Of a stretch of 64,000 nt of DNA, positions 1 through 64,000 are shown piece by piece (the first letter of the stretch is position 1; each line of letters begins with the position of its first letter). Source of the DNA: Candidatus Babeliales bacterium. Lineage in GTDB: Bacteria > Babelota > Babeliae > Babelales > Vermiphilaceae. The notes below the pieces were generated by a model that was given only the letters and a program-made list of their open reading frames with translations, was not told where the DNA came from and searched no databases. The translations under genes and the position numbers were made by a program. Where the stretch lies: contig CAVUQO010000003.1 of NCBI GenBank assembly GCA_963743635.1, positions 512,001-576,000 on the forward strand. Reading direction: 5' to 3'.

Positions 1-241
1 TTGCTGTGCGATGAATGCACAAGATACTCAAAAAAGATCATGGGCTGATGTGGTGCGCGGTGGTCCGTCTAAAGAAAAGGCTCCACGCTGCGCTGGGTGT
101 GATCAGTTAGCAGGTGAAGCACACGATGGTCGTTTGTGCGATCTGATTATGCTGAGCGCTATGGTTGAAGAAATACGTACCACGGGAAATATAACCGATG
201 TTGTTGACATTCGGATACTGCATGGATTTGTGCCTAAATGA
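1..241 (+). CDS. Hypothetical protein, probably exported; 5' end outside the window
   Basis: Frame is open from the window start (C-C-A-M-N-A-Q-D...) to TGA at 239-241; the 'A-M' junction resembles the signal-peptide ends of other orphans here. Confidence 0.55.
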   Translation, partial: CCAMNAQDTQKRSWADVVRGGPSKEKAPRCAGCDQLAGEAHDGRLCDLIMLSAMVEEIRTTGNITDVVDIRILHGFVPK

Positions 242-265
242 TGCATGCCACTTTACTTCCATCCT

Positions 266-294
266 TCCGTCTTCGCTTTCAGCTACGCTCGGAC
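266..294. repeat. REP-like palindrome, family B (GTCCG..CGTAGC-hairpin-GCGAAGACGGA)
   Basis: Reverse complement gtccgagcgtagctgaaagcgaagacgga matches 14070-14098 at 24/29 positions; lies between convergent genes. Confidence 0.65.
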
Positions 295-362
295 GCAGTC
301 GGCACATTTTTCGTGTTCATGCTTGCGTGACAGCAGGATGCTGAGTAAAATAATTTACAATC

Positions 363-2610
363 TTATGCTTTATATCCGCAGTTCTTATCTGAGCAAAAGA
401 GGCTGACATTTCCTTGTCGATCTGTTTTCTTAGCAAGGAATGGACGTTTACATTTTGGACATGGCTTTTCTTCAATGTCGGCAAAGACTGCAAACTTACA
501 TTTCGGATAGTTTGCGCAACCCCAGAACTTGCCGCCTTTCCAGCGACGTTCAACGAGATCGCCCTTGCATTCAGGACATTTCACTTTAGCAACATTTTTA
601 TGAATGTATTTGCACTCAGGGTATCCAGAGCAGGCAATGAACGGACCAAATTTACCAATGACTTCACGTAATGGCTTTCCGCATTGTGGGCATTTTTCAT
701 TCAGCATTTTAGGTTCCTCGAATTTAGTAAGTATAATGTTGCCTTCTTCGTCACGTTTGAAGTTGGAGGTAAAGTCGCAATCAGGATAACCTAAGCATCC
801 TAAAAATTCACCACTTTTACCAAAGCGAATAGCTAATTTGTGTTTTCCACATTTTGGACAGGTAATTTCGGTTGGTTCAGCAACCTTTTTACCTTTGCCA
901 TCCACTTCTTTAAATGCCTCGAGATCTTTTTGGAAATCTTTATAGAAGGACCTCAGTAGTTTATCACGATCCAGATCGCCTTCTGCAATCTTATCAAGAT
1001 CTTCTTCCATATTAGCGGTGAACTTGTAGTCCATAATGTTCGCCATATGTTCTTTTAATATCTTGGTAACGGTCATACCCAGCTCAGTGGGAACAAAACG
1101 TTTTTTCTCATCAAGATCGGTATAAGCCCGCGCACGAATGGTGCTTAAAATAGAAGCGTAGGTACTCGGTCGGCCGATTCCTTCTTTTTCGAGATCTTTT
1201 ACGAGAGATGCTTCGGTAAATCGTGGAGGTGGTTGTGTAAAGTGTTGTTTTGGTAACACTTGTAGTAAATCAACTGGATCTTTTTCTTTGAGTGTTTTTG
1301 GTAACACTACTTTTTGTTCTTTTTCATCGGATTCATCGTTATATACTTTGAGAAAACCATCAAAGATCAGGGTTGAGCCCGTTACCTTGAAGGTAAATTC
1401 GCCACCCTTTAAAACAACTTGACGTTGCGCATATTCTGCTGGTTTCATTTGGCAGGCAACAAACCGTTTCCAAATCAACTCGTACAGCTTTGCTAAATCT
1501 TTTGAGAGATGCGCTTTGACTTTTGCAGGAGAAAGATCGACGTCAATGGGACGCACTGCTTCGTGGGCATCTTGTGATTTGCCTTTAGAAGCGCCATACA
1601 CGTTTGCTTTTGACGGTAAATATTCCTTATCAAAATGCTTGCTGATATAATCGCGCGCTTGTTTGATGGCCGTATCTGAAATACGCAATGAGTCAGTACG
1701 CATATAGGTAATGAGTGCAACAGGTGATGATGCATCATCGAGTGGTACACCTTCATAAAGTTGCTGCGCAAGTTGCATAGTCTTTTTAACGGAGAAACCA
1801 AGCTGGTTTACGGCTGCTTGCTGCAAAGTACTGGTCATAAACGGTGCAGATGGATTTTTGATGCGCGTTTTATCGGTGATAGAATCGATCGTGAACTGTG
1901 CTTTTTTGATTCCGGTCACCGCTTTAGTGGCATCTTTCTCATTCGTGATTTCTGCTTTGTCTTTCCCGATATGGGTCAGTTCAGCTTCGAATTTTGATTT
2001 TCCATGGCCGAACTCGCCCGTGATACTCCAGTATTCTTCTGGCTTAAAATCACGAATCGCTTGTTCTCGTTCACAAATCATGCGCAAGGCAACTGATTGT
2101 ACGCGGCCTGCAGAAAGCCCAGGGGCAATTTTTTTCCAAAGAACGGGAGACACTTCATAACCCACCCAACGATCAAGGATACGGCGTGCTTGCTGAGCGG
2201 CTACTTTTTTCATATCCACTTTACTGGTATGCTCAAGCGCTTCTAAGAATTGCCGGCTTGGTGATTTCGTTAAAGGTGATCCGGTGAATGTTCTTTTTAT
2301 TTTTAATAACTTTTTCTATTTCACGCCCAATATGCCAGGAAATAATTTCCCCTTCGCGGTCAGGGTCAGACGCAAGGTAGACTTCATCAGATTTTGAAGC
2401 TTCTTTACAGATATCGGCAATGACCTTTTCCTTATCGTCCATAACCACATAATCAAGGTCAATAGAGTCCTTATTAATGGTTATGCCGAGCTTTTTCTTA
2501 GGGAGATCCATGATATGCCCAACAGTGGACATAATCTTGAAGTCTTTTCCCAAAATCTTGGAAATAGTCTTAATTTTAGCCGGTGATTCGACGATAACTA
2601 ATTTTTTCAT
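363..2610 (-). CDS. topA: DNA topoisomerase I (type IA) with one apparent +1 frameshift near 2244
   Basis: TOPRIM N-terminus (VIVESPAK, DPDREGE) in 2233-2610; SAGRVQS, ITYMRTDS, QDAHEAVRP and C-terminal C4 zinc ribbons in 363-2219. Removing one base gives a continuous ...KPAILEALEHTSKVDM... Confidence 0.97.
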
Positions 2611-2860
2611 ATACCTTATCCGTTATATAACGCTCCATATTATAATGTATATTGTAATGCCGAGGCGAGCAAGTCTTAATCCTGCTACTGTTCATAATAA
2701 ATCAAATATTTTCTAAAAGTCAAATAACTTGAGTAAAATTCCCCCAGAAAGCTATGGGAGCCTAGCTTTTAGCAACTATTTGGTTATAGTAGGAAGAAAT
2801 AGTAAAGTACTATTAATTGTCCCGGGTTGTCAAAAAATTCGTTTAATTAAAGGATATTTC

Positions 2861-3706
2861 ATGAATTTATTCGTTGCATGGCGCGATTCGCTGACCATTT
2901 TACAGCCAAAAAATCTTAAGCTTTTTCTCCTGGTTACCCTGAAATCGATGGTTGATGCCATCAAGGTATGGATCAAATATTTCTTCTGGATCCCCGTTTA
3001 TATTATGGGAAAAATAGCTTTATACTCTTATTTCTATCAAAATCCAACGCCTGAAAAGACGGATTTGTTGATTTCACTACAATCGATGTTGGCTTCGATA
3101 CCTTGGCCTGTTCTGTTCTTTCTCATTCCTTCATTGGTCTGTGTTTCTCGAGCAACCATGCTGCTTTCCACCCGTCCTTCAACGGCAATTAAAAATTGTG
3201 CCTACTTTCGTTCTTACTTTGTGCGTGCTGCTATCAGCATTCTGCTCTTTCATGGACTGATGGATGTAATGGGACGGTGGGTTGGAGTATTTATTGTGCA
3301 ACAATATCCGGCATGCGTTGTATCAGTGTTCTGCGGATGTTGCATCTCGGCCATTGGACTTTTGTTAGCTATATATGCCATTAACTATGCATTATTCTTT
3401 TTTGATGGCGATGGCTCGGTGGGTAGTTTCTTGAAGTCATGGATCTATGCTGCTAAAATGACCCTTTATAATTTGCCATTTTATGGTCTATTCATCTTAT
3501 TTCATGTGCTGGCCAGTTTGACCAAGACATTTATATTTTTGTACTCCGTAAAGTATGTGGGAGGTCAGTCAGTGATGTTGGTGATAGCCATCCCATTAAC
3601 GTTGATGTTTGCCTTTTTAGAGGTATTCACCATTTGCTTCCTGACCAATTTCTATGTCAAAAAATTGCATGATCAGTTCACACTCTATTTTGGGAAAAAC
3701 GATTAA
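2861..3706 (+). CDS. Multi-pass membrane protein, unknown function
   Basis: Several hydrophobic segments; ATG 2861 follows AAGGA. Confidence 0.75.
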   Translation: MNLFVAWRDSLTILQPKNLKLFLLVTLKSMVDAIKVWIKYFFWIPVYIMGKIALYSYFYQNPTPEKTDLLISLQSMLASIPWPVLFFLIPSLVCVSRATMLLSTRPSTAIKNCAYFRSYFVRAAISILLFHGLMDVMGRWVGVFIVQQYPACVVSVFCGCCISAIGLLLAIYAINYALFFFDGDGSVGSFLKSWIYAAKMTLYNLPFYGLFILFHVLASLTKTFIFLYSVKYVGGQSVMLVIAIPLTLMFAFLEVFTICFLTNFYVKKLHDQFTLYFGKND

Positions 3707-3722
3707 TCTGAGAGAAGACTAC

Positions 3723-3750
3723 TTGTCCTAAACAAGAGCCATGATAAAAT
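3723..3750 (+). promoter_or_regulatory. Putative sigma70 promoter for the plsC-bat operon
   Basis: TTGTCC-16 nt-TAAAAT with TG extension, 30 nt before the plsC ATG. Confidence 0.4.
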
Positions 3751-3779
3751 AATTAAAATTACTAAAGCAGTGAGATGTT

Positions 3780-4499
3780 ATGCAGTTTTCTATCATTATT
3801 CGAACGCTTATTACTCGATTCTTAATCGGGCTTATTTTGCTCGTTAGTGCCGTTCCAGCATTTATTTTTATGATGCTCCCAGAACGATGGCGCTACGATA
3901 ATCCGCTTTATTATTGGTTTGAGAGCTTTGTATATTGGGCATGCCTGAAAGTGATATTCGTGCCTATCACTTATAAAGGACTTGAAAATGTGCCGAAGAA
4001 ACCGGCGGTCATTGTCGGTAACCATCAATCATCATTAGACATTCCATTAATTGGATCGCTCGTTGATGCGCATCCGCATATTTGGCTTGCGACGGTGACG
4101 TTGCTGGATTCTCCGGTGCTTGGTTTTGTGTTGCGTCGTATGGCGGCATTAATAGATATGTCTTCTCCGCAAAAAGGTATGCGTTCATTGATCAATGCGA
4201 TGCGCTTAATCAACACCAATAAACATGCAATTATATTTCCTGAAGGGGGCCGTTTCACTGATGGTACTGTTCATCCCTTCTATGGAGGATTTGTAATCCT
4301 CGCTAAAAAAACAGGTCGGCCAGTTGTGCCGGTATATCTGCGTAACGCGCAGAAAGTATATCCGCCTGAAAATTTCTGGGTCTATTGGTATCCACTTGAA
4401 GTTGTTGTGGGTAAGCCGTTCGAGTATCTAAAGACGGATACGGATGAGACTTTCAAACAAAGAGTATACGATTGGTTTCTGGTGCAGCAAAAGGGGTAA
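3780..4499 (+). CDS. plsC: 1-acyl-sn-glycerol-3-phosphate acyltransferase
   Basis: NHQSSLD (HX4D) and IFPEGGR motifs. Confidence 0.9.
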   Translation: MQFSIIIRTLITRFLIGLILLVSAVPAFIFMMLPERWRYDNPLYYWFESFVYWACLKVIFVPITYKGLENVPKKPAVIVGNHQSSLDIPLIGSLVDAHPHIWLATVTLLDSPVLGFVLRRMAALIDMSSPQKGMRSLINAMRLINTNKHAIIFPEGGRFTDGTVHPFYGGFVILAKKTGRPVVPVYLRNAQKVYPPENFWVYWYPLEVVVGKPFEYLKTDTDETFKQRVYDWFLVQQKG

Positions 4500-4502
4500 T
4501 GC

Positions 4503-5486
4503 GTGGAATCTGTTCTGCGATTCGCTCATAATTGGGCTTTGTTCATTTTAATTCCGTTGGTTATCATACTCGCGTACATTCGTTGGAAATGGCGCTCTGG
4601 TTCTCGGTATCGCTATGCAATGACGCAAACATTAAAAGAGCGTGGTGCAACAACGCGCCATCCGTATCGCACGATACTTGCAGCCTTGCGACTCGCAACC
4701 TTATTGCTCCTGGTAGTGCTCATTGCAAAACCACAATGGGTTGATTTCCGTTCAAAAGTAACGGTAGAAGGGATCGATATCATCGTGGTTTTGGACGTAT
4801 CAGGCAGTATGGATGCGCCGCATGATGAGCATGATGAGCGTTCGCGCTTAAAGATTGCCAAAGAAGAAGCAATTCGCTTTGTAGAAAAACGGCATAATGA
4901 TGCAATCGGGTTGGTGCTCTTTGGTAAAGATGCGCTCTCTCGCTGCCCGTTAACTGCCGATAAACAAACGCTCAAAGAGATTATTGATGCTACGCATATT
5001 GGGCTTTTAAATCCTGAAGGCACCGTGCTTGCGCGTGGTATCATTACGGGCGCAAATAGGTTGCGTCATTCGCATGCAAAAAGTAAAATTATGATCGTGC
5101 TTACTGATGGTGAACCAAGCGAAGATGACGTTGCACCGGAAATTGCGATCGATGTTGCCAAGGAATTGGGTATTAAAATTTATACGGTTGGTATTGGTGA
5201 GGAGTTGGTAAGGCCAGACATATTTGGACGCTTGCATCGAATAGGGCGCGTTAATACCGTCCTTCTACAAAAAATTGCGCGCGAAACAGGCGGTAATTAT
5301 TTCGAAGCAAAACGTGCAAACGATATGCGTGAAATTTATAACACGATCGATGCTTTGGAAAAAACAAAAATCGAAACTCCTATTTTTACGCATTACCAAG
5401 ATTGGTTCATGCCTCTTTTATGGATTGCGTGTATACTCATGTTAATTGAAATTATAGCATCTTCATTAGTGTGGTTTAGTATATGA
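4503..5486 (+). CDS. batA: BatA-like VWA-domain membrane protein
   Basis: N-terminal TM segments, MIDAS DVSGSM, LTDGE, IYTVGIG, C-terminal TM. Confidence 0.85.
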   Translation: MESVLRFAHNWALFILIPLVIILAYIRWKWRSGSRYRYAMTQTLKERGATTRHPYRTILAALRLATLLLLVVLIAKPQWVDFRSKVTVEGIDIIVVLDVSGSMDAPHDEHDERSRLKIAKEEAIRFVEKRHNDAIGLVLFGKDALSRCPLTADKQTLKEIIDATHIGLLNPEGTVLARGIITGANRLRHSHAKSKIMIVLTDGEPSEDDVAPEIAIDVAKELGIKIYTVGIGEELVRPDIFGRLHRIGRVNTVLLQKIARETGGNYFEAKRANDMREIYNTIDALEKTKIETPIFTHYQDWFMPLLWIACILMLIEIIASSLVWFSI

Positions 5487-6496
5487 GTTCTATAGCCTTT
5501 GCGGGTGTTCAATGGGCATCATCGCAAAATCTTATCTATGTTCCCGTACTGATAATCGTCATCGGTTTATTGGTGTATACGGTTATCCGTCGCCGGCGCA
5601 TTATCGCCATGTTGTCAGCATCACAATGGTCTCGCCTGATTATGCATGCCGCATCTCCTGCGCGTAGTATTTTTAAAATGATACTCATGATTATTGGGTG
5701 TTGCAGCTTATTTCTCGCATTATTGCAGCCTCAGTGGGACAAAAAAGAAGAAACCGTTGAGCAAGAAGGACGTGATCTTTTTATTGGGCTTGATATATCG
5801 CGCAGCATGCTTGCGCAAGATTTTTCTCCTGATCGTCTCTCATTTGCAAAACAAAAAATTAAAAAATTATTAAAAAAATTATCATGCGAACGCGTTGGAC
5901 TCATACTGTTCTCCGGTTCAACCTTTGTGCAATGTCCGTTGACTGATGATTACGGCGCATTCTATCTCTTTCTTGATCAAATAGACGCTGAAACGATTTC
6001 GTCTGGTTCTACGGCACTTGATGCGGCAATTAAGGAAGCATTGAGTTCTTTCGAGCGCGGGGTCCAGCGCAAACATAAATTGATCGTACTTTTCACCGAC
6101 GGTGAAGATTTTTCAAGTAATTTAACGAATGTGAAACAGGAAGCGATTGATGCCGGTATGCACATTTTCACGATCGGCGTGGGAACGCCTGAAGGTGCAC
6201 CGATTCCTTTGCGTGATGCACGTGGCGCACAGCAGGGCCATCAAATGGATAAAAAAGGGAATGTCATTATTAGTCGATTGAATGAAGGTATTTTATCCAA
6301 TCTTGCGCATGATTCAGGCGGCATCTACTTGCGTGCACAGCCCGATAATGATCAGGATCTTGATACGCTCGTGCGCAGCGTCGAGCTTTTTGAAAAAGAG
6401 CGCATGGGCGATAAGAAGGTATCGAAGTTTCACGAACAATATCCGTACTTTGTGGGTGTCAGTTTTATCTGTTTTGCACTTGAGTGGTTACTATGA
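5483..6496 (+). CDS. batB: BatB-like VWA-domain membrane protein
   Basis: PQW, LDISRSMLAQD..PDRL, PLTDD, FTDGE, IGVGTPEG motifs; overlaps the batA stop. Confidence 0.85.
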   Translation: MSSIAFAGVQWASSQNLIYVPVLIIVIGLLVYTVIRRRRIIAMLSASQWSRLIMHAASPARSIFKMILMIIGCCSLFLALLQPQWDKKEETVEQEGRDLFIGLDISRSMLAQDFSPDRLSFAKQKIKKLLKKLSCERVGLILFSGSTFVQCPLTDDYGAFYLFLDQIDAETISSGSTALDAAIKEALSSFERGVQRKHKLIVLFTDGEDFSSNLTNVKQEAIDAGMHIFTIGVGTPEGAPIPLRDARGAQQGHQMDKKGNVIISRLNEGILSNLAHDSGGIYLRAQPDNDQDLDTLVRSVELFEKERMGDKKVSKFHEQYPYFVGVSFICFALEWLL

Positions 6497-7629
6497 AAAT
6501 CTGGTATATAATTGGTCTGCTCATGGTATCGCATGAGTCAGCACACGCATTTAATTGGTTTAAACATGATCGTGCGGCCTATGCAGCGCAGCAAGGATCA
6601 TGGGACACAGCGGAATCATTACTCAAAGAAGTGATACGTGATAATCCCGATGATGCATCATCGCTGTATGATGCGGGCGTAGCATCCTATAAATCGGGCG
6701 ATATCGCACAAGCACGCGCTTATTTTAATCAAGTCAATGAATCTCAAAAGGCAGATCCGCAACTCAAAGCACAGTCATATTTTAATCTTGGTAATAGTTA
6801 CATGCATGATGAAGACTACAAACAAGCTATTGAGGCGTATAACAATACATTGCAGATAACGCCAGAAGATGAACGCGCATTGCATAATAAAAAAATTGCA
6901 GAAGAAAAGCAGCGGCAAAAAGAGCAGAAACAAAAGCAGGATCAAAAAAACAAAGATCAAAAGAAGCAAGACAAAAAACAGGACTCCGATCATCCTGAGC
7001 CTGATGAAGGAAAGCAATCAGATAATAATGATGAGCAGTCTGATCAAGACGAAAAACAAGATAAGCAGCAAGATAAGCAACAGGGCGGAGGATCGGGATC
7101 TGATGATAACGATGAATCATCCGATAATAACGATTCAGATGAAGGATCATCAGAAAAAGATCAGGGTGATAAAAAGAATAACGGCAAAGGCGGATCAGGA
7201 TCTGATGATGCGCAAAATGATCAGCAATCAGATTCAGATAAAAACGAACGAGAACAAGATGCTGGTCAACAAAAAAAACAACAAGAAAAAGGCGGTGGTC
7301 AAAAAACACCAAAAGAACAGCAAAAAGAGCCTGATCAAAAAGGCAACAATGATGCACAGCAAAAAGAAGATAAGAAAAAAGAAGATAAAGGTAAGTCTGA
7401 AAAGCCAGAGCCAAAACAGGATAAAAAATCAGCTGCAAAGGAAGGTGCTGAAAAAGGCAAAGCATCGGCAGCACAAGAGGTTGGTGATGAATCCTTCAAA
7501 GATATGAATCCTCAGTTAGCCGGTATTTTAAAGGCACAAGAGGCATCCGATGCACAGTTGCAAAAACAGTTAATTCGAGCACAAGTAAGTAACGAAATGG
7601 GAGCACGCAATGGAGAAAATTGTTGGTAA
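6493..7629 (+). CDS. batC: BatC-like TPR protein with long D/Q/K-rich disordered region
   Basis: Signal peptide, TPR (YFNLGNSY...AIEAY), low-complexity linker, terminal W; position after batB. Confidence 0.8.
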   Translation: MKIWYIIGLLMVSHESAHAFNWFKHDRAAYAAQQGSWDTAESLLKEVIRDNPDDASSLYDAGVASYKSGDIAQARAYFNQVNESQKADPQLKAQSYFNLGNSYMHDEDYKQAIEAYNNTLQITPEDERALHNKKIAEEKQRQKEQKQKQDQKNKDQKKQDKKQDSDHPEPDEGKQSDNNDEQSDQDEKQDKQQDKQQGGGSGSDDNDESSDNNDSDEGSSEKDQGDKKNNGKGGSGSDDAQNDQQSDSDKNEREQDAGQQKKQQEKGGGQKTPKEQQKEPDQKGNNDAQQKEDKKKEDKGKSEKPEPKQDKKSAAKEGAEKGKASAAQEVGDESFKDMNPQLAGILKAQEASDAQLQKQLIRAQVSNEMGARNGENCW

Positions 7630-9331
7630 GATAGTGGTGATACTGTTGAGTATTGCACATATTTCTTGCGCGGCGATATCATTACGCGTAACTGATTATC
7701 AGGGGGTTCCTCTCAGGGAAGTAGTGGTAGGTGAAACATTTAAGATAGAAGTAGTTGCTGCGGGAGATATGCGTGATTTTCAGATCGAGGATCTCAATTC
7801 AGCCATTACGCTTTTGGGGCAGCAAACAAAAAACACACAATATGTAAATGGCGTAACGACGGTGAGATATAGTTTTGCAGCGCGAGGTGATAAGCCTGGC
7901 TCTTATACTATCGGTCCTGTTTGCGCACAGGTTAGTGGAAATGCTGAACGATCAAATACCGTAACACTTACGGTTGTTAGCGAACAAAATGCATCAAAAA
8001 AAACAGTGAACGAAGCTTTTTTACGCCTCGCGGTGAGCAAGAAAAAGGCAATGGTTGGCGAAGAAGTGATAGGATCGGTACGTTTCTATTCCTGTAAAGA
8101 TGATGTAATGCCCGATCAATTTATACAATCAGACCTTTCTGCATTCGCATTAGGACCTATGAGTGAACCATCCTATGGCAAAGAAACTATTGATGGTATC
8201 GAGTACAGTTTCCTAGAAGTGAGTTGGTATATGGCTGCAAAAGAGCCAGGGACTATCACCATTGCTGCATGGAGCGCATCATATTCAGTGCCGTTAGCAC
8301 AAGATACTTTTGGACCGTTTCGTTTGATGCAAGGTCTGCATCGTCAACAAAAACGGGTCTATTCAAATGCACTCTCATTGGATATTGCGCCGTTGCCGCC
8401 TTATGATGGCGTGATTAACGGAGTCGGTTCTTTTGATGATGTCACCATTCATGCAACGAGTCAGACAACCAAGGTTGGTGAGGCGAATGTAATACGTATT
8501 GATATCATAGGAAATGGCAATCTCGATACGTATGAGCAGATGCAATTGCTTGGTATTCCTGAAGGGCTCAAAAGTTATGAATCAAAACAATATATTGATC
8601 AGCTTCCAGATGGAAGAAAAAAAGCATCCTATGAATATGTAGTTCAAGGTTTAAAGGAAGGCAGTTGGGAAATTCCACCCCAAAAATTTACCTATTTTGA
8701 TGTGGTGCGTAAACAATATAGCACTCATAAAACAATTCCTTTATTGATCACCGTGTTGCCGCAATATGGGGTAAAAGCCGCTCCAGGCATCAGCACCAAT
8801 GTTGATCTGTCTACACCAAATTCTGTGGTGCCCGCGAGTAGTAGTGACGATATACAGTTAAATAAATATGGCTCTTGGTATCCGCAGGAGTATCGAGAAA
8901 TTCCCTTTCATTGGTTTGTATTCTTTCTTGCGCTTCCTTTGATAGGTATGGGCATTCAAGCAGCACGTAATTCATATACTGCATATCAATCATCTCATGA
9001 GCCCTTAGCACGCAAGAAATATGCGCATGCACGTGCATATAAAGCAGTTGCTGACGTTGAAAAGCGCAAAACATACCATGAACTCTATCCGATTTTTGTG
9101 GAATTATTTGCATCGCGCAGTGAAAGTTCTATTCCAGAATGTTCCGATGATGCGATCATAACCATATTGCGTGAACGAGGATTGTCGCAAGATGATATTG
9201 CATCATGGCAACGATTTTTTACCGATATTATGCGTCTGGCATATGCTGGTCCCGGCCAGCAGAGCAAGGTAACGCATGATATCATCAAGCGTTCATATGA
9301 CTGGTTGAATCGTTTAAAGGGGGTATTATGA
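7610..9331 (+). CDS. batD: BatD-like protein
   Basis: Signal peptide, repeated Ig-like beta motifs (GSYTIGP, GTITI, GNGNL, FTYFD), one TM; operon position. Confidence 0.8.
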   Translation: MEKIVGKIVVILLSIAHISCAAISLRVTDYQGVPLREVVVGETFKIEVVAAGDMRDFQIEDLNSAITLLGQQTKNTQYVNGVTTVRYSFAARGDKPGSYTIGPVCAQVSGNAERSNTVTLTVVSEQNASKKTVNEAFLRLAVSKKKAMVGEEVIGSVRFYSCKDDVMPDQFIQSDLSAFALGPMSEPSYGKETIDGIEYSFLEVSWYMAAKEPGTITIAAWSASYSVPLAQDTFGPFRLMQGLHRQQKRVYSNALSLDIAPLPPYDGVINGVGSFDDVTIHATSQTTKVGEANVIRIDIIGNGNLDTYEQMQLLGIPEGLKSYESKQYIDQLPDGRKKASYEYVVQGLKEGSWEIPPQKFTYFDVVRKQYSTHKTIPLLITVLPQYGVKAAPGISTNVDLSTPNSVVPASSSDDIQLNKYGSWYPQEYREIPFHWFVFFLALPLIGMGIQAARNSYTAYQSSHEPLARKKYAHARAYKAVADVEKRKTYHELYPIFVELFASRSESSIPECSDDAIITILRERGLSQDDIASWQRFFTDIMRLAYAGPGQQSKVTHDIIKRSYDWLNRLKGVL

Positions 9332-10038
9332 TGAATCGTTTTGTATTTATTATCGTCATGATCTGGTCTGCAGCATCATATAGCGCGACGAATCAAGAAC
9401 TTTTTTTACGCGGGAACAAAGCATATCAAGAACAAGCATATCAAGATGCATTGCATTGTTATGAAGAAATTGCGGATAAAGGTGAAGCCGTTTGGCATCA
9501 TATGGGCAACTGCTGCTATTATCTAGGAAAACCCATCGAAGCTCGTGTGTATTGGCAACGAGCAAAACGGCATGCCGCATATCATGACTACGTTGCATTA
9601 GAAACACAGCTTGCGTTATTGGATGCAGAGGAGCAAGATGTAACGCCATCAATGTTCAGTTCATGGATTTCGTGGATGAGAGCGCATACGGCATCATGGT
9701 CGCTCTTGCTGATACAACTGCTGGCGCTCATTTTTTGGTTTGCTCTTTTTATTTCAGTACGCAAAGATACGCATTGGAGCATAATGCTCACATTAGCACT
9801 TTTAAGCGGCTTTTTTATTTGGTTGAGTCTTGATTTACATGACCAACGATGTCGTATCTATGGAGTGACAATAGAAGAAATTCCGGTTTATATTGGGCCC
9901 CATAGTTCCTATCATGAGCAGGGCGTTGTGCAGTATGCGCGCACGGTGCACATCACTGATGAGCGGGAAGGATGGTACAAAATTGCATATAAAGGGTTGG
10001 CGGGATGGGTTCAAGCTGATAAACTAGTCAAAGTTTAA
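9328..10038 (+). CDS. batE: BatE-like TPR + TM + SH3b protein
   Basis: GNKAY..YQDA TPR, two TM segments, C-terminal WYKI...GWV SH3b motif. Confidence 0.8.
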   Translation: MMNRFVFIIVMIWSAASYSATNQELFLRGNKAYQEQAYQDALHCYEEIADKGEAVWHHMGNCCYYLGKPIEARVYWQRAKRHAAYHDYVALETQLALLDAEEQDVTPSMFSSWISWMRAHTASWSLLLIQLLALIFWFALFISVRKDTHWSIMLTLALLSGFFIWLSLDLHDQRCRIYGVTIEEIPVYIGPHSSYHEQGVVQYARTVHITDEREGWYKIAYKGLAGWVQADKLVKV

Positions 10039-11043
10039 TGAATTCACACCCTCACGAAATTAAAAAAAGGTCTCATCATTAAGTACCGCATTCATCAAGT
10101 CAGTAAGCACATAATTCCGTTTCTTTTTGTTGCAATGAGCGTGATTCTTGGTCTACTCGTGACCGAATATTACCTCTTTAAAAAACAAGCAGTACGGATG
10201 TCTGAGCTGAAAGAAGACTACCGGAGTCATTTGACAGCAGTAAAACGCGTGTTAACTGAATATTATAAAATTAAAGAACGACTGGCTTTACTAGAGGATC
10301 AAACTTCCGACGAAAAAAAAAACGACTTAATGCTTAATGATTCTGTGTTTCCTGAGGATGCGCGAGTATACTCGAGTGATGATGTAGAAGACGTTGAATT
10401 TATGGTCGTGAACCGTGATCTTGCATATTTAAAGCAATCAACGATCGATTATATACAATCGGTTAAGCTCGATTCATTGATGACCTCATTGGATGTGAGT
10501 AGCTGGCAAGAGTACACGGATGAGGTAGCTGATTCGCATCATAAGAAATCAAGAAAGAGACGTTCAAAATCGACTATTCCAAAAAAATCGTCATCAGCGC
10601 GTAAGGATATATCGCCTGCATATCAAAAAATTAAAAAAGATCTTTCGTTGACATGGCCAGTGGATCGTTCTCAATGTTGGTTGAGTTCTCATTATGGCCC
10701 ACGCAGAAAACAGGATGGAAGCTTGGGCTTTCATTATGGGCTTGATATGGCAGCAGTGCGTGGAACACCGGTGTGTGCCGCTGCAGCCGGCGTGGTCGTA
10801 CAAGCAGGGTATGTGAGTGGGTATGGCAATGCGATCGTGATCGAACACAATCGTAAATACCGTACGCGTTATGCGCATCTTGATAAAATATTGGTAAAAG
10901 TTGGAAAAAAGGTATCACAAAATCAATGTATTGGAAAAGTGGGAGACACTGGATTTATTCGTAAAAAAGGACGAGATGGTTCGCATTTGCATTTTGAAGT
11001 ATTAGCGTTTGGCAAACAAATGAATCCGTTATATGTGCTTTAG
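10038..11043 (+). CDS. M23-family metallopeptidase; likely start ATG 10038 with one extra A in the A7 run at 10062-10068
   Basis: HYGLD, YAHL and HLHFEV M23 motifs. Dropping one A joins ATG 10038 (overlapping the batE stop) to the 10135 ORF. Confidence 0.88.
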
Positions 11044-11051
11044 GGGCCACT

Positions 11052-12050
11052 ATGGAAACGACACGTCCATCATATGCGCGCAGCGCATATGAAACGATAA
11101 AAGAAATTACGATACTCCTATTGATTGTGTTTATGATACGAACCTATGTTTTTGGGTTATATCAAGTGCCCAGCGGCTCTATGGAAAAAACAATGTTCGT
11201 AGGAGAACGATTTTTGGGTGAGAAATTTTCATATTTGTTGAGAAAGCCTTGCGCTGGAGAAGTGGTTGCATTCAATGCACCGACGTATCCTTATGCGTCA
11301 AATCCGATTCATCGATTATTTCAAGAATATGTATTGGGGCCCGATAACTGGACAAAGCGTGTGATTGGGGTTCCAGGAGATCATCTTAAGGGGGTCATTG
11401 AAAACGGATGTCCGGTTATTTATCGCAATGGTGAAAAACTGCATGAGCCTTATGTCAATGATTCGCCGTTGGTATATGTGTTGCCGGCAGGCGATCATGC
11501 ATTGCGCGCACAAATTGCCGCGGAATTATTACGGCAAGACTCTCCCGTTGCCCATTACAGTCCAGATAAAATTGATGAACTCGTTACGCAATTGATCAAA
11601 GAGCATATACATATTCTCAAGGATCATTGCACTCCAAAAAGTTATAATCCAGACTATTCAATCGAAGCACAACCATGGTATCGCATGAAAGATCTAACAT
11701 TGTTAGCGGATGCCCAGGGAAACATTGTGTATGAAATGCCCAATACGCCCCTTACTCATCATGATATGGAAATCAATACCAATAATCCAAACCAAAAATT
11801 TAATGGTTCCGATGAATTTGACATACATCTGGGCGCAGATGAATATTGGTTGATGGGCGACAATCGTTTAGGAAGTACCGATTCGAGATTTATTGGGCCG
11901 ATTGCAGGAAGGTTGATCCATGGTAGAATTGTATTTAGAATTTGGTCGATAGATAGTGATGCATCCTGGTGGTTGCTCGATTTAATACGAAATCCGATAG
12001 ATTTCTGGTCTCGTATTCGATGGAATAGATTTTTTCAAATAATTACATAA
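11052..12050 (+). CDS. lepB: Signal peptidase I, paralog 1
   Basis: VPSGSM (catalytic Ser), KRVIG (Lys), GDNRLGSTDSR. Confidence 0.92.
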   Translation: METTRPSYARSAYETIKEITILLLIVFMIRTYVFGLYQVPSGSMEKTMFVGERFLGEKFSYLLRKPCAGEVVAFNAPTYPYASNPIHRLFQEYVLGPDNWTKRVIGVPGDHLKGVIENGCPVIYRNGEKLHEPYVNDSPLVYVLPAGDHALRAQIAAELLRQDSPVAHYSPDKIDELVTQLIKEHIHILKDHCTPKSYNPDYSIEAQPWYRMKDLTLLADAQGNIVYEMPNTPLTHHDMEINTNNPNQKFNGSDEFDIHLGADEYWLMGDNRLGSTDSRFIGPIAGRLIHGRIVFRIWSIDSDASWWLLDLIRNPIDFWSRIRWNRFFQIIT

Positions 12051-12065
12051 AAAGAGGATTGCGCA

Positions 12066-13004
12066 ATGAGCAGAGTAAAAGTTACCCGTTCAAAATTAAC
12101 TTCGGATATTATAGAATTGGCCTTCTTATTGGCGATTGTATTTCTAGTGCGAACCTATGGATTTGGCTTATACCAAGTGCCGAGCGGTTCAATGGAAACA
12201 ACGATGTTGGTTGGAGAACGGTTTTATGCGGACAAATTTTCATATGCATTTTTAAATAAGCCGCAAGTGGGAGATGTTATCGCATTCAATGATCCCCGAT
12301 TTGTCTACTCAAAAAATCCGATAAAGCGATGGTTCGAATATTATTGCCCTATGCCCTTCGGTATAGTTCCTGGTCCTGCTAATTTCACCAAACGTATTAT
12401 CGGCGGACCCGGCGATCATATCAAGGGTGTTGTCGAAGATGGCAAGCCGGTCATCTATCGCAATGAGCAGAAAATGGACGAACCATATTTGAATAAATAT
12501 CCGATTATTCTCGTGTTTAAAAATAAATCTGCTTCATTGATGGCACAACTTGATACGTTGGCTCGCTGTGGATTTGAAGGATGTGATGAAGATAAAATGC
12601 CATTCAGATCATATGATCCTAGTGTGTCTTGGGAAAAACAAAAATTTTATCACATTGATCCGGCAAATATCGTGATAGCACCAGAGACGGGCGCACCGGT
12701 CATCAGAAACCCTGGAGAGCCAGTCTTTGCCGGCACGATGCATGGCCCGCGCAATATGGATGAATTTGATATCAAGCTCGGTGATGATGAATATTGGGTT
12801 ATGGGCGATAATAGACGCGGGAGCGGTGATAGTCGGTTCTTTGGTCCAATCCATCGCACCAAGACCTATATTCATGCAAAAATCCTCTACCGCATTTGGT
12901 CTATAGATAGCGATGCCTGGTTCTGGGTATTTGATCTTATCCAACATCCGATCGATTTCTTTAAGCGCGTTCGCTGGGATCGCTTCTTCCAACGGGTAGT
13001 ATAA
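12066..13004 (+). CDS. lepB: Signal peptidase I, paralog 2
   Basis: VPSGSM, KRIIG, GDNRRGSGDSR. Confidence 0.92.
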   Translation: MSRVKVTRSKLTSDIIELAFLLAIVFLVRTYGFGLYQVPSGSMETTMLVGERFYADKFSYAFLNKPQVGDVIAFNDPRFVYSKNPIKRWFEYYCPMPFGIVPGPANFTKRIIGGPGDHIKGVVEDGKPVIYRNEQKMDEPYLNKYPIILVFKNKSASLMAQLDTLARCGFEGCDEDKMPFRSYDPSVSWEKQKFYHIDPANIVIAPETGAPVIRNPGEPVFAGTMHGPRNMDEFDIKLGDDEYWVMGDNRRGSGDSRFFGPIHRTKTYIHAKILYRIWSIDSDAWFWVFDLIQHPIDFFKRVRWDRFFQRVV

Positions 13005-13105
13005 GGTAGTTTAAAGCTGATAAAGAGCCAAAAGATGTTGCAGCTTTCTTAATTTATGCTACATTAAAGGTTCTTAAAACACTGTCATAATTCGATTGAA
13101 ATCAT

Positions 13106-13627
13106 ATGTTTAGAAAAATATCACACACAGCAGTTTATTCTTGGGTTTTAGCGTTGGCTCTTTTGCCGGGCTGTTTCTGGGATAAAAACAAAGAAACTCC
13201 TGCCCAAGAAGAGCAGCCAACAGTGATGGCTCTGAAAGAAGGCTTATTCGTGGTGAACGTTACTGATAAAAATCAGTACGATGATTGCCATATTAAAAAT
13301 TCGATTCGGGTAAATCTTGATGAACTTCATGATTTTGCCAACACCCTGGACAAAGAAAAAACAGACCTTGTTTTTTACTGCAGCAACTATCGATGTTCAG
13401 CAAGTGGCATGGCAGCGCAAAAGTTTATAAAGCTTGGCTTTAAGAATGTAGCGGCGTATGAAGGTGGCATCACTGAATGGTACCAAAAAGGGTTACCAGT
13501 TGAGGGTCCAGCGCAAGAGCCCTACCTGAAGAAAGAAAATAAAGCGATACCGCATGAAGATGCAATGATACCAGTGATCGACGCAGATACACTTGCTGAG
13601 AAAATGGGATTATCCTTACCTGCGTAA
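13106..13627 (+). CDS. Rhodanese-like domain lipoprotein
   Basis: Lipobox LLPGC; HIKNS, VFYC, GFKNV..YEGGITEW rhodanese signature. Confidence 0.82.
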   Translation: MFRKISHTAVYSWVLALALLPGCFWDKNKETPAQEEQPTVMALKEGLFVVNVTDKNQYDDCHIKNSIRVNLDELHDFANTLDKEKTDLVFYCSNYRCSASGMAAQKFIKLGFKNVAAYEGGITEWYQKGLPVEGPAQEPYLKKENKAIPHEDAMIPVIDADTLAEKMGLSLPA

Positions 13628-13635
13628 AAGAATAC

Positions 13636-13706
13636 GGCGGCATAGCCAAGTGGTAAGGCATGGGTCTGCAAAACCCTGATCCCCGGTTCGAGTCCGGGTG
13701 CCGCCT
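13636..13706 (+). tRNA. tRNA-Cys (GCA); CCA not encoded
   Basis: Acceptor GGCGGCA/TGCCGCC, D-loop TGGTAA, anticodon loop CTGCAAA, T-loop GGTTCGAGTCC. Confidence 0.97.
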
Positions 13707-13791
13707 CGTAAATTTTACTTTCATTAGTAAAAAACAGATCAACCAGAATCTTTAAAAAATTGAATTCTCCAGTATAATGGATTTATGGTGT

Positions 13792-13879
13792 GCCGGGATG
13801 GCGGAATTGGTAGACGCAAAGGACTTAAAATCCTTCGGGCTTAATGCCTGTGCCGGTTCGAGTCCGGCTCTCGGCACCA
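13792..13879 (+). tRNA. tRNA-Leu (TAA) with long variable arm and encoded CCA
   Basis: Acceptor GCCGGGA/TCTCGGC, anticodon loop CTTAAAA, variable arm GGGC-TTAAT-GCCT, GGTTCGAGTCC, ACCA end. Confidence 0.97.
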
Positions 13880-14286
13880 GTCTTCGCTTATTCAGTCTTC
13901 GCTCCTTTTTGGAGCTACGTCTGACAGGCCGGGCCTGTCTTCATGAATCCGGCAGCGTCCGACATAGCCGTAGGCGACGACGGAGCCTTCCTGCTCGGCA
14001 AGCTTCGTCTGGCTTCGCCATTTTTCCACAGAATTTACATTAATAGTAAAGAAGGATAAAGCGAAGACTGTCCGACCGAAGCCGAAGGCGTAGACGGACC
14101 TCCGTATAGAAAAACTTGCTGACTTGGTTGTGCATAGTCGTAGCATTTAAAATACATGCGTGGACGAAGAAAGCTTTCAGCTGACGAGGATTGAAAAATG
14201 AATGGCAGGCCAATTCCCCCTAGGCGGACCTCCATATAAAAAGCTTTAGCAAATTCATTGCTTTCAGCTGAAGAGAATTAAAATAA
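13878..14286. repeat. Cluster of family-B REP-like palindromes and short duplications downstream of tRNA-Leu
   Basis: CAGTCTTCGCT at 13878 and 13893 with its inverse AGCGAAGACTG at 14060; hairpin units at 13895-13924, 13957-13984 and 14070-14098; direct repeats 14091/14221 and 14173/14260. Confidence 0.7.
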
Positions 14287-14392
14287 AGAACTTCTGTGAA
14301 AATATTGTTTGAATAGAGGCAATAACATGCTGATCTGATCAAAAAACAATCCCCCCAAAAAATAAAATTTTCTGAATTAAAACAACTTGAGC

Positions 14393-14420
14393 TTGACAAA
14401 AAAACTGTATTTTCTAATGT
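14393..14420 (+). promoter_or_regulatory. Putative sigma70 promoter of hup
   Basis: Perfect TTGACA, 16-nt spacer, TAATGT; AT-rich upstream region. Confidence 0.5.
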
Positions 14421-14471
14421 ACAAACTAGTACTAGTTTTGTTTGCTTTCAAGAACTATCAAAGGAATTTGT

Positions 14472-14744
14472 ATGAATAAAGCAAAACTCGTTGAGCACAT
14501 GGCCAAAGTAACTAAGCTACCTAAGTCAACGTGCAAAGAGTGCTTGGAAGCTTTTATTACAACAGTTGGAGGATCTCTTAAGCAGGGTAAGCCCGTTGTG
14601 CTGACCGGCTTTGGAACTTTCACAGTTCTAAAAAGAAAAAGTAGAATCGGTGTGAATCCCGTAACTGGCAAGAAAATGACCATTCCTGCCAAGAAGGTTC
14701 CGAAATTCCGTCCAGGAAAAGCTCTACAATTATTGGTAAAATAA
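14472..14744 (+). CDS. hup: DNA-binding protein HU
   Basis: MNKAKLV..., GFGTF, GVNPVTG..MTIPAKKVPKFRPGK; AAGGA RBS. Confidence 0.95.
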   Translation: MNKAKLVEHMAKVTKLPKSTCKECLEAFITTVGGSLKQGKPVVLTGFGTFTVLKRKSRIGVNPVTGKKMTIPAKKVPKFRPGKALQLLVK

Positions 14745-14773
14745 GTCGCGTAAAAGCGAACTGAACTATTCCC

Positions 14774-14803
14774 AAAGGGCATCAGCAGTAGCTGGTGCCC
14801 TTT
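14774..14803 (+). terminator. Intrinsic terminator after hup
   Basis: AAAGGGCATCAGC-agta-GCTGGTGCCCTTT hairpin. Confidence 0.7.
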
Positions 14804-14926
14804 GTATTTAATGCGTGTACGAACTAAAAGTTTCATCGCGCGTGCCCAAGAGTTGATTTTTATTCATAACGCTGTCTATACTTCTTTACATAAATGATAT
14901 CTATTCAATAAAAAGGAGTATTCGTA

Positions 14927-15343
14927 ATGAATGAAGAATTACTGATCGAGGATGACGTGGTAGTTAATCAACAAGGGTTGTTGGATACTCTTAAGGAATA
15001 TCTCAATCCAAATACGTGGGTGAAAAAATTAGATCTTTCAAAACAAAAATTGTTCGAGCTTGCGATATATTTAGCTATCGGTTTTACGCTCGGATTTCTT
15101 GTTAAAAAATATGCAGACTTTTTGGTTTCGGCTGCCATTGTTATCGCTTGCTTTGTTGCCCTCCATTATTTTGGTTTTCTTGATATCGTGGTGCATATGG
15201 ATAAGGTGCAATCAGTGCTCGGTATTAAAGTTCCTGCATTTCAATCAGATTTGCTCGCGCATATTTGGGATTGGATCAAGATGAATGTTGCCATTGCGGT
15301 AACGCTTGTGGTTGGTTTTTTGATTGGCCTCAGGGTTGCTTAA
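14927..15343 (+). CDS. FUN14-family membrane protein
   Basis: IGFTLGFLVKK, hydrophobic helix ending YFGFL, C-terminal VVGFLIG; size and pattern fit FUN14. Confidence 0.7.
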   Translation: MNEELLIEDDVVVNQQGLLDTLKEYLNPNTWVKKLDLSKQKLFELAIYLAIGFTLGFLVKKYADFLVSAAIVIACFVALHYFGFLDIVVHMDKVQSVLGIKVPAFQSDLLAHIWDWIKMNVAIAVTLVVGFLIGLRVA

Positions 15344-15357
15344 CATAAGGAAGTGGT

Positions 15358-15963
15358 ATGGCAAGTACGCATACATTTGTAGATGGTTTTCTGGATGTGC
15401 TCGTTCGTATGAACGTGATGAAAAAAGATGAAGCGCAGGCAGCAGATAAAGCATTTCATGATGCAGCAAAAGAAAATTTCGTCGATTTCTTGCTTGAAGA
15501 AGGGCTCGTTGATCGGGATGACATTCTCGTTGCATTGAGCCAGTTTTATCAAGTGCCATACTTTGATGTAGTAGGACATTTCTTTGAATTGCACTTATTG
15601 CATCAGTTTCCCAAAGATGTATTGCTCCGTAATGCATTCATTCCTTTGGAAGTGGATGAAAACATGCTCATAGTCGTTGCGAGTGAGCCAGATAATCCAG
15701 AACTTCTCAATATTATTGGTGAGTATGTTTCGTATGATGTTCAGTTGGATGTCGGTATTCGTCTTGATATTACCGATGCGATCAAAGAATATTATGAAAA
15801 ATCAATTACTGAGGTTGATGAAGATCTTGATTTGCGTGAAGAACGTCGGTTAGGTAATCAAGAGCACCAGCAAGAACTGCATGAGCAAGAGATTTTCTAT
15901 GGCGAAGATGAGATCGCCGAAGGATTTCAAGAAGTAGTATTTGATGACTCTGATGAAGACTAA
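15358..15963 (+). CDS. Stand-alone GspE/PilB N-terminal domain (MshEN-like plus T2SSE_N) with acidic tail
   Basis: LLEEGLV..DILVALSQFYQVPY, FP..L.R..FIPL, LIVVASEP pattern; directly upstream of the ATPase. Confidence 0.75.
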   Translation: MASTHTFVDGFLDVLVRMNVMKKDEAQAADKAFHDAAKENFVDFLLEEGLVDRDDILVALSQFYQVPYFDVVGHFFELHLLHQFPKDVLLRNAFIPLEVDENMLIVVASEPDNPELLNIIGEYVSYDVQLDVGIRLDITDAIKEYYEKSITEVDEDLDLREERRLGNQEHQQELHEQEIFYGEDEIAEGFQEVVFDDSDED

Positions 15964-15975
15964 TAAATAAGGTGA

Positions 15976-17148
15976 GTGCCATTCATGACATCGCGTGATG
16001 AAGAATCGATCGTTGATTTAGTTGATGCGCTCATAGAACGTGCGGTTCTATCGGGCGCATCTGATATTCATATCGAGCCATATAGAACCGAAGCAAAGAT
16101 TCGCTATCGTCATGACGGCGTGTTGCATGATCAAAATTCAATTCCCTATCGCTGTATGCAGCAGGTTATTGCGCGATGCAAGGTGCTCGGTGCTATGAAT
16201 ATTGCAGAGCGCCGCATTCCTCAAGATGGTAAATTCAATAAAAACATTAAAGGTAACTTCATCGACTTTCGCGTCTCCACATTCCCCGGGATGTACGGAG
16301 AAAAAGTCGTAATTCGTATTCTCGATCGTTCACACAATATGATCACACTCGATCATGTAGGACTATCTCCAGCGCTTTGCAGTTCATTTCGCGAACTGCT
16401 GCATAAATCAAGCGGCTTTCTTTTAGTTGCCGGACCAACCGGTTCCGGTAAAACTACCACCCTCTATGCAGGGCTTGCAGAACTTAATAATCATGAACGC
16501 AATATCATAACGCTTGAAGATCCGGTGGAATATGATTTGCCGGGCATTACGCAAGGGCAGATTCGTGCCGATGTTGGGTTCACCTTTGAGAAAGGTATTC
16601 GCGCGATTTTGCGCCAAGATCCTGACATCATCATGATCGGCGAAATGCGTGATACAGAGACGGCTCAAATTGCCATTCAGGCAGCATTAACGGGACATGG
16701 TGTTTTAAGCACGGTACACACCAATGATGCGCCGAGCGTCATTATGCGTTTGATTGATATGGGTATTGAACCCTTTCTCATCAATGCGGCCGTGAGCGGC
16801 GTACTGGCGCAGCGGCTTGCGCGTACCATCTGCACTGCGTGCAAAGAATCGTATCAACCATCAGCCGATGAAAAGGCCATGCTTGAACGGCTTGGTTCAT
16901 CGATTTCAACGCTCTTTAAAGGAGTTGGATGCACTGCATGCGATGGGCATGGCTATAAAGGCCGTATCGGCATCTTTGAGTTGCTCATTATCGATAGTGG
17001 ACTGCGTGCACTTATCATGCGCGATCCATCACGAGACGTGTTATATAAACATGCATATGCACAAGGATTCCGATCGTTAATGCATGATGGTCTTGAAAAG
17101 GTTGAGCAGGGCATTATTACCTTGCAGGAATTGGTACGGGTTGCATAA
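15976..17148 (+). CDS. GspE/PilB-family secretion/pilus assembly ATPase lacking its N-domain
   Basis: ASDIHIEP, PQDG, Walker A GPTGSGKT, TLEDPVE, LRQDPDIIMIGEMRD, TGH..LSTVHTND, two CTAC zinc pairs. Confidence 0.93.
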   Translation: MPFMTSRDEESIVDLVDALIERAVLSGASDIHIEPYRTEAKIRYRHDGVLHDQNSIPYRCMQQVIARCKVLGAMNIAERRIPQDGKFNKNIKGNFIDFRVSTFPGMYGEKVVIRILDRSHNMITLDHVGLSPALCSSFRELLHKSSGFLLVAGPTGSGKTTTLYAGLAELNNHERNIITLEDPVEYDLPGITQGQIRADVGFTFEKGIRAILRQDPDIIMIGEMRDTETAQIAIQAALTGHGVLSTVHTNDAPSVIMRLIDMGIEPFLINAAVSGVLAQRLARTICTACKESYQPSADEKAMLERLGSSISTLFKGVGCTACDGHGYKGRIGIFELLIIDSGLRALIMRDPSRDVLYKHAYAQGFRSLMHDGLEKVEQGIITLQELVRVA

Positions 17149-17213
17149 GCCTTATCTAGCGCTTATCACCCAACCTGGTATACTGAAAAATATCAATTTA
17201 ATAAGGGTTTTTC

Positions 17214-17996
17214 ATGTTGCAGGTTACCAACCTTTGCGTCACTCATAACGAGCAGATTATTCTCCATGATATTTCGCTGACCGTTCAGCCGGGAAGCATT
17301 CATGCGATCATGGGCCCCAATGGGTCAGGAAAAAGTACGTTCGCAATAGCCCTTATGGGGCATCCGCTATATGCCGTGAAACATGGTTCCATTATCTATA
17401 ATGGTGAAGATATCACCGCATTATCCCCGCATCTACGTGCCAAAAAAGGCATATTTCTTTCATTCCAGCATCCGATTGCCATTCCGGGCGTAACGCTTGC
17501 AACGATGCTCAAAGAAGCGCAGCAGGCGATTACGGGTATTGCGCTTGAGGTTATTGCATTTCGTACGCAACTTTACGCAGCGATGGATCTTTTAGATATT
17601 CCGCACGCATTTGCCGATCGCCCGATCAATGAAGGCTGTTCAGGTGGTGAGCGTAAACGGCTTGAAATGCTGCAACTTTTGATCTTAAAACCATCGCTCG
17701 TGATTCTCGATGAAATCGACTCGGGATTGGATGTGGATGCATTGCAGTTGGTTGCCAAAGCACTCATGACCGTGCACGCAGCAAATCCTTCCATGAGTAT
17801 TCTTATGATTACTCACTATAATCGCATCATCCAATACATTGCGCCTGACGCGGTGCATATGCTCGTCGATGGACGCATTGTGCAATCAGGCGATCGTACG
17901 CTCGTTGATACCATTGAACAACGCGGCTATTCCTCGAAGGCGTCCGTTCATGGTGACCCATCGACTAGCACAGCAGAACGGTGTATCGAACCATGA
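17214..17996 (+). CDS. sufC: Fe-S assembly ATPase SufC
   Basis: [42 protein letters not shown]. Confidence 0.95.
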
Positions 17997-19373
17997 GGCA
18001 CAGCAAGAAAACAGCTAAGCAGCATGCGTATAGCTATGTGGCCGAAAAGGGCCTTAATAGAATGCTGGTTGCTCAAATTTCGGAACAAAAAAATGAACCG
18101 GGTTGGATGACCGATTTTCGTCTTGCGGCGCTTGGAACTTTTGAACGTTTGCCGATGCCAACATGGGGCGCTGATCTTTCTGCATTTCGATCCGTATGAT
18201 ATTTATTACTATGTAAAGCCAATTGAAGGGCAGCATAATTCCTGGGAACTGAAGTGCCTCGATGCATATTAAAACTACCTTTGAAAAACTGGGCATTCCG
18301 CAAGCAGAACAAAAATTTTTGGCCGGTGTTGGCGCGCAATATGAATCGGAAGTGATTTATAAAAGATTGCAAAAAAATGGGCAGATACAGGGTGTTATTT
18401 TTCTGGATATTAGCGCAGGCATTCAAGAATATCCTGAGATAGTAAAAAAATATTTTGCCACCGTTATTCCGCCACATGATAATAAATTTGCTGCACTCAA
18501 TTCTGCCGTGTGGAGTGGCGGCAGTTTTGTCTATGTGCCGCAGGGCGTGCATATTGATATGCCATTGCAGGCATATTTTCGAATCAATGCGCCGAGCATG
18601 GGGCAATTTGAGCGAACGCTAATCATCGCTGAGCCGGGCAGCTTTGTGCATTATGTGGAAGGTTGCAGCGCGCCGCTATATCGCAAAAATTCATTGCATA
18701 GTGCGGTGGTGGAATTAATTGCGCTGAATGATGCGCATATTCGATATACCACAATCCAAAATTGGTCAAATAATGTGTATAATTTGGTCACAAAGCGTGC
18801 TATTGCTCATAAGAATGCCACCGTTGAATGGGTTGATGGAAATTTTGGCAGCAAAGTGACCATGAAATATCCGTGCGTCATTTTAAAAGAAGAGCGCGCA
18901 AAAGCGCAAATTATTTCAATTGCCGTTGCCGGCAAAGGCCAACATCAAGATGCGGGCGGAAAAGTGATTCATCTTGCGCCGCATACCACATCCAATATTG
19001 TTTCAAAATCAATTTCACAAAGATGGTGGCCGATCGAGTTATCGTGGATTATTAAAGATTGCTAAAAGGAGCAGCATGCCCATGCGCGCGGTGCAATGTG
19101 ATGCGCTTATTCTTGATGACGATTCCCGCTCCGATACTTATCCACGGTTGATAGTGAATAATGAAACGTCGATATTGGGCATGAGGCAACGGTGAGCAAA
19201 ATTAATGATGAGCAAATTTTTTATCTGATGAGCCGCGGCCTTAGCTGAAGCAGCTGCGCGCGCACATGATTGTGAATGGCTTTATTGATGCATTTGTCAA
19301 AGAATTGCCGATGGAATATGCGGTTGAGATCAATCGGCTGATTGCGCATGAAATGGAAGGATCAATCGGCTAA
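17993..19373 (+). CDS. sufB: Fe-S assembly protein SufB with several apparent frameshifts
   Basis: [59 protein letters not shown]-terminal ELPMEYAVE...MEGSIG*; pieces lie in different frames. Confidence 0.93.
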
Positions 19374-19410
19374 TTCCTCGACGCGTTGCACTTGCTCAGG
19401 GCGAATGGGA
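19374..19410. repeat. REP-like palindrome, family A
   Basis: CCTCGAC...GCTCAGGGCGAATGGG matches the CTCAGGGCGAACGG core at 57956-57969. Confidence 0.6.
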
Positions 19411-19499
19411 GAGGGATTTACATCAAAGAAATATATAGTATGATCTCCCGATGATATTAAAGTGAACCATTAATAAAATTCATACATAAAGGTTTGATC

Positions 19500-19790
19500 A
19501 TGATAATGCAATGTCGTAAATGTAAAAGAACTATGGATTTGTGGGAGTTTTTAACCTACATTGAAGCATTTTTCATAAAAATAATATCTGTGGCAGCGGT
19601 ACCTTTCCTAATTGATGCTATAAAAAATAAACTTTCGACCAGAGGAATAATTGATAGTAAGATGGCGGGACTTGCTAATAATTTTGAGATAATTTGTCCC
19701 AATTGCAAAAAGTATGTTTGTTGGGATTCTGCTGCGGAAATAGAGTCAATTCAATTGAATCAAGAACGGGAGTCAGAGTCATGCAAATGA
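19500..19790 (+). CDS. Small protein with two CxxC pairs (split zinc-ribbon-like)
   Basis: CRKC...CPNC; AT-rich; inserted between sufB and sufD. Confidence 0.65.
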   Translation: MIMQCRKCKRTMDLWEFLTYIEAFFIKIISVAAVPFLIDAIKNKLSTRGIIDSKMAGLANNFEIICPNCKKYVCWDSAAEIESIQLNQERESESCK

Positions 19791-20233
19791 ACAAAAAAGC
19801 ATTTTATTTTTTGATACCAGCAATCATGGTTGTTAGTTCTTTGCAGAGCAAGCATGTTATGCATGATGATACGCAAGTGTATACACGTTCTGTAGTAGGC
19901 GATGCATTGAGAGCTATTTATTATCTATCCCTATTTGCTAGTGCCCATGAAGAATATCTTGCAAAAGGCAATGCTGAGCCTGCGATCATATGTAATCAGT
20001 GTGGAACAAAAATATTAGATTTGGGTGAATTTGAAGGAGGTCTCGTAGGAATTGCTTTGAGAGATTTAACTAAATATCAAGAGATGCAGTTGCTTTTTGA
20101 TGATTATCTGAAGATATTATCCAAAGGAATTCCTGCGGATATAATCTGTTATATGGTTCGCACATCAAATGATCTTAAGCAAGCTTGTTCTCATTGCGGG
20201 GAGCGGAGCTGTTCATGGAAAGAACTGGATTAA
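19781..20233 (+). CDS. Exported protein with two CxxC pairs; probable paralog of the upstream gene
   Basis: Signal-like N-terminus; CNQC...CSHC; overlaps the upstream stop. Confidence 0.65.
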   Translation: MQMNKKAFYFLIPAIMVVSSLQSKHVMHDDTQVYTRSVVGDALRAIYYLSLFASAHEEYLAKGNAEPAIICNQCGTKILDLGEFEGGLVGIALRDLTKYQEMQLLFDDYLKILSKGIPADIICYMVRTSNDLKQACSHCGERSCSWKELD

Positions 20234-20248
20234 CCCATATAAAAAATT

Positions 20249-21019
20249 ATGATCATAGATTCCTCAGTCCAAACAATCATCATTCTCCGTGGCCAACAAC
20301 TCATTGAGCCCATCGATCTACGCACCCATGATGCGCAGGAGATACTCATCATCCTTGAACCCTCATCATCAGCAACGATCATCCATGGCAGCAATCCACA
20401 CGCTCGTGATATCACCATTACGCGCAACATCCACTGCATCGTGCATGAAAATGCATCATTAACCCTACAGTATGATGAATCATGGGATGATACTGTGCAT
20501 GCGATAACTGAAGTTTTTATTGAGCAAAAAGCATCAAGTAGTCTATACTATAAGCATTGCGTGACTGGTGGGGCGCGCGTGACGCAACGCCTTACGCTCA
20601 GAGCAGCAGGGAGTGATTCATACGCAGATATTCGCGGCAGATATGCACTCACTGGCAATGGATTAGCGGATATGACCACCCTCCAACATCATGATGCCCC
20701 GCACACCAAAAGTAATCTGCTTTTTAAAAGCATTGTGCGCGATACCGCGCAAATGATGCATAATGGTACCATTGTGATCACGAAAAATGGTGCGCATACC
20801 GAAAGTGCACAACACACGCATACATTGCTTTTAAGTAATGGTGCGCGGGCAATCTCAGTGCCTAACATTGAAGTGTTAACGCATGAAGTGCAGTGTGGGC
20901 ACGGCAGTGCAATCGGGCGGCTCGATGAAGAACAGGTCTGGTATCTGCAAGCGCGTGGATTATCGTATGCGCAGGCAGAAGAATGTTTAATCAATGGATT
21001 TTTTTACGACGTTTTATAG
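20249..21019 (+). CDS. sufD: Fe-S assembly protein SufD (short form)
   Basis: HDAPHTKSNLLFK, LLLSNGA, PNIEV..EVQCGHGSAIGRLDEEQVWYLQARG. Confidence 0.9.
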   Translation: MIIDSSVQTIIILRGQQLIEPIDLRTHDAQEILIILEPSSSATIIHGSNPHARDITITRNIHCIVHENASLTLQYDESWDDTVHAITEVFIEQKASSSLYYKHCVTGGARVTQRLTLRAAGSDSYADIRGRYALTGNGLADMTTLQHHDAPHTKSNLLFKSIVRDTAQMMHNGTIVITKNGAHTESAQHTHTLLLSNGARAISVPNIEVLTHEVQCGHGSAIGRLDEEQVWYLQARGLSYAQAEECLINGFFYDVL

Positions 21020-21030
21020 GGAACAAAATC

Positions 21031-21909
21031 ATGCAAAATAAGAAATACATACTACTACTCAGCTCACTCATCGCATGCACCGGCATGGCTATGGACAATT
21101 CAGAAAACTCATTGCCTAAATGGGTCACATATTATAACAAATTTAACGCTCAACGTAGGGTGTGCGACCAGATATACGATGCAGTGCAAAATCTTAAAAA
21201 TAGAGGCCAATTGACGCCCGAAATGTTGTTGCCAAAAATGCAGGATGCATTGACATCGGGAGGGAGTGAGGAATTTAGACGTCTATTCCGTGCGCTTAGG
21301 AGGGTAGAATTGGAGATACAACCATTCCTTCAAATGAGGATTGATGATGCAGGTGGGCGAATAGCAACGATAGAAAAGACTCAAGAGCAATCGAGGTTAT
21401 TGAGTGTATGGACAGAAATGCCTGCAGTTTCCATCTGGTCCAAAATTTCGCTTGACGCATATAAAGAATGCAAATCAATAGTTATAACGGGAGACTCGGC
21501 ATGGGCAAAACAGGAGACAGATCTTGGTTCTTCTTTGCGCAATAAAGAAATTGAATGCATGAAGTGGAATGAGAATGCTACGAAATTGTTTTTATACATT
21601 AAAAATGGATATTCGCCGCTTACAAGTGAGTATTCGCCGCATGCATTTGATGGTGCAACTCTCGCGCCTGTTGATGTACATGAAACTGAACGAGTAACTA
21701 TTGACAAAATAGGAGAAATCACCAAGGGAAGCTTGGTTCCGACTTTTCAGGGTTATTTGCATACGTATTTTGGTCCTAGCAAATATAATGTCGATAGATG
21801 GATTACCATAGACCAAAGGGCGAACTCAAAGGCCGCAGAAATAACCATCGAAGATTGTCCCTCCTTAGAGCACATTGCGCACCATTTATGCGCAGAAGCT
21901 CAAAATTAG
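21031..21909 (+). CDS. Hypothetical exported protein (paralog of 22052-23068)
   Basis: Signal peptide ...IACTGMA|MDN; shared motifs with the next gene. Confidence 0.75.
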   Translation: MQNKKYILLLSSLIACTGMAMDNSENSLPKWVTYYNKFNAQRRVCDQIYDAVQNLKNRGQLTPEMLLPKMQDALTSGGSEEFRRLFRALRRVELEIQPFLQMRIDDAGGRIATIEKTQEQSRLLSVWTEMPAVSIWSKISLDAYKECKSIVITGDSAWAKQETDLGSSLRNKEIECMKWNENATKLFLYIKNGYSPLTSEYSPHAFDGATLAPVDVHETERVTIDKIGEITKGSLVPTFQGYLHTYFGPSKYNVDRWITIDQRANSKAAEITIEDCPSLEHIAHHLCAEAQN

Positions 21910-22051
21910 AGCACATAATGTGTGCATAATGGCTCAAAAGCCGAGCTTCTTTATGAGCTCATGGTAAAATAATTTAAAAATTGCGAGCATTAAAAGACGT
22001 GCATCGACGATGTGAGCAAGTTCAGAAAGGAGAATAAAAGGAGAGGAAGGT

Positions 22052-23068
22052 ATGAGTGCTCAGAAATATAGAGTATTACTCAGCTTATTCATTGCATGCA
22101 CCAGCATGGGCATGTCAGAAGATCTCGTAATATGTCCCAGCATGGTACGCAACTGCATTGAAGAGTCGATTCAATGTGGCAGGTTAACGACGTATGATGA
22201 AATATATAATGCCTTAAACCGCTATTCTGCGCTTAAAGATGCAATCTGCGCATCGTATAAAAATGAACTTCATCAATCCTTAAATCCGCATGATGGCGCT
22301 CACATTGAATCAGTGACCATCGAAAAATCTGCAGAAGATACTGCCCAAACGTTATGTTTTGCGAGTGCTCAACAAGTTTCTATATGGAGCCAGGATAGTG
22401 AGCACGGAAAATGGGAAAAAGATTCTTTTTTCAAGATCAATGTACCATCGATACATTTAACGTATGCGCGACTTTTGAATGATTATCGTCTCATGGTTGG
22501 TGCGTATAATGAAAAAGGAAAATTCGCAAAATTATTATTTTTCAACAAAGATCAGAAGGCACAAAATCCCAAAGAGCCATGGCTGGGCGATCAAAAAATC
22601 ATAATTCCGGTCGTCGGTAAAATTATTGCTGCAGCCTTTTCCCCTCGTGGCCTGCGTTGTGCGATAAGTAGTCAGGATTCATGGAATGAAAGCGCCTATC
22701 ACATTCATTTTTTTCAAAAACAATATGCACTGTTACCGGATCCCAGCGAAGTATATCAGCACGAAGGTACATTTCCCCTCGATGAGCGCGTTGAGGATTT
22801 GGCATGGAAGGGAGAGGATAATTTGGTTATGCGGAAAGATGCCAATGAGTATCGGCACGTGCGCTGGCAGCATAACACTATATCTGAGCCATGTGACATC
22901 GTTTCACCGGATTTGAAAGCAGTTGTAGATCAAAAACCATTCCGATTGGGATGGCATTATTCAAAACAAGGTTCTTCTGTGGGGGTAGGGTATATAGCGC
23001 CCACGGTCGAAACGATTGCAGATTACTTGTATCACACGTATTTGGCATTCAAAGACTGTGATGAATAA
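22052..23068 (+). CDS. Hypothetical exported protein with beta-propeller-like (WD40-like) segments
   Basis: Signal peptide ...IACTSMG|MSED; IIAAAFSPRG and VEDLAW resemble propeller strands. Confidence 0.7.
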   Translation: MSAQKYRVLLSLFIACTSMGMSEDLVICPSMVRNCIEESIQCGRLTTYDEIYNALNRYSALKDAICASYKNELHQSLNPHDGAHIESVTIEKSAEDTAQTLCFASAQQVSIWSQDSEHGKWEKDSFFKINVPSIHLTYARLLNDYRLMVGAYNEKGKFAKLLFFNKDQKAQNPKEPWLGDQKIIIPVVGKIIAAAFSPRGLRCAISSQDSWNESAYHIHFFQKQYALLPDPSEVYQHEGTFPLDERVEDLAWKGEDNLVMRKDANEYRHVRWQHNTISEPCDIVSPDLKAVVDQKPFRLGWHYSKQGSSVGVGYIAPTVETIADYLYHTYLAFKDCDE

Positions 23069-23107
23069 GGCCTCCTCATAGGCCCTTTTTTATGCTATAC
23101 TAGGGAC

Positions 23108-24370
23108 ATGAAGACTATAAAAAACGATTTTCCTATCTTTCATAATCGATCCAAAAAAGATCGTCTGGTCTACCTGGATAACGCTGCCACTACCCATAAG
23201 CCGTATGCCGTGCTCAATGCTGAGCGGGATTTTTACGAAAACGGGTATGCAAGCGTTAAACGAGGCATCTATAAGAGTGGCGAACGGGCAACCGAAGCCT
23301 TTGAGGCTGCGCGTAACCGTGTGGCATCCTTTATAGGGGCTGAATATCCATCTGAGGTGGTCTTTACCTCGGGGGCTACTGAGAGCATTAACCTGATAGC
23401 AAAAGCGTGGGGTGAGCTGAATATAGGGCCTGGCGATGAGATTGTAATCAGTGAGCTCGAGCATCATGCGAATCTCTTGCCTTGGCAACGGCTGGCTGCC
23501 GATCGGGGAGCCTTCTTGCGCTACATACCGGTCAGCTTTGATGGCACACTTAGTTTAGCTGCAATCGACGATATCATTTCACCACGCACCAAATTGGTAG
23601 CAATTACTGCCACATCAAATGTCGTTGGTACGCAAACCGATATCATGCGCATTATGCAACGAGCGCGCGAAGTAGGCGCTAAAGTGCTTATCGATGCTGC
23701 GCAAGCAGTACCACATCAAAAAATTAACGTGCAAGAATTGGATTGTGATTTTCTCGTGTTTTCAGGACACAAAATGTTTGGGCCGACTGGTATCGGTATT
23801 GCCTATATCAACAAAAAAATTCACCATCAACTCCAACCCTATCGTTTGGGTGGCGGAATGGTGCACAGCGTGCATATGTATGATGCTGAATGGCTTTCGA
23901 TGCCTCATATGCTTGAAGCAGGCACTCCGCCTATCGCGCAAGCAATTGGGCTTGTTGCCGCAATCGATTATCTTGAACATACCATTGGCTATGCAGCATT
24001 AGCACGTCATGAACGCGCCTTAATGCATATGCTCATTGATGAATTAGAAACCATTACTGGAATTACAATTTTAGGTCCGGTGGACGAATTGCGCGAATCT
24101 GCGCATTTATTAAGTTTTATTGTAGATGGCATTCATGCGCATGACGTTGCGGCATATTTAGATTGCCATGGCATTGCAGTGCGCGCTGGCCATCATTGTG
24201 CACAACCATTGGCACAAAAATTGGGCATTACCGCATCAGTCCGCGTGAGTCTGTATGCGTATAACACCCATGATGATATTCAGGCATTGCTGAATGCATT
24301 AAAGCAGTTGGTTATGACATTTCCAAAGAGCTTCACGCTTTCCTGTGATGATAACAGTCCATATGCGTAA
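23108..24370 (+). CDS. sufS: Cysteine desulfurase SufS
   Basis: YLDNAATT, EHHAN, DAAQ, FSGHK (PLP Lys), EAGTP, RAGHHCAQP. Confidence 0.96.
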   Translation: MKTIKNDFPIFHNRSKKDRLVYLDNAATTHKPYAVLNAERDFYENGYASVKRGIYKSGERATEAFEAARNRVASFIGAEYPSEVVFTSGATESINLIAKAWGELNIGPGDEIVISELEHHANLLPWQRLAADRGAFLRYIPVSFDGTLSLAAIDDIISPRTKLVAITATSNVVGTQTDIMRIMQRAREVGAKVLIDAAQAVPHQKINVQELDCDFLVFSGHKMFGPTGIGIAYINKKIHHQLQPYRLGGGMVHSVHMYDAEWLSMPHMLEAGTPPIAQAIGLVAAIDYLEHTIGYAALARHERALMHMLIDELETITGITILGPVDELRESAHLLSFIVDGIHAHDVAAYLDCHGIAVRAGHHCAQPLAQKLGITASVRVSLYAYNTHDDIQALLNALKQLVMTFPKSFTLSCDDNSPYA

Positions 24371-24372
24371 AT

Positions 24373-24404
24373 AAAAAGGCGCCCTTTTTGGGAGCGCCTT
24401 TTTT
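24373..24404. terminator. Bidirectional terminator
   Basis: AAAAAGGCGC...GCGCCTTTTTT between convergent genes. Confidence 0.75.
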
Positions 24405-24433
24405 GCTTTATACAATCTTATTTCTTAATTGTT

Positions 24434-25618
24434 TTAGTTTAATGTTTGCAGGTGCTGAGTAAGCTTTTCAAGTTTCGCATCAACAGTGCTCAATTGCTTA
24501 TCAACGTTGTTAATTTCAGATTTAGCAAGACCAATATTGTTGCGGCAGGTTACGAGTTCAACGATGCGTGATGGATCAACCTGCAAAGATTTCAAGTTGT
24601 TTTCGCCGCCACTGATATATGCGTCGAATGCTTCTTTTCTAAATGGATCACCGATTATGTATTCTATCTGGCGTACACACATTAGATCTTTTTCATTAGT
24701 TGTGGCTGTGCGTTTTGCAGCAAGACGTTTTAGGCATTCCGCATGCGATAGCATTACGCCGTCTTCATTATTAGAATCAAGATATGCATAGATTTGTTGA
24801 GGATCTTTAATATCACATTTTTTCAAATTTTCCGTAATCGTTTGATCTATAAAACGTCGCTCAAAATTTTCTGCTGCACGTTCCATATAGCAGGTGTACG
24901 TTGTGCTAATAGCTTCAAGCGTTTTAATCGGATCAAGACCATCAAGGTTAGCATTGATAATTTTTCGTAAATTTTCAGGTAATGATTGTTGAGCCTCTTC
25001 AAGTGCTTTAGATGCATCCATAATACGCGCTACGCGAATCTTATTAAGTGTTGAGCGTTTATCATTGAGGGCCTTAAGGAGCTCATTGATAGTGTCTTTA
25101 TCATGATAGAGATCTTGCCATGCATCGTTATCTTGTTCGGGATTATCTTGCCCTGAAATTTCTTTGATAGAGCCATGAATTTTTTTGGTTAAGAACTCAA
25201 GGATTGCAGGGTCTGTGGTAATTTCTTCCCAAGTCTGCAAGTCATGAGCATTATTATTATTGTTGTTTTGAGCTTGATTATCTGATTGCGTAAAAGCTTT
25301 TTCTAGATCAGCTCGGAGCCGATTTGAAAGAGCGGCGATACGTGTAGCGATTGTAGCAGATATGTCTGAAGCAATAGCAATAGCATTGTTAGCAGTAGTT
25401 GCTGCAAGCGCGATCCCCATTGAAATAGTGGGCGCTGTTTGGATTATTTGATGTGTAGTACGCGTTACAATTCCTGACGAGAGAGATGCTTCAGGGGCTA
25501 TACTAGCCGAGAGACTACCGGTATCGAATTTTTTCTTAATAAGTTGGCTGTTGTCTTGCATGGCATTAAGAGCACATGCATAAAGCACGGTTAACATGCA
25601 CAATAATAATTTTTTCAT
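24434..25618 (-). CDS. Hypothetical exported helical/coiled-coil protein
   Basis: Signal peptide ...ALNA|MQD; Ala-rich hydrophobic stretch, poly-N, C-terminal heptads; GGAGG RBS. Confidence 0.8.
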   Translation of the reverse strand: MKKLLLCMLTVLYACALNAMQDNSQLIKKKFDTGSLSASIAPEASLSSGIVTRTTHQIIQTAPTISMGIALAATTANNAIAIASDISATIATRIAALSNRLRADLEKAFTQSDNQAQNNNNNNAHDLQTWEEITTDPAILEFLTKKIHGSIKEISGQDNPEQDNDAWQDLYHDKDTINELLKALNDKRSTLNKIRVARIMDASKALEEAQQSLPENLRKIINANLDGLDPIKTLEAISTTYTCYMERAAENFERRFIDQTITENLKKCDIKDPQQIYAYLDSNNEDGVMLSHAECLKRLAAKRTATTNEKDLMCVRQIEYIIGDPFRKEAFDAYISGGENNLKSLQVDPSRIVELVTCRNNIGLAKSEINNVDKQLSTVDAKLEKLTQHLQTLN

Positions 25619-25782
25619 AGTAATAACCTCCTTGGGGTGAATCAGATTGGACAGTGCAATCTTGATTATATTACTATATTAACATATTTGATATTATTCG
25701 CAACCGGGTTAATTTCTACCTGTAATGGAAGGGTTTGCGGGTATGGGCGCTGATTTTGGGATTTGAGGGGTATAAATAGATA

Positions 25783-25816
25783 AGGCGTCCTCTGGAGATA
25801 TTGCCAGAGAACGCCT
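25783..25816. terminator. Terminator-like hairpin
   Basis: AGGCGTCCTCTGG...CCAGAGAACGCCT downstream of 25842-26192. Confidence 0.55.
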
Positions 25817-25841
25817 ATTTTTTTAGCTGAATAAGGTACGT

Positions 25842-26192
25842 TTACTTAGTAGTAGCTGTGCCTAAGCTTTGAATGCCGATAGTAACGCCAGCCCAGAATG
25901 TTACTCCGCCTAATGCAGCGAGAGATAGCCATTTTGCAATGTGTTTAGTGTTATCAGCTTTAATTGCAGTATTTTCTTCTTTTGGGGTCTCGCAGAAGAG
26001 ATTTTTACATCCAAGGGTATACAAATATGCGCCCCCAAGTGCAAGTCCAGTTCCGCTCGCTGCATATACGAGTGATTTTGAAATTTCTTTTGCAAGTAAC
26101 GCTATTGCCTCATCATCAACATTAAATATCGCTGCTTGAGAAACAGGGGTATATAATGCGAATGCAATTATAAAAATACGCAATGATTTCAT
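25842..26192 (-). CDS. Small membrane protein (signal peptide plus two Gly-rich TM segments)
   Basis: ORF with AAGGAG RBS and hydrophobic helices. Confidence 0.7.
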   Translation of the reverse strand: MKSLRIFIIAFALYTPVSQAAIFNVDDEAIALLAKEISKSLVYAASGTGLALGGAYLYTLGCKNLFCETPKEENTAIKADNTKHIAKWLSLAALGGVTFWAGVTIGIQSLGTATTK

Positions 26193-26334
26193 GTGGTCTC
26201 CTTGGTTACCTATAGTTTAAAGAGTATGTTTGAAATTCAGGGTAAGATTGTTTTTCCGTACAGTAGTATAACAAATAAAAATTCTAAAGCTACAGTTACA
26301 GGTTAAAATTAGCCAAGGCATTCGCTATGCAGAC

Positions 26335-26982
26335 TCACTCAATTTGTTTTTCTAAGTGCCTAATGATTACAAAAATAATGAGGCTCAAAATGGCAGCAAA
26401 GAAGCACCAGACGGAAAGCAAGCATACTCGATAGAATATATAGCTTATTGCGTATGAAGCTATGATGGTACCACCGAGAATATTCATGCCCCATAAAGAG
26501 CTGACAAAGAAGGGCAGTACTGCAGGAATCAAATAGAGCACCCCAAGGAAAGAATAAATTTCGCCGGGTATGGTTAGCGCATAGTAGATGTGATGACCTT
26601 CGATAGAAGGAGTTGCGCCATAGGTATAGAGGCACATGACCATAACAATAGAAAAAAAGCAGCCGAAGGTGAGCAGATTGACTAGGATCTTTTTCTGCAA
26701 GATGTGGGGTTCAAGAAGCGCAAGGCTTAACGGAATCCAAAGGGGCCACCAGATCAATGCGCAAAAGAGGAAGAAATAAGAGGCATACCATTGAATGCTT
26801 TCCCAGGCGGGATAGGTGAGAGATAGCCATACAAAGCCCTCAGATGCTTGCTGCAGAGCAAACATTAATGGTGAGCAGGCAAGTAGTAACATGGTGCGAT
26901 GTTTGGCTTCTTTGAAGCTAAGTAAACTTAAGACTGCGAGGATAGCGCTGGCGGCAAAGCTGGCGGTAGCTGAAAAACACAT
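26335..26982 (-). CDS. DUF6629-like multi-pass membrane protein
   Basis: N-terminal MCFSATASF, QQASEG.VW, SVWCFFAA motifs. Confidence 0.75.
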   Translation of the reverse strand: MCFSATASFAASAILAVLSLLSFKEAKHRTMLLLACSPLMFALQQASEGFVWLSLTYPAWESIQWYASYFFLFCALIWWPLWIPLSLALLEPHILQKKILVNLLTFGCFFSIVMVMCLYTYGATPSIEGHHIYYALTIPGEIYSFLGVLYLIPAVLPFFVSSLWGMNILGGTIIASYAISYIFYRVCLLSVWCFFAAILSLIIFVIIRHLEKQIE

Positions 26983-27174
26983 AATGGGGCTCCTTAAAGT
27001 GGGGGTGATTTGGGGACTTTTCTCTCGTGATGCATTTAAAGCAGTATCATAATTTTCTCTCTCAGGACAAGATTTTCATAATTATTGCGCATTCGATCTA
27101 AGAAAACTAAAAACTTCTCCGCGCCCCAATTTACTATTTCAGATAGATAATATATTACTTAAAAGCCCTTTGTA

Positions 27175-27202
27175 TTGAATAAAAAGGGCTTCGTGGTATA
27201 AT
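27175..27202 (+). promoter_or_regulatory. sigma70 promoter
   Basis: TTGAAT-16 nt-TATAAT with TG extension; same layout recurs at 28125. Confidence 0.65.
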
Positions 27203-27254
27203 TGTGTATAAGAAAAATTTATACTGTTTTTACTCAGGAAATGGAGTCTCTACT

Positions 27255-27983
27255 GTGAATCTCAAGCAATTATTATATGCAGCAATAACTGGTTTTTGTA
27301 TCGCTATGCCGTCCGCTATTCATGCCAATGAAGGTATGATGGAAGATATTCTTGCGATGCGTGATGGTGATACGGTTTTAACCTATGGTCAATTTAAAAG
27401 AACCGTTCAAGCGGCTGCTCTCGTGGGTATTTGTGGCTATGCAGCATTTCGTTATCATAAGAGTATTAAGCAAAGCCTTGTTCGTTTAGAAAATGGTCTG
27501 GCGCGCGTAGAGCATACACAGGGTAAACATACTAGTATGCTTGCTGATCTTCGAACTTATTTGCAACGGGTAGTGAACACTCAAGGTGCGCATACACAAC
27601 AGCTCAGTGCTATTCAGAAGGGCCAAAACACCTTGCTCGAGCGTTTAGAATCACATGCTAATCTTACTAAAGAACAGCTTGAGCAGATTTTTTCGCACAA
27701 TAAAACAGTAGAAAAGACACTTACGGGCATACACCAGGAAATGGGTACTATAAACCAAACCGTTGGTCGCCTTGGTACCGAATTAAATGGCATGCGCCAA
27801 GAAATGGGTAAACAAATCAGCGAAATCAGCACAGTAGGCGCCGAAAATACAAAAACGTTAAACGAGATCTTAAAGGAAGTAATGGCTCATCGCACTGAGG
27901 CCCAACAGGGGACCAATGCGTTGGGGCAAGGACTTAATGCCGTGTATAGTGCCGTACAAAAAAGATTGCAAAACGGTATCTAA
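27255..27983 (+). CDS. Exported/membrane-anchored coiled-coil protein
   Basis: GTG after GGAG; signal peptide, TM-like helix, long heptad region. Confidence 0.75.
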   Translation: MNLKQLLYAAITGFCIAMPSAIHANEGMMEDILAMRDGDTVLTYGQFKRTVQAAALVGICGYAAFRYHKSIKQSLVRLENGLARVEHTQGKHTSMLADLRTYLQRVVNTQGAHTQQLSAIQKGQNTLLERLESHANLTKEQLEQIFSHNKTVEKTLTGIHQEMGTINQTVGRLGTELNGMRQEMGKQISEISTVGAENTKTLNEILKEVMAHRTEAQQGTNALGQGLNAVYSAVQKRLQNGI

Positions 27984-28024
27984 TAATCATTAGCCCAGGT
28001 TAACTCCGGTACAAAAAATATAAG

Positions 28025-28062
28025 AACAGCCGCTGGCGCCTAAAAGCTCCGGCGGCTGTTTT
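28025..28062 (+). terminator. Intrinsic terminator
   Basis: AACAGCCGCTGG...CCGGCGGCTGTTTT. Confidence 0.7.
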
Positions 28063-28124
28063 AATGTAAAAAAACTATATTGAAAATTTCCAGGTAGAGA
28101 CTTGCAGGTTCGAAGTGTGGGCGG

Positions 28125-28152
28125 TTGAATATAAGCCTAATTCATGTATAAT
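28125..28152 (+). promoter_or_regulatory. sigma70 promoter
   Basis: TTGAAT-16 nt-TATAAT. Confidence 0.65.
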
Positions 28153-28198
28153 TGTCTATAAGAAAATATTTAATGAATTATTAACCCAAAGGGACGGT

Positions 28199-28912
28199 AT
28201 GAATAAAAAATCAGGAATCTTGGCTATTATGCTTTCGCTTTCAATAGTTGGCTCAGCTCGTGCGGGTCTGGATAACTGGCTATTGGGCTCGATTGTGGTG
28301 ACCAACGTAGGACCATATGTGGGCGCGGCTGTTAATATGGCCACCAATATGGGCAACTTGTATCTGAACTATCGTAACGGTCAGAGAATTGAAACAGTTG
28401 GGCAAGAAATTAAGGCTGTCGGAACCAAAGTTGATGCAGTTGGTGCGAATGTAGTGAAGGTTGGCAACAAAGTTGATCGCACAAATACGCTCATGGGCGC
28501 GCTTCATCAAGAGACGAGAATAGGATTTGGAAATGTTAATGCGCAACTTGCAGAAAACAGTAACCAGATTCAGATCGTACACCGAAACATTGCGAATCTA
28601 GCAAGAGAACAACAAGCCAACATGGAAACTTTGACTGGGCAGTATGAAACAATCAGTGGCAGGCTTAGTCTTGTAGAAGCAGGTGTGCTTGGCGTGCATG
28701 ACCGTTTGGATGCGAATGCAAGAGATATGCAGGCATTGACGCGGAATGCAGCAGAAACACAATCAACTCTTAGAACGTTAAATGCAAGTGTTACTGAGTT
28801 CAAGGAATTTGTTCCAGCAGTGATGCGACAAATGGCCGCTCTTGAGGCATTAATGCAGACCATAGCTGCAAGACTCCCCGATAATACCGCGAAAAAAGAA
28901 TCGAATAACTAA
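28199..28912 (+). CDS. Exported coiled-coil protein
   Basis: Signal peptide ...SARA|G; V-G-x-K-V-D heptad repeats. Confidence 0.75.
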   Translation: MNKKSGILAIMLSLSIVGSARAGLDNWLLGSIVVTNVGPYVGAAVNMATNMGNLYLNYRNGQRIETVGQEIKAVGTKVDAVGANVVKVGNKVDRTNTLMGALHQETRIGFGNVNAQLAENSNQIQIVHRNIANLAREQQANMETLTGQYETISGRLSLVEAGVLGVHDRLDANARDMQALTRNAAETQSTLRTLNASVTEFKEFVPAVMRQMAALEALMQTIAARLPDNTAKKESNN

Positions 28913-28936
28913 TTATTGAGCCTTAAAGGCTTATAG

Positions 28937-28978
28937 AAAAGACCGCTGGTGGGTACAAACTCTGGCGGTCTTTTTTTT
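28937..28978 (+). terminator. Intrinsic terminator
   Basis: AAAAGACCGCTGG...CTGGCGGTC followed by T8. Confidence 0.75.
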
Positions 28979-29119
28979 GCCTGGTTGGTGCCTGATAGAT
29001 AAGAACTCCGCGTGGTTTGTGCTTGCGTACGGACGTGCTAGTATGGGTAGTAACTATTGAATGGTTGCAGTTGGTTGCTCCAGATAGTTCAGGCCAAAGT
29101 AATTCAGATAGGAGCGCCC

Positions 29120-30025
29120 ATGAAGCAATATATCAAGCATGCGTTATGGTTATGTGTATGTATGGGATTTCTGCAGCAACCACTACATGCAGGTCCTATG
29201 ATGGATTTTTGCAGAAAGTTTGTTTCAAAAACAGCAGCTCTTGGATATTGGGGTCTTTTGAGTTACCCGGCGATAAGCGCGGCGCACGAGATGGAGCAAA
29301 TAACGCAATTTCAGGAATACATCACTGCAGTAGATGAATACAATCAGCCTTGTTCTGCTGATTTTAAAAAGAGTTATCCTCACAACTATAGAGATGTTCA
29401 GAATATTTTGCTTCGTGAAGGATTGGATTCTTTGGATGATTATACGGTTAAAGTATTAACGCCGGAGGAGTGCGATGGAATGGGGCTCACTGAGTATAAT
29501 ATGTTCAGCGTGGGAAATAAGATTATTCTGTTACCATCATTGGCTCTATCAAATATGGATGAAGAATTATTGACGGCATGTTTAAGCCACGAAATGAAGC
29601 ATGATAAAGATCATTATGCGGAAAAAACATTGGCTGTGATCGCTGCAACACCCTTTACGATTCATGTTCTTGCAAAAAATATATATCGCAAGATAGTGCC
29701 GACCATTCAACCGGTTCAGCATCCGACGATAATTCGTTCTCTGTGGCGGATACCGCGCGCGGGTGCAATCTTGGGTTTGGCGTATTTGGTAGAATTGTGG
29801 CATTCAAGAATGAAGGAACGTGATGCAGATGCAAGTATCAGGAATAGTCCAAAACTTGCGCGTAAAGTGGCCGATTTGTGTAAAGAATATTCTGTGTCGG
29901 AGAGCTCTTCATCAGCGTTGGAAAAATATCTCAATGAAATCTTATCTACTCATCCGCCGCTTTTAAAACGAGCTGCATATCTTGAACAGTGGGCAGCTGA
30001 GGCCGAGGCGAGGAAAAAGGAATAG
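29120..30025 (+). CDS. M48-family zinc metalloprotease
   Basis: LSHEMKH (HExxH), ERDAD, STHPP...R; signal peptide; GGAG RBS. Confidence 0.82.
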   Translation: MKQYIKHALWLCVCMGFLQQPLHAGPMMDFCRKFVSKTAALGYWGLLSYPAISAAHEMEQITQFQEYITAVDEYNQPCSADFKKSYPHNYRDVQNILLREGLDSLDDYTVKVLTPEECDGMGLTEYNMFSVGNKIILLPSLALSNMDEELLTACLSHEMKHDKDHYAEKTLAVIAATPFTIHVLAKNIYRKIVPTIQPVQHPTIIRSLWRIPRAGAILGLAYLVELWHSRMKERDADASIRNSPKLARKVADLCKEYSVSESSSSALEKYLNEILSTHPPLLKRAAYLEQWAAEAEARKKE

Positions 30026-30119
30026 AATAGGCCACTATTCAAGCAAAAAAGTTGTTTTTATGACTTTTTGTCATGGAGACGGTATACTGGATTTTCGTAT
30101 TATCGTATAACGACCGTAT

Positions 30120-30815
30120 ATGAAAGATATTTTGATGCAAAAAAAACCAATAGTTATCGCGATTGCTGTAGTATTGATCATAGTTGGGTTGTATTATGGT
30201 GGCCTCAAAGACTCAATATCACTTGAGAGCTTGAAGCAAAATAGCCATTATTTCAAAACAATGGTAGATCAGAATTACTGGTTTTCCGCGATGGTGTTTA
30301 TCGCAACGTATACGCTTGCGATGGCGGCCTCACTGCCAGTAGTAGCACCATTTTCGCTGCTCGGCGGTTTTTTATTTAATACAATTCCCGGTGCATGCTT
30401 TTCAGTGATCAGTGCCTTAATCGGTTCGATGATCTATGTTGTGGTCTTTCGTCATTTCTTCGCCGCGTCGATGCATGAGCAGTTTAAGGATCAACTCGAT
30501 AAGTTTAAAAAAAATATGGATACATACGGTAAAAGTTATTTGCTGATTTTGCATTTTCTGGCCGTTGTGCCTTTTTTTATGATTAATACGCTGGCAGCAC
30601 TTGCCGACCTCTCACTTTGGGATGTATGTTGGACAACAACGGTTGGCAGTGGACCGGTATTTTTATTACTTGCCTTTGAAGGCGGTGAGCTTGCGCATAT
30701 CCAATCGGTGAGCGATATTTTTTCGGCGAAGTTTATTATAGCGCTTGCTTTGTTAGTGGCACTTGCATGTATGCCGATCATTGTTAAACGATTTCGCGGA
30801 TCAGTCGATATTTAA
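30120..30815 (+). CDS. TVP38/TMEM64 (VTT/DedA) family membrane protein, paralog 1
   Basis: LLGGFLF..GA, VVPFFMIN pattern. Confidence 0.85.
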   Translation: MKDILMQKKPIVIAIAVVLIIVGLYYGGLKDSISLESLKQNSHYFKTMVDQNYWFSAMVFIATYTLAMAASLPVVAPFSLLGGFLFNTIPGACFSVISALIGSMIYVVVFRHFFAASMHEQFKDQLDKFKKNMDTYGKSYLLILHFLAVVPFFMINTLAALADLSLWDVCWTTTVGSGPVFLLLAFEGGELAHIQSVSDIFSAKFIIALALLVALACMPIIVKRFRGSVDI

Positions 30816-30852
30816 ATAAAAACATAAGAGAGTAAAAAAGGAGTTTTGGGCA

Positions 30853-31545
30853 GTGATGAAAAAAAGTACATTTATAAAAATTGCATTGTGTGGAGTGCTC
30901 GTGCTTCCATTGGTGGTTGCCTATTGTTATGGTCTTACTGATCATTGTAATCTCGCCTCACTTAAAGCGAATAAAGAATATTTAGATACGTTTGTACGCG
31001 AACATTATTCTCTTGCCGTCTTCTATTATATATGCACCTACATTATGGTTGGTGCACTTTCATTTCCTTTTGCGTCACTCATTACGATTACAGGCGGTTT
31101 TTTGTTCGGCACGCTGTTCGGCGCATTGTATACCAATATTGGGGCCACTATCGGCGGTGTGATTGCATTTTTAGCATATCGCTATCTATTTGGTTCTTGG
31201 GTTAGAGAACATTATGGCCATCGCTTGGTAGCGTTCAATCAAGAATTCGAACGAAACGGCGCATGGTACCTGGTTATGATTCGCTTGATTGCGGTTATAC
31301 CATTTTTTGTGGCGAATGCATTTGCGAGCGTTGTACCCATTTCAGTTGAGACCTTTATCTGGACAACATCGCTTGGCATCATACCGTCTGCACTGGTTTA
31401 TAGCTTTGCAGGAGAGCAGCTTGATTCGATCAATTCGGTACGGGATATTTTTTCTGGCAACATACTCATCGCCTTTGTATTACTTGCACTTTTGACCGTT
31501 GTTTCCATTCTTGTGCGCTCTTTTTGCGTGAAGAATATAGAGTGA
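30853..31545 (+). CDS. TVP38/TMEM64 (VTT/DedA) family membrane protein, paralog 2
   Basis: GGFLFG, GATIG, RLIAVIPFF..N, TSLGIIP. Confidence 0.88.
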   Translation: MMKKSTFIKIALCGVLVLPLVVAYCYGLTDHCNLASLKANKEYLDTFVREHYSLAVFYYICTYIMVGALSFPFASLITITGGFLFGTLFGALYTNIGATIGGVIAFLAYRYLFGSWVREHYGHRLVAFNQEFERNGAWYLVMIRLIAVIPFFVANAFASVVPISVETFIWTTSLGIIPSALVYSFAGEQLDSINSVRDIFSGNILIAFVLLALLTVVSILVRSFCVKNIE

Positions 31546-31730
31546 TAAAAGGTTTTTTAGCGAAATATTTTTTTTCTTTATTTTGCCCGGATGTTGATCT
31601 AGTATACCTCGAGATAATGTTATCTAAATCATACCTGTAAGATGATATTGTACAGTTTCTGCACATTCGTTTTATGGTCTGTTTTTATAAAAGAATTTTT
31701 TTAATCACTACAACTTTAAAGGAGTTTGTA

Positions 31731-32657
31731 ATGGAAGCACGTTCGACGTTAATGAACATGTTATTGATCAGTATAATGGGGCAAAATGCCGTGATCCATG
31801 CTGATAACACACAGACAACGGTGGCACCAGCAACAGCGATAAATGCTGCACCAACATCAACTCCAGTAGCGCCAGCATCTACACCAGTAGCACCAGTATC
31901 AGCGCCAGCAACTCCGGCTGTGGCAGTTGTGCCTGCATCTGCACCAGTAGCACCAACACCAGCTGTAGTTAATGCAGCGCCAGCGTCAGCACCAGTGTCA
32001 GCGCCAGTTGCATCGGCTACTGTAGTTGCACCTGCATCAACTCCACAAGCGGCATCTACGCCGACTTGTGCATGCACTGATTGCGCATGTAATTCATTCG
32101 CGTCATTAATTCCGTCGTTTCAACCATCAGACGTACAGCCAGTGCCAAGCTACCAAGGAATCATCAATGCCACTACGGCAAATGAAGCGCAATTTAACAC
32201 TCAACTATCAACTGCAAATCAGGCATTAATTGCCTATCTCAGACAATGCATTGTGAATGGAGCATGTGATGCGCAGCAAGTATCAGCATTGATGGATACG
32301 ATTCAGCAAGCGTACGTGACATTCGTACAACAAGCTGCATTGCTTGCCTACGCAAAGGCGCAACGTCTGCAAGATGAAACAGCATATCAAGCGTATCTTG
32401 CTCAAATCGCGGGATTGCAGACAGGAAGTCAGCAAGCAGCGAATCAAGCAGGTAGTACATGGTTCTCCGTAGAAGCTGGTTATGAAACTGCGGATAATGC
32501 GCTTGCCGTGAGCCAAAATTCAGCAACTGCTATTAATGCAAATCAAGCGCAAATTGTGCAAGTAAATGCGCAGATTGCAGCATTGTTGGCTACGTTGGCA
32601 ACACCAACATCAGCCCCATCAACCCCTGACTATACCGCTACATCTACGCCTGCATAA
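31731..32657 (+). CDS. Exported protein with Ala/Pro/Ser/Thr-rich repeats and a helical Ala/Gln domain
   Basis: AAGGAG RBS; signal ...IHA|D; (PVAPAST)-type repeats; CACTDCAC cluster. Confidence 0.75.
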   Translation: MEARSTLMNMLLISIMGQNAVIHADNTQTTVAPATAINAAPTSTPVAPASTPVAPVSAPATPAVAVVPASAPVAPTPAVVNAAPASAPVSAPVASATVVAPASTPQAASTPTCACTDCACNSFASLIPSFQPSDVQPVPSYQGIINATTANEAQFNTQLSTANQALIAYLRQCIVNGACDAQQVSALMDTIQQAYVTFVQQAALLAYAKAQRLQDETAYQAYLAQIAGLQTGSQQAANQAGSTWFSVEAGYETADNALAVSQNSATAINANQAQIVQVNAQIAALLATLATPTSAPSTPDYTATSTPA

Positions 32658-32678
32658 TAGAGTTAATGGGTAGAATAC

Positions 32679-32721
32679 AAGCCGAAAGGGCCGCACTAAA
32701 AAATGCGGCCCTTTCGGCTTT
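32679..32721 (+). terminator. Intrinsic terminator
   Basis: 17-bp perfect inverted repeat AAGCCGAAAGGGCCGCA/TGCGGCCCTTTCGGCTT. Confidence 0.8.
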
Positions 32722-32814
32722 CAAAATAAGTGAATTTCCTTGATGCGCCTGTAAAAAAGAGTATACTTTCGTCTGATATTTTAAACCATTGGTTTTAACA
32801 ACGTGAGGAAATTC

Positions 32815-33875
32815 ATGAAACGATATTTAGTATGTTCTATTTTGTTGATCAAAGCAGTTCATGTGCAAGCATGGCAATACAGTGATTATATACCCAATGT
32901 ACCGAAATGTTCTGACGTGCCAGGATGCACATCGGTAGTTGATGGTTGGAACTACACAGCCTCGGCAGTTCAAAAAACGAAATGTTCTGATGTGCCAGGG
33001 TGCACGACCGTTGTAGATAGCTGCGTCGGCATCTATAAATCAATACCCACAATTCCTATGCCCACAATGCCTACATGGGGGCAAACATCAACAGTTGATG
33101 AATCATCATCAGGAATAATCACCGCGGCAGAATCTGAAAAAGTGGTATTCGAAGCGTATCTGAAATCAGAAAAAACGAGCGAGACATTTAGGGACGAGCA
33201 AGAACAGCAGCTCAAGGTGCAAATGGCATTAAGCGTAAAGTTATTGAATGATATGCTGAGCAAATTTGACGCATGTATCAAAACTCAGCGATGTTCACCT
33301 GAAGATTTGCGAGAACTAAAAAAAGAAATTGCGAAGCAAAATAAACAATATGCTGATCTGGTCAATAAAGTGGCCGCGTCAACAGCGGTATTGCAATATC
33401 GTAGCGAAAGGGAGCAAGCTGCACTTGATGCGAACTTAAAGCTGCAAAAGTTAGATGAGCAAAAAAAAACTGATTCTGAAGAATTTGCAAAAAAAAAAAT
33501 AATTCGATGAATCAGTTGGTGAGTGCTCTAGGAGCATGGCCTGCTTTATCGTCCGAATGCAAAGAATCTTCTTTCAAAGAGATGATTGAAAATGATCGGA
33601 ATCTCAATGCGGAATATGCGAAAAAGGCATTGGAACATAACGTTGCCATTAGCGATGCAAGCAGAACGGTTATCAGCACGACTCCATTTTTAGAAGGCGA
33701 TGCGGATATTGTGAAGTTTAAAAATCAGTATCCTGATGTGCAAATACCATCAGCCAAACCTGCAGATCTCTCTGCTTCTGGTGATTCAGCGACTACTGCC
33801 CCAGAGAAAAAAGGTGCAGTTGAGCATATCAAAGCAACGGTGCTCAATGCATTCAATCATATACTCAAGAAATAA
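32815..33875 (+). CDS. Exported Cys-repeat/coiled-coil protein; split at an A11 run (33489-33499) into 32815-33510 and 33507-33875
   Basis: Signal ...HVQA|W; duplicated KCSDVPGCT; adding one A fuses the two ORFs. Confidence 0.6.
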
Positions 33876-33891
33876 TTAAAAAGAATCCCAG

Positions 33892-33932
33892 CAAATAAGA
33901 AGGGCGACTGTTTAAGTCGCCCTTCTTATTTG
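33892..33932. terminator. Bidirectional terminator
   Basis: 18-bp perfect inverted repeat between convergent genes. Confidence 0.8.
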
Positions 33933-33945
33933 ATATTGGCTAATT

Positions 33946-34779
33946 CTAATTAGTGCTGCTATCGTTATTCACATTATGAACGATAGTATGATCCTGTTCG
34001 TGTCTATGGCATAACTTCTTGAACCATCCAAACCAACCTTCAAAATTAGGATCTTTTTGGATGTCTGGACAATCCAGATGGTTTTGTCTCAAAGTTTTCT
34101 TTGCAGTGGAAAGTTTGGCAATTAGTGTGTTTATTTTCTCTTTAGCATCTGGGAGTGATGTTGCTTTGGCTACTATTTGTTGAAGATCATATTCTGTTCG
34201 AGCGACTATGTTATGGTGCGCTATTATTTCATTTTTGAGCGTGCCGGCCGCCTGCGCATGGAGTGTTTTAAATTGAGCGTTTTCTTTTTTTAATCTTTTT
34301 GCTTGATATTTGAGTAATGCACCGTCTTCAATATCTGTCCAGACAAGGTACCCTGCAGCGATTGTTACAATTATGGGTACGGCTGGCTGCAGAATATTAA
34401 GTGCTACTTGTGCGGCTCCGACAGCAGGAGTGACGAGTCTGTTGGGTCCTCTGCTTTGCGCAATTTTTGCTAGGTTAAGGTTTGACGCAACAGAATATGC
34501 AGTAGCAGCAGTGCTTGCGCCTAAACACATGTGACTTCTAGTTATTGTTGGAACTTTTTGTAGTTGTGCGGTGTCAGGTCCTATTTTGAGATCGAACTCA
34601 TCCGGATTAAATTCTGGTAGTTTCGTGTATTCCAGGAGTTCAAGATAGTGCTGAGAATCGGGGTTATTAACCACAATAGCGCTATTATTGTCGGCGTCAT
34701 CTTCACCCATACAGCGAATTGATGGTGCGCTTGCGAGTGCTAAGATGCCGATAAATAGGGTTGTTTTATACGTGTTCAT
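33946..34779 (-). CDS. Hypothetical exported/membrane protein with coiled coil
   Basis: Signal ...SIRC|MGED; hydrophobic segments; AAGGAG RBS. Confidence 0.75.
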   Translation of the reverse strand: MNTYKTTLFIGILALASAPSIRCMGEDDADNNSAIVVNNPDSQHYLELLEYTKLPEFNPDEFDLKIGPDTAQLQKVPTITRSHMCLGASTAATAYSVASNLNLAKIAQSRGPNRLVTPAVGAAQVALNILQPAVPIIVTIAAGYLVWTDIEDGALLKYQAKRLKKENAQFKTLHAQAAGTLKNEIIAHHNIVARTEYDLQQIVAKATSLPDAKEKINTLIAKLSTAKKTLRQNHLDCPDIQKDPNFEGWFGWFKKLCHRHEQDHTIVHNVNNDSSTN

Positions 34780-34864
34780 GGTATCTCCTTACCTTTGAAA
34801 TGGTATACGTATTATTTTCAGACTTGTATACTAATAGGAGCAAAAATAAAATACAAGGATAAGT

Positions 34865-35239
34865 GTGAACTTATATCAAGATGTGCTGATTGACCATTAT
34901 CGTAACCCCAGAAACCGTGGGGTGCTTGATCATCCTGATTTTAAATCGGGTGAAAATAATCCGTCTTGCGGGGATAGCGTGAGCATGTCCGGACGGGTAA
35001 AGGATGATCGTTTAATCGCGGTCAGTTTTGAAGGAGCCGGGTGCGTCATCAGCCAAGCTGCTGCCTCAATGTTAACTGAAAAAGTAATTGGGGAACGGTT
35101 GGAAGATATTATGAAATTGAATGCTGCTTTTATGCGTAATCTGGTTGGTATCGAACTGGGGCCAACGCGGGTACGTTGCGCACTTCTCGCGCTCGAGGCG
35201 CTTCAAAAAGGAATTCAGGAGTATCTCCATGCTCAATAG
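34865..35239 (+). CDS. sufU: SufU/IscU-type Fe-S scaffold or sulfur-transfer protein
   Basis: DHYRNPRNRG, NPSCGD, GAGCVISQAAAS, RVRCALL. Confidence 0.92.
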   Translation: MNLYQDVLIDHYRNPRNRGVLDHPDFKSGENNPSCGDSVSMSGRVKDDRLIAVSFEGAGCVISQAAASMLTEKVIGERLEDIMKLNAAFMRNLVGIELGPTRVRCALLALEALQKGIQEYLHAQ

Positions 35240-36358
35240 AGCGAAGGTTATGTATGCATTGCAGTCGATTGAGAATGCATTATTTCATGATATTTCAGAT
35301 GAAATAATGCGTGCGCGCGAGGTATGGGAACGTATTAGCCGTGATGCTACATTCATTCATAAAATTCGTGCATGCGATATTCCACTACCATTGCCATTAT
35401 GGGATGGCGAGCTTGGTGTATCGATTCCGATAGAGCCAAAAATGGGACCGTATACCATTCTGGGAATAGATGGTTCACAAATTTATCCCGATAAACATCA
35501 AGGCTCTATGTGCTTTCTGATTAACATCGGGAGTGTGCTCGTATCCTACGGGCAGCCGGGCAAAGGGGTGCACCTTGAATCGGTACCATACGTCTTCGTA
35601 CAAAGCGATGAAGATGAATGGAGCCCAACACCCGATATCGTCAATTGTCGTCGCGAGGAGTTTGAATTTGAGGCCGGCAGTCACATAAGCCAAACGGTAC
35701 GTGCCGAGCAATCGCCGGAGGTTCCCTATCTTTTTGTTTCAGATGGCTCGCTCATTTTTTGGCATTTAGAATCGAAGGATGCGCCCATTCGTGATTACTT
35801 TTTGCCGCGATATTGTGCACTATTGCATGAACTTTATGATCAAAAAACATTGTGTGCTGGATATATTAGTCTTCCTAAAAATAAAGAATTGGTGAATTTG
35901 GTGCGCGTGGCGCTTGCTGATTTCAATACGAATGTGTGCATGGCATCAACGGCGATCAATCACGTTGTGGATACGACTATTGCAAATATGTTCTTGGATC
36001 CGTATTCACGGTCCACGATCTTTCAGTCGGGTGCTCCTATTGCAAAACAGTATCCTGATCATTTAGTTCCTTATTTTTTTTATTTGCATACGGGGCATGA
36101 ATTGGCGCGAGTCGAGATTCCCGCATGGATTGCCCATGATGATGAAGCGGTAACGCTGGTCGCGCGCATGCTGCTTGATCAAAGTATTAAGGGGCGCGGG
36201 CTATCCGGTAGTATTGGCCGAAGCGCATGAACAGGCGGTGGTCAAAGGTCCGGATCGAGATTTCTTTTATCAGGTGATTACCAAATTGGGGATTGAACGA
36301 AAACAAGCGGATTTTGCTTTCCCAAAAAAGTGTCAAAAAAAGAGGAATTGGGATCTAA
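35229..36358 (+). CDS. nurA: NurA-domain nuclease with two apparent +1 frameshifts near 36200 and 36305
   Basis: GIDGSQ, DGSL, RVEIPAW, GYPVVLAEAHEQAVV; corrected end ...SQKSVKKRGIGI*. Confidence 0.82.
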
Positions 36359-36396
36359 GGATTGCCCATGAATTCCGGCATTGAGTAGATTTCCTT

Positions 36397-36444
36397 CCCG
36401 TTCGCCCTGAGGACGGAGCGAGGCGATGTATCGAATGGGTAAAC
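36397..36444. repeat. REP-like palindrome, family A
   Basis: CCCGTTCGCCCTGAGG...TGTATCGAATGGGTAAAC, matching 57984-58047. Confidence 0.75.
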
Positions 36445-36672
36445 AGGCTCCGTGCATGAAGACGACGGAGATGGGTATTTTTCATACAAGACATAAATTA
36501 AAAATGTAATGATTAATTGCAGCATGAATTGTTTGACGGGGCTTATTTTCGAGCCCCTTTTTTTATGACTATTGCATATGGATCTGCATTATTGCTACTA
36601 TACGAGACGCTATAGATTCTAGAGTTCTGTACATTAGAATATATTTTAAAGTCTCAATTAGGGGAGGCGACT

Positions 36673-37551
36673 ATGATTAAGCACACATTCAGCATTGCAT
36701 CACTACTCATCATCACACCAATGATTAACGGATCACCACAATCGGTACTAGAACAATCGCTTGCACAATTGGCAGCATCATCGCTATCTGCAGCAGGGCA
36801 CGTGGCTTCGGGTGTCGGGTCTGCAATGCATGGCATAGCAGGAGCACTTCCAGCGGAATTGGATTCTATGGAAGAAGAATTAAGCACCATGGATCCTAAA
36901 ATGTTTTTGAATGCGTTGATAGTTCTTACGGCGTGGGAATCATGTAAAATGGGTTATCGACTCGTGATGAGGAGTGAAGATGATATATCGGAAGTCACGC
37001 ATGAATCAGTTGATCAAAAAATAGCTGCAGCTCAAAAAAGTCATGACAAAGCCCTCCAGACAAAGCTGGAGGGAATTAGAGAAGTATTGATGAATAGTGT
37101 TAATGCCCAGGGCAAACGTCAGGATAAAATTGAAAAGAGACTGGATGCTGTAGCAAATGATAATAAAAAGGGACTTGCTGCAATTACTGAGCTCGTGTTG
37201 GGGGATGGCACTGATAAAGAGATGGGTATTCTTAAACGGCACGAAGCACATGCAAATAGATTGAAAGCTTTGGAATCGCATAGCGCTGCAGTTAATACGA
37301 GGCTCGATAGTATGCAAAATAAGAGTGGTACTGATGCGCGATTTACGCACGTAGAAGGTCGAGTTGCTTCATTAGAAAAGTTTGCATCAACAACAGGATT
37401 CAAGCCGCAGGATAAGAAGAGCAGACTGTTAGGTGTGTTCTACAAAAAAGATTCTGGCTCAAGCTCACAGGGTGACAACAATAACAATAATAAAGGCGAT
37501 CATCACAGCACAGAAGCGTACGATGGCGACAACGATAATGATAGACTCTAG
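36673..37551 (+). CDS. Exported/membrane coiled-coil protein
   Basis: GGAGG RBS; signal-like N-terminus, hydrophobic helices, heptads, D/N-rich tail. Confidence 0.75.
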   Translation: MIKHTFSIASLLIITPMINGSPQSVLEQSLAQLAASSLSAAGHVASGVGSAMHGIAGALPAELDSMEEELSTMDPKMFLNALIVLTAWESCKMGYRLVMRSEDDISEVTHESVDQKIAAAQKSHDKALQTKLEGIREVLMNSVNAQGKRQDKIEKRLDAVANDNKKGLAAITELVLGDGTDKEMGILKRHEAHANRLKALESHSAAVNTRLDSMQNKSGTDARFTHVEGRVASLEKFASTTGFKPQDKKSRLLGVFYKKDSGSSSQGDNNNNNKGDHHSTEAYDGDNDNDRL

Positions 37552-37567
37552 TCATTAAAACGTACTA

Positions 37568-37608
37568 AAAGCGAAGAAGGCTCTCAGATCGAGAGCCTTC
37601 TTCGCTTT
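37568..37608. terminator. Bidirectional terminator
   Basis: 18-bp perfect inverted repeat AAAGCGAAGAAGGCTCTC/GAGAGCCTTCTTCGCTTT. Confidence 0.8.
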
Positions 37609-37622
37609 GAAAAGTTAAATTA

Positions 37623-38759
37623 TTATCCTAAGAATTTTTTAAAAAATCCTACGATTCCTTCATTTTTATCAGTGCCCGTGCCAATCATTTTTGAATATTC
37701 AACGAGTAGATTTTTGGCATCATCACCCAATTTTTTAGGAATATCGCAGTGCGTGATGATCACGAGATTGCCGCTTACCTTTGAACGCAAAGCAGGGAAT
37801 CCTTTACCAGCTATCACAATGCGTTCGCCAGAAGGGCATCCCTTAGGAACCTTCAATGTTTCTTTGGTGCCATCGATATTTTCAATTTCGACATGGCATC
37901 CGAGTACGAGTTGCGGATAGGTTAAGATGATGGTTGAAACCAGATCATCACCTTCGCGATTAAACTTTTTATCCGGCATGACGTGGACTTTAATGATCAA
38001 ATCTCCAATGTGACCACCAAAAACGCCCGCATCACCTTTGCCTGCTATGCGCAGTTCGGCGCCATCAAAAATACCACGAGGAATATTGATTGAAAATTTG
38101 TCCTGTTTTTTCACGCGTGTTTTACCAGAACAGGTTGGACATGGTTCTGGAATGGTAAATCCTTCACCACTGCACGCGCTACACGTTTGGGCATATATCA
38201 GAAAACCTTGTCTCAATTCGATTTGTCCCATGCCGCCGCAGGTTTTGCATTGTTGTATGGAAGTGCCTTTTTTGGTGCCCTTTCCAGTGCAAGTTTCGCA
38301 CACTTCATAGCGAGGATAATTTAACTGTTCAGTGCAGCCCAGATAGGCATCTTTAAGCGTGATAGAGACTTCTTTATGAAGGTTATGACCATTGCGTGGC
38401 GTCGGACCCGTTTTTTTACGTCCGCGACGGCCTGCGCCCCCTGAGAACATTTCACCGAAGATGTCGCCAAAGTTTTCGAATATGTCGTCCATATTCATGC
38501 CATGAGGACCACCATGCCCGCCATGTCCACCCATGCCCATACCTGCATGACCAAACTGGTCATACTGTTGGCGTTTTTGGGGGTCTGACAGCGTTTCATA
38601 GGCCTCGGCAGCCTCTTTGAACTGTTCTTCAGCCTGTTTATTATCTGGATTACGGTCTGGATGATATTTCAGTGCTAATTTTCGATAGGCGGCTTTGATC
38701 TCATCGAGAGTGGCCGTTTTTGAGACACCAAGTATCTCGTAGAAGTCTCTTTTTGCCAT
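37623..38759 (-). CDS. dnaJ: Chaperone DnaJ
   Basis: J domain with HPD, G/F region, four CxxCxG zinc motifs, C-terminal domain. Confidence 0.97.
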
Positions 38760-38978
38760 ATGGGTACACATTTATCGCTTTTAAGAGGTTAAATTTACCT
38801 TATTATAGCGAAAAAGAGGGGAAATTTAAATCTTAAATATGAGACTTTTCCAGAAGTAATTAAACTATCTCCTTATTTATTTTCTTATAGTTATTGACTT
38901 TGGTGGGATGGAGCTGGTATTATTTCAATTAGAAACATTAGTAACCATAAAAAGACCAAAATTTAAGGAGGGTTTTTT

Positions 38979-39455
38979 ATGAAACGTATAATCAATAATA
39001 TCGGGTTGGCACTGAGCTTGCTCGTAATTTCATCAAATGTTGTGGCATTACCAAGTCTCAAGGATCTTGAAAAAATGATCAAGAGCGGTGAAAAATTGGT
39101 AAAAGGTTCAGATGTTCACCTTAAGGCTTTGAAAAAATCAGCGAATGATTTGGTTGCCATACAAAAAGAATTGGCCAAGCCGGGTATTTCTGCAGCAGAT
39201 AAAATGAGCAAATGTATTGAAGGTATCAATATAATGAATGCGGCACTGAATGAGCATGTTAAGCCTATGCTTGCTATGACAAAAGACGTTGTGAGCGTAA
39301 CGCCTGCTAAGGGACCATTCGATACACTTGATACGCAGGTTAATAGCATGGCTGAATTCTCCAAAGAACTTGCAGCAGCAATGAATGAGATGAAAGGTGT
39401 GCTTAAAGTATTAGGTGCGAAACCAGCAACAGCGCCAGCTCCAGCAGCTAAGTAA
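38979..39455 (+). CDS. Small exported helical protein
   Basis: AAGGAGG RBS, signal ...NVVA|L, amphipathic helices; upstream TTGACT-18-TATTAT. Confidence 0.75.
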   Translation: MKRIINNIGLALSLLVISSNVVALPSLKDLEKMIKSGEKLVKGSDVHLKALKKSANDLVAIQKELAKPGISAADKMSKCIEGINIMNAALNEHVKPMLAMTKDVVSVTPAKGPFDTLDTQVNSMAEFSKELAAAMNEMKGVLKVLGAKPATAPAPAAK

Positions 39456-39512
39456 CTTGTAGTAATACAACAAGCTTTAGATAAAAGAAGGGTCGATTCA
39501 TTCGGCCCTTTT

Positions 39513-40082
39513 TTACTTCTTGATTGATATGTCAGATGGATCGGCAACATCAAGAGATAGGCGGAGCGAATCTTGCAGTTGCAATGCGATAGGTTCGGGT
39601 AAGCTGGTTGTAGTGATATCAAAGGAGCCGTGTCTGAGTGTTTCTTCCAATGCTGCAGGTACCGTCAGCACCACGCAAAAAGTGTTGACCGCGCTGAGTG
39701 TTTTCTGCTTATTGAATTTGAGAATGAGTGTTTGGGTTTTAGTGTTCCAGAATCCATCGCATAACAGTGCATCTTCGATTGCCATAAATTCTTTATCATT
39801 GGGTTTTTCGTACAGTGAACCGATGAGCTTGTTGAGTGTCGGGCCATTCCAGCGCAACTCTAGTTTGCTCAAACAAAGTGGTTCCAGCGTTTTCTTCTTG
39901 AAAGTGATAGTACCAGCCAAAATCCATTTGCCGCCAAAAAGCGAATTGTTAATGTTGTTATTGTCGATAGATTTCCATTTTGGTTGAATGATTACTTTAA
40001 GTTCCTTGCCCTCGTGTATCATGGCTTGCGCATTAAGAGTTGCCGCCGTAATGATGATGCCTAGTATCAACTTCATTTTCAC
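39513..40082 (-). CDS. Hypothetical exported beta-rich protein
   Basis: Signal ...NAQA|MIHE. Confidence 0.7.
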   Translation of the reverse strand: MKMKLILGIIITAATLNAQAMIHEGKELKVIIQPKWKSIDNNNINNSLFGGKWILAGTITFKKKTLEPLCLSKLELRWNGPTLNKLIGSLYEKPNDKEFMAIEDALLCDGFWNTKTQTLILKFNKQKTLSAVNTFCVVLTVPAALEETLRHGSFDITTTSLPEPIALQLQDSLRLSLDVADPSDISIKK

Positions 40083-40164
40083 TCCGCAATGGTACCTTGG
40101 TAGGGTTTGTAAAACACCCTAGCAAATTCAATTGCGATCCGTGAAGTGTTTTTCGCAAAAAGAA

Positions 40165-41274
40165 CTATTGCTCAACTTGCAGGCGGTATCCACTATGAAT
40201 TCCTTCTTGTGCCCGCAAATGAATTGGCATCACAAACGTTACTTCTTCACGCTTGAAGCTTGCAGGTAATGGTGGGAATAGGCCTGCTTTATGCGCATTG
40301 GTGATCAGCATTGATTCCATTTTGCTAATATCCATTGTCTTGTGTGGATGACGCAGGAGAGCATTGAGCAGTTTGCCTTGCTTGTTGATCGTCATAACGA
40401 GTACTGCCTTGGTATCAACGTTGGAAGCAAGTGCTAATACATTATTTTCAGCATTCATCGCTTGTTTCAGATTGTTCCATAACTTGGTCATGTATCGTTG
40501 GTGCGCTAATTGCGTTGGATCATTTGATGGTGCATTGCCGAGTTCCGCGCACATACTTTCCATAAATCCTTGTGCTATTTTTGAAAGCATTTTTACATCA
40601 GCGGGATGCATGGGAGGGCGCTGCGCTATTTTGCGTACAATTTTTTTAGCGGCCTTTTTTACAACAACTGGCTTTGGTGCTTGTTGAGGAGATTCAGAGC
40701 CTGAAATGGTATCAGAAATTGGTTGCTGTTTTTCAGAGCTTCCCTTCGCTGGTTCGTCTGCAGGGCGTTGGTCAGCCTGAGGTTGTTCGGCAGGAGGTGT
40801 TGGCGTGTCATCGGAGCTGTCTGCCGCATCTTCAGCAGGAGATTCATCTTCAGGAGTTTCCTCTTCTTGATCTGAGGATGCAGTGTCGGGGGTTGGTAAT
40901 TGTGGCGTAACTAAGCCAGCAGGTTGTGGTAATTCTCCCGGATCATCAGTGAGCGTATCATTGGGCTGCACGCCTTGCGAAAGCAACTCAACGAGTATTT
41001 CATGATCGGGATCGTATGTATCGTCATCTTGCTGCTGCGCTTGCTGTTGTTGCGGAGTTAATTGATTGTTTTGCAGCTGGTTATTGGCATCAAAATATTC
41101 TACGGTTTGTGCATCGTTGATTTGTGCATCATGAGATGGACTTTGAAAGATAAAAATAAGCAGCAGTATAAGAATATGCAACAGTAAAGAAAGCAGGAGT
41201 ATAAATGATCCGGTTATACGTGAAGTATCGCTATCCATACTGCTCCTTGTTTTCAAGATACGCTTTTTTATCAC
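40165..41274 (-). CDS. TonB/TolA-like energy transducer
   Basis: TM anchor SLLLHILI (S-x3-H), Pro/acidic linker, TonB_C-like end (INKQGKL...GLFPPLP). Confidence 0.65.
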   Translation of the reverse strand: MIKKRILKTRSSMDSDTSRITGSFILLLSLLLHILILLLIFIFQSPSHDAQINDAQTVEYFDANNQLQNNQLTPQQQQAQQQDDDTYDPDHEILVELLSQGVQPNDTLTDDPGELPQPAGLVTPQLPTPDTASSDQEEETPEDESPAEDAADSSDDTPTPPAEQPQADQRPADEPAKGSSEKQQPISDTISGSESPQQAPKPVVVKKAAKKIVRKIAQRPPMHPADVKMLSKIAQGFMESMCAELGNAPSNDPTQLAHQRYMTKLWNNLKQAMNAENNVLALASNVDTKAVLVMTINKQGKLLNALLRHPHKTMDISKMESMLITNAHKAGLFPPLPASFKREEVTFVMPIHLRAQEGIHSGYRLQVEQ

Positions 41275-41365
41275 CCAAGATTACTGTATTGAGGCATAAA
41301 ATGATAGTACTAAAAACGCCCGGCAGGGTTATGCCGGGCGTCCAAAATATACTTTTTTATGAATT

Positions 41366-41845
41366 TTATTCAGTTTCGGAGGGACTAACTTTTAATCTTT
41401 TAGGGCTTAGCGATGCATCATGTTCTATCGATCTAAAATTATTTTTTTTCGGATTGATACCATTAGCGTCGTCAGTATCTTTAATGATCGCAGTGATATG
41501 ATTATGATATGCCTGGGCTAAGACAATATTATCGTGCCGTTGATAGGGTACGTCTAATCGCTCTTGTGTAACAGTTACGTTGTTCGTGTTTTCCTTTGTA
41601 TGCCCTGGTAGCAGTGTAGCTCTAAGCGCATCAGACATAGGACGCACTATGCGTCGTGAGCCGGAGGTGGTATTCGGGTTGGTTGGGAGCAATGCAGTGC
41701 GCTGTGCAGGATTCAAGAGTGGCTGTGATAATTGTTGTGTGGTTGCGGGCATATTTGCCTGCTGATTTGTCTGAGAATCCATAGTATGTGATGAGACTGT
41801 GTAAGCAAAAGAGAATATGATTGCTAATAATAAGCGGGGCTTCAT
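41366..41845 (-). CDS. Hypothetical exported, largely disordered protein
   Basis: Signal MKPRLLLAIIFSFAYTVSSHT|MDS; terminator hairpin at 41316-41341. Confidence 0.65.
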   Translation of the reverse strand: MKPRLLLAIIFSFAYTVSSHTMDSQTNQQANMPATTQQLSQPLLNPAQRTALLPTNPNTTSGSRRIVRPMSDALRATLLPGHTKENTNNVTVTQERLDVPYQRHDNIVLAQAYHNHITAIIKDTDDANGINPKKNNFRSIEHDASLSPKRLKVSPSETE

Positions 41846-41951
41846 CAATAATCCATTCTTGTTATGGGGTGCATAATATATTTTACTATTTACTTTAAGT
41901 TTAACGCAGTTTTTGTATAAGTTCAAATGGAAAACTTGCAGGTTAAGCGCT

Positions 41952-42359
41952 TCATTTTTGGGGGACGAAGGCTTGAGATAGGAATTCTTGTCGAAGTGGG
42001 GCATATTGCGCTACTTCAGCGTAGATATCATTACGTGTGGGGTTGGTAGGTGTGCGCGGTTGATTGTAAAATATTTTAATCGCCTTGGGCCCTGCTATTG
42101 AGCATCCAAGTCCTTCCTGAGGGGCAGGAGGTGCTTGCGTGAAGGTGCGTTGAATGATCGTCGTATACCTTTTTTCCATGACATGCGCATTATTTTTGAG
42201 TGTGCATTCGAAGATACTTCGATGAGATATATTGTAACGAGGGGTAACGGAAGCTGCGCAAAAGACAGTTTTGAATGGAGACAAAAAAAATCCGCCACAG
42301 CACGAGAGTGCAAGCAGCAGGAATAATCGCATATTCATTCTAAAGGCTCCGATTTTCAC
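41952..42359 (-). CDS. Hypothetical protein coupled to tilS
   Basis: Overlaps the tilS stop; hydrophobic N-terminus. Confidence 0.5.
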   Translation of the reverse strand: MKIGAFRMNMRLFLLLALSCCGGFFLSPFKTVFCAASVTPRYNISHRSIFECTLKNNAHVMEKRYTTIIQRTFTQAPPAPQEGLGCSIAGPKAIKIFYNQPRTPTNPTRNDIYAEVAQYAPLRQEFLSQAFVPQK

Positions 42360-43342
42360 GTTTTTATTTTCTCTATCCAGGTTATATTTTGTTTCTTACC
42401 GATTGACCATGCATGATGCACCGCATGCATACCACCCCGAGGATTTTGGAGAAATTTCATAATTTCTTGCAAAAACTGTTCGCGAGGAGGGAAAGGAACC
42501 TTTTCATGACAAAGCCAGGAAACGATAAGCCGTTCTTGTATGATGGGGGGTAATGTTATAAGTGACTTTAAGTTTAAACCCTTTTTATCAAACTTGTAAA
42601 GATAAAGACTTTCAAGAAGTTGATTAGCCTCTTGTTCAAGATATTTTTCCAGTGCTTGTAGTCGTGAAATCGTGGCATCGAAAGATTCTTCAAAACGAGC
42701 ATCGCATGCCTTGAGGGCAGGTAATACTTGTTGTCGAATGCGATTACGAAGAAAATCGCTTGAATTATTGGTCGGATCTTCCAGATAGGTTATTGCATTG
42801 GCGTTCAGGTAGGCCATGATATCTTCCTTTGAGATCGAAAGCAGGGGGCGAATAAAGCTCCCATGGCGTGGGCGCATGCCAACCAGGCCTGAGAGAGAGG
42901 TGCCTCGAATCAGGCGAATAAAGAAGGTCTCCTGTTGATCCTGCAAATGATGACCAAGGGCGACGGCCTGAGCCTGATACAGGTTCAGGGTAGACTCAAA
43001 GAAATGGCGTCGAGCCTGGCGCCCAATCTCCTCCAAAGAGCCATTAAATTTCAGCGACAACCCAAGATCTGAAAATTTCAGGGTAACGAATTGTACCCCC
43101 AGGGCATCAGCTGCTTCCTGGCAAAATTTGACGTCTTTGGCTGAATCAACTCGCCAGCCGTGGTCCAGGTGCGCAGCTATCAGAGTCAGGTTCATCTCAG
43201 TGCGAATTGAGGCGAGAAAGTGGAGTAAAAAGAGCGAATCTGGCCCGCCTGAGAGCCCAATAATGATGGTGTCCCCTGGCTTTATCAGCTGGTCTTTTTC
43301 GATTGCGGCTATAATTTTTGAAAATAGGGCGTCTTTATTCAT
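42356..43342 (-). CDS. tilS: tRNA(Ile)-lysidine synthase
   Basis: SGGPDS PP-loop, HLDHGWR, GHHLQDQQET, IRPLL, DPTN, RNRIR. Confidence 0.95.
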   Translation of the reverse strand: MNKDALFSKIIAAIEKDQLIKPGDTIIIGLSGGPDSLFLLHFLASIRTEMNLTLIAAHLDHGWRVDSAKDVKFCQEAADALGVQFVTLKFSDLGLSLKFNGSLEEIGRQARRHFFESTLNLYQAQAVALGHHLQDQQETFFIRLIRGTSLSGLVGMRPRHGSFIRPLLSISKEDIMAYLNANAITYLEDPTNNSSDFLRNRIRQQVLPALKACDARFEESFDATISRLQALEKYLEQEANQLLESLYLYKFDKKGLNLKSLITLPPIIQERLIVSWLCHEKVPFPPREQFLQEIMKFLQNPRGGMHAVHHAWSIGKKQNITWIEKIKT

Positions 43343-43484
43343 AGTTATAAGTGTAACGGTCTATTGGTATAAAGTAAAACGTCATATTTAGGATATAAAG
43401 TTACGTTAAGTGGCTCCTAGAGCTACCGTTAGATTTGGCCGGATAATAGCGTATACTGGTAATTATGAAGGGGAGGATTCTATT

Positions 43485-44300
43485 ATGCGTAACGCATTTC
43501 TTTATATAGTATTATTCGTTCAGGCATGTACCACGTATGCCGGGGTAATTGAGCATCAAGTATACCGTGAATTGCCGACTTTGGGTAAAGAGCTCTATCT
43601 CTATGGTGAGGAGCATACGAACCCTTTTGATGATGAGGCGATGGCTCAACGTGAGGAACTTGCTGAATCCATCAACACGCTTCTTGATGCTCATCAAGAG
43701 CCGGTAAGTTGTTACCTTGAGTGTGATACCAAGCTAAAAAAAGATTTACAAAAAACATCATATTTCGAATTGCGGGATATCTGTAATCGCGGGGCCTATT
43801 TTGAACAATGGTATGTTCCATTGGCGCGTGGCTATAGCAATGAAGTAAAAACTGGCCGTTTGTGCCTTTCGAGTTTTGATATCCGTGATGAGCAGTACGC
43901 GAAGTTCGAACATACTTTACGATCACTTGCAGCCGGTGAAATGACGGCCGATGAGGTTGACTACGATCAACTGCATACATGGGCAGAAGGCGTAGATGAT
44001 ACGGTACAGGATCTTTTTGATCAGGTTCAGGAACATTATCCTAAAAAAATGATTTCATATATTAATCGCGATATGCAGCGCAAAAGAAAACGTTTCATGC
44101 GTCTGATTGATACGAAAAAACAAACTTTTAAAAAAGCACGATATAATAATCGCGCCCTTGAAGATTTCTATGGCTATACCGATTTGCTCGCCGATTTCAC
44201 CATTCTGAATAAAGTGGCCAACGATCCGCGTGATGCAATTATCATCCACGCCGGGGCTGCTCATACTGAGAATATCTCTCACTATCTCAATCAATTATAG
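43485..44300 (+). CDS. Exported protein with an EreA/ChaN/TraB-like motif order
   Basis: GGAGG RBS, signal peptide, LYGEEH...YLE...DIR...HAGAAH. Confidence 0.6.
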   Translation: MRNAFLYIVLFVQACTTYAGVIEHQVYRELPTLGKELYLYGEEHTNPFDDEAMAQREELAESINTLLDAHQEPVSCYLECDTKLKKDLQKTSYFELRDICNRGAYFEQWYVPLARGYSNEVKTGRLCLSSFDIRDEQYAKFEHTLRSLAAGEMTADEVDYDQLHTWAEGVDDTVQDLFDQVQEHYPKKMISYINRDMQRKRKRFMRLIDTKKQTFKKARYNNRALEDFYGYTDLLADFTILNKVANDPRDAIIIHAGAAHTENISHYLNQL

Positions 44301-44329
44301 AATCCGAATAAGAATAATTCCTTCATTTG

Positions 44330-45097
44330 TTAGTTATGGGGGAAGATCTGTGCCATATGATGGGCGATAACGTGACACGTAAGTGCGAGTTGGTAATTGT
44401 AAATCGGTTGAGGGACGATCATTCGCCTCTGAGATTCGGGTGGCAGTTGCATAATGGCTGGTTCTCCATGAATGGGAGTGCTAACGATCGTTGCTTGAGC
44501 AGTATTACGTATGAATTTTTTTTTGTGCTCCTTTTTGAGGGGTACTTCAATGAGGGTGTGAACTCTGGCTGGATTGTGATCATGGTTTTTGAATAGTATG
44601 TGCGCAATATGGGCAGTGTGCTGAAGGCTTTTATGATATGAGCCGTGATGCTCGTGATTGAGTATGTATTGGCGTTTTCCATCCGCTTTCTGTTCTTCAT
44701 AGAGTGCAATTGAATATTCATCCAGAGGAATTTCCGTGGGTGCATTTATCGATGGTTTAGATGTTGTCGCGCCGGATCGTTTGAATCTATTGTTACGTTT
44801 AGTGACGGTTGTCCATCCTTTTTGTGCGATTTCTTTAAGAAGGCTTTCAGGGAGAGGGGGCTTGGCGATATCGGATGAAGAATCATCGATATTAACAAAA
44901 ACATAATCATCATCAGGTGAAATGCTGGTAGATGTCTTTAGTGCTACATTGATAATTTGAAAGGGTTCTTCGGGTTTTCTGATACTGGAAGGCAGTTGAC
45001 CTTCCCAAGCTTTATGCGAATCGCTTTGTCCTTGGCCTGCGTTGATCGGTGCGTTGCAGAGCGATCCTACGAGCAAAATAATAAGACTATATATCAT
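44330..45097 (-). CDS. Hypothetical exported protein
   Basis: Signal ...PINA|G; AAGGA RBS. Confidence 0.7.
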   Translation of the reverse strand: MIYSLIILLVGSLCNAPINAGQGQSDSHKAWEGQLPSSIRKPEEPFQIINVALKTSTSISPDDDYVFVNIDDSSSDIAKPPLPESLLKEIAQKGWTTVTKRNNRFKRSGATTSKPSINAPTEIPLDEYSIALYEEQKADGKRQYILNHEHHGSYHKSLQHTAHIAHILFKNHDHNPARVHTLIEVPLKKEHKKKFIRNTAQATIVSTPIHGEPAIMQLPPESQRRMIVPQPIYNYQLALTCHVIAHHMAQIFPHN

Positions 45098-45255
45098 GAT
45101 AATATTCCTTTTTGATGGTGAATTGATATTACATGCGATTCATTATATGCGATTTCGTATGAGTTGCCATTAACTTTGCTATATTTTAAATAATAAAAAG
45201 CCGCCATTACTGTGGGTAGAAATGGCGGCTTTTATATTTATCAACGCGAAAGATA

Positions 45256-45756
45256 TTATTTTTGATTATTTTTGTAGAGTTGGTGCGTTGAATGCTTTAC
45301 AGCTCCACGCTCTTTGCTTGAATAAAACTCTCTGGCAAAAGAATCATCAGATGATTTGGCAAGCTCACCATATTCTTCGCACAGATTAGCTGATTTACCA
45401 TCATCATAATCTATTGGAGACATACGCGGACTGCCAATCTTAGTAGTTTTAAGATCGTTAGTACTCTCGTCATCTGAAGAAGATGATTGTGTGTCGCCAT
45501 ATGCATCATATGTTTCATGTGTCTTTTTTGCTACGGCAGCTGCTAGATTGGGTGCAGATGATGAATGCATAACGGGAGCAGGCGTTGCGTTAGAGCTGGA
45601 GCCAATGGATGCCACTTTTGTTGCAAGCGTGCGCTTCTTCTGTGATGGTTGTATGGCAATAGGCGCAGAAGCTGGTTGCTGAGTTGGTTTTTCATCCATC
45701 GCATATACAAGAGTAGTATTGAGAGCGATCACCAAAGTGTATTGAATCATTTTCAT
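45256..45756 (-). CDS. Hypothetical exported Ser-rich disordered protein
   Basis: Signal ...LVYA|MDEK; terminator hairpin at about 45195-45233. Confidence 0.72.
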   Translation of the reverse strand: MKMIQYTLVIALNTTLVYAMDEKPTQQPASAPIAIQPSQKKRTLATKVASIGSSSNATPAPVMHSSSAPNLAAAVAKKTHETYDAYGDTQSSSSDDESTNDLKTTKIGSPRMSPIDYDDGKSANLCEEYGELAKSSDDSFAREFYSSKERGAVKHSTHQLYKNNQK

Positions 45757-45787
45757 GTAATATTCTTTCTTTTAAAGTTTTTTCTTA

Positions 45788-46147
45788 CTAATTTTTTTCC
45801 ATGGTCTGCATTAAGGTAGCGAATACCGTGTTTCTTGCTAACTCGCTCGAAAATGGATTTGATCCAAAATATTCTTTGACGTATGAAGGGCCATGCTGAA
45901 TTGGCTCGCTCGGGAGGTCTTTGATCGTTACATTTGGTTGAGGTGCAGGCGTTTTAGACATTGCGAGCGCAGCAGCTACCGTCATTTGCAAATCATCTGA
46001 ATCTGCAAAATGATTGGAATCGTGTGAGCGTATTTCTTTATTGGTTTTCTTAATAATAGTTTTTTTTCTATCGAATGAGTGTGTTCCCGCTTGTATTGCG
46101 CCAGAAATAAGTAACGTTGATAAAAGTAGATATTGGGATAATTTCAT
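45788..46147 (-). CDS. Hypothetical exported protein
   Basis: Signal ...AIQA|G; contains DDLQMTVAAALAMS. Confidence 0.68.
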   Translation of the reverse strand: MKLSQYLLLSTLLISGAIQAGTHSFDRKKTIIKKTNKEIRSHDSNHFADSDDLQMTVAAALAMSKTPAPQPNVTIKDLPSEPIQHGPSYVKEYFGSNPFSSELARNTVFATLMQTMEKN

Positions 46148-46470
46148 AAAGTTCTTTTTTGATAATAATTGATACAAAATTGATAGTGTTTAAAATCGCT
46201 GCTTTGTGTTGAGTGCATTAATCCTTTTCATTCCTTCTATGCCATATTGTCAATTTATTCAAGAGGTTACCTATTATAATAAATGAATTTGTATATGGCT
46301 ATATATTTCATAAAGAAATATTAAACAAGACGCGTGGATTTAAAGATTAATAATATTACAGAGTGTTTTAAAAAATGCATCAAAATATCAAGAGGTGAAA
46401 AAGGCATCATATGGTTTCCCACATGATGCCCTTTTCTTTGCGATTATAACTAATCTAAAATGCAGTAACG

Positions 46471-48906
<2,436 letters not shown>

Positions 48907-49217
48907 ACCTAATCTCCTGACCGACAATGGTGGTTTTTCTTTAAAAATATTTGAAATTCTACGATTTTTTATGTTATTAAGTTTACCCTATAACAGCATT
49001 TTTGCTACTTTTTTGCTGGGTTATTATGTATACTAGTATCGATGTACAATAAAAAAATCTAGTGTTTTGTATTACTTCATAAAAAAGCAAGGGCTTAGCC
49101 AAAACTACGTGAAAGTGTGGATGAACTAGATTCTTATTTGCAAAATGGTCGAATTATGAAGGGCATATGTATGTTTACTCTAATTACTCATATGAACACA
49201 ATTAAAATGAGTATAAT

Positions 49218-49692
<475 letters not shown>

Positions 49693-49696
<4 letters not shown>

Positions 49697-50054
49697 AGCA
49701 AGCGGGCAACCCAGATGCTTTTGCTCATGTTAAACGTGAGTTAGAGGAGCGAAAGTCGCTAGCTCGAGGATGAGATGCGCCAATCGAATGAGGAAAAGGT
49801 TACTGATGATCAGGTTCAGGATCCAGGCGATCAGACTGCTTCAGTCTACCATGGAGACCCTAAAGAGTTCCATGCAAGATAGCCGGATTGCTGAGTATAA
49901 TCGCGTCGTGAAGGCGATCGAGATGCTCAATGAGGGGACATATGGAGTATGTGTTGATTGTGAAGGGCCAATCTCTGAAAAGCGGCTTAAATCATTTCCC
50001 AATTCAACCCGCTGTATTTCCTGCCAAGAGGCGTATGAGGAACAACGCGATTAG
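49693..50054 (+). CDS. DksA/TraR C4 zinc-finger protein with apparent frameshifts
   Basis: GTYGVCVDC...ISEKRL..P...RCISCQ; DPGD-like coiled-coil tip in another frame; ATGA overlap with tadA. Confidence 0.85.
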
Positions 50055-50103
50055 TCCACATTTTTCCGTGGTTATTGCTTAAAAACCGTGGTATAATAGC
50101 GAT

Positions 50104-50210
50104 AGTTGCGAAAAAGCCGCTATGGCCTGCCAGGTAGTGATGAATCCTAACAGTAGGTCGTCGGCCCCAATCAGATCCTTGGGTTGAGAAACGAGTCAAT
50201 GCGGTGACAT
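50104..50210 (+). ncRNA. Candidate structured RNA, family unassigned
   Basis: GC-rich intergenic island right after TGGTATAAT; G-U-rich stems (ATGGCCTGC/GTAGGTCGT, CCCAA/TTGGG). Confidence 0.35.
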
Positions 50211-50211
50211 T

Positions 50212-50239
50212 TTGACTTTTTCCCTCAATTGAGTATCAT
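50212..50239 (+). promoter_or_regulatory. Putative sigma70 promoter of rpsI
   Basis: TTGACT-16 nt-TATCAT. Confidence 0.55.
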
Positions 50240-50294
50240 ATAAAATAAGCTCATATTCATTATGTTATAGTGTTCCAAAAGGTTTTTTGTACAT

Positions 50295-50720
50295 ATGGAA
50301 AAGAAAACTGCACATACCCCAAAAAAAATGCTCCATTAGGTCATGGCGTTGGTCGTAGAAAATCAGCTGTCGCTCGTGTCTGGTTGAGACGGGGAAAAGG
50401 TAAAATCGTTGTCAATGATAAAGCAATCTGAAAGATATTTTCAAACGGAAATGACTCGAGCAGATGTTATCAAGACCTTTCGCGGTAGCTCCTATGAGTG
50501 CTTCAGTACGATGTGTTCGCACGTGTAAATGGCGGTGGCCTATGCGCCCAAGCTGATGCGGTAAAACTTGGTATTGCACGCGCATTCCTTGATGTCGACG
50601 CTACGCTTACGTCCAGTTCTGCGTCAGAATGATCTTTTAACCGTAGATTCTCGCAATAAAGAGCGTAAAAAATACGGTCAAAAAGCTGCTCGTCGTAAGT
50701 TCCAATTCGTAAAACGTTAA
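50295..50720 (+). CDS. rpsI: 30S ribosomal protein S9 with apparent frameshifts
   Basis: [51 protein letters not shown]. Confidence 0.95.
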
Positions 50721-50803
50721 AATCTGGTCTCTTTTTATATTCATGCTATGATGCAGTACATATAAAAAGAGGCATTTGATTTTATACTAGAAAAGGATTT
50801 GGA

Positions 50804-52650
50804 ATGTGCGGTATCGTTGGCTATATAGGCAAAAATTACAGTCGAGACTTTGTGCTTGAAGGGTTAGCCCGGCTTAGAATATCGAGGGTATGATTCTGCA
50901 GGTTTTGCCTGTATCGATCCTCAAGATAGTCGACTTTTCTATCATAAAGCGGCAGGTCGTTTAACGAATCTCGTCGAAAAATGTGAACAAATCACACATC
51001 GATGGTCATTTGGGTATCGGCCATACACGTTGGTCTACCCATGGCATCCCATCAGAAAAAAATGCTCATCCGCAATTTGATTGCAATAAAACAATCTCGA
51101 TTATCCATAATGGCATTATCGAAAATCATCATGTGCTCAGAAAACAGCTTGAAGATACTGGTCATATATTCCATTCTCAAACAGATACTGAAATAGTTGC
51201 CCATCTTTTAGAATCATATCTTGCAACCCATAAAACATTTAAAGCCGCCGTGGTTGATTTAGTAAGTCAGCTTGAAGGCGCATATGCGTTTGTAGCGCTA
51301 TTGGAAGATCATCCTGATGTGATGGTTCTCATTCGTAAGCGTTCTCCACTGTGCGTTGGCATTGGTGATGATGAAATGTTTGTGGCATCGGATTTGTTGG
51401 CGTTTGCCGATAAAACAAAAAAAGTGCTTTTCATGCCGGATGAAAGTATTGCCTTTGTTAAGAAAAATAGAATTGAGCTGTATGATTTTCCGGGTAATGT
51501 TATTCCGATACATATTCAAGAAATTACAACGCAATGGTCTGCCTTTGAAAAAAGCGGCCATGAGCATTACATGCTTAAAGAAATTTATCAACAAAAAACC
51601 GCTATTCACGATACGATCACGTTTCTTCATTCGATCCGTAATCGCACATGGGATCACCTTGGTCTTACCGTTGAGCAGGTGCATAATCTGGATCGCTTGC
51701 ATCTTATTGGGTGTGGTACTTCGTGGCATGCAGGGCTCATCGCAGAATTTTTCTTTGAGCAAATTTGCATGATCCCGACCGAAGTGCATCTTGCATCAGA
51801 ATTTCGCTATTGCCATTTTTTCCCCGATAAGAAAGGTGCTTACATCATGATTTCTCAATCGGGTGAAACGGCGGATACGCTTGAAGCATTGCGATATGAT
51901 CAGCATTACAAAATTACCCACCATTGCATTAACCAACGTTGCATCGAGCACTATGGTGCGTGAAGCAGATGGCTTTTTACTGACGCAAGCGGGACAAGAG
52001 GTTGCCGTAGCTTCTACAAAAGCATTTTCTACTCAAGTGGCAGCATTATATTGGTTAGCTCATCGCATTGCGCTTGAGAAAAAGTTGATCACTGAAGCTC
52101 AAATGGATCAGGCTGAAGAAGATTTATTGGTGGTGGCTGAAGTGCTTGAAAATAGCATTGAAAACTATAAAATTGATATCGTGCAAACGATTGCACCACG
52201 TTATGCGAAATACAAAAAAGTTATTTTTTTGGGACGCAATATTAGTTATCCGTTTGCAATGGAAGCCGCATTAAAACTTAAAGAAATTTCTTATATTTTT
52301 GCACAATGTTATCCTGCTGGTGAATTAAAGCATGGAGCGCTCGCATTGGTTGATGCCGAAACGCCCGTCTTTATCTTCTCTCATCAAGATCCACTGATTT
52401 ATCAAAAATTGGTTTCTAATGCACAGGAAGTAAAAGCGCGTGGGGCTCATATCGTCGTCTTTGCTTTTGATGGCCAAGATGAATTATTTCGCTTGCAGAT
52501 CAAGTCTTTATCATGCCTCGCGTGCGTCCATTACTCGGCCCACTGGCGATGACCGGCCTCATGCAATTCTTGGTCTATCATATGGCTAAAGTCCTTGGCT
52601 GCCCGATTGATAAACCGCGCAACTTGGCAAAATCAGTAACAGTTGAATAA
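50804..52650 (+). CDS. glmS: Glutamine--fructose-6-phosphate aminotransferase with apparent frameshifts
   Basis: MCGIVG, EYRGYDSAG, GIGHTRWSTHG, HNGIIEN, SQSGETADT, VASTKAF, GELKHG, DKPRNLAKSVTVE*. Confidence 0.96.
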
Positions 52651-52660
52651 CGAACTATAG

Positions 52661-52713
52661 AATAAATAAGAACCCCCAGAGAACCATACGGCTTTCTGGG
52701 GGTCTTATTTATT
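52661..52713 (+). terminator. Terminator after glmS
   Basis: AATAAATAAGAACCCCCAGA...TCTGGGGGTCTTATTTATT. Confidence 0.7.
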
Positions 52714-52775
52714 TCTGATATTTTGTGTTATCCTGATAATAATATTGCATGAATCATACATAAGGGAATCATAGT

Positions 52776-53291
52776 ATGACTATTATATCTAAAGTGACTC
52801 GTAAGAATCCAATGGCATTATTGCTTGGCATAATCGCATTAACCGGCATTACAGCACGGGCAATGGATGACCAAAGGGCAGCCCAGATAATCAAAAATAT
52901 GGAATGCCCAAGCGTAGAGGATGTATTGGAAGTATATTCGAAAGTAGAATCGGAAGAAGTGCAAATATTTGATGTTTATGAATGTTTTCTAAAAGATCCA
53001 CAGGTTAAGGGTATGGATCGTGAAGAAGTGAGTAAAGCTCTGCAGGATTTTGGGAGGCAAGCTCAGGGAGTTAACCCACCGTATTCTTATGACTCAGTTG
53101 AAGAGCTTGGTAATACATTTAAGGTTCTTGAGCATGGGGGAAGGCTAAATGTAACGACACTCAGAGGTGCCCTAGAGTTAGATCAATACAAAGATCAAGA
53201 GTTATCAATAAAAAATGCTATCGCAAGTTACGAAAAGTTCAGTACAATACTTGGCGAAATTGTTAAAATTCTGAAATACACTGGAAACTAA
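52776..53291 (+). CDS. Hypothetical exported acidic helical protein
   Basis: Signal ...ITARA|MDDQ. Confidence 0.72.
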   Translation: MTIISKVTRKNPMALLLGIIALTGITARAMDDQRAAQIIKNMECPSVEDVLEVYSKVESEEVQIFDVYECFLKDPQVKGMDREEVSKALQDFGRQAQGVNPPYSYDSVEELGNTFKVLEHGGRLNVTTLRGALELDQYKDQELSIKNAIASYEKFSTILGEIVKILKYTGN

Positions 53292-53308
53292 AAATAACTG
53301 AATAACTA

Positions 53309-53350
53309 AAAAAAGGCAGAGCCCCAAAATTTCGGGGCTCTGCCTTTTTT
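53309..53350. terminator. Bidirectional terminator
   Basis: AAAAAAGGCAGAGCCCC-loop-GGGGCTCTGCCTTTTTT. Confidence 0.85.
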
Positions 53351-53359
53351 ATAGCAAAG

Positions 53360-53434
53360 CTACTTAATCTCAGTAAACTGTATCTTCTCATTGCTTAAAT
53401 AATGTTTCTTCATAAATTCAAGCGATTCTTTACG
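53360..53434 (-). repeat. Orphan duplicate of the last 24 codons plus stop of the S41 protease gene (direct repeat of 55045-55119)
   Basis: 63/75 nt identical; encodes RKESLEFMKKHYLSNEKIQFTEIK* versus RKESLEFMKKHYLSNEKIEFTEIK*. Confidence 0.92.
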
Positions 53435-53442
53435 GAAGGGGA

Positions 53443-55005
53443 TTACTTGATTCCCGACCCTTCAGATTTAAGAGCAGCTTCTTGAGGCCTCTTTTCTTTA
53501 ATGCGTTTTCTCGCTCGAGGAAGCATCTTTGAAGTGAATGTGGTTGCACCCTTAACGCCTTTATAATAGTTGGCAGCTTTTTGTTGCGTTTTTATCACTT
53601 GCTGTGCAAATATTTTTTCCTCTTCAGTCATAGTGCTTTCATCACCAAATTGAATGATTCGTCCATTATTTGCAAGGAATTGGGAGAAAAGGGATGCATG
53701 CTTTAATGGATCGCGCGTGATGAGAACCACGCCCGTTGGATCATTCAGTTTTGTTCCATGAACTCCGAGTATTTGAAATGTCTGAGAATCTTTTTTTAAA
53801 ACTGCAGCTTTAGTCCGAGAGTGAAAATATTCACCCGCGGTAAAGAAGCTTATTGCAGTAAAGAGGGGTGCGATAAAAAAAAGATCGGAACTTCGATTAT
53901 CAATATAATCCCTTTTATTGATGAGTAAGGCGTAGCCCGCGTTTTTTCTTAAAAATAAATAAGCGCATGCGGTGGGATCATTGAATATTCCAGCAAAAAG
54001 AGAGTTACCAAAAGATATAGAATAAGGTTTCAATGTATTTTGTTTGTATTCTTTTTCAAAAGATGCTTCTTGTGAATTGAGGACTGTAGTACCAGCGAGA
54101 ATCTTATTTTCTGACTTATTACCAACTATTGCAGGTTCGAATTTTATAAAAGATGTACCACGCACAACTATTGCCTTATTGAGCTTTCTCGCTTCATATT
54201 CTATATCAATATAATGTGAAATTATTTGATATTCAAACTCTGATCCTATGCCAAGGAAAAATTCTCTAGCTAATCTCGGATCATAATTTTCGTCGGCTAG
54301 TAACTGATTGACGAACGAACTTAAAATTTCCATTGCTTTATCTTTAATCAGATCGCAGCATTCGAGTGAGTTTTTGCAAGAGCGAAGATTTGGATATGAT
54401 TCTAACAAAAGATTGACGATTGCATCATTCATATAATAATGAAGATCATGACCAGGCTTAACAATTCTTTGATTCATGTTCTGATATATCGTCTTAATAT
54501 CTTGTCTTATTTCCTCAGCTTCTTTTTTACTCTCTATTATTGGATTTAGTCTCAGTGTATGACTTTTAGGGTCAGACATCTCTTTTTTTATATCCATCGG
54601 AATGGTAGGTTCACTCGTTTCATTGGGTATAAGCAGATCTAATATTAGATAGAGCTCATAGAGTGCGGTTGGAAAAAAAATAACGCGATAGGTATTATTC
54701 CCCGTTGCATGCTGTATCTTTTTTTCTATCCAAAGCTCTTCGGCATTTGGCTTATCGGGTGTAAAGAGATCCCCCGTTTCAGCGAGTACCTTGCGCCGTT
54801 CGGTAATTGGATCGAGCGCATACGCAGCGCTTGCAGGCCATTGGTATTGTAACAATATTTTTTCGATAACTGGGTTGTTTTTTTTATCCGAATCATCGAG
54901 TGGCGTAAAGCCGGCTTCAGTTTGCTTGAGAATAAGCAGTTCTGCGTGGGCGATTCGTGAGCAAAACAGCAAGCTTATTGCAAATAAACGAATTTTTGAA
55001 TACAT
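53443..55005 (-). CDS. Exported 520-aa protein inserted between the two 3'-end copies; possible ADP-ribosyltransferase-like C-terminal domain
   Basis: Signal ...RIAHA|E; VVRG...SISF...GYALLI...GEYFH motif order; appears AT-rich. Confidence 0.75.
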   Translation of the reverse strand: MYSKIRLFAISLLFCSRIAHAELLILKQTEAGFTPLDDSDKKNNPVIEKILLQYQWPASAAYALDPITERRKVLAETGDLFTPDKPNAEELWIEKKIQHATGNNTYRVIFFPTALYELYLILDLLIPNETSEPTIPMDIKKEMSDPKSHTLRLNPIIESKKEAEEIRQDIKTIYQNMNQRIVKPGHDLHYYMNDAIVNLLLESYPNLRSCKNSLECCDLIKDKAMEILSSFVNQLLADENYDPRLAREFFLGIGSEFEYQIISHYIDIEYEARKLNKAIVVRGTSFIKFEPAIVGNKSENKILAGTTVLNSQEASFEKEYKQNTLKPYSISFGNSLFAGIFNDPTACAYLFLRKNAGYALLINKRDYIDNRSSDLFFIAPLFTAISFFTAGEYFHSRTKAAVLKKDSQTFQILGVHGTKLNDPTGVVLITRDPLKHASLFSQFLANNGRIIQFGDESTMTEEEKIFAQQVIKTQQKAANYYKGVKGATTFTSKMLPRARKRIKEKRPQEAALKSEGSGIK

Positions 55006-55044
55006 AAATTTTCCCTTTTTTTTAGTGCGCTCGGTACGGGCGCG

Positions 55045-56505
55045 TTATTTGATTTCAGTAAATTCTATTTTCTCATTGCTCAAATAATGCTTCTTCATGA
55101 ATTCAAGCGACTCTTTGCGATTTTTCATTGAAGTCTTGCAGACCGTTTTGCCCAAGTAAAAGAGATTAATCAGATTAATTGTTTCTTTAAATTGGTTATC
55201 ATTTTGCAAGCCTTCTTGTATGCGCGCAGACCAGTTTTTGATCGCTTCAGATTGAGCTGTTTTTTCATCTTTTTTGTTTTCTTTATAATCATGCGGTTTT
55301 AAATAATTTGCAGATGATGCTTCGCGCCCATAGTTTTTGGTAAACCATTCCACTTGTTCTGTCGGTGGATAGGTGCGGTCAATGACGAAATCGGGTTCTA
55401 GGCCGGTTGCTTGGATTGTTGTGTCATTTGAGAAGTAGTAGATGGAAGTCGTCAATTTAAGCGCGCAGTTGTTGCTGATTGGTATCACTTCTTGCACCGT
55501 CCCTTTGCCATGGCTATCTGACCCGACGAGGAATACTTGAAGGTTATTGTTACCGGCATCGGAATGAATACGCAAGCAGCCAGCAAGAATTTCCGCTGCT
55601 GATGCGGTATAGTTATTCACCAGAATAAAGATTGGTGGTGGGTTTTTGACCATAGGATCGCGGCGCGTTACATAACGATCAGTTTCTTTATTGTTTTTAT
55701 TGCGTGACGATACGATATGCGTTCCTTTATCAAGGAATATCCCTGCGATGTCGACCGCTGATGAAAGTAATCCGCCCAGATTATTGCGCAGATCAAGAAT
55801 GAGTGCTTTGTATTCTTTCTTTTTTGAAAGTTCAATTAGTTTTTCTAGCTGCTTTAAGGCATTATCGCTAAAAGAGTTGAGCAATAAATAGCAGATGTTT
55901 TGTTTTTCTAAATAAAATGAGAGTGTATTTTGCTCATTAATAAGATCGCGTGTGATATCAAAGGTGAGTACGTTTTGATTTTTATCACGCATAATTTTCA
56001 ATTGCACCTTGGTGTCGCGTGGGCCTTTAATGCGTGCGGTTGCCTCATCAGTTGTCATGCCATCAAGTGATTTGCCATCAATTTCAACAATCTTATCCAT
56101 CGGCCGCAATTCAGCTTTTTCTGCGGGGCCGCCGGGCACTACGTCAATAATAGTGAGCGTTTTATCTTTTGGTTGGCGTGTATTATCGATTACTACGCCA
56201 ACGCCATAAAATTCACCACTGGTGGCATCGAGAATCATTTTATATGTCTTGGGATCGAGAAACGCTGAATGCTTATCAAGACTGTTTAAAAAAGCATCAA
56301 TTGCCTTGATCATGCAGTCTTCCACGTCATCCGCTTTATAGTGCCGTTGTTTTGTGAGATTTACCGTTTCAGCAAAGGTGCGTGTCCAGTTATAAAAGAG
56401 GGTGTCAAAATCCCCTTTGGGTGTTTCAGGTTTTTCATCTGCGAAGAGGGAAAGCGGGATAAGAAGATGGGTGATGCATAATGCATATTTGAGGGTGTTT
56501 TTCAT
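55045..56505 (-). CDS. ctpA: S41-family carboxyl-terminal processing protease (PDZ plus protease)
   Basis: LDKHS, GEFYGVG, GGPAEKA, ILDLRNNLGG, TASAAEI (Ser), HGKG (Lys), GLEPD. Confidence 0.92.
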   Translation of the reverse strand: MKNTLKYALCITHLLIPLSLFADEKPETPKGDFDTLFYNWTRTFAETVNLTKQRHYKADDVEDCMIKAIDAFLNSLDKHSAFLDPKTYKMILDATSGEFYGVGVVIDNTRQPKDKTLTIIDVVPGGPAEKAELRPMDKIVEIDGKSLDGMTTDEATARIKGPRDTKVQLKIMRDKNQNVLTFDITRDLINEQNTLSFYLEKQNICYLLLNSFSDNALKQLEKLIELSKKKEYKALILDLRNNLGGLLSSAVDIAGIFLDKGTHIVSSRNKNNKETDRYVTRRDPMVKNPPPIFILVNNYTASAAEILAGCLRIHSDAGNNNLQVFLVGSDSHGKGTVQEVIPISNNCALKLTTSIYYFSNDTTIQATGLEPDFVIDRTYPPTEQVEWFTKNYGREASSANYLKPHDYKENKKDEKTAQSEAIKNWSARIQEGLQNDNQFKETINLINLFYLGKTVCKTSMKNRKESLEFMKKHYLSNEKIEFTEIK

Positions 56506-56600
56506 AGGAAATCCTTTTTGGTAAAATGTAGTTATCAATCATAATAATGATATGATGAAGGCATACGAAATAGTTTGATGCAAAAAGAGAGGTGGCACGC

Positions 56601-57515
56601 ATGGAATCAGAACATATCTCTGCAGATTTAATAAAACAGGTGCATGTACAAGGCAGTCATGAAGATCAAGTGATTATTGTGACTGGATATTCAGGGGCGG
56701 GTAAGAGTTCCGTGCTGCGCACGCTTGAAGATAGTGGCTTTTTGTGTGTGGATAATTTGCCGATTGCATTGCTAGGACAATTTTTCGATCTTATTGATCA
56801 AACAACGATGGGTAAAAAGCGGGTTGCCCTCGGGATCGATATTCGTGGTGGGGATCGCATGGAATCGGTAGTTGAAGCACTGTTGCATATGAAGATTAAG
56901 TTTTCCACCTTAAAAATTCTTTTTTTACGTGCGAGTGCACCTATACTCATGAAGCGATTTCAAGAAACGCGGCGCAAGCATCCGCTTGCCGATAACATTC
57001 ATTTGAGTGATGCGATCGAGCAGGAGCGCATTATGCTGCAGCCGCTCGTTGATCGTTCTGATATGATTTTCGATACCGATCAGCTTACCGTGCATCAATT
57101 GCGCAGTATGATACGTGCAACTTTCTCGCAAGGGCAATCACAAAAAATAGTCGTGAGCTTGATTTCATTCGGATTCAAATATGGTATTCCCACTGAAAGT
57201 AATTATGTATTCGATGTGCGCTCGTTGCCTAATCCCTATTTTGTAGAATCGCTCAAATTGCATACCGGGACCGATGCCTGCATCAATGCATATTTGTTTG
57301 AAAAGCAGCCAGTTCAGGAATATTGGGTCCGACTTATTGATTTTATACGATACGCTATTGCAAAATCATATGAGGAAGGGCGATGTTTTATCAATATTGC
57401 GATCGGATGTACTGGTGGAAAACATCGTTCAGTGGCATTTATTGAAAAAATTGCGCTTGAGGAGATCCCCAATACTCATTTTCTATTGCAGCATCGTGAT
57501 ATAGAGCGGGACTAA
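56601..57515 (+). CDS. rapZ: RapZ/YvcJ P-loop nucleotide-binding protein
   Basis: TGYSGAGKS, CVDNLP, ETRRKHPL, SFGFKYG, DVRSLPNP, GCTGGKHRSV. Confidence 0.94.
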   Translation: MESEHISADLIKQVHVQGSHEDQVIIVTGYSGAGKSSVLRTLEDSGFLCVDNLPIALLGQFFDLIDQTTMGKKRVALGIDIRGGDRMESVVEALLHMKIKFSTLKILFLRASAPILMKRFQETRRKHPLADNIHLSDAIEQERIMLQPLVDRSDMIFDTDQLTVHQLRSMIRATFSQGQSQKIVVSLISFGFKYGIPTESNYVFDVRSLPNPYFVESLKLHTGTDACINAYLFEKQPVQEYWVRLIDFIRYAIAKSYEEGRCFINIAIGCTGGKHRSVAFIEKIALEEIPNTHFLLQHRDIERD

Positions 57516-57579
57516 CCCTTCGATATGGGCGTGCCGCCCTACTCAGGATGAATTAAAAATGTCTCGAATGGGTGCGAAT
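57516..57579. repeat. REP-like palindrome, family A (degenerate)
   Basis: CCCTTCGATA-hairpin-CTCAGGATGAA followed by TGTCTCGAATGGG. Confidence 0.6.
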
Positions 57580-57595
57580 AATAAAAGGAGAAGCG

Positions 57596-57877
57596 ATGAA
57601 GAAATTATATGCGTACACGCTCTATACAATACTCGGCGTTGAAGTATTACTGTTTGCAGGTTTCTATTTTCGTGGTCCTCAGGGATTGCAAAAACTGAGT
57701 GGTATGTATGCAGAGCAGGATGTCATGCGTGAGGAAGTAGATAAGATCAATCAAGAAGTTGCAGCATTGAAGCATGATATTGATGCGTGGCAAAAACATC
57801 CATTTCATAAAGAAAAAATTGCACGCGAACAATTACAAATGGCTCGTACTGATGACGAAGTGTTTTATTTGACATAA
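57596..57877 (+). CDS. ftsB: Septum formation initiator FtsB/DivIC
   Basis: TM, GPQG turn, coiled coil, EKIAREQLQMA..DE; AAGGAG RBS. Confidence 0.85.
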   Translation: MKKLYAYTLYTILGVEVLLFAGFYFRGPQGLQKLSGMYAEQDVMREEVDKINQEVAALKHDIDAWQKHPFHKEKIAREQLQMARTDDEVFYLT

Positions 57878-57915
57878 AATATAGAAAAAATTGAATTAGA
57901 TAATTCTTCCCCTAA

Positions 57916-58049
57916 CCCATTCGATATTTTCCTCTCCTTACGGAATCGAAAAATCCTCAGGGCGAACGGGGATGGATATTATTTCCGTTCGCCCTGAGGA
58001 TTCTGAGTTGAGTGTAGCGAAACGAAGAATGTCTCGAAGGGTAAAACGG
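57916..58049. repeat. Head-to-head pair of family-A REP-like palindromes
   Basis: Perfect 18-bp inverted repeat AATCCTCAGGGCGAACGG (57952-57969)/CCGTTCGCCCTGAGGATT (57984-58001) with outer CCCATTCGA/TCGAAGGG arms. Confidence 0.85.
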
Positions 58050-58084
58050 AAGTAAGTAATATACACCCTTTAAAAAGGAATATC

Positions 58085-58699
58085 ATGTTTTATACCCTAC
58101 CAAAACTACCCTATGCCTATGATGCATTAGAGCCGCATATCGATGCGCGTACTATGGAAATTCATTATACCAAGCATCATCAAGCCTACATTGATAATCT
58201 CAATGCTGCGCTTGCAAAACATCCTGCAATTGCAGAAATACCGTTGTATGAGTTACTTTCAAATATGGATCAAGTGCCCCATGATATTCGCACGGCGGTA
58301 CAGAATAATGGCGGTGGTCACTATAACCATACTTTTTTCTGGGCCATCATGAGCCCTAATGGCGGCGGTGAACCAAAAGGAAGCGTCGCAGATGCCATCA
58401 ATAAAAAATTCGGTTCATTTTATGCATTCCAAGAGCAGTTTAATGCGGCAGCAAAGGGCGTTTTTGGCAGCGGATGGGCGTGGCTTGGAATCGATAAAAT
58501 GGGGCAGCTCATGATCATATCAGCACCAAATCAAAATGCGCCTATCATGCAAGGCATTAAGCCGATACTAGGCCTCGATGTCTGGGAGCATGCCTACTAC
58601 TTGAAATATCAAAATAAGCGTCCCGATTATATTACTGCATGGTGGAACGTGGTGAACTGGGAGCAGGTCGGGGAACACTTTGAATTGATAAGTCGCTAA
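58085..58699 (+). CDS. sodA: Superoxide dismutase, Mn-type signature
   Basis: [30 protein letters not shown]. Confidence 0.95.
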
Positions 58700-58789
58700 G
58701 ACAAGGTCATAGAAAAAAAGAAAAAATGGGCTATGCTGATAGAAATATCAGAAAGCCCATTTATATTGTTTATATAGGTACAAAGATCC

Positions 58790-60295
58790 ATGGAAAATCC
58801 AAGAGACCATTTAGAGCATGAAGCGCAAGAACATGCTTCCGGTGAACATAAAATTCGTCTTGAAAAAGTAGCTGCCCTTGAAAAAAAAGGCATACCCGTT
58901 TGGCCAGAAGCCAAATCGGTAGATTCAACGGCCCATGACGTGCTCGCCAATTTTCAAGAGGGAGTAGAATCAGGCTCATATACTCTCGCAGGTCGCCTCT
59001 TGGCGCGTCGAGAGCATGGTAAATCTGCTTTTGGGCGGATCCAGGATCGTACGGGTGATATACAAATTTATATCAAACAGGATGTAGTCGGCGATGAGCT
59101 ATTCAATCTGTTTGCACACTTCATTGATGTCGGGGATATTCTTTGGGTCAGCGGGCCTGCATTTAAAACAAAGACTGGTGAAATCACCATCAAAGTTGAG
59201 TCCTTCTCACTTTTAAGCAAGTGCCTGTATCCATTACCAGAAAAATTTCATGGCTTAGTTGATATTGAAACCAAATATCGCCAACGCTATCTTGATCTGA
59301 TTGCTAATAAAGATAGTCGTGAGCGTTTTAGACGTCGTTCTGAAATTATTCGTGCGATGCGTGCCTTTTTTGATCGACACGATTTTCTTGAAGTTGAAAC
59401 TCCGATGCTTCATCCCATTCCGGGTGGTGCAGCAGCGCGTCCATTCGTCACTCATCATAATGCGCTCGATGCTGAATTATATTTGCGCATAGCGCCAGAG
59501 CTTTACTTCAAGCGTCTTGTTATCGGCGGTTTTGAACGGGTCTACGAGATTAACCGCAACTTCAGAAATGAAGGTATTTCAACACGACACAATCCTGAAT
59601 TCACGATGGTTGAGTTTTATATTGCACATCATGATTATCATTTTATGATGGATTTCATTGAAGCTTTATTCAGAGAAATTGTGCAAAAAGCATGCGGTTC
59701 TCTACACGTTCCTTTTGGTGATTTAATCATTGATTTTGAAAAGCCATTTGCACGCTTACGTATGAAAGATGCGGTCATGCAATATGGTGATTTCAGCGAT
59801 GATGAATTGAGTGATGCCAATATTGATAAAGCGTTAAAATCTCGCTCAATAACCCTAGAGAACAAAAATGCTTCATGGGGTGAAAAACTGTTCGCCTTAT
59901 TTGAAGCATTTGTAGAATCAAATTTGAAACAACCAACGTTCATTATCGATTATCCAATAGAAGTATCTCCGCTTGCAAAACGTGATACACAAAATCCTGC
60001 GATTGCAGCGCGATTTGAAATGTTTATTGCGGGCATGGAAATCAGTAATGGCTTTAATGAGTTAAATGATCCGTTTGATCAAGCTGAGCGCTTTAAACAG
60101 CAAGCGCAAGCGCGCACAACAGGCGATACTGAAGCGCACCATTATGATGCTGATTTTATTCATGCATTAGAATATGGTTTGCCGCCAACCGTTGGTGCGG
60201 GGATTGGTATTGATCGTTTGGTCATGCTGTTGACCAATACTACTTCAATCAAAGATGTGATTTTATTTCCGACCTTAAAACGCAAAGAAAGTTAG
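58790..60295 (+). CDS. lysS: Lysine--tRNA ligase (class II)
   Basis: YRQRYLDL, GGAAARPF, LRIAPEL, FRNEG..HNPEF, GLPPT.G.GIGIDR. Confidence 0.97.
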   Translation: MENPRDHLEHEAQEHASGEHKIRLEKVAALEKKGIPVWPEAKSVDSTAHDVLANFQEGVESGSYTLAGRLLARREHGKSAFGRIQDRTGDIQIYIKQDVVGDELFNLFAHFIDVGDILWVSGPAFKTKTGEITIKVESFSLLSKCLYPLPEKFHGLVDIETKYRQRYLDLIANKDSRERFRRRSEIIRAMRAFFDRHDFLEVETPMLHPIPGGAAARPFVTHHNALDAELYLRIAPELYFKRLVIGGFERVYEINRNFRNEGISTRHNPEFTMVEFYIAHHDYHFMMDFIEALFREIVQKACGSLHVPFGDLIIDFEKPFARLRMKDAVMQYGDFSDDELSDANIDKALKSRSITLENKNASWGEKLFALFEAFVESNLKQPTFIIDYPIEVSPLAKRDTQNPAIAARFEMFIAGMEISNGFNELNDPFDQAERFKQQAQARTTGDTEAHHYDADFIHALEYGLPPTVGAGIGIDRLVMLLTNTTSIKDVILFPTLKRKES

Positions 60296-60302
60296 TAGTA
60301 TC

Positions 60303-62105
60303 ATGAATTCGACCCTTCGACCCATTCGCCAAGATCAGGGTCAGGATAAGCGATCTCGGATTCGTGGGGCGAAATATCTATGGAATATACCGAACGATGA
60401 TCGTGCGCGTACGCTTTCCATAGCATCTACCTACAATCTTTCTATTCCAATTGCTCAAACACTCGTTACTCGCGGGATTGTTGAAAAAGAGCAGTTGGAC
60501 GCTTATCTTTTTAGTTCCTTTGAGCGTGACGTTGCGCATCCTTCGCTTATGAAAGATGCTCAGAAAGCGGTCGAGCGTATTTTACAGGCAATTGAAAATC
60601 AAGAAAAAATACTTATTTTTGGTGATTATGACGTGGATGGTATTACGTCATCTTCGCTTATGCTGATTTGTTTGTTACCGCTTGATGCGCAGGTAAATTT
60701 CTTTTTGCCCAACCGTGTGCGTGATGGCTATGGTCTTTCAATCAAAGGGGTTGAGCGTGCAGCGCAGAATGGGTACAAGCTCATCATTACCGTTGATAAT
60801 GGTATTACGGCAATTGAGCCAGTAAAACGAGCGCGCGAGCTTGGCGTTGACGTTATCATCACCGATCACCACAGACCGCATGATCACGTGCCTGATGCAT
60901 ACGCAGTAGTGAATCCCAATCAGATTGATTGTCCGTATCCATTTAAGGTGCTTGCGGGTGTTGGCGTCACTTTTAAACTCCTCTCGCTGCTCTATGAAAA
61001 AAAAGGTTTGCAGATGCCATCAAAAGCATATGAACTGTTGCTGCTCGGCACAGTCGCTGACGTGGTGCCACTGCATGGAGAAAATCGTTTTTGGGTGCGT
61101 CATGGATTACAGTATGTTAATAGTGTTGAAAGTTTAGCGCTGCGTGTACTCAAAGCGAATGCGAGCTTCACCAAGGCATCAATGTCTGCAACCGATATTG
61201 GTTTTTCTATTGCGCCGCAACTCAATGCATTGGGACGTCTTGAAGATCCTCGTCGCGGCGTTAAATTTTTGATCGGTTCTGATGAACAGGAAACAGAACA
61301 AGTCGGCAAGGTACTCTTTGAACTGAATCAAGCGCGTAGAGAAATTGAGCGTTCTATTTATATGGATGTTGAAACGCAGATTCTTGAAAAGAAGATCGAT
61401 ATCGAGAAAGAAAATGTCATCATTGCGGCAAGTGATTCATGGCCTCCTGGTGTTATTGGTTTAGTGGCGTCTCGCTTAGTGGGGACGTATGGTAAGCCAA
61501 CGATATTGCTCCATATCACTAAAAATGGTATTGCAAAGGGATCATGCCGTTCAATTCCTGAATTTAATTTGTTTGATGCGCTGAGTGCATCTGGGCATTT
61601 GCTGGAACAGTTTGGTGGACATTCATTGGCTGCCGGCCTTTCGCTGAAATTAGAAAATGTTTCTGCATTAAAAGCGGCGCTTGAAAAGCGGGTTGCTGAA
61701 CAACTAACAGCAGAGGATCTAACGTTAAAATTATCAGTTGATGCGGAATTATCATTGGGTGATGTTTCGAAAAAATTCATGGCGGATATGAGTTTCTTGC
61801 AACCATTTGGTAATGAAAATGCAGAACCGGTCTTCTATCTCAAAAATGTGGTGCTCGTGCAAAAACCACAGTTGCTCAAAGATGTGCATGTGAAATGTAC
61901 GATATTTGCCGATGGTGTGGTAAAGCCGGTTATATTTTTCAAACGGCCCGATTTATTTGAACTCCTCAATCAGCAAGGTGAAGAGCCATTCGATTTAGCT
62001 GCGCAGATTAGTGAAAATCATTGGAATGGCAAGGTGTCTCTTGAATTAATGGGGCTTGATGCATCATTTAAAAAAATGAAGGAACAAGATGGTCATAACA
62101 ATTGA
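60303..62105 (+). CDS. recJ: ssDNA exonuclease RecJ
   Basis: GDYDVDG, GYG, TVDNG, TDHH, GTVAD, GSCRS, GGH..AAG, PFG..N. Confidence 0.96.
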   Translation: MNSTLRPIRQDQGQDKRSRIRGAKYLWNIPNDDRARTLSIASTYNLSIPIAQTLVTRGIVEKEQLDAYLFSSFERDVAHPSLMKDAQKAVERILQAIENQEKILIFGDYDVDGITSSSLMLICLLPLDAQVNFFLPNRVRDGYGLSIKGVERAAQNGYKLIITVDNGITAIEPVKRARELGVDVIITDHHRPHDHVPDAYAVVNPNQIDCPYPFKVLAGVGVTFKLLSLLYEKKGLQMPSKAYELLLLGTVADVVPLHGENRFWVRHGLQYVNSVESLALRVLKANASFTKASMSATDIGFSIAPQLNALGRLEDPRRGVKFLIGSDEQETEQVGKVLFELNQARREIERSIYMDVETQILEKKIDIEKENVIIAASDSWPPGVIGLVASRLVGTYGKPTILLHITKNGIAKGSCRSIPEFNLFDALSASGHLLEQFGGHSLAAGLSLKLENVSALKAALEKRVAEQLTAEDLTLKLSVDAELSLGDVSKKFMADMSFLQPFGNENAEPVFYLKNVVLVQKPQLLKDVHVKCTIFADGVVKPVIFFKRPDLFELLNQQGEEPFDLAAQISENHWNGKVSLELMGLDASFKKMKEQDGHNN

Positions 62106-62760
62106 TGGTCCATCAGCGAGCGGCAAATCGACTGCTGCTCAGGAACTTGCAAAAGAATTGGGCTTTTATTATCTCAATTCAGGATACTTGTATCGCGCAC
62201 TTGCTTATGTATTGATAACGCGCGAATCATATACGTTTGAAGAGCTTGCACATCCTCATCCTGAGGATCTTGAGCGCTATCTGAATGAAGAAGGTTTTTC
62301 ATATGAGTATGATGATGGAAGAGCGAGCATTATATTTGAGGGCCAGGATATTACAGCCCATCTCAAAACTCCTGATGTTGATCAAGGCGCGTCAATCTTG
62401 AGTCTCAATGAAGAGGTTCGTGATGTATTGATGCAGGTACAGCGTAGAATTGCGCAGAAACATGATATCATTGTCGAAGGACGCGATACCGGATCAGTAG
62501 TTTTTCCCTCAGCCGATTATAAATTTTTCCTAACAGCCTCGATGCAAGAGCGCGCAAGCCGTTGGCAGCATATGCAAGCAATGCGCGGCATATCCTATAC
62601 CACTGAACAGTCATTAGAAGCATTAGATGAACGAGACACGCGTGATAAAGAACGGGCCATTGCGCCCTTGCATGTGCCTCATGATGCCTTCATTATAGAT
62701 TCGACTGATCTAACTTCGAACCAAGTGGTTCAAGAAATGATGAAACATATTTGTGTATAA
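62089..62760 (+). CDS. cmk: Cytidylate kinase
   Basis: ITIDGPSASGKST, G.LYRA, EGRDTG..VFP, RD.RD..R..APL. Confidence 0.95.
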   Translation: MVITIDGPSASGKSTAAQELAKELGFYYLNSGYLYRALAYVLITRESYTFEELAHPHPEDLERYLNEEGFSYEYDDGRASIIFEGQDITAHLKTPDVDQGASILSLNEEVRDVLMQVQRRIAQKHDIIVEGRDTGSVVFPSADYKFFLTASMQERASRWQHMQAMRGISYTTEQSLEALDERDTRDKERAIAPLHVPHDAFIIDSTDLTSNQVVQEMMKHICV

Positions 62761-62807
62761 AACAAAACGAGCGTTGTGAAATAAATTCATAACGCTCGCT
62801 TTGTTTT
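62759..62807. terminator. Bidirectional terminator
   Basis: AAAACAAAACGAGCGTTGTGAA-ataaa-TTCATAACGCTCGCTTTGTTTT. Confidence 0.7.
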
Positions 62808-62829
62808 TCTGGGCTTGTTTAGCAGTCGA

Positions 62830-63156
62830 CTACCACATTGATGTTGATTTCTTGCCTTCGTCTTTCATTTCGCCTTTTTTACCGTGATGTTTTTTGTGGT
62901 GTTTGTCGCCATCTTTTTTCATGCCTTTTTCTTCTTCTTTTTTACCGTGGTGTTTTTTGTGATGTTTGTCACCATCTTTTTTCATGCCTTTTTCTTCTGA
63001 CTTTTTACCGTGGTGTTTTTTTTCTTCTTTTTTGCCTTCTGACTTTCTGCCGTATCCGCCTTTTTTGCCTGCTTTTTCAGAACCTTCGCCCTTTTTGCAA
63101 GCTGGTAAAGCTAGAAGCAAACTTACTGATAAAAGCGCTAGTAATCCCTTTTTCAT
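62830..63156 (-). CDS. Lys/His/Glu-rich repeat lipoprotein
   Basis: Lipobox LALPAC; tandem 21-aa unit KKHHGKKxEEKGMKKDGDKHH; AGGAG RBS. Confidence 0.78.
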   Translation of the reverse strand: MKKGLLALLSVSLLLALPACKKGEGSEKAGKKGGYGRKSEGKKEEKKHHGKKSEEKGMKKDGDKHHKKHHGKKEEEKGMKKDGDKHHKKHHGKKGEMKDEGKKSTSMW

Positions 63157-63373
63157 ACTGTTCTCCTGATTAAAGGGGCTGATATTTTAATGTCATCATA
63201 ATGTGGGATAATATTAAAAAGCAAGAATTTAATGTTATGGAAAAAAATAATTAAAAATATCGCTATATATTAGGGATGTTTGAAAAAGTGGCTGATGGAA
63301 GTAGGGCAACTTTTTGATCGGATCAGGTGTTTTGGTTGGGCGAAAGATATGGAGACAGGAGACTGAAAATAGT

Positions 63374-63413
63374 TCAAGGGATCTTACTGCATTGTGCACA
63401 GTAAGATCCCTTG
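63374..63413 (-). terminator. Terminator-like hairpin
   Basis: TCAAGGGATCTTACTG/CAGTAAGATCCCTTGA inverted repeat downstream of 63430-63633. Confidence 0.65.
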
Positions 63414-63429
63414 ATTGAATGCTGCTGTA

Positions 63430-63633
63430 TTAGAATTTGCTATTCGCTTCTTCTTTTTGTTCTTCAACAAGTTCAATTGATAAGGTATCAATTTTATTGT
63501 TAATGGTTACGATGTCATCTTTTGCTTTAGGCTGTTTATTTTTTTTAGAGCCACAGGTAGAGCCGCAGCACGCTGGAAGTGCGCTGAGGACCAAGACCAT
63601 AACGCCAAAGAAAGAGTAAGTTAGTTTTTGCAT
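63430..63633 (-). CDS. Small lipoprotein
   Basis: Lipobox LSALPAC; lies just downstream of lon. Confidence 0.65.
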   Translation of the reverse strand: MQKLTYSFFGVMVLVLSALPACCGSTCGSKKNKQPKAKDDIVTINNKIDTLSIELVEEQKEEANSKF

Positions 63634-63650
63634 AAATAAGACCTTTTAGT

Positions 63651-64000
63651 TTAGGTGGTTTTCTTAGTTGTTTTTCTTTTTTTCTTAGTTGCTTTTTTGA
63701 AAGGACTTTTTGCAAATGCATGAGCCAGTACATCGTCCATGGTATTTACAAAGATTATTTCAATACCTTCAAGATTGGTTTCTTTTAAGACGTCCTGTGC
63801 GTCATCAAAGTTTTCCTGAGGAACGATAACCTTTTTGATACCATGTTGTTTTGCAGCGAGCAGTTTTTCTTTGAGTCCACCAATACCAAGTACGCGTCCT
63901 TGCAAGGTAATTTCACCAGTCATGGCAAGATTCGGAGCAACCGGTATATGGGTTAATTCAGACACCAATGCACAGCACATAGTAATACCGGCAGATGGTC
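63651..64000 (-). CDS. lon: ATP-dependent protease Lon, C-terminal part (runs off the window)
   Basis: PSAGIT (catalytic Ser), AMTGEITLQG, IGGLKEK (Lys). Confidence 0.95.
   Translation of the reverse strand, partial: PSAGITMCCALVSELTHIPVAPNLAMTGEITLQGRVLGIGGLKEKLLAAKQHGIKKVIVPQENFDDAQDVLKETNLEGIEIIFVNTMDDVLAHAFAKSPFKKATKKKRKTTKKTT

Follow-up and report, generated by a model that had tools for sequence, protein, structure and literature searches.

We analysed a 64,000-nucleotide stretch of DNA (the window) from the genome of a Candidatus Babeliales bacterium, in which ctpA, the gene for an S41 C-terminal processing protease, occupies 55045..56538 on the minus strand (C3:567045-568538 in genome coordinates). 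The open reading frame read from a TTG encodes 497 aa, against 486 aa for the database form, and the product matches Pfam Peptidase_S41 at 2.1e-38 as well as PDZ; ctpA relatives of the same genus are 79-83% identical to it. On one side lies the divergent rapZ (56592..57515, plus strand), which forms the conserved left flank of the locus and has the same order in the relatives L034-L037. On the other side lies glmS (50804..52650, plus strand), which converges on ctpA and can be read in the window only across about 4 frame changes. Following the minus strand past the ctpA stop, a spacer of 39 nt (55006..55044) leads to the ATG of a 520-aa open reading frame (53443..55005), here called the cargo gene. 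Its stop is separated by 8 nt (53435..53442, the right-hand joint of what we interpret below as an inserted block) from a second copy of the end of ctpA at 53360..53434. Similarity to ctpA starts abruptly at 53434, and the sequence across this joint is ...CCCCTTC/CGTAAAG, with the slash marking the junction. The working tail of ctpA (55045..55119), comprising its last 24 codons and the stop in frame with the gene, encodes RKESLEFMKKHYLSNEKIEFTEIK ahead of a TAA, and the orphan tail encodes RKESLEFMKKHYLSNEKIQFTEIK ahead of a TAG. Beyond the orphan are a bidirectional intrinsic terminator with a 19-bp stem (53309..53350), which serves both the ctpA side and the orf171/glmS side, and orf171 (52776..53291, plus strand), a second accessory gene of the ctpA-glmS gap that has no Pfam family and whose GC content of 38.8% is at the 7th percentile of the genome's genes.

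The first-pass annotation described the two tails as direct repeats, and they are: 55045-55119 and 53360-53434, both on the minus strand, agree at 63 of 75 positions. Eleven of the 12 differences fall at third codon positions (1, 0 and 11 by codon position), one codon replaces a residue (GAA/CAG, E/Q) and ten codons are synonymous if TAA/TAG is counted, so that the tail peptides are 24/25 identical. A search of the 1.45-Mb genome finds the 75-mer nowhere but at these two positions, with E = 2.6e-18 for the second copy. With one third of differences expected at third positions, the probability of finding at least 11 of 12 there is 4.7e-5. We also simulated a duplication in situ, with the working copy under selection and the orphan neutral, and the observed pattern was reached in at most 2.5e-4 of 20,000 runs, which rejects a model in which the tail was duplicated locally and the orphan then decayed neutrally. 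The codon pattern and the simulation together uphold the proposal that both tails diverged under protein-level selection, and the repeat is therefore not a plain local duplication. The differences are of an allelic type, and the copies are nearer to each other (63/75) than either is to any relative (55-61/75).

Diversity-generating retroelements, which confine mismatches to the adenines of one copy and carry a reverse transcriptase gene, were considered as a source of the divergent repeat and rejected. The mismatches are not adenine-specific (G/A 3, A/G 5, C/T 3, G/C 1), the cargo is without a Pfam family and there is no reverse transcriptase.

Two relatives in the same genus have the empty site that had been suggested as a check. 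In L034 and L036 ctpA runs straight into the convergent glmS, the two stops abutting in L036 (0 nt apart) and standing 94 nt apart in L034 with a hairpin between them, and the cargo is thus an insertion. In L035 and L037 ctpA is followed by different, unrelated genes, again without an orphan tail. All four relatives keep the rapZ-ctpA-glmS synteny and have a single ctpA tail, with no second copy downstream. The alleles at the empty sites match the working copy at 57-61 and the orphan at 55-60 of the 75 positions. The second accessory gene, orf171, is missing from L034 and L036 and also from a contig of another public run, X1, which skips 52704-53280.

Contigs of runs X1-X4 were compared with the window, and contigs that bridge the structure rule out a mis-assembly. 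A single 6524-nt contig of X1 aligns unbroken to 53370-56700, where it differs by 7 letters and 1 gap (99.8% identity, 0 differences in ctpA), and contigs of X2 and X3 span the joints of the cargo with the orphan and with the working copy. An artefact that joins two haplotypes could appeal to the frame changes in the window's glmS and to a homopolymer difference that the other runs do not share (X1, X2 and X4 have one extra G after 52487 in glmS, and in the spacer the homopolymer after 55015 is one T longer in X1-X3). Its probability is nevertheless negligible, given the X1 contig, the coverage of each joint by X2 and X3, and the origin of the two runs with the largest share in two different studies; even if X1 were the source data of the window, the structure left of 53370 argues for another haplotype. 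In X1 and X2 homology to the window ends inside the orphan, at 53370, which makes the last 10 nt of the orphan (53360..53369) strain-variable. In X1, 1443 other letters replace 53308-53369. In X2, as read by eye from the reverse complement of the loose end of the contig, the orphan ends with the working-copy codons GAA ATC AAA TAA CG before other DNA begins, so that its last four codons are a different synonymous allele. The further DNA after the orphan in X1 and X2 starts with an ATG 10 nt past the orphan stop, and the 3' end of glmS differs by about 5% (15/304) between the window and X1. Compared between strains, the orphan has a mosaic structure of different alleles that breaks at 53370, which places a recombination crossover within it.

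Preservation of the amino acid sequence despite 16% DNA divergence might suggest that the orphan is kept by selection, either because it is still translated or because it restores ctpA upon loss of the cargo. We consider this very improbable. The orphan frame is open for 33 codons only and has no ATG, GTG or TTG ahead of an internal Met, hence no usable start. Reading it by frameshift from the cargo gene is rejected as well, since the two frames do not match and no slippery heptamer is present. The orphan tail at a second gene, ychF, holds a stop codon, and the ctpA repeats are too diverged for frequent homology-driven deletion.

The strong terminator described as adjoining the orphan begins 9 nt past the orphan stop (53350-53309, minus strand) and has 9 G-C pairs in its 19-bp stem and a T-run. 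It looks native, resembling the terminator behind ctpA in L034. Past the working stop the sole terminator-like match (55023-55047) is on the opposite strand, again in agreement with the annotation. The 39-nt spacer contains a short G+C hairpin without a T-tail on the minus strand, an A-run and a GGGA ribosome-binding-like motif, and no promoter-like match was found on its minus strand. Judged from the sequence, co-transcription of the cargo with ctpA by read-through is plausible.

The cargo protein has a signal-peptide-like N-terminal segment and belongs to a family of Babeliales/Dependentiae hypothetical proteins; it matched no Pfam family. There are 64 homologues, the best non-self match being 46% identical, and two paralogues on contig C2 are 43% identical. 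The GC content of the gene, 37.6%, is at the 3rd percentile among the genome's genes. An AF2 model (pLDDT 87) had no match in the PDB by Foldseek at E <= 0.001 and no chain at Z >= 5 in a wide comparison by VIA-align, and the best scores in the ESM Atlas (0.77-0.83) are below the level taken as meaningful. The VIA-align rows at Z 2.4-2.9, which cover residues from about 255 to 460, have several ADP-ribosyltransferase-fold proteins among them. Within the family R282 and H395/R397 are invariant and S329, S331 and E392 near-invariant. For the modelled structure, an ADP-ribosyltransferase-like fold may serve as a lead only.

That no integrase is present holds for the 64-kb window. The further description of the insertion as integrase-free is absence of evidence, as five recombinase genes lie elsewhere in the genome: tyrosine recombinases only at C3:608758, C3:774518 and C1:2960, the first of these being the nearest to ctpA at about 40 kb, and serine recombinases only at C2:178681 and C2:458180. 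Neither the nine loci examined nor the inserts there contain a recombinase gene, and searches for rve and DDE_Tnp_1 transposases found none. RecA, DprA, ComEC (a partial match) and Ku are encoded.

A scan for other orphan 3' ends, which the first-pass annotation had proposed, showed that ctpA is not unique. Among dominant ORFs of at least 120 aa in the present genome (G000), 16 downstream orphan matches were found in 13 ORFs, versus 4 upstream and 0 in 5 shuffles. A piecewise scan gave downstream matches in 13 of 1201 genes in G000 and in 7 of 984 genes in a genome of a second genus (G009); upstream matches and shuffles of both genomes were the baseline, with 4 upstream matches in G000, 0 in G009 and 0 in 3 shuffles of each. 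At ychF the displaced tail is 228 nt long and has 27 differences (4, 2 and 21 by codon position, thus 21/27 at third positions), and nested within the locus are mini-orphans, one of which, 10 codons long, has 9 synonymous and 0 replacement codons. The whole ychF unit of 330 nt is diverged, including 95 nt beyond the stop, and contains one identical run of 56 nt. Among the hosts in G009 are lepA, with 11 synonymous codon changes against 1 replacement, and mraY, with 8 against 0. In the ychF mini-orphan and the mraY orphan the DNA is 30-33% diverged and the protein identical. In further G000 cases the repeats are almost the same (a single difference over 102 nt) or differ evenly across codon positions (5, 6, 8 and 5, 4, 9). 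Similarity ends within 4 nt of the stop codon in 5 of 9 junction sets, and no 10-mer is common to at least 3 of the 9. Lineage-specific genes, for a GNAT, a hydrolase and a DUF4097 protein, are also among the hosts.

The reading we prefer, with a probability of about 0.55, is that the 1.69-kb block is an insertion in which an allelic ctpA tail and the cargo arrived as one piece from a related lineage, without a dedicated recombinase, and later spread by homologous recombination. The block 53435-55119 (ctpA tail, 39-nt spacer, secreted-protein gene and 8 nt) would have been inserted into the last 25 codons of ctpA, and the donor would be a related Dependentiae lineage with the cargo gene directly behind ctpA. 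The incoming tail would now end the protease, and the earlier tail with its terminator would have been shifted 1.6 kb downstream, where it is presumably untranslated. The left joint would have formed in register by homology within ctpA, and the right joint by an illegitimate or very-short-homology join 75 nt ahead of the resident stop. No dedicated recombinase would have taken part; RecA, DprA, ComEC and Ku are encoded in the genome. The tail-cargo-tail arrangement could then pass between strains via ordinary homologous recombination, and the mosaic state of the orphan would follow from its acting as the right-hand homology arm. It counts against this reading that a RecA crossover inside the 75-nt, 84%-identical tail itself seems implausible, the two copies sharing no identical run above 11 nt; the X2 form has 13 nt in common at the 3' end. 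The working tail and the cargo are probably linked.

No orphan-type tail was found as the working end of ctpA in any genome or contig examined, and the Q of the orphan is absent from 35 of 35 ctpA tails read. The 90% cluster of the window's ctpA consists of one sequence, the next allele is 83% identical, and no alleles between 83% and 100% identity were found. No cargo homologue was found beside ctpA in 40 relatives or 9 metagenome loci. As there is neither an intermediate allele nor an orphan-type working end, we infer the donor and the direction; the identity of the incoming copy, the origin of the joints and the co-transcription are likewise inferences.

The mechanism had been presented as new, and this was overstated, since the literature already has long direct repeats that flank an insert lacking mobility genes, as well as displaced 3' ends and islands that restore gene ends. 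Insertion with long target duplication is reportedly the subject of work by Nobusato et al. in 2000. The parts of Furuta, Abe and Kobayashi (2010, PMC2853133) drawn on here describe inserts of less than 20 kb that have no mobility genes and lie between direct repeats of more than 30 bp. The repeats match a single-copy target in a related insert-free genome, and some of them extend over a gene's 3' end. Naturally competent species account for most cases, the repeats as a rule differ very little (e.g., 417/423), and the cargo is a restriction-modification system, which was a screening criterion and whose DNA breakage is proposed as the cause. The ctpA insert is similar in being absent from L034 and L036 with aligned flanks, in its 75-nt repeat that is single copy in the empty genomes, and in consisting of a 1.69-kb block with one ORF without a Pfam family and no mobility gene. 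It differs from the cases in those parts of the report in that its cargo is a secreted hypothetical protein and not a restriction-modification system. Its repeats are 84% identical with differences that are almost only synonymous, which points to two alleles and not one duplicated target. It could still be that 75 nt were duplicated in place and that later allelic recombination into the working tail made the synonymous differences. Insertions of this class that lack mobility genes are on record (in the same parts of PMC2853133), their repeats measuring 46-423 bp and in some cases reaching over a gene 3' end; other cases in the genome are near-identical or evenly diverged, and recombination between strains about 5% diverged is evident at the ctpA locus. 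In the window, though, differences between the copies continue up to the stop codon itself, and in the X2 form they come within 18 nt of it, so that a later exchange ending inside the working tail, from a donor without the cargo, would have had too little homology for its right-hand crossover to resolve. The ychF unit is diverged throughout, beyond its stop as well, and nothing would make a duplication in place end at a stop codon, as 5 of the 9 junction sets do. We regard this course of events as quite unlikely.

Among elements that integrate in the 3' end of a gene and restore it are ICESt1/ICESt3 at fda, cis-mobilisable elements and dusA islands, and the phage 21 and e14 prophages supply a synonymously different icd end. 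As with these, the replacement end at ctpA is in register, the copies are synonymously different and the orphan lies beside native downstream DNA. Unlike these, which have an integrase and a defined core, the ctpA insert has a single gene in 1.69 kb, there is no integrase gene across the 64 kb, and no core was found to be shared among the sites. The block might be the remnant or a trans-mobilised miniature of a site-specific integrative element that has its attachment site in the 3' end of ctpA, restores the gene with a mimic of its end and has its integrase lost or elsewhere, in the style of phage 21 and e14, whose integration at icd is described in the part of PMC12803456 used here. The junction in register and the five recombinase genes in the genome speak for such an element. 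So does the loss of similarity no more than 4 nt from the stop at 5 of the 9 junctions, which would follow if a mimic were maintained for its coding part alone. The ychF mini-orphan and the mraY orphan of G009 are also saturated for synonymous changes; 30-33% DNA divergence with an identical protein should be beyond homology-guided joining, and an element-borne mimic fits these better. Against it, there is no recombinase gene in the window or within any of the 9 inserts, the block with merely 39 and 8 non-coding nt at its edges leaves no room for a decayed element, and no core motif is common to the 9 junction sets. Lineage-specific hosts are poor integrase targets, and the 11-nt identical run at ctpA is a further point against this origin. 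On balance we think it unlikely, although it has more in its favour than duplication in place.

Work on 3'-end displacement at rhs/cdiA-type loci is said to include that of Jackson (2009) and Poole (2011). For rhs, cdiA and T6SS loci, the portions of Kirchberger et al. (2017, PMC5361080) relevant here describe incoming DNA that shares the conserved upstream part of a gene and brings a new 3' end with one or more downstream genes, by a proposed homology-facilitated illegitimate recombination; the old 3' end is shifted downstream as an orphan, and the arrays then move as blocks by homologous recombination. The ctpA orphan is likewise a 3' module downstream that is homologous to the end of a conserved gene. 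In those portions, however, the displaced tips are different toxins with immunity genes, and diversity is the point, whereas the ctpA tails encode the same peptide (24/25) of a housekeeping protease, the gain is an unrelated neighbour gene and there is no immunity-like partner. Homology-facilitated illegitimate recombination has 3-10-bp microhomology at the illegitimate joint. According to the sections of Amarir-Bouhram et al. (2011, PMC3240628) considered here, true events of this kind in experiments usually delete recipient DNA, and the single crossover of a circle with a partial gene fragment gives an insert flanked by a gene-end duplication of 109-950 bp. In contrast to the deletion, 75 nt are duplicated at ctpA, and as with the circle, the insert is flanked by a duplicated homologous gene-end segment. 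A single crossover needs near-identical homology for RecA; ctpA offers 75 nt at 84%, a divergence that may post-date the event, and the ychF unit, in which 56 nt in a row are identical, would be suitable. In Neisseria, minimal mobile elements occupy a slot between conserved genes, with contents that differ by strain and are exchanged via flanking homology. The ctpA-glmS slot similarly holds different genes in different strains, but the Neisseria elements leave no duplicated gene end.

The scar at ctpA is real, recurs at other housekeeping genes and belongs to a kind of recombination footprint already described. Orphan tails whose divergence is synonymous only offer an easy way to trace past recombination between lineages across whole genomes of uncultured organisms. 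If the preferred reading of an allelic tail and cargo arriving together is true, it bears on the unexplained class of insertion with long target duplication: as the ctpA duplication would be a pair of alleles and its cargo something other than a restriction system, cleavage of DNA by the cargo could not account for the class in general. Tentatively, and with more doubt than confidence, we suggest that Dependentiae, and perhaps other small-genome lineages, may stack accessory or effector-like genes behind housekeeping genes independently of recombinases, with the displaced tail as a built-in homology arm that spreads the cassette to strains with an empty site and the orphan tails (at 13 + 7 genes) as footprints. 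If true, this would show how obligate intracellular bacteria with few mobile elements gain lineage-specific secreted proteins, whose genes would be placed behind essential genes, use their transcription and pass between strains via the duplicated gene end.

The S41/PDZ protease gene ctpA (55045-56538, minus strand, identified by domain search) ends in a 25-codon tail (55045-55119, -) of which an orphan copy lies downstream at 53360-53434 (-). The two tails are identical at 63 of 75 nucleotides, and the 12 differences are distributed over codon positions 1, 2 and 3 as 1, 0 and 11, giving 10 synonymous codon changes (TAA/TAG counted) and 1 replacement (E/Q). Between them lies a cargo ORF of 520 amino acids (53443-55005, -), which starts 39 nt past the working stop and ends 8 nt ahead of the orphan, and a terminator with a 19-bp stem (53350-53309, -) begins 9 nt past the orphan stop. 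Behind the working tail the sole terminator-like hairpin is on the opposite strand, and no promoter-like site was found in the ctpA-cargo spacer. No obvious translation of the orphan was found: its open frame spans 33 codons without a start ahead of an internal Met, and it does not match the reading frame of the cargo. These are the only two copies of the ctpA tail in the genome (1.45 Mb, 3 contigs, 85% complete). Everything the first-pass annotation had read from the sequence at this locus (repeat, differences, cargo, terminator and hairpin) was rechecked and borne out.

If each difference had a 1/3 chance of falling at a third position, 11 or more of 12 would do so with a probability of 4.7e-5. 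We also simulated an in-place duplication of the ctpA tail in which purifying selection (omega 0.1) acted on the working copy and the orphan changed freely, in 20,000 runs at kappa 1, 3 and 6. Across these kappa values, 11 third-position differences were reached in at most 2.5e-4 of the runs and one or no replacement in at most 1e-4, which rules out duplication in place with a neutrally decaying orphan. Because this null so rarely reaches the observed pattern, and the orphan is not obviously translated, both tails appear to have gathered most of their divergence while functioning as gene ends. The annotation's main proposal, two alleles of the ctpA end with an inserted cargo, was right, given the third-position bias, the simulated null and the relatives that lack the cargo.

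Those relatives come from a metagenome scan that returned nine loci with ctpA, four of them (L034-L037) from the same genus and 79-82% identical. All four keep the gene order sod-orf101-rapZ-ctpA, and in none does the available DNA hold a second ctpA tail downstream. The empty site that had been sought, with ctpA running into the convergent glmS, is present in two: in L036 the two stops abut (0 nt apart), and in L034 a gap of 94 nt that contains a hairpin terminator separates them. The other two carry unrelated ORFs, one of ~0.8 kb (~280 aa; L035, 7469-8317) beginning ~30 nt past ctpA and one of 465 aa with a signal-peptide-like start (L037, 4295-5692), 85 nt past ctpA. With contents that differ in this way, the slot between ctpA and glmS is a variable site, and both the cargo and orf171 (52776-53291) are additions in the window. 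The cargo has a GC content of 37.6%, the 3rd percentile among genes of this genome. The two window tails resemble each other (63/75 nt, 24/25 residues) more than either resembles any relative (55-61/75 nt, 4-7 residue changes), and the empty-site alleles do not discriminate between the working tail and the orphan as the resident copy.

The cargo protein has a signal-peptide-like N-terminus and matched no Pfam family; its 64 homologues are all hypothetical proteins, with Candidatus Babeliales the only named source, and it has two paralogues in tandem on contig C2. Fold searches with its AF2 model (pLDDT 87) gave no significant match. Weak structural rows (Z 2.4-2.9) over residues ~255-460 include several ADP-ribosyltransferase-fold chains, and within the family R282, H395 and R397 are invariant and S329, S331 and E392 near-invariant, in an R...SxS...E pattern. 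We take a possible link to the ADP-ribosyltransferase fold as a lead only.

Among 19 public sequencing runs listed, at least half of the sampled words were found in two, X1 (peat, study P1) and X2 (soil, study P2), and contigs of these and of runs X3 and X4 were aligned to the window at 90% likeness or higher. A single 6524-nt X1 contig runs unbroken over 53370-56700 with 7 other letters and 1 gap, bridging the orphan (from 53370), cargo, working tail and ctpA. The cargo-orphan and the cargo-working-tail joints are also spanned by X2 and X3 contigs, which excludes a haplotype mis-join as the source of the arrangement. The X1 contig has no difference from the window in ctpA, and 6 of its 7 differences lie in the 3' part of the cargo (53580-53940).

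Homology to the window ends left of 53370, where 1443 other letters in X1 replace 53308-53369 (the terminator and the final 10 nt of the orphan). Also missing from X1 is orf171, whose 577 nt are replaced by 12 nt, and the glmS end of X1 is only ~95% identical to that of the window (15 other letters in 304). The only piece shared by X1 and the window between glmS and the orphan is 53281-53307 (27 nt; the last orf171 codons plus 16 nt). At a loose end in X2 the orphan continues on the minus strand as GA/A ATC AAA TAA CG..., which are the codons of the working copy, versus GAG ATT AAG TAG in the window orphan, and an ATG follows 10 nt past the stop. From the break in homology at 53370 and the working-type codons in X2, the window orphan is a mosaic of two synonymous alleles joined at ~53370. 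On the same sequence comparison, a crossover has occurred inside the orphan, the population holds at least three synonymous versions of the ctpA tail, and the X1/X2 orphan seems to head a second tail-plus-gene module.

The neighboring glmS (50804-52650, +) can be read in the window only across ~4 frame changes, one of which is removed in X1, X2 and X4 by an extra G after 52487, a site that is not a homopolymer. These frame changes reflect either a strain pseudogene or indel errors of assembly; such errors might also account for a three-contig genome being 85% complete.

A genome-wide scan for further orphan 3' ends, as the annotation had suggested, was made with the last 35 aa of each dominant ORF by tblastn against the genome, keeping matches outside ORFs. 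A stricter scan used the last 12 codons with the stop in register, at least 9 of 12 identical, an open frame below 80 codons and a distance within 5 kb. It gave 16 downstream matches from 13 genes, 4 upstream matches and none in five shuffles. G009, a genome that represents a second genus of the family, was then scanned as 20-kb pieces, and the first genome was divided likewise: G009 had 8 downstream matches in 7 of 984 genes, with none upstream, and the first genome had downstream matches for 13 of 1201 genes and 4 matches upstream, with none in three shuffles of either, counts that cover these two genomes of one family.

Nine loci were studied closely, with host genes ychF, ctpA, murC, spoIID, ftsY, a holA-like ORF without a Pfam family, and genes for a DUF4097 protein, a GNAT protein and a hydrolase. 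Their inserts are a ParE-like toxin, an M48-like peptidase, a Sel1-repeat protein, several family-less signal-peptide ORFs, or nothing. The set is heterogeneous: in other cases in this genome the copies are almost the same (1 difference in 102 nt) or have differences spread evenly over the three codon positions (5, 6, 8; 5, 4, 9; and 3, 2, 6). Similarity ends within 4 nt of the stop codon in 5 of the 9. At L046:2296-3152 (C2:297296-298152) the end of a 316-aa ORF is repeated over 102 nt with 1 difference, ending exactly at the stop codon, and the repeats bracket the ParE-like toxin gene, which is on the opposite strand. Downstream of ftsY (L053:2115-2356; C3:288115-288356), a broken copy of the last ~55 codons lies within 236 nt with no gene between. 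The G009 hosts include lepA, mraY, fabD and genes for a PAP2 protein, NamZ and a Xer-like recombinase. The last 20 codons of lepA recur 123 nt downstream (L110:2076-3893), differing over 63 nt at 3, 0 and 9 sites of codon positions 1, 2 and 3 (11 synonymous changes to 1 replacement), and a 10-codon mraY orphan 816 nt downstream (L097:2621-3685) differs at 11 of 33 nt (8 synonymous changes to 0) with no residue change.

The strongest parallel to ctpA is ychF, whose repeat units lie at L048:3073-3401 and 5242-5570 (C3:742073-742401 and 744242-744570). Its displaced tail of 228 nt has 27 differences (4, 2, 21; 20 synonymous and 5 replacement codons; P = 2.9e-6), matched by the simulated null in at most 2e-4 of 5000 runs. 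The repeat unit extends ~95 nt beyond the stop and contains an older 10-codon orphan, GDLLDIRFNV plus stop, in which 10 of 33 nt are changed relative to the working end but no residue is. Each large copy has a further 10-codon ychF end ~56 nt on, with synonymous changes only, making four ychF tails in all. The two large copies enclose a Sel1-repeat gene as cargo, which lies on the strand opposite to ychF, so co-transcription with the host gene is not a general feature.

How the first joint was made can be weighed against these structures. Crossover by RecA within the tail is implausible for ctpA, where 75 nt at 84% identity offer a longest identical run of 11 nt, and feasible for ychF, whose repeats share an identical run of 56 nt. 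Homology-facilitated illegitimate recombination is a candidate that accounts for a left joint in register, but experiments show it deleting recipient DNA, according to PMC3240628, in which flanking duplications of 109-950 bp arose when circles integrated by a single crossover. Another candidate is a recombinase that acts in trans or has been lost; it would best explain both the mini-orphans that are 30-33% diverged yet protein-identical and the similarity that ends at stop codons, but it has no gene, no core and no room for one. No recombinase gene occurs in the window (C3:512001-576000) or in any of the nine inserts, and no 10-mer is common to three or more of the nine junction sets. Elsewhere the genome has tyrosine recombinase genes (C3:608758, C3:774518 and C1:2960) and serine recombinase genes (C2:178681 and C2:458180); transposases of the rve or DDE_Tnp_1 type were looked for in it and not found. 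The annotation's claim of an integrase-free route is plausible, though unproven. The genome encodes RecA, DprA and Ku, with a partial match for ComEC. The Ku homologue (C2:196145-196687, outside the window) matches at the 1e-40 level and clears the Pfam cut-off. This 1.45-Mb genome belongs to a bacterium that seems to depend on a host, and only 1 of 14 control genomes has Ku.

Since the copies differ up to the stop codon (in the X2 form, to within 18 nt), a subsequent exchange of alleles that ended within the working tail would be left without homology in which to resolve. We infer that the working tail and cargo would have arrived as a single piece; the 3' end of the orphan and its terminator resemble a native end of ctpA such as that in L034. 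The block of tail, cargo and 5' part of the orphan is 99.8% shared between strains with differing right flanks and breaks inside the orphan, a pattern to be expected if, in ordinary recombination, another strain's working ctpA tail is the pairing partner of the orphan. Once formed, such a cassette could enter any empty site by two homologous crossovers.

Phage 21 and e14 carry a synonymous icd end. Prophages and islands that restore a gene end agree with the ctpA case in the recoded tail; unlike it, they need an integrase. The use of icd by these two elements is described in PMC12803456. Insertion accompanied by a long duplication of the target, as PMC2853133 describes it, agrees in form, whereas cargo and repeat divergence do not. 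Displacement of rhs, cdiA and T6SS 3' ends agrees in topology and proposed route, but there, according to PMC5361080, the tips differ in function. The ctpA feature is real and its kind of structure has already been described; what is new is the evidence, from comparing strains, of a crossover inside the orphan, the nesting of orphans at ychF, and the recurrence at housekeeping genes genome-wide and across genera.
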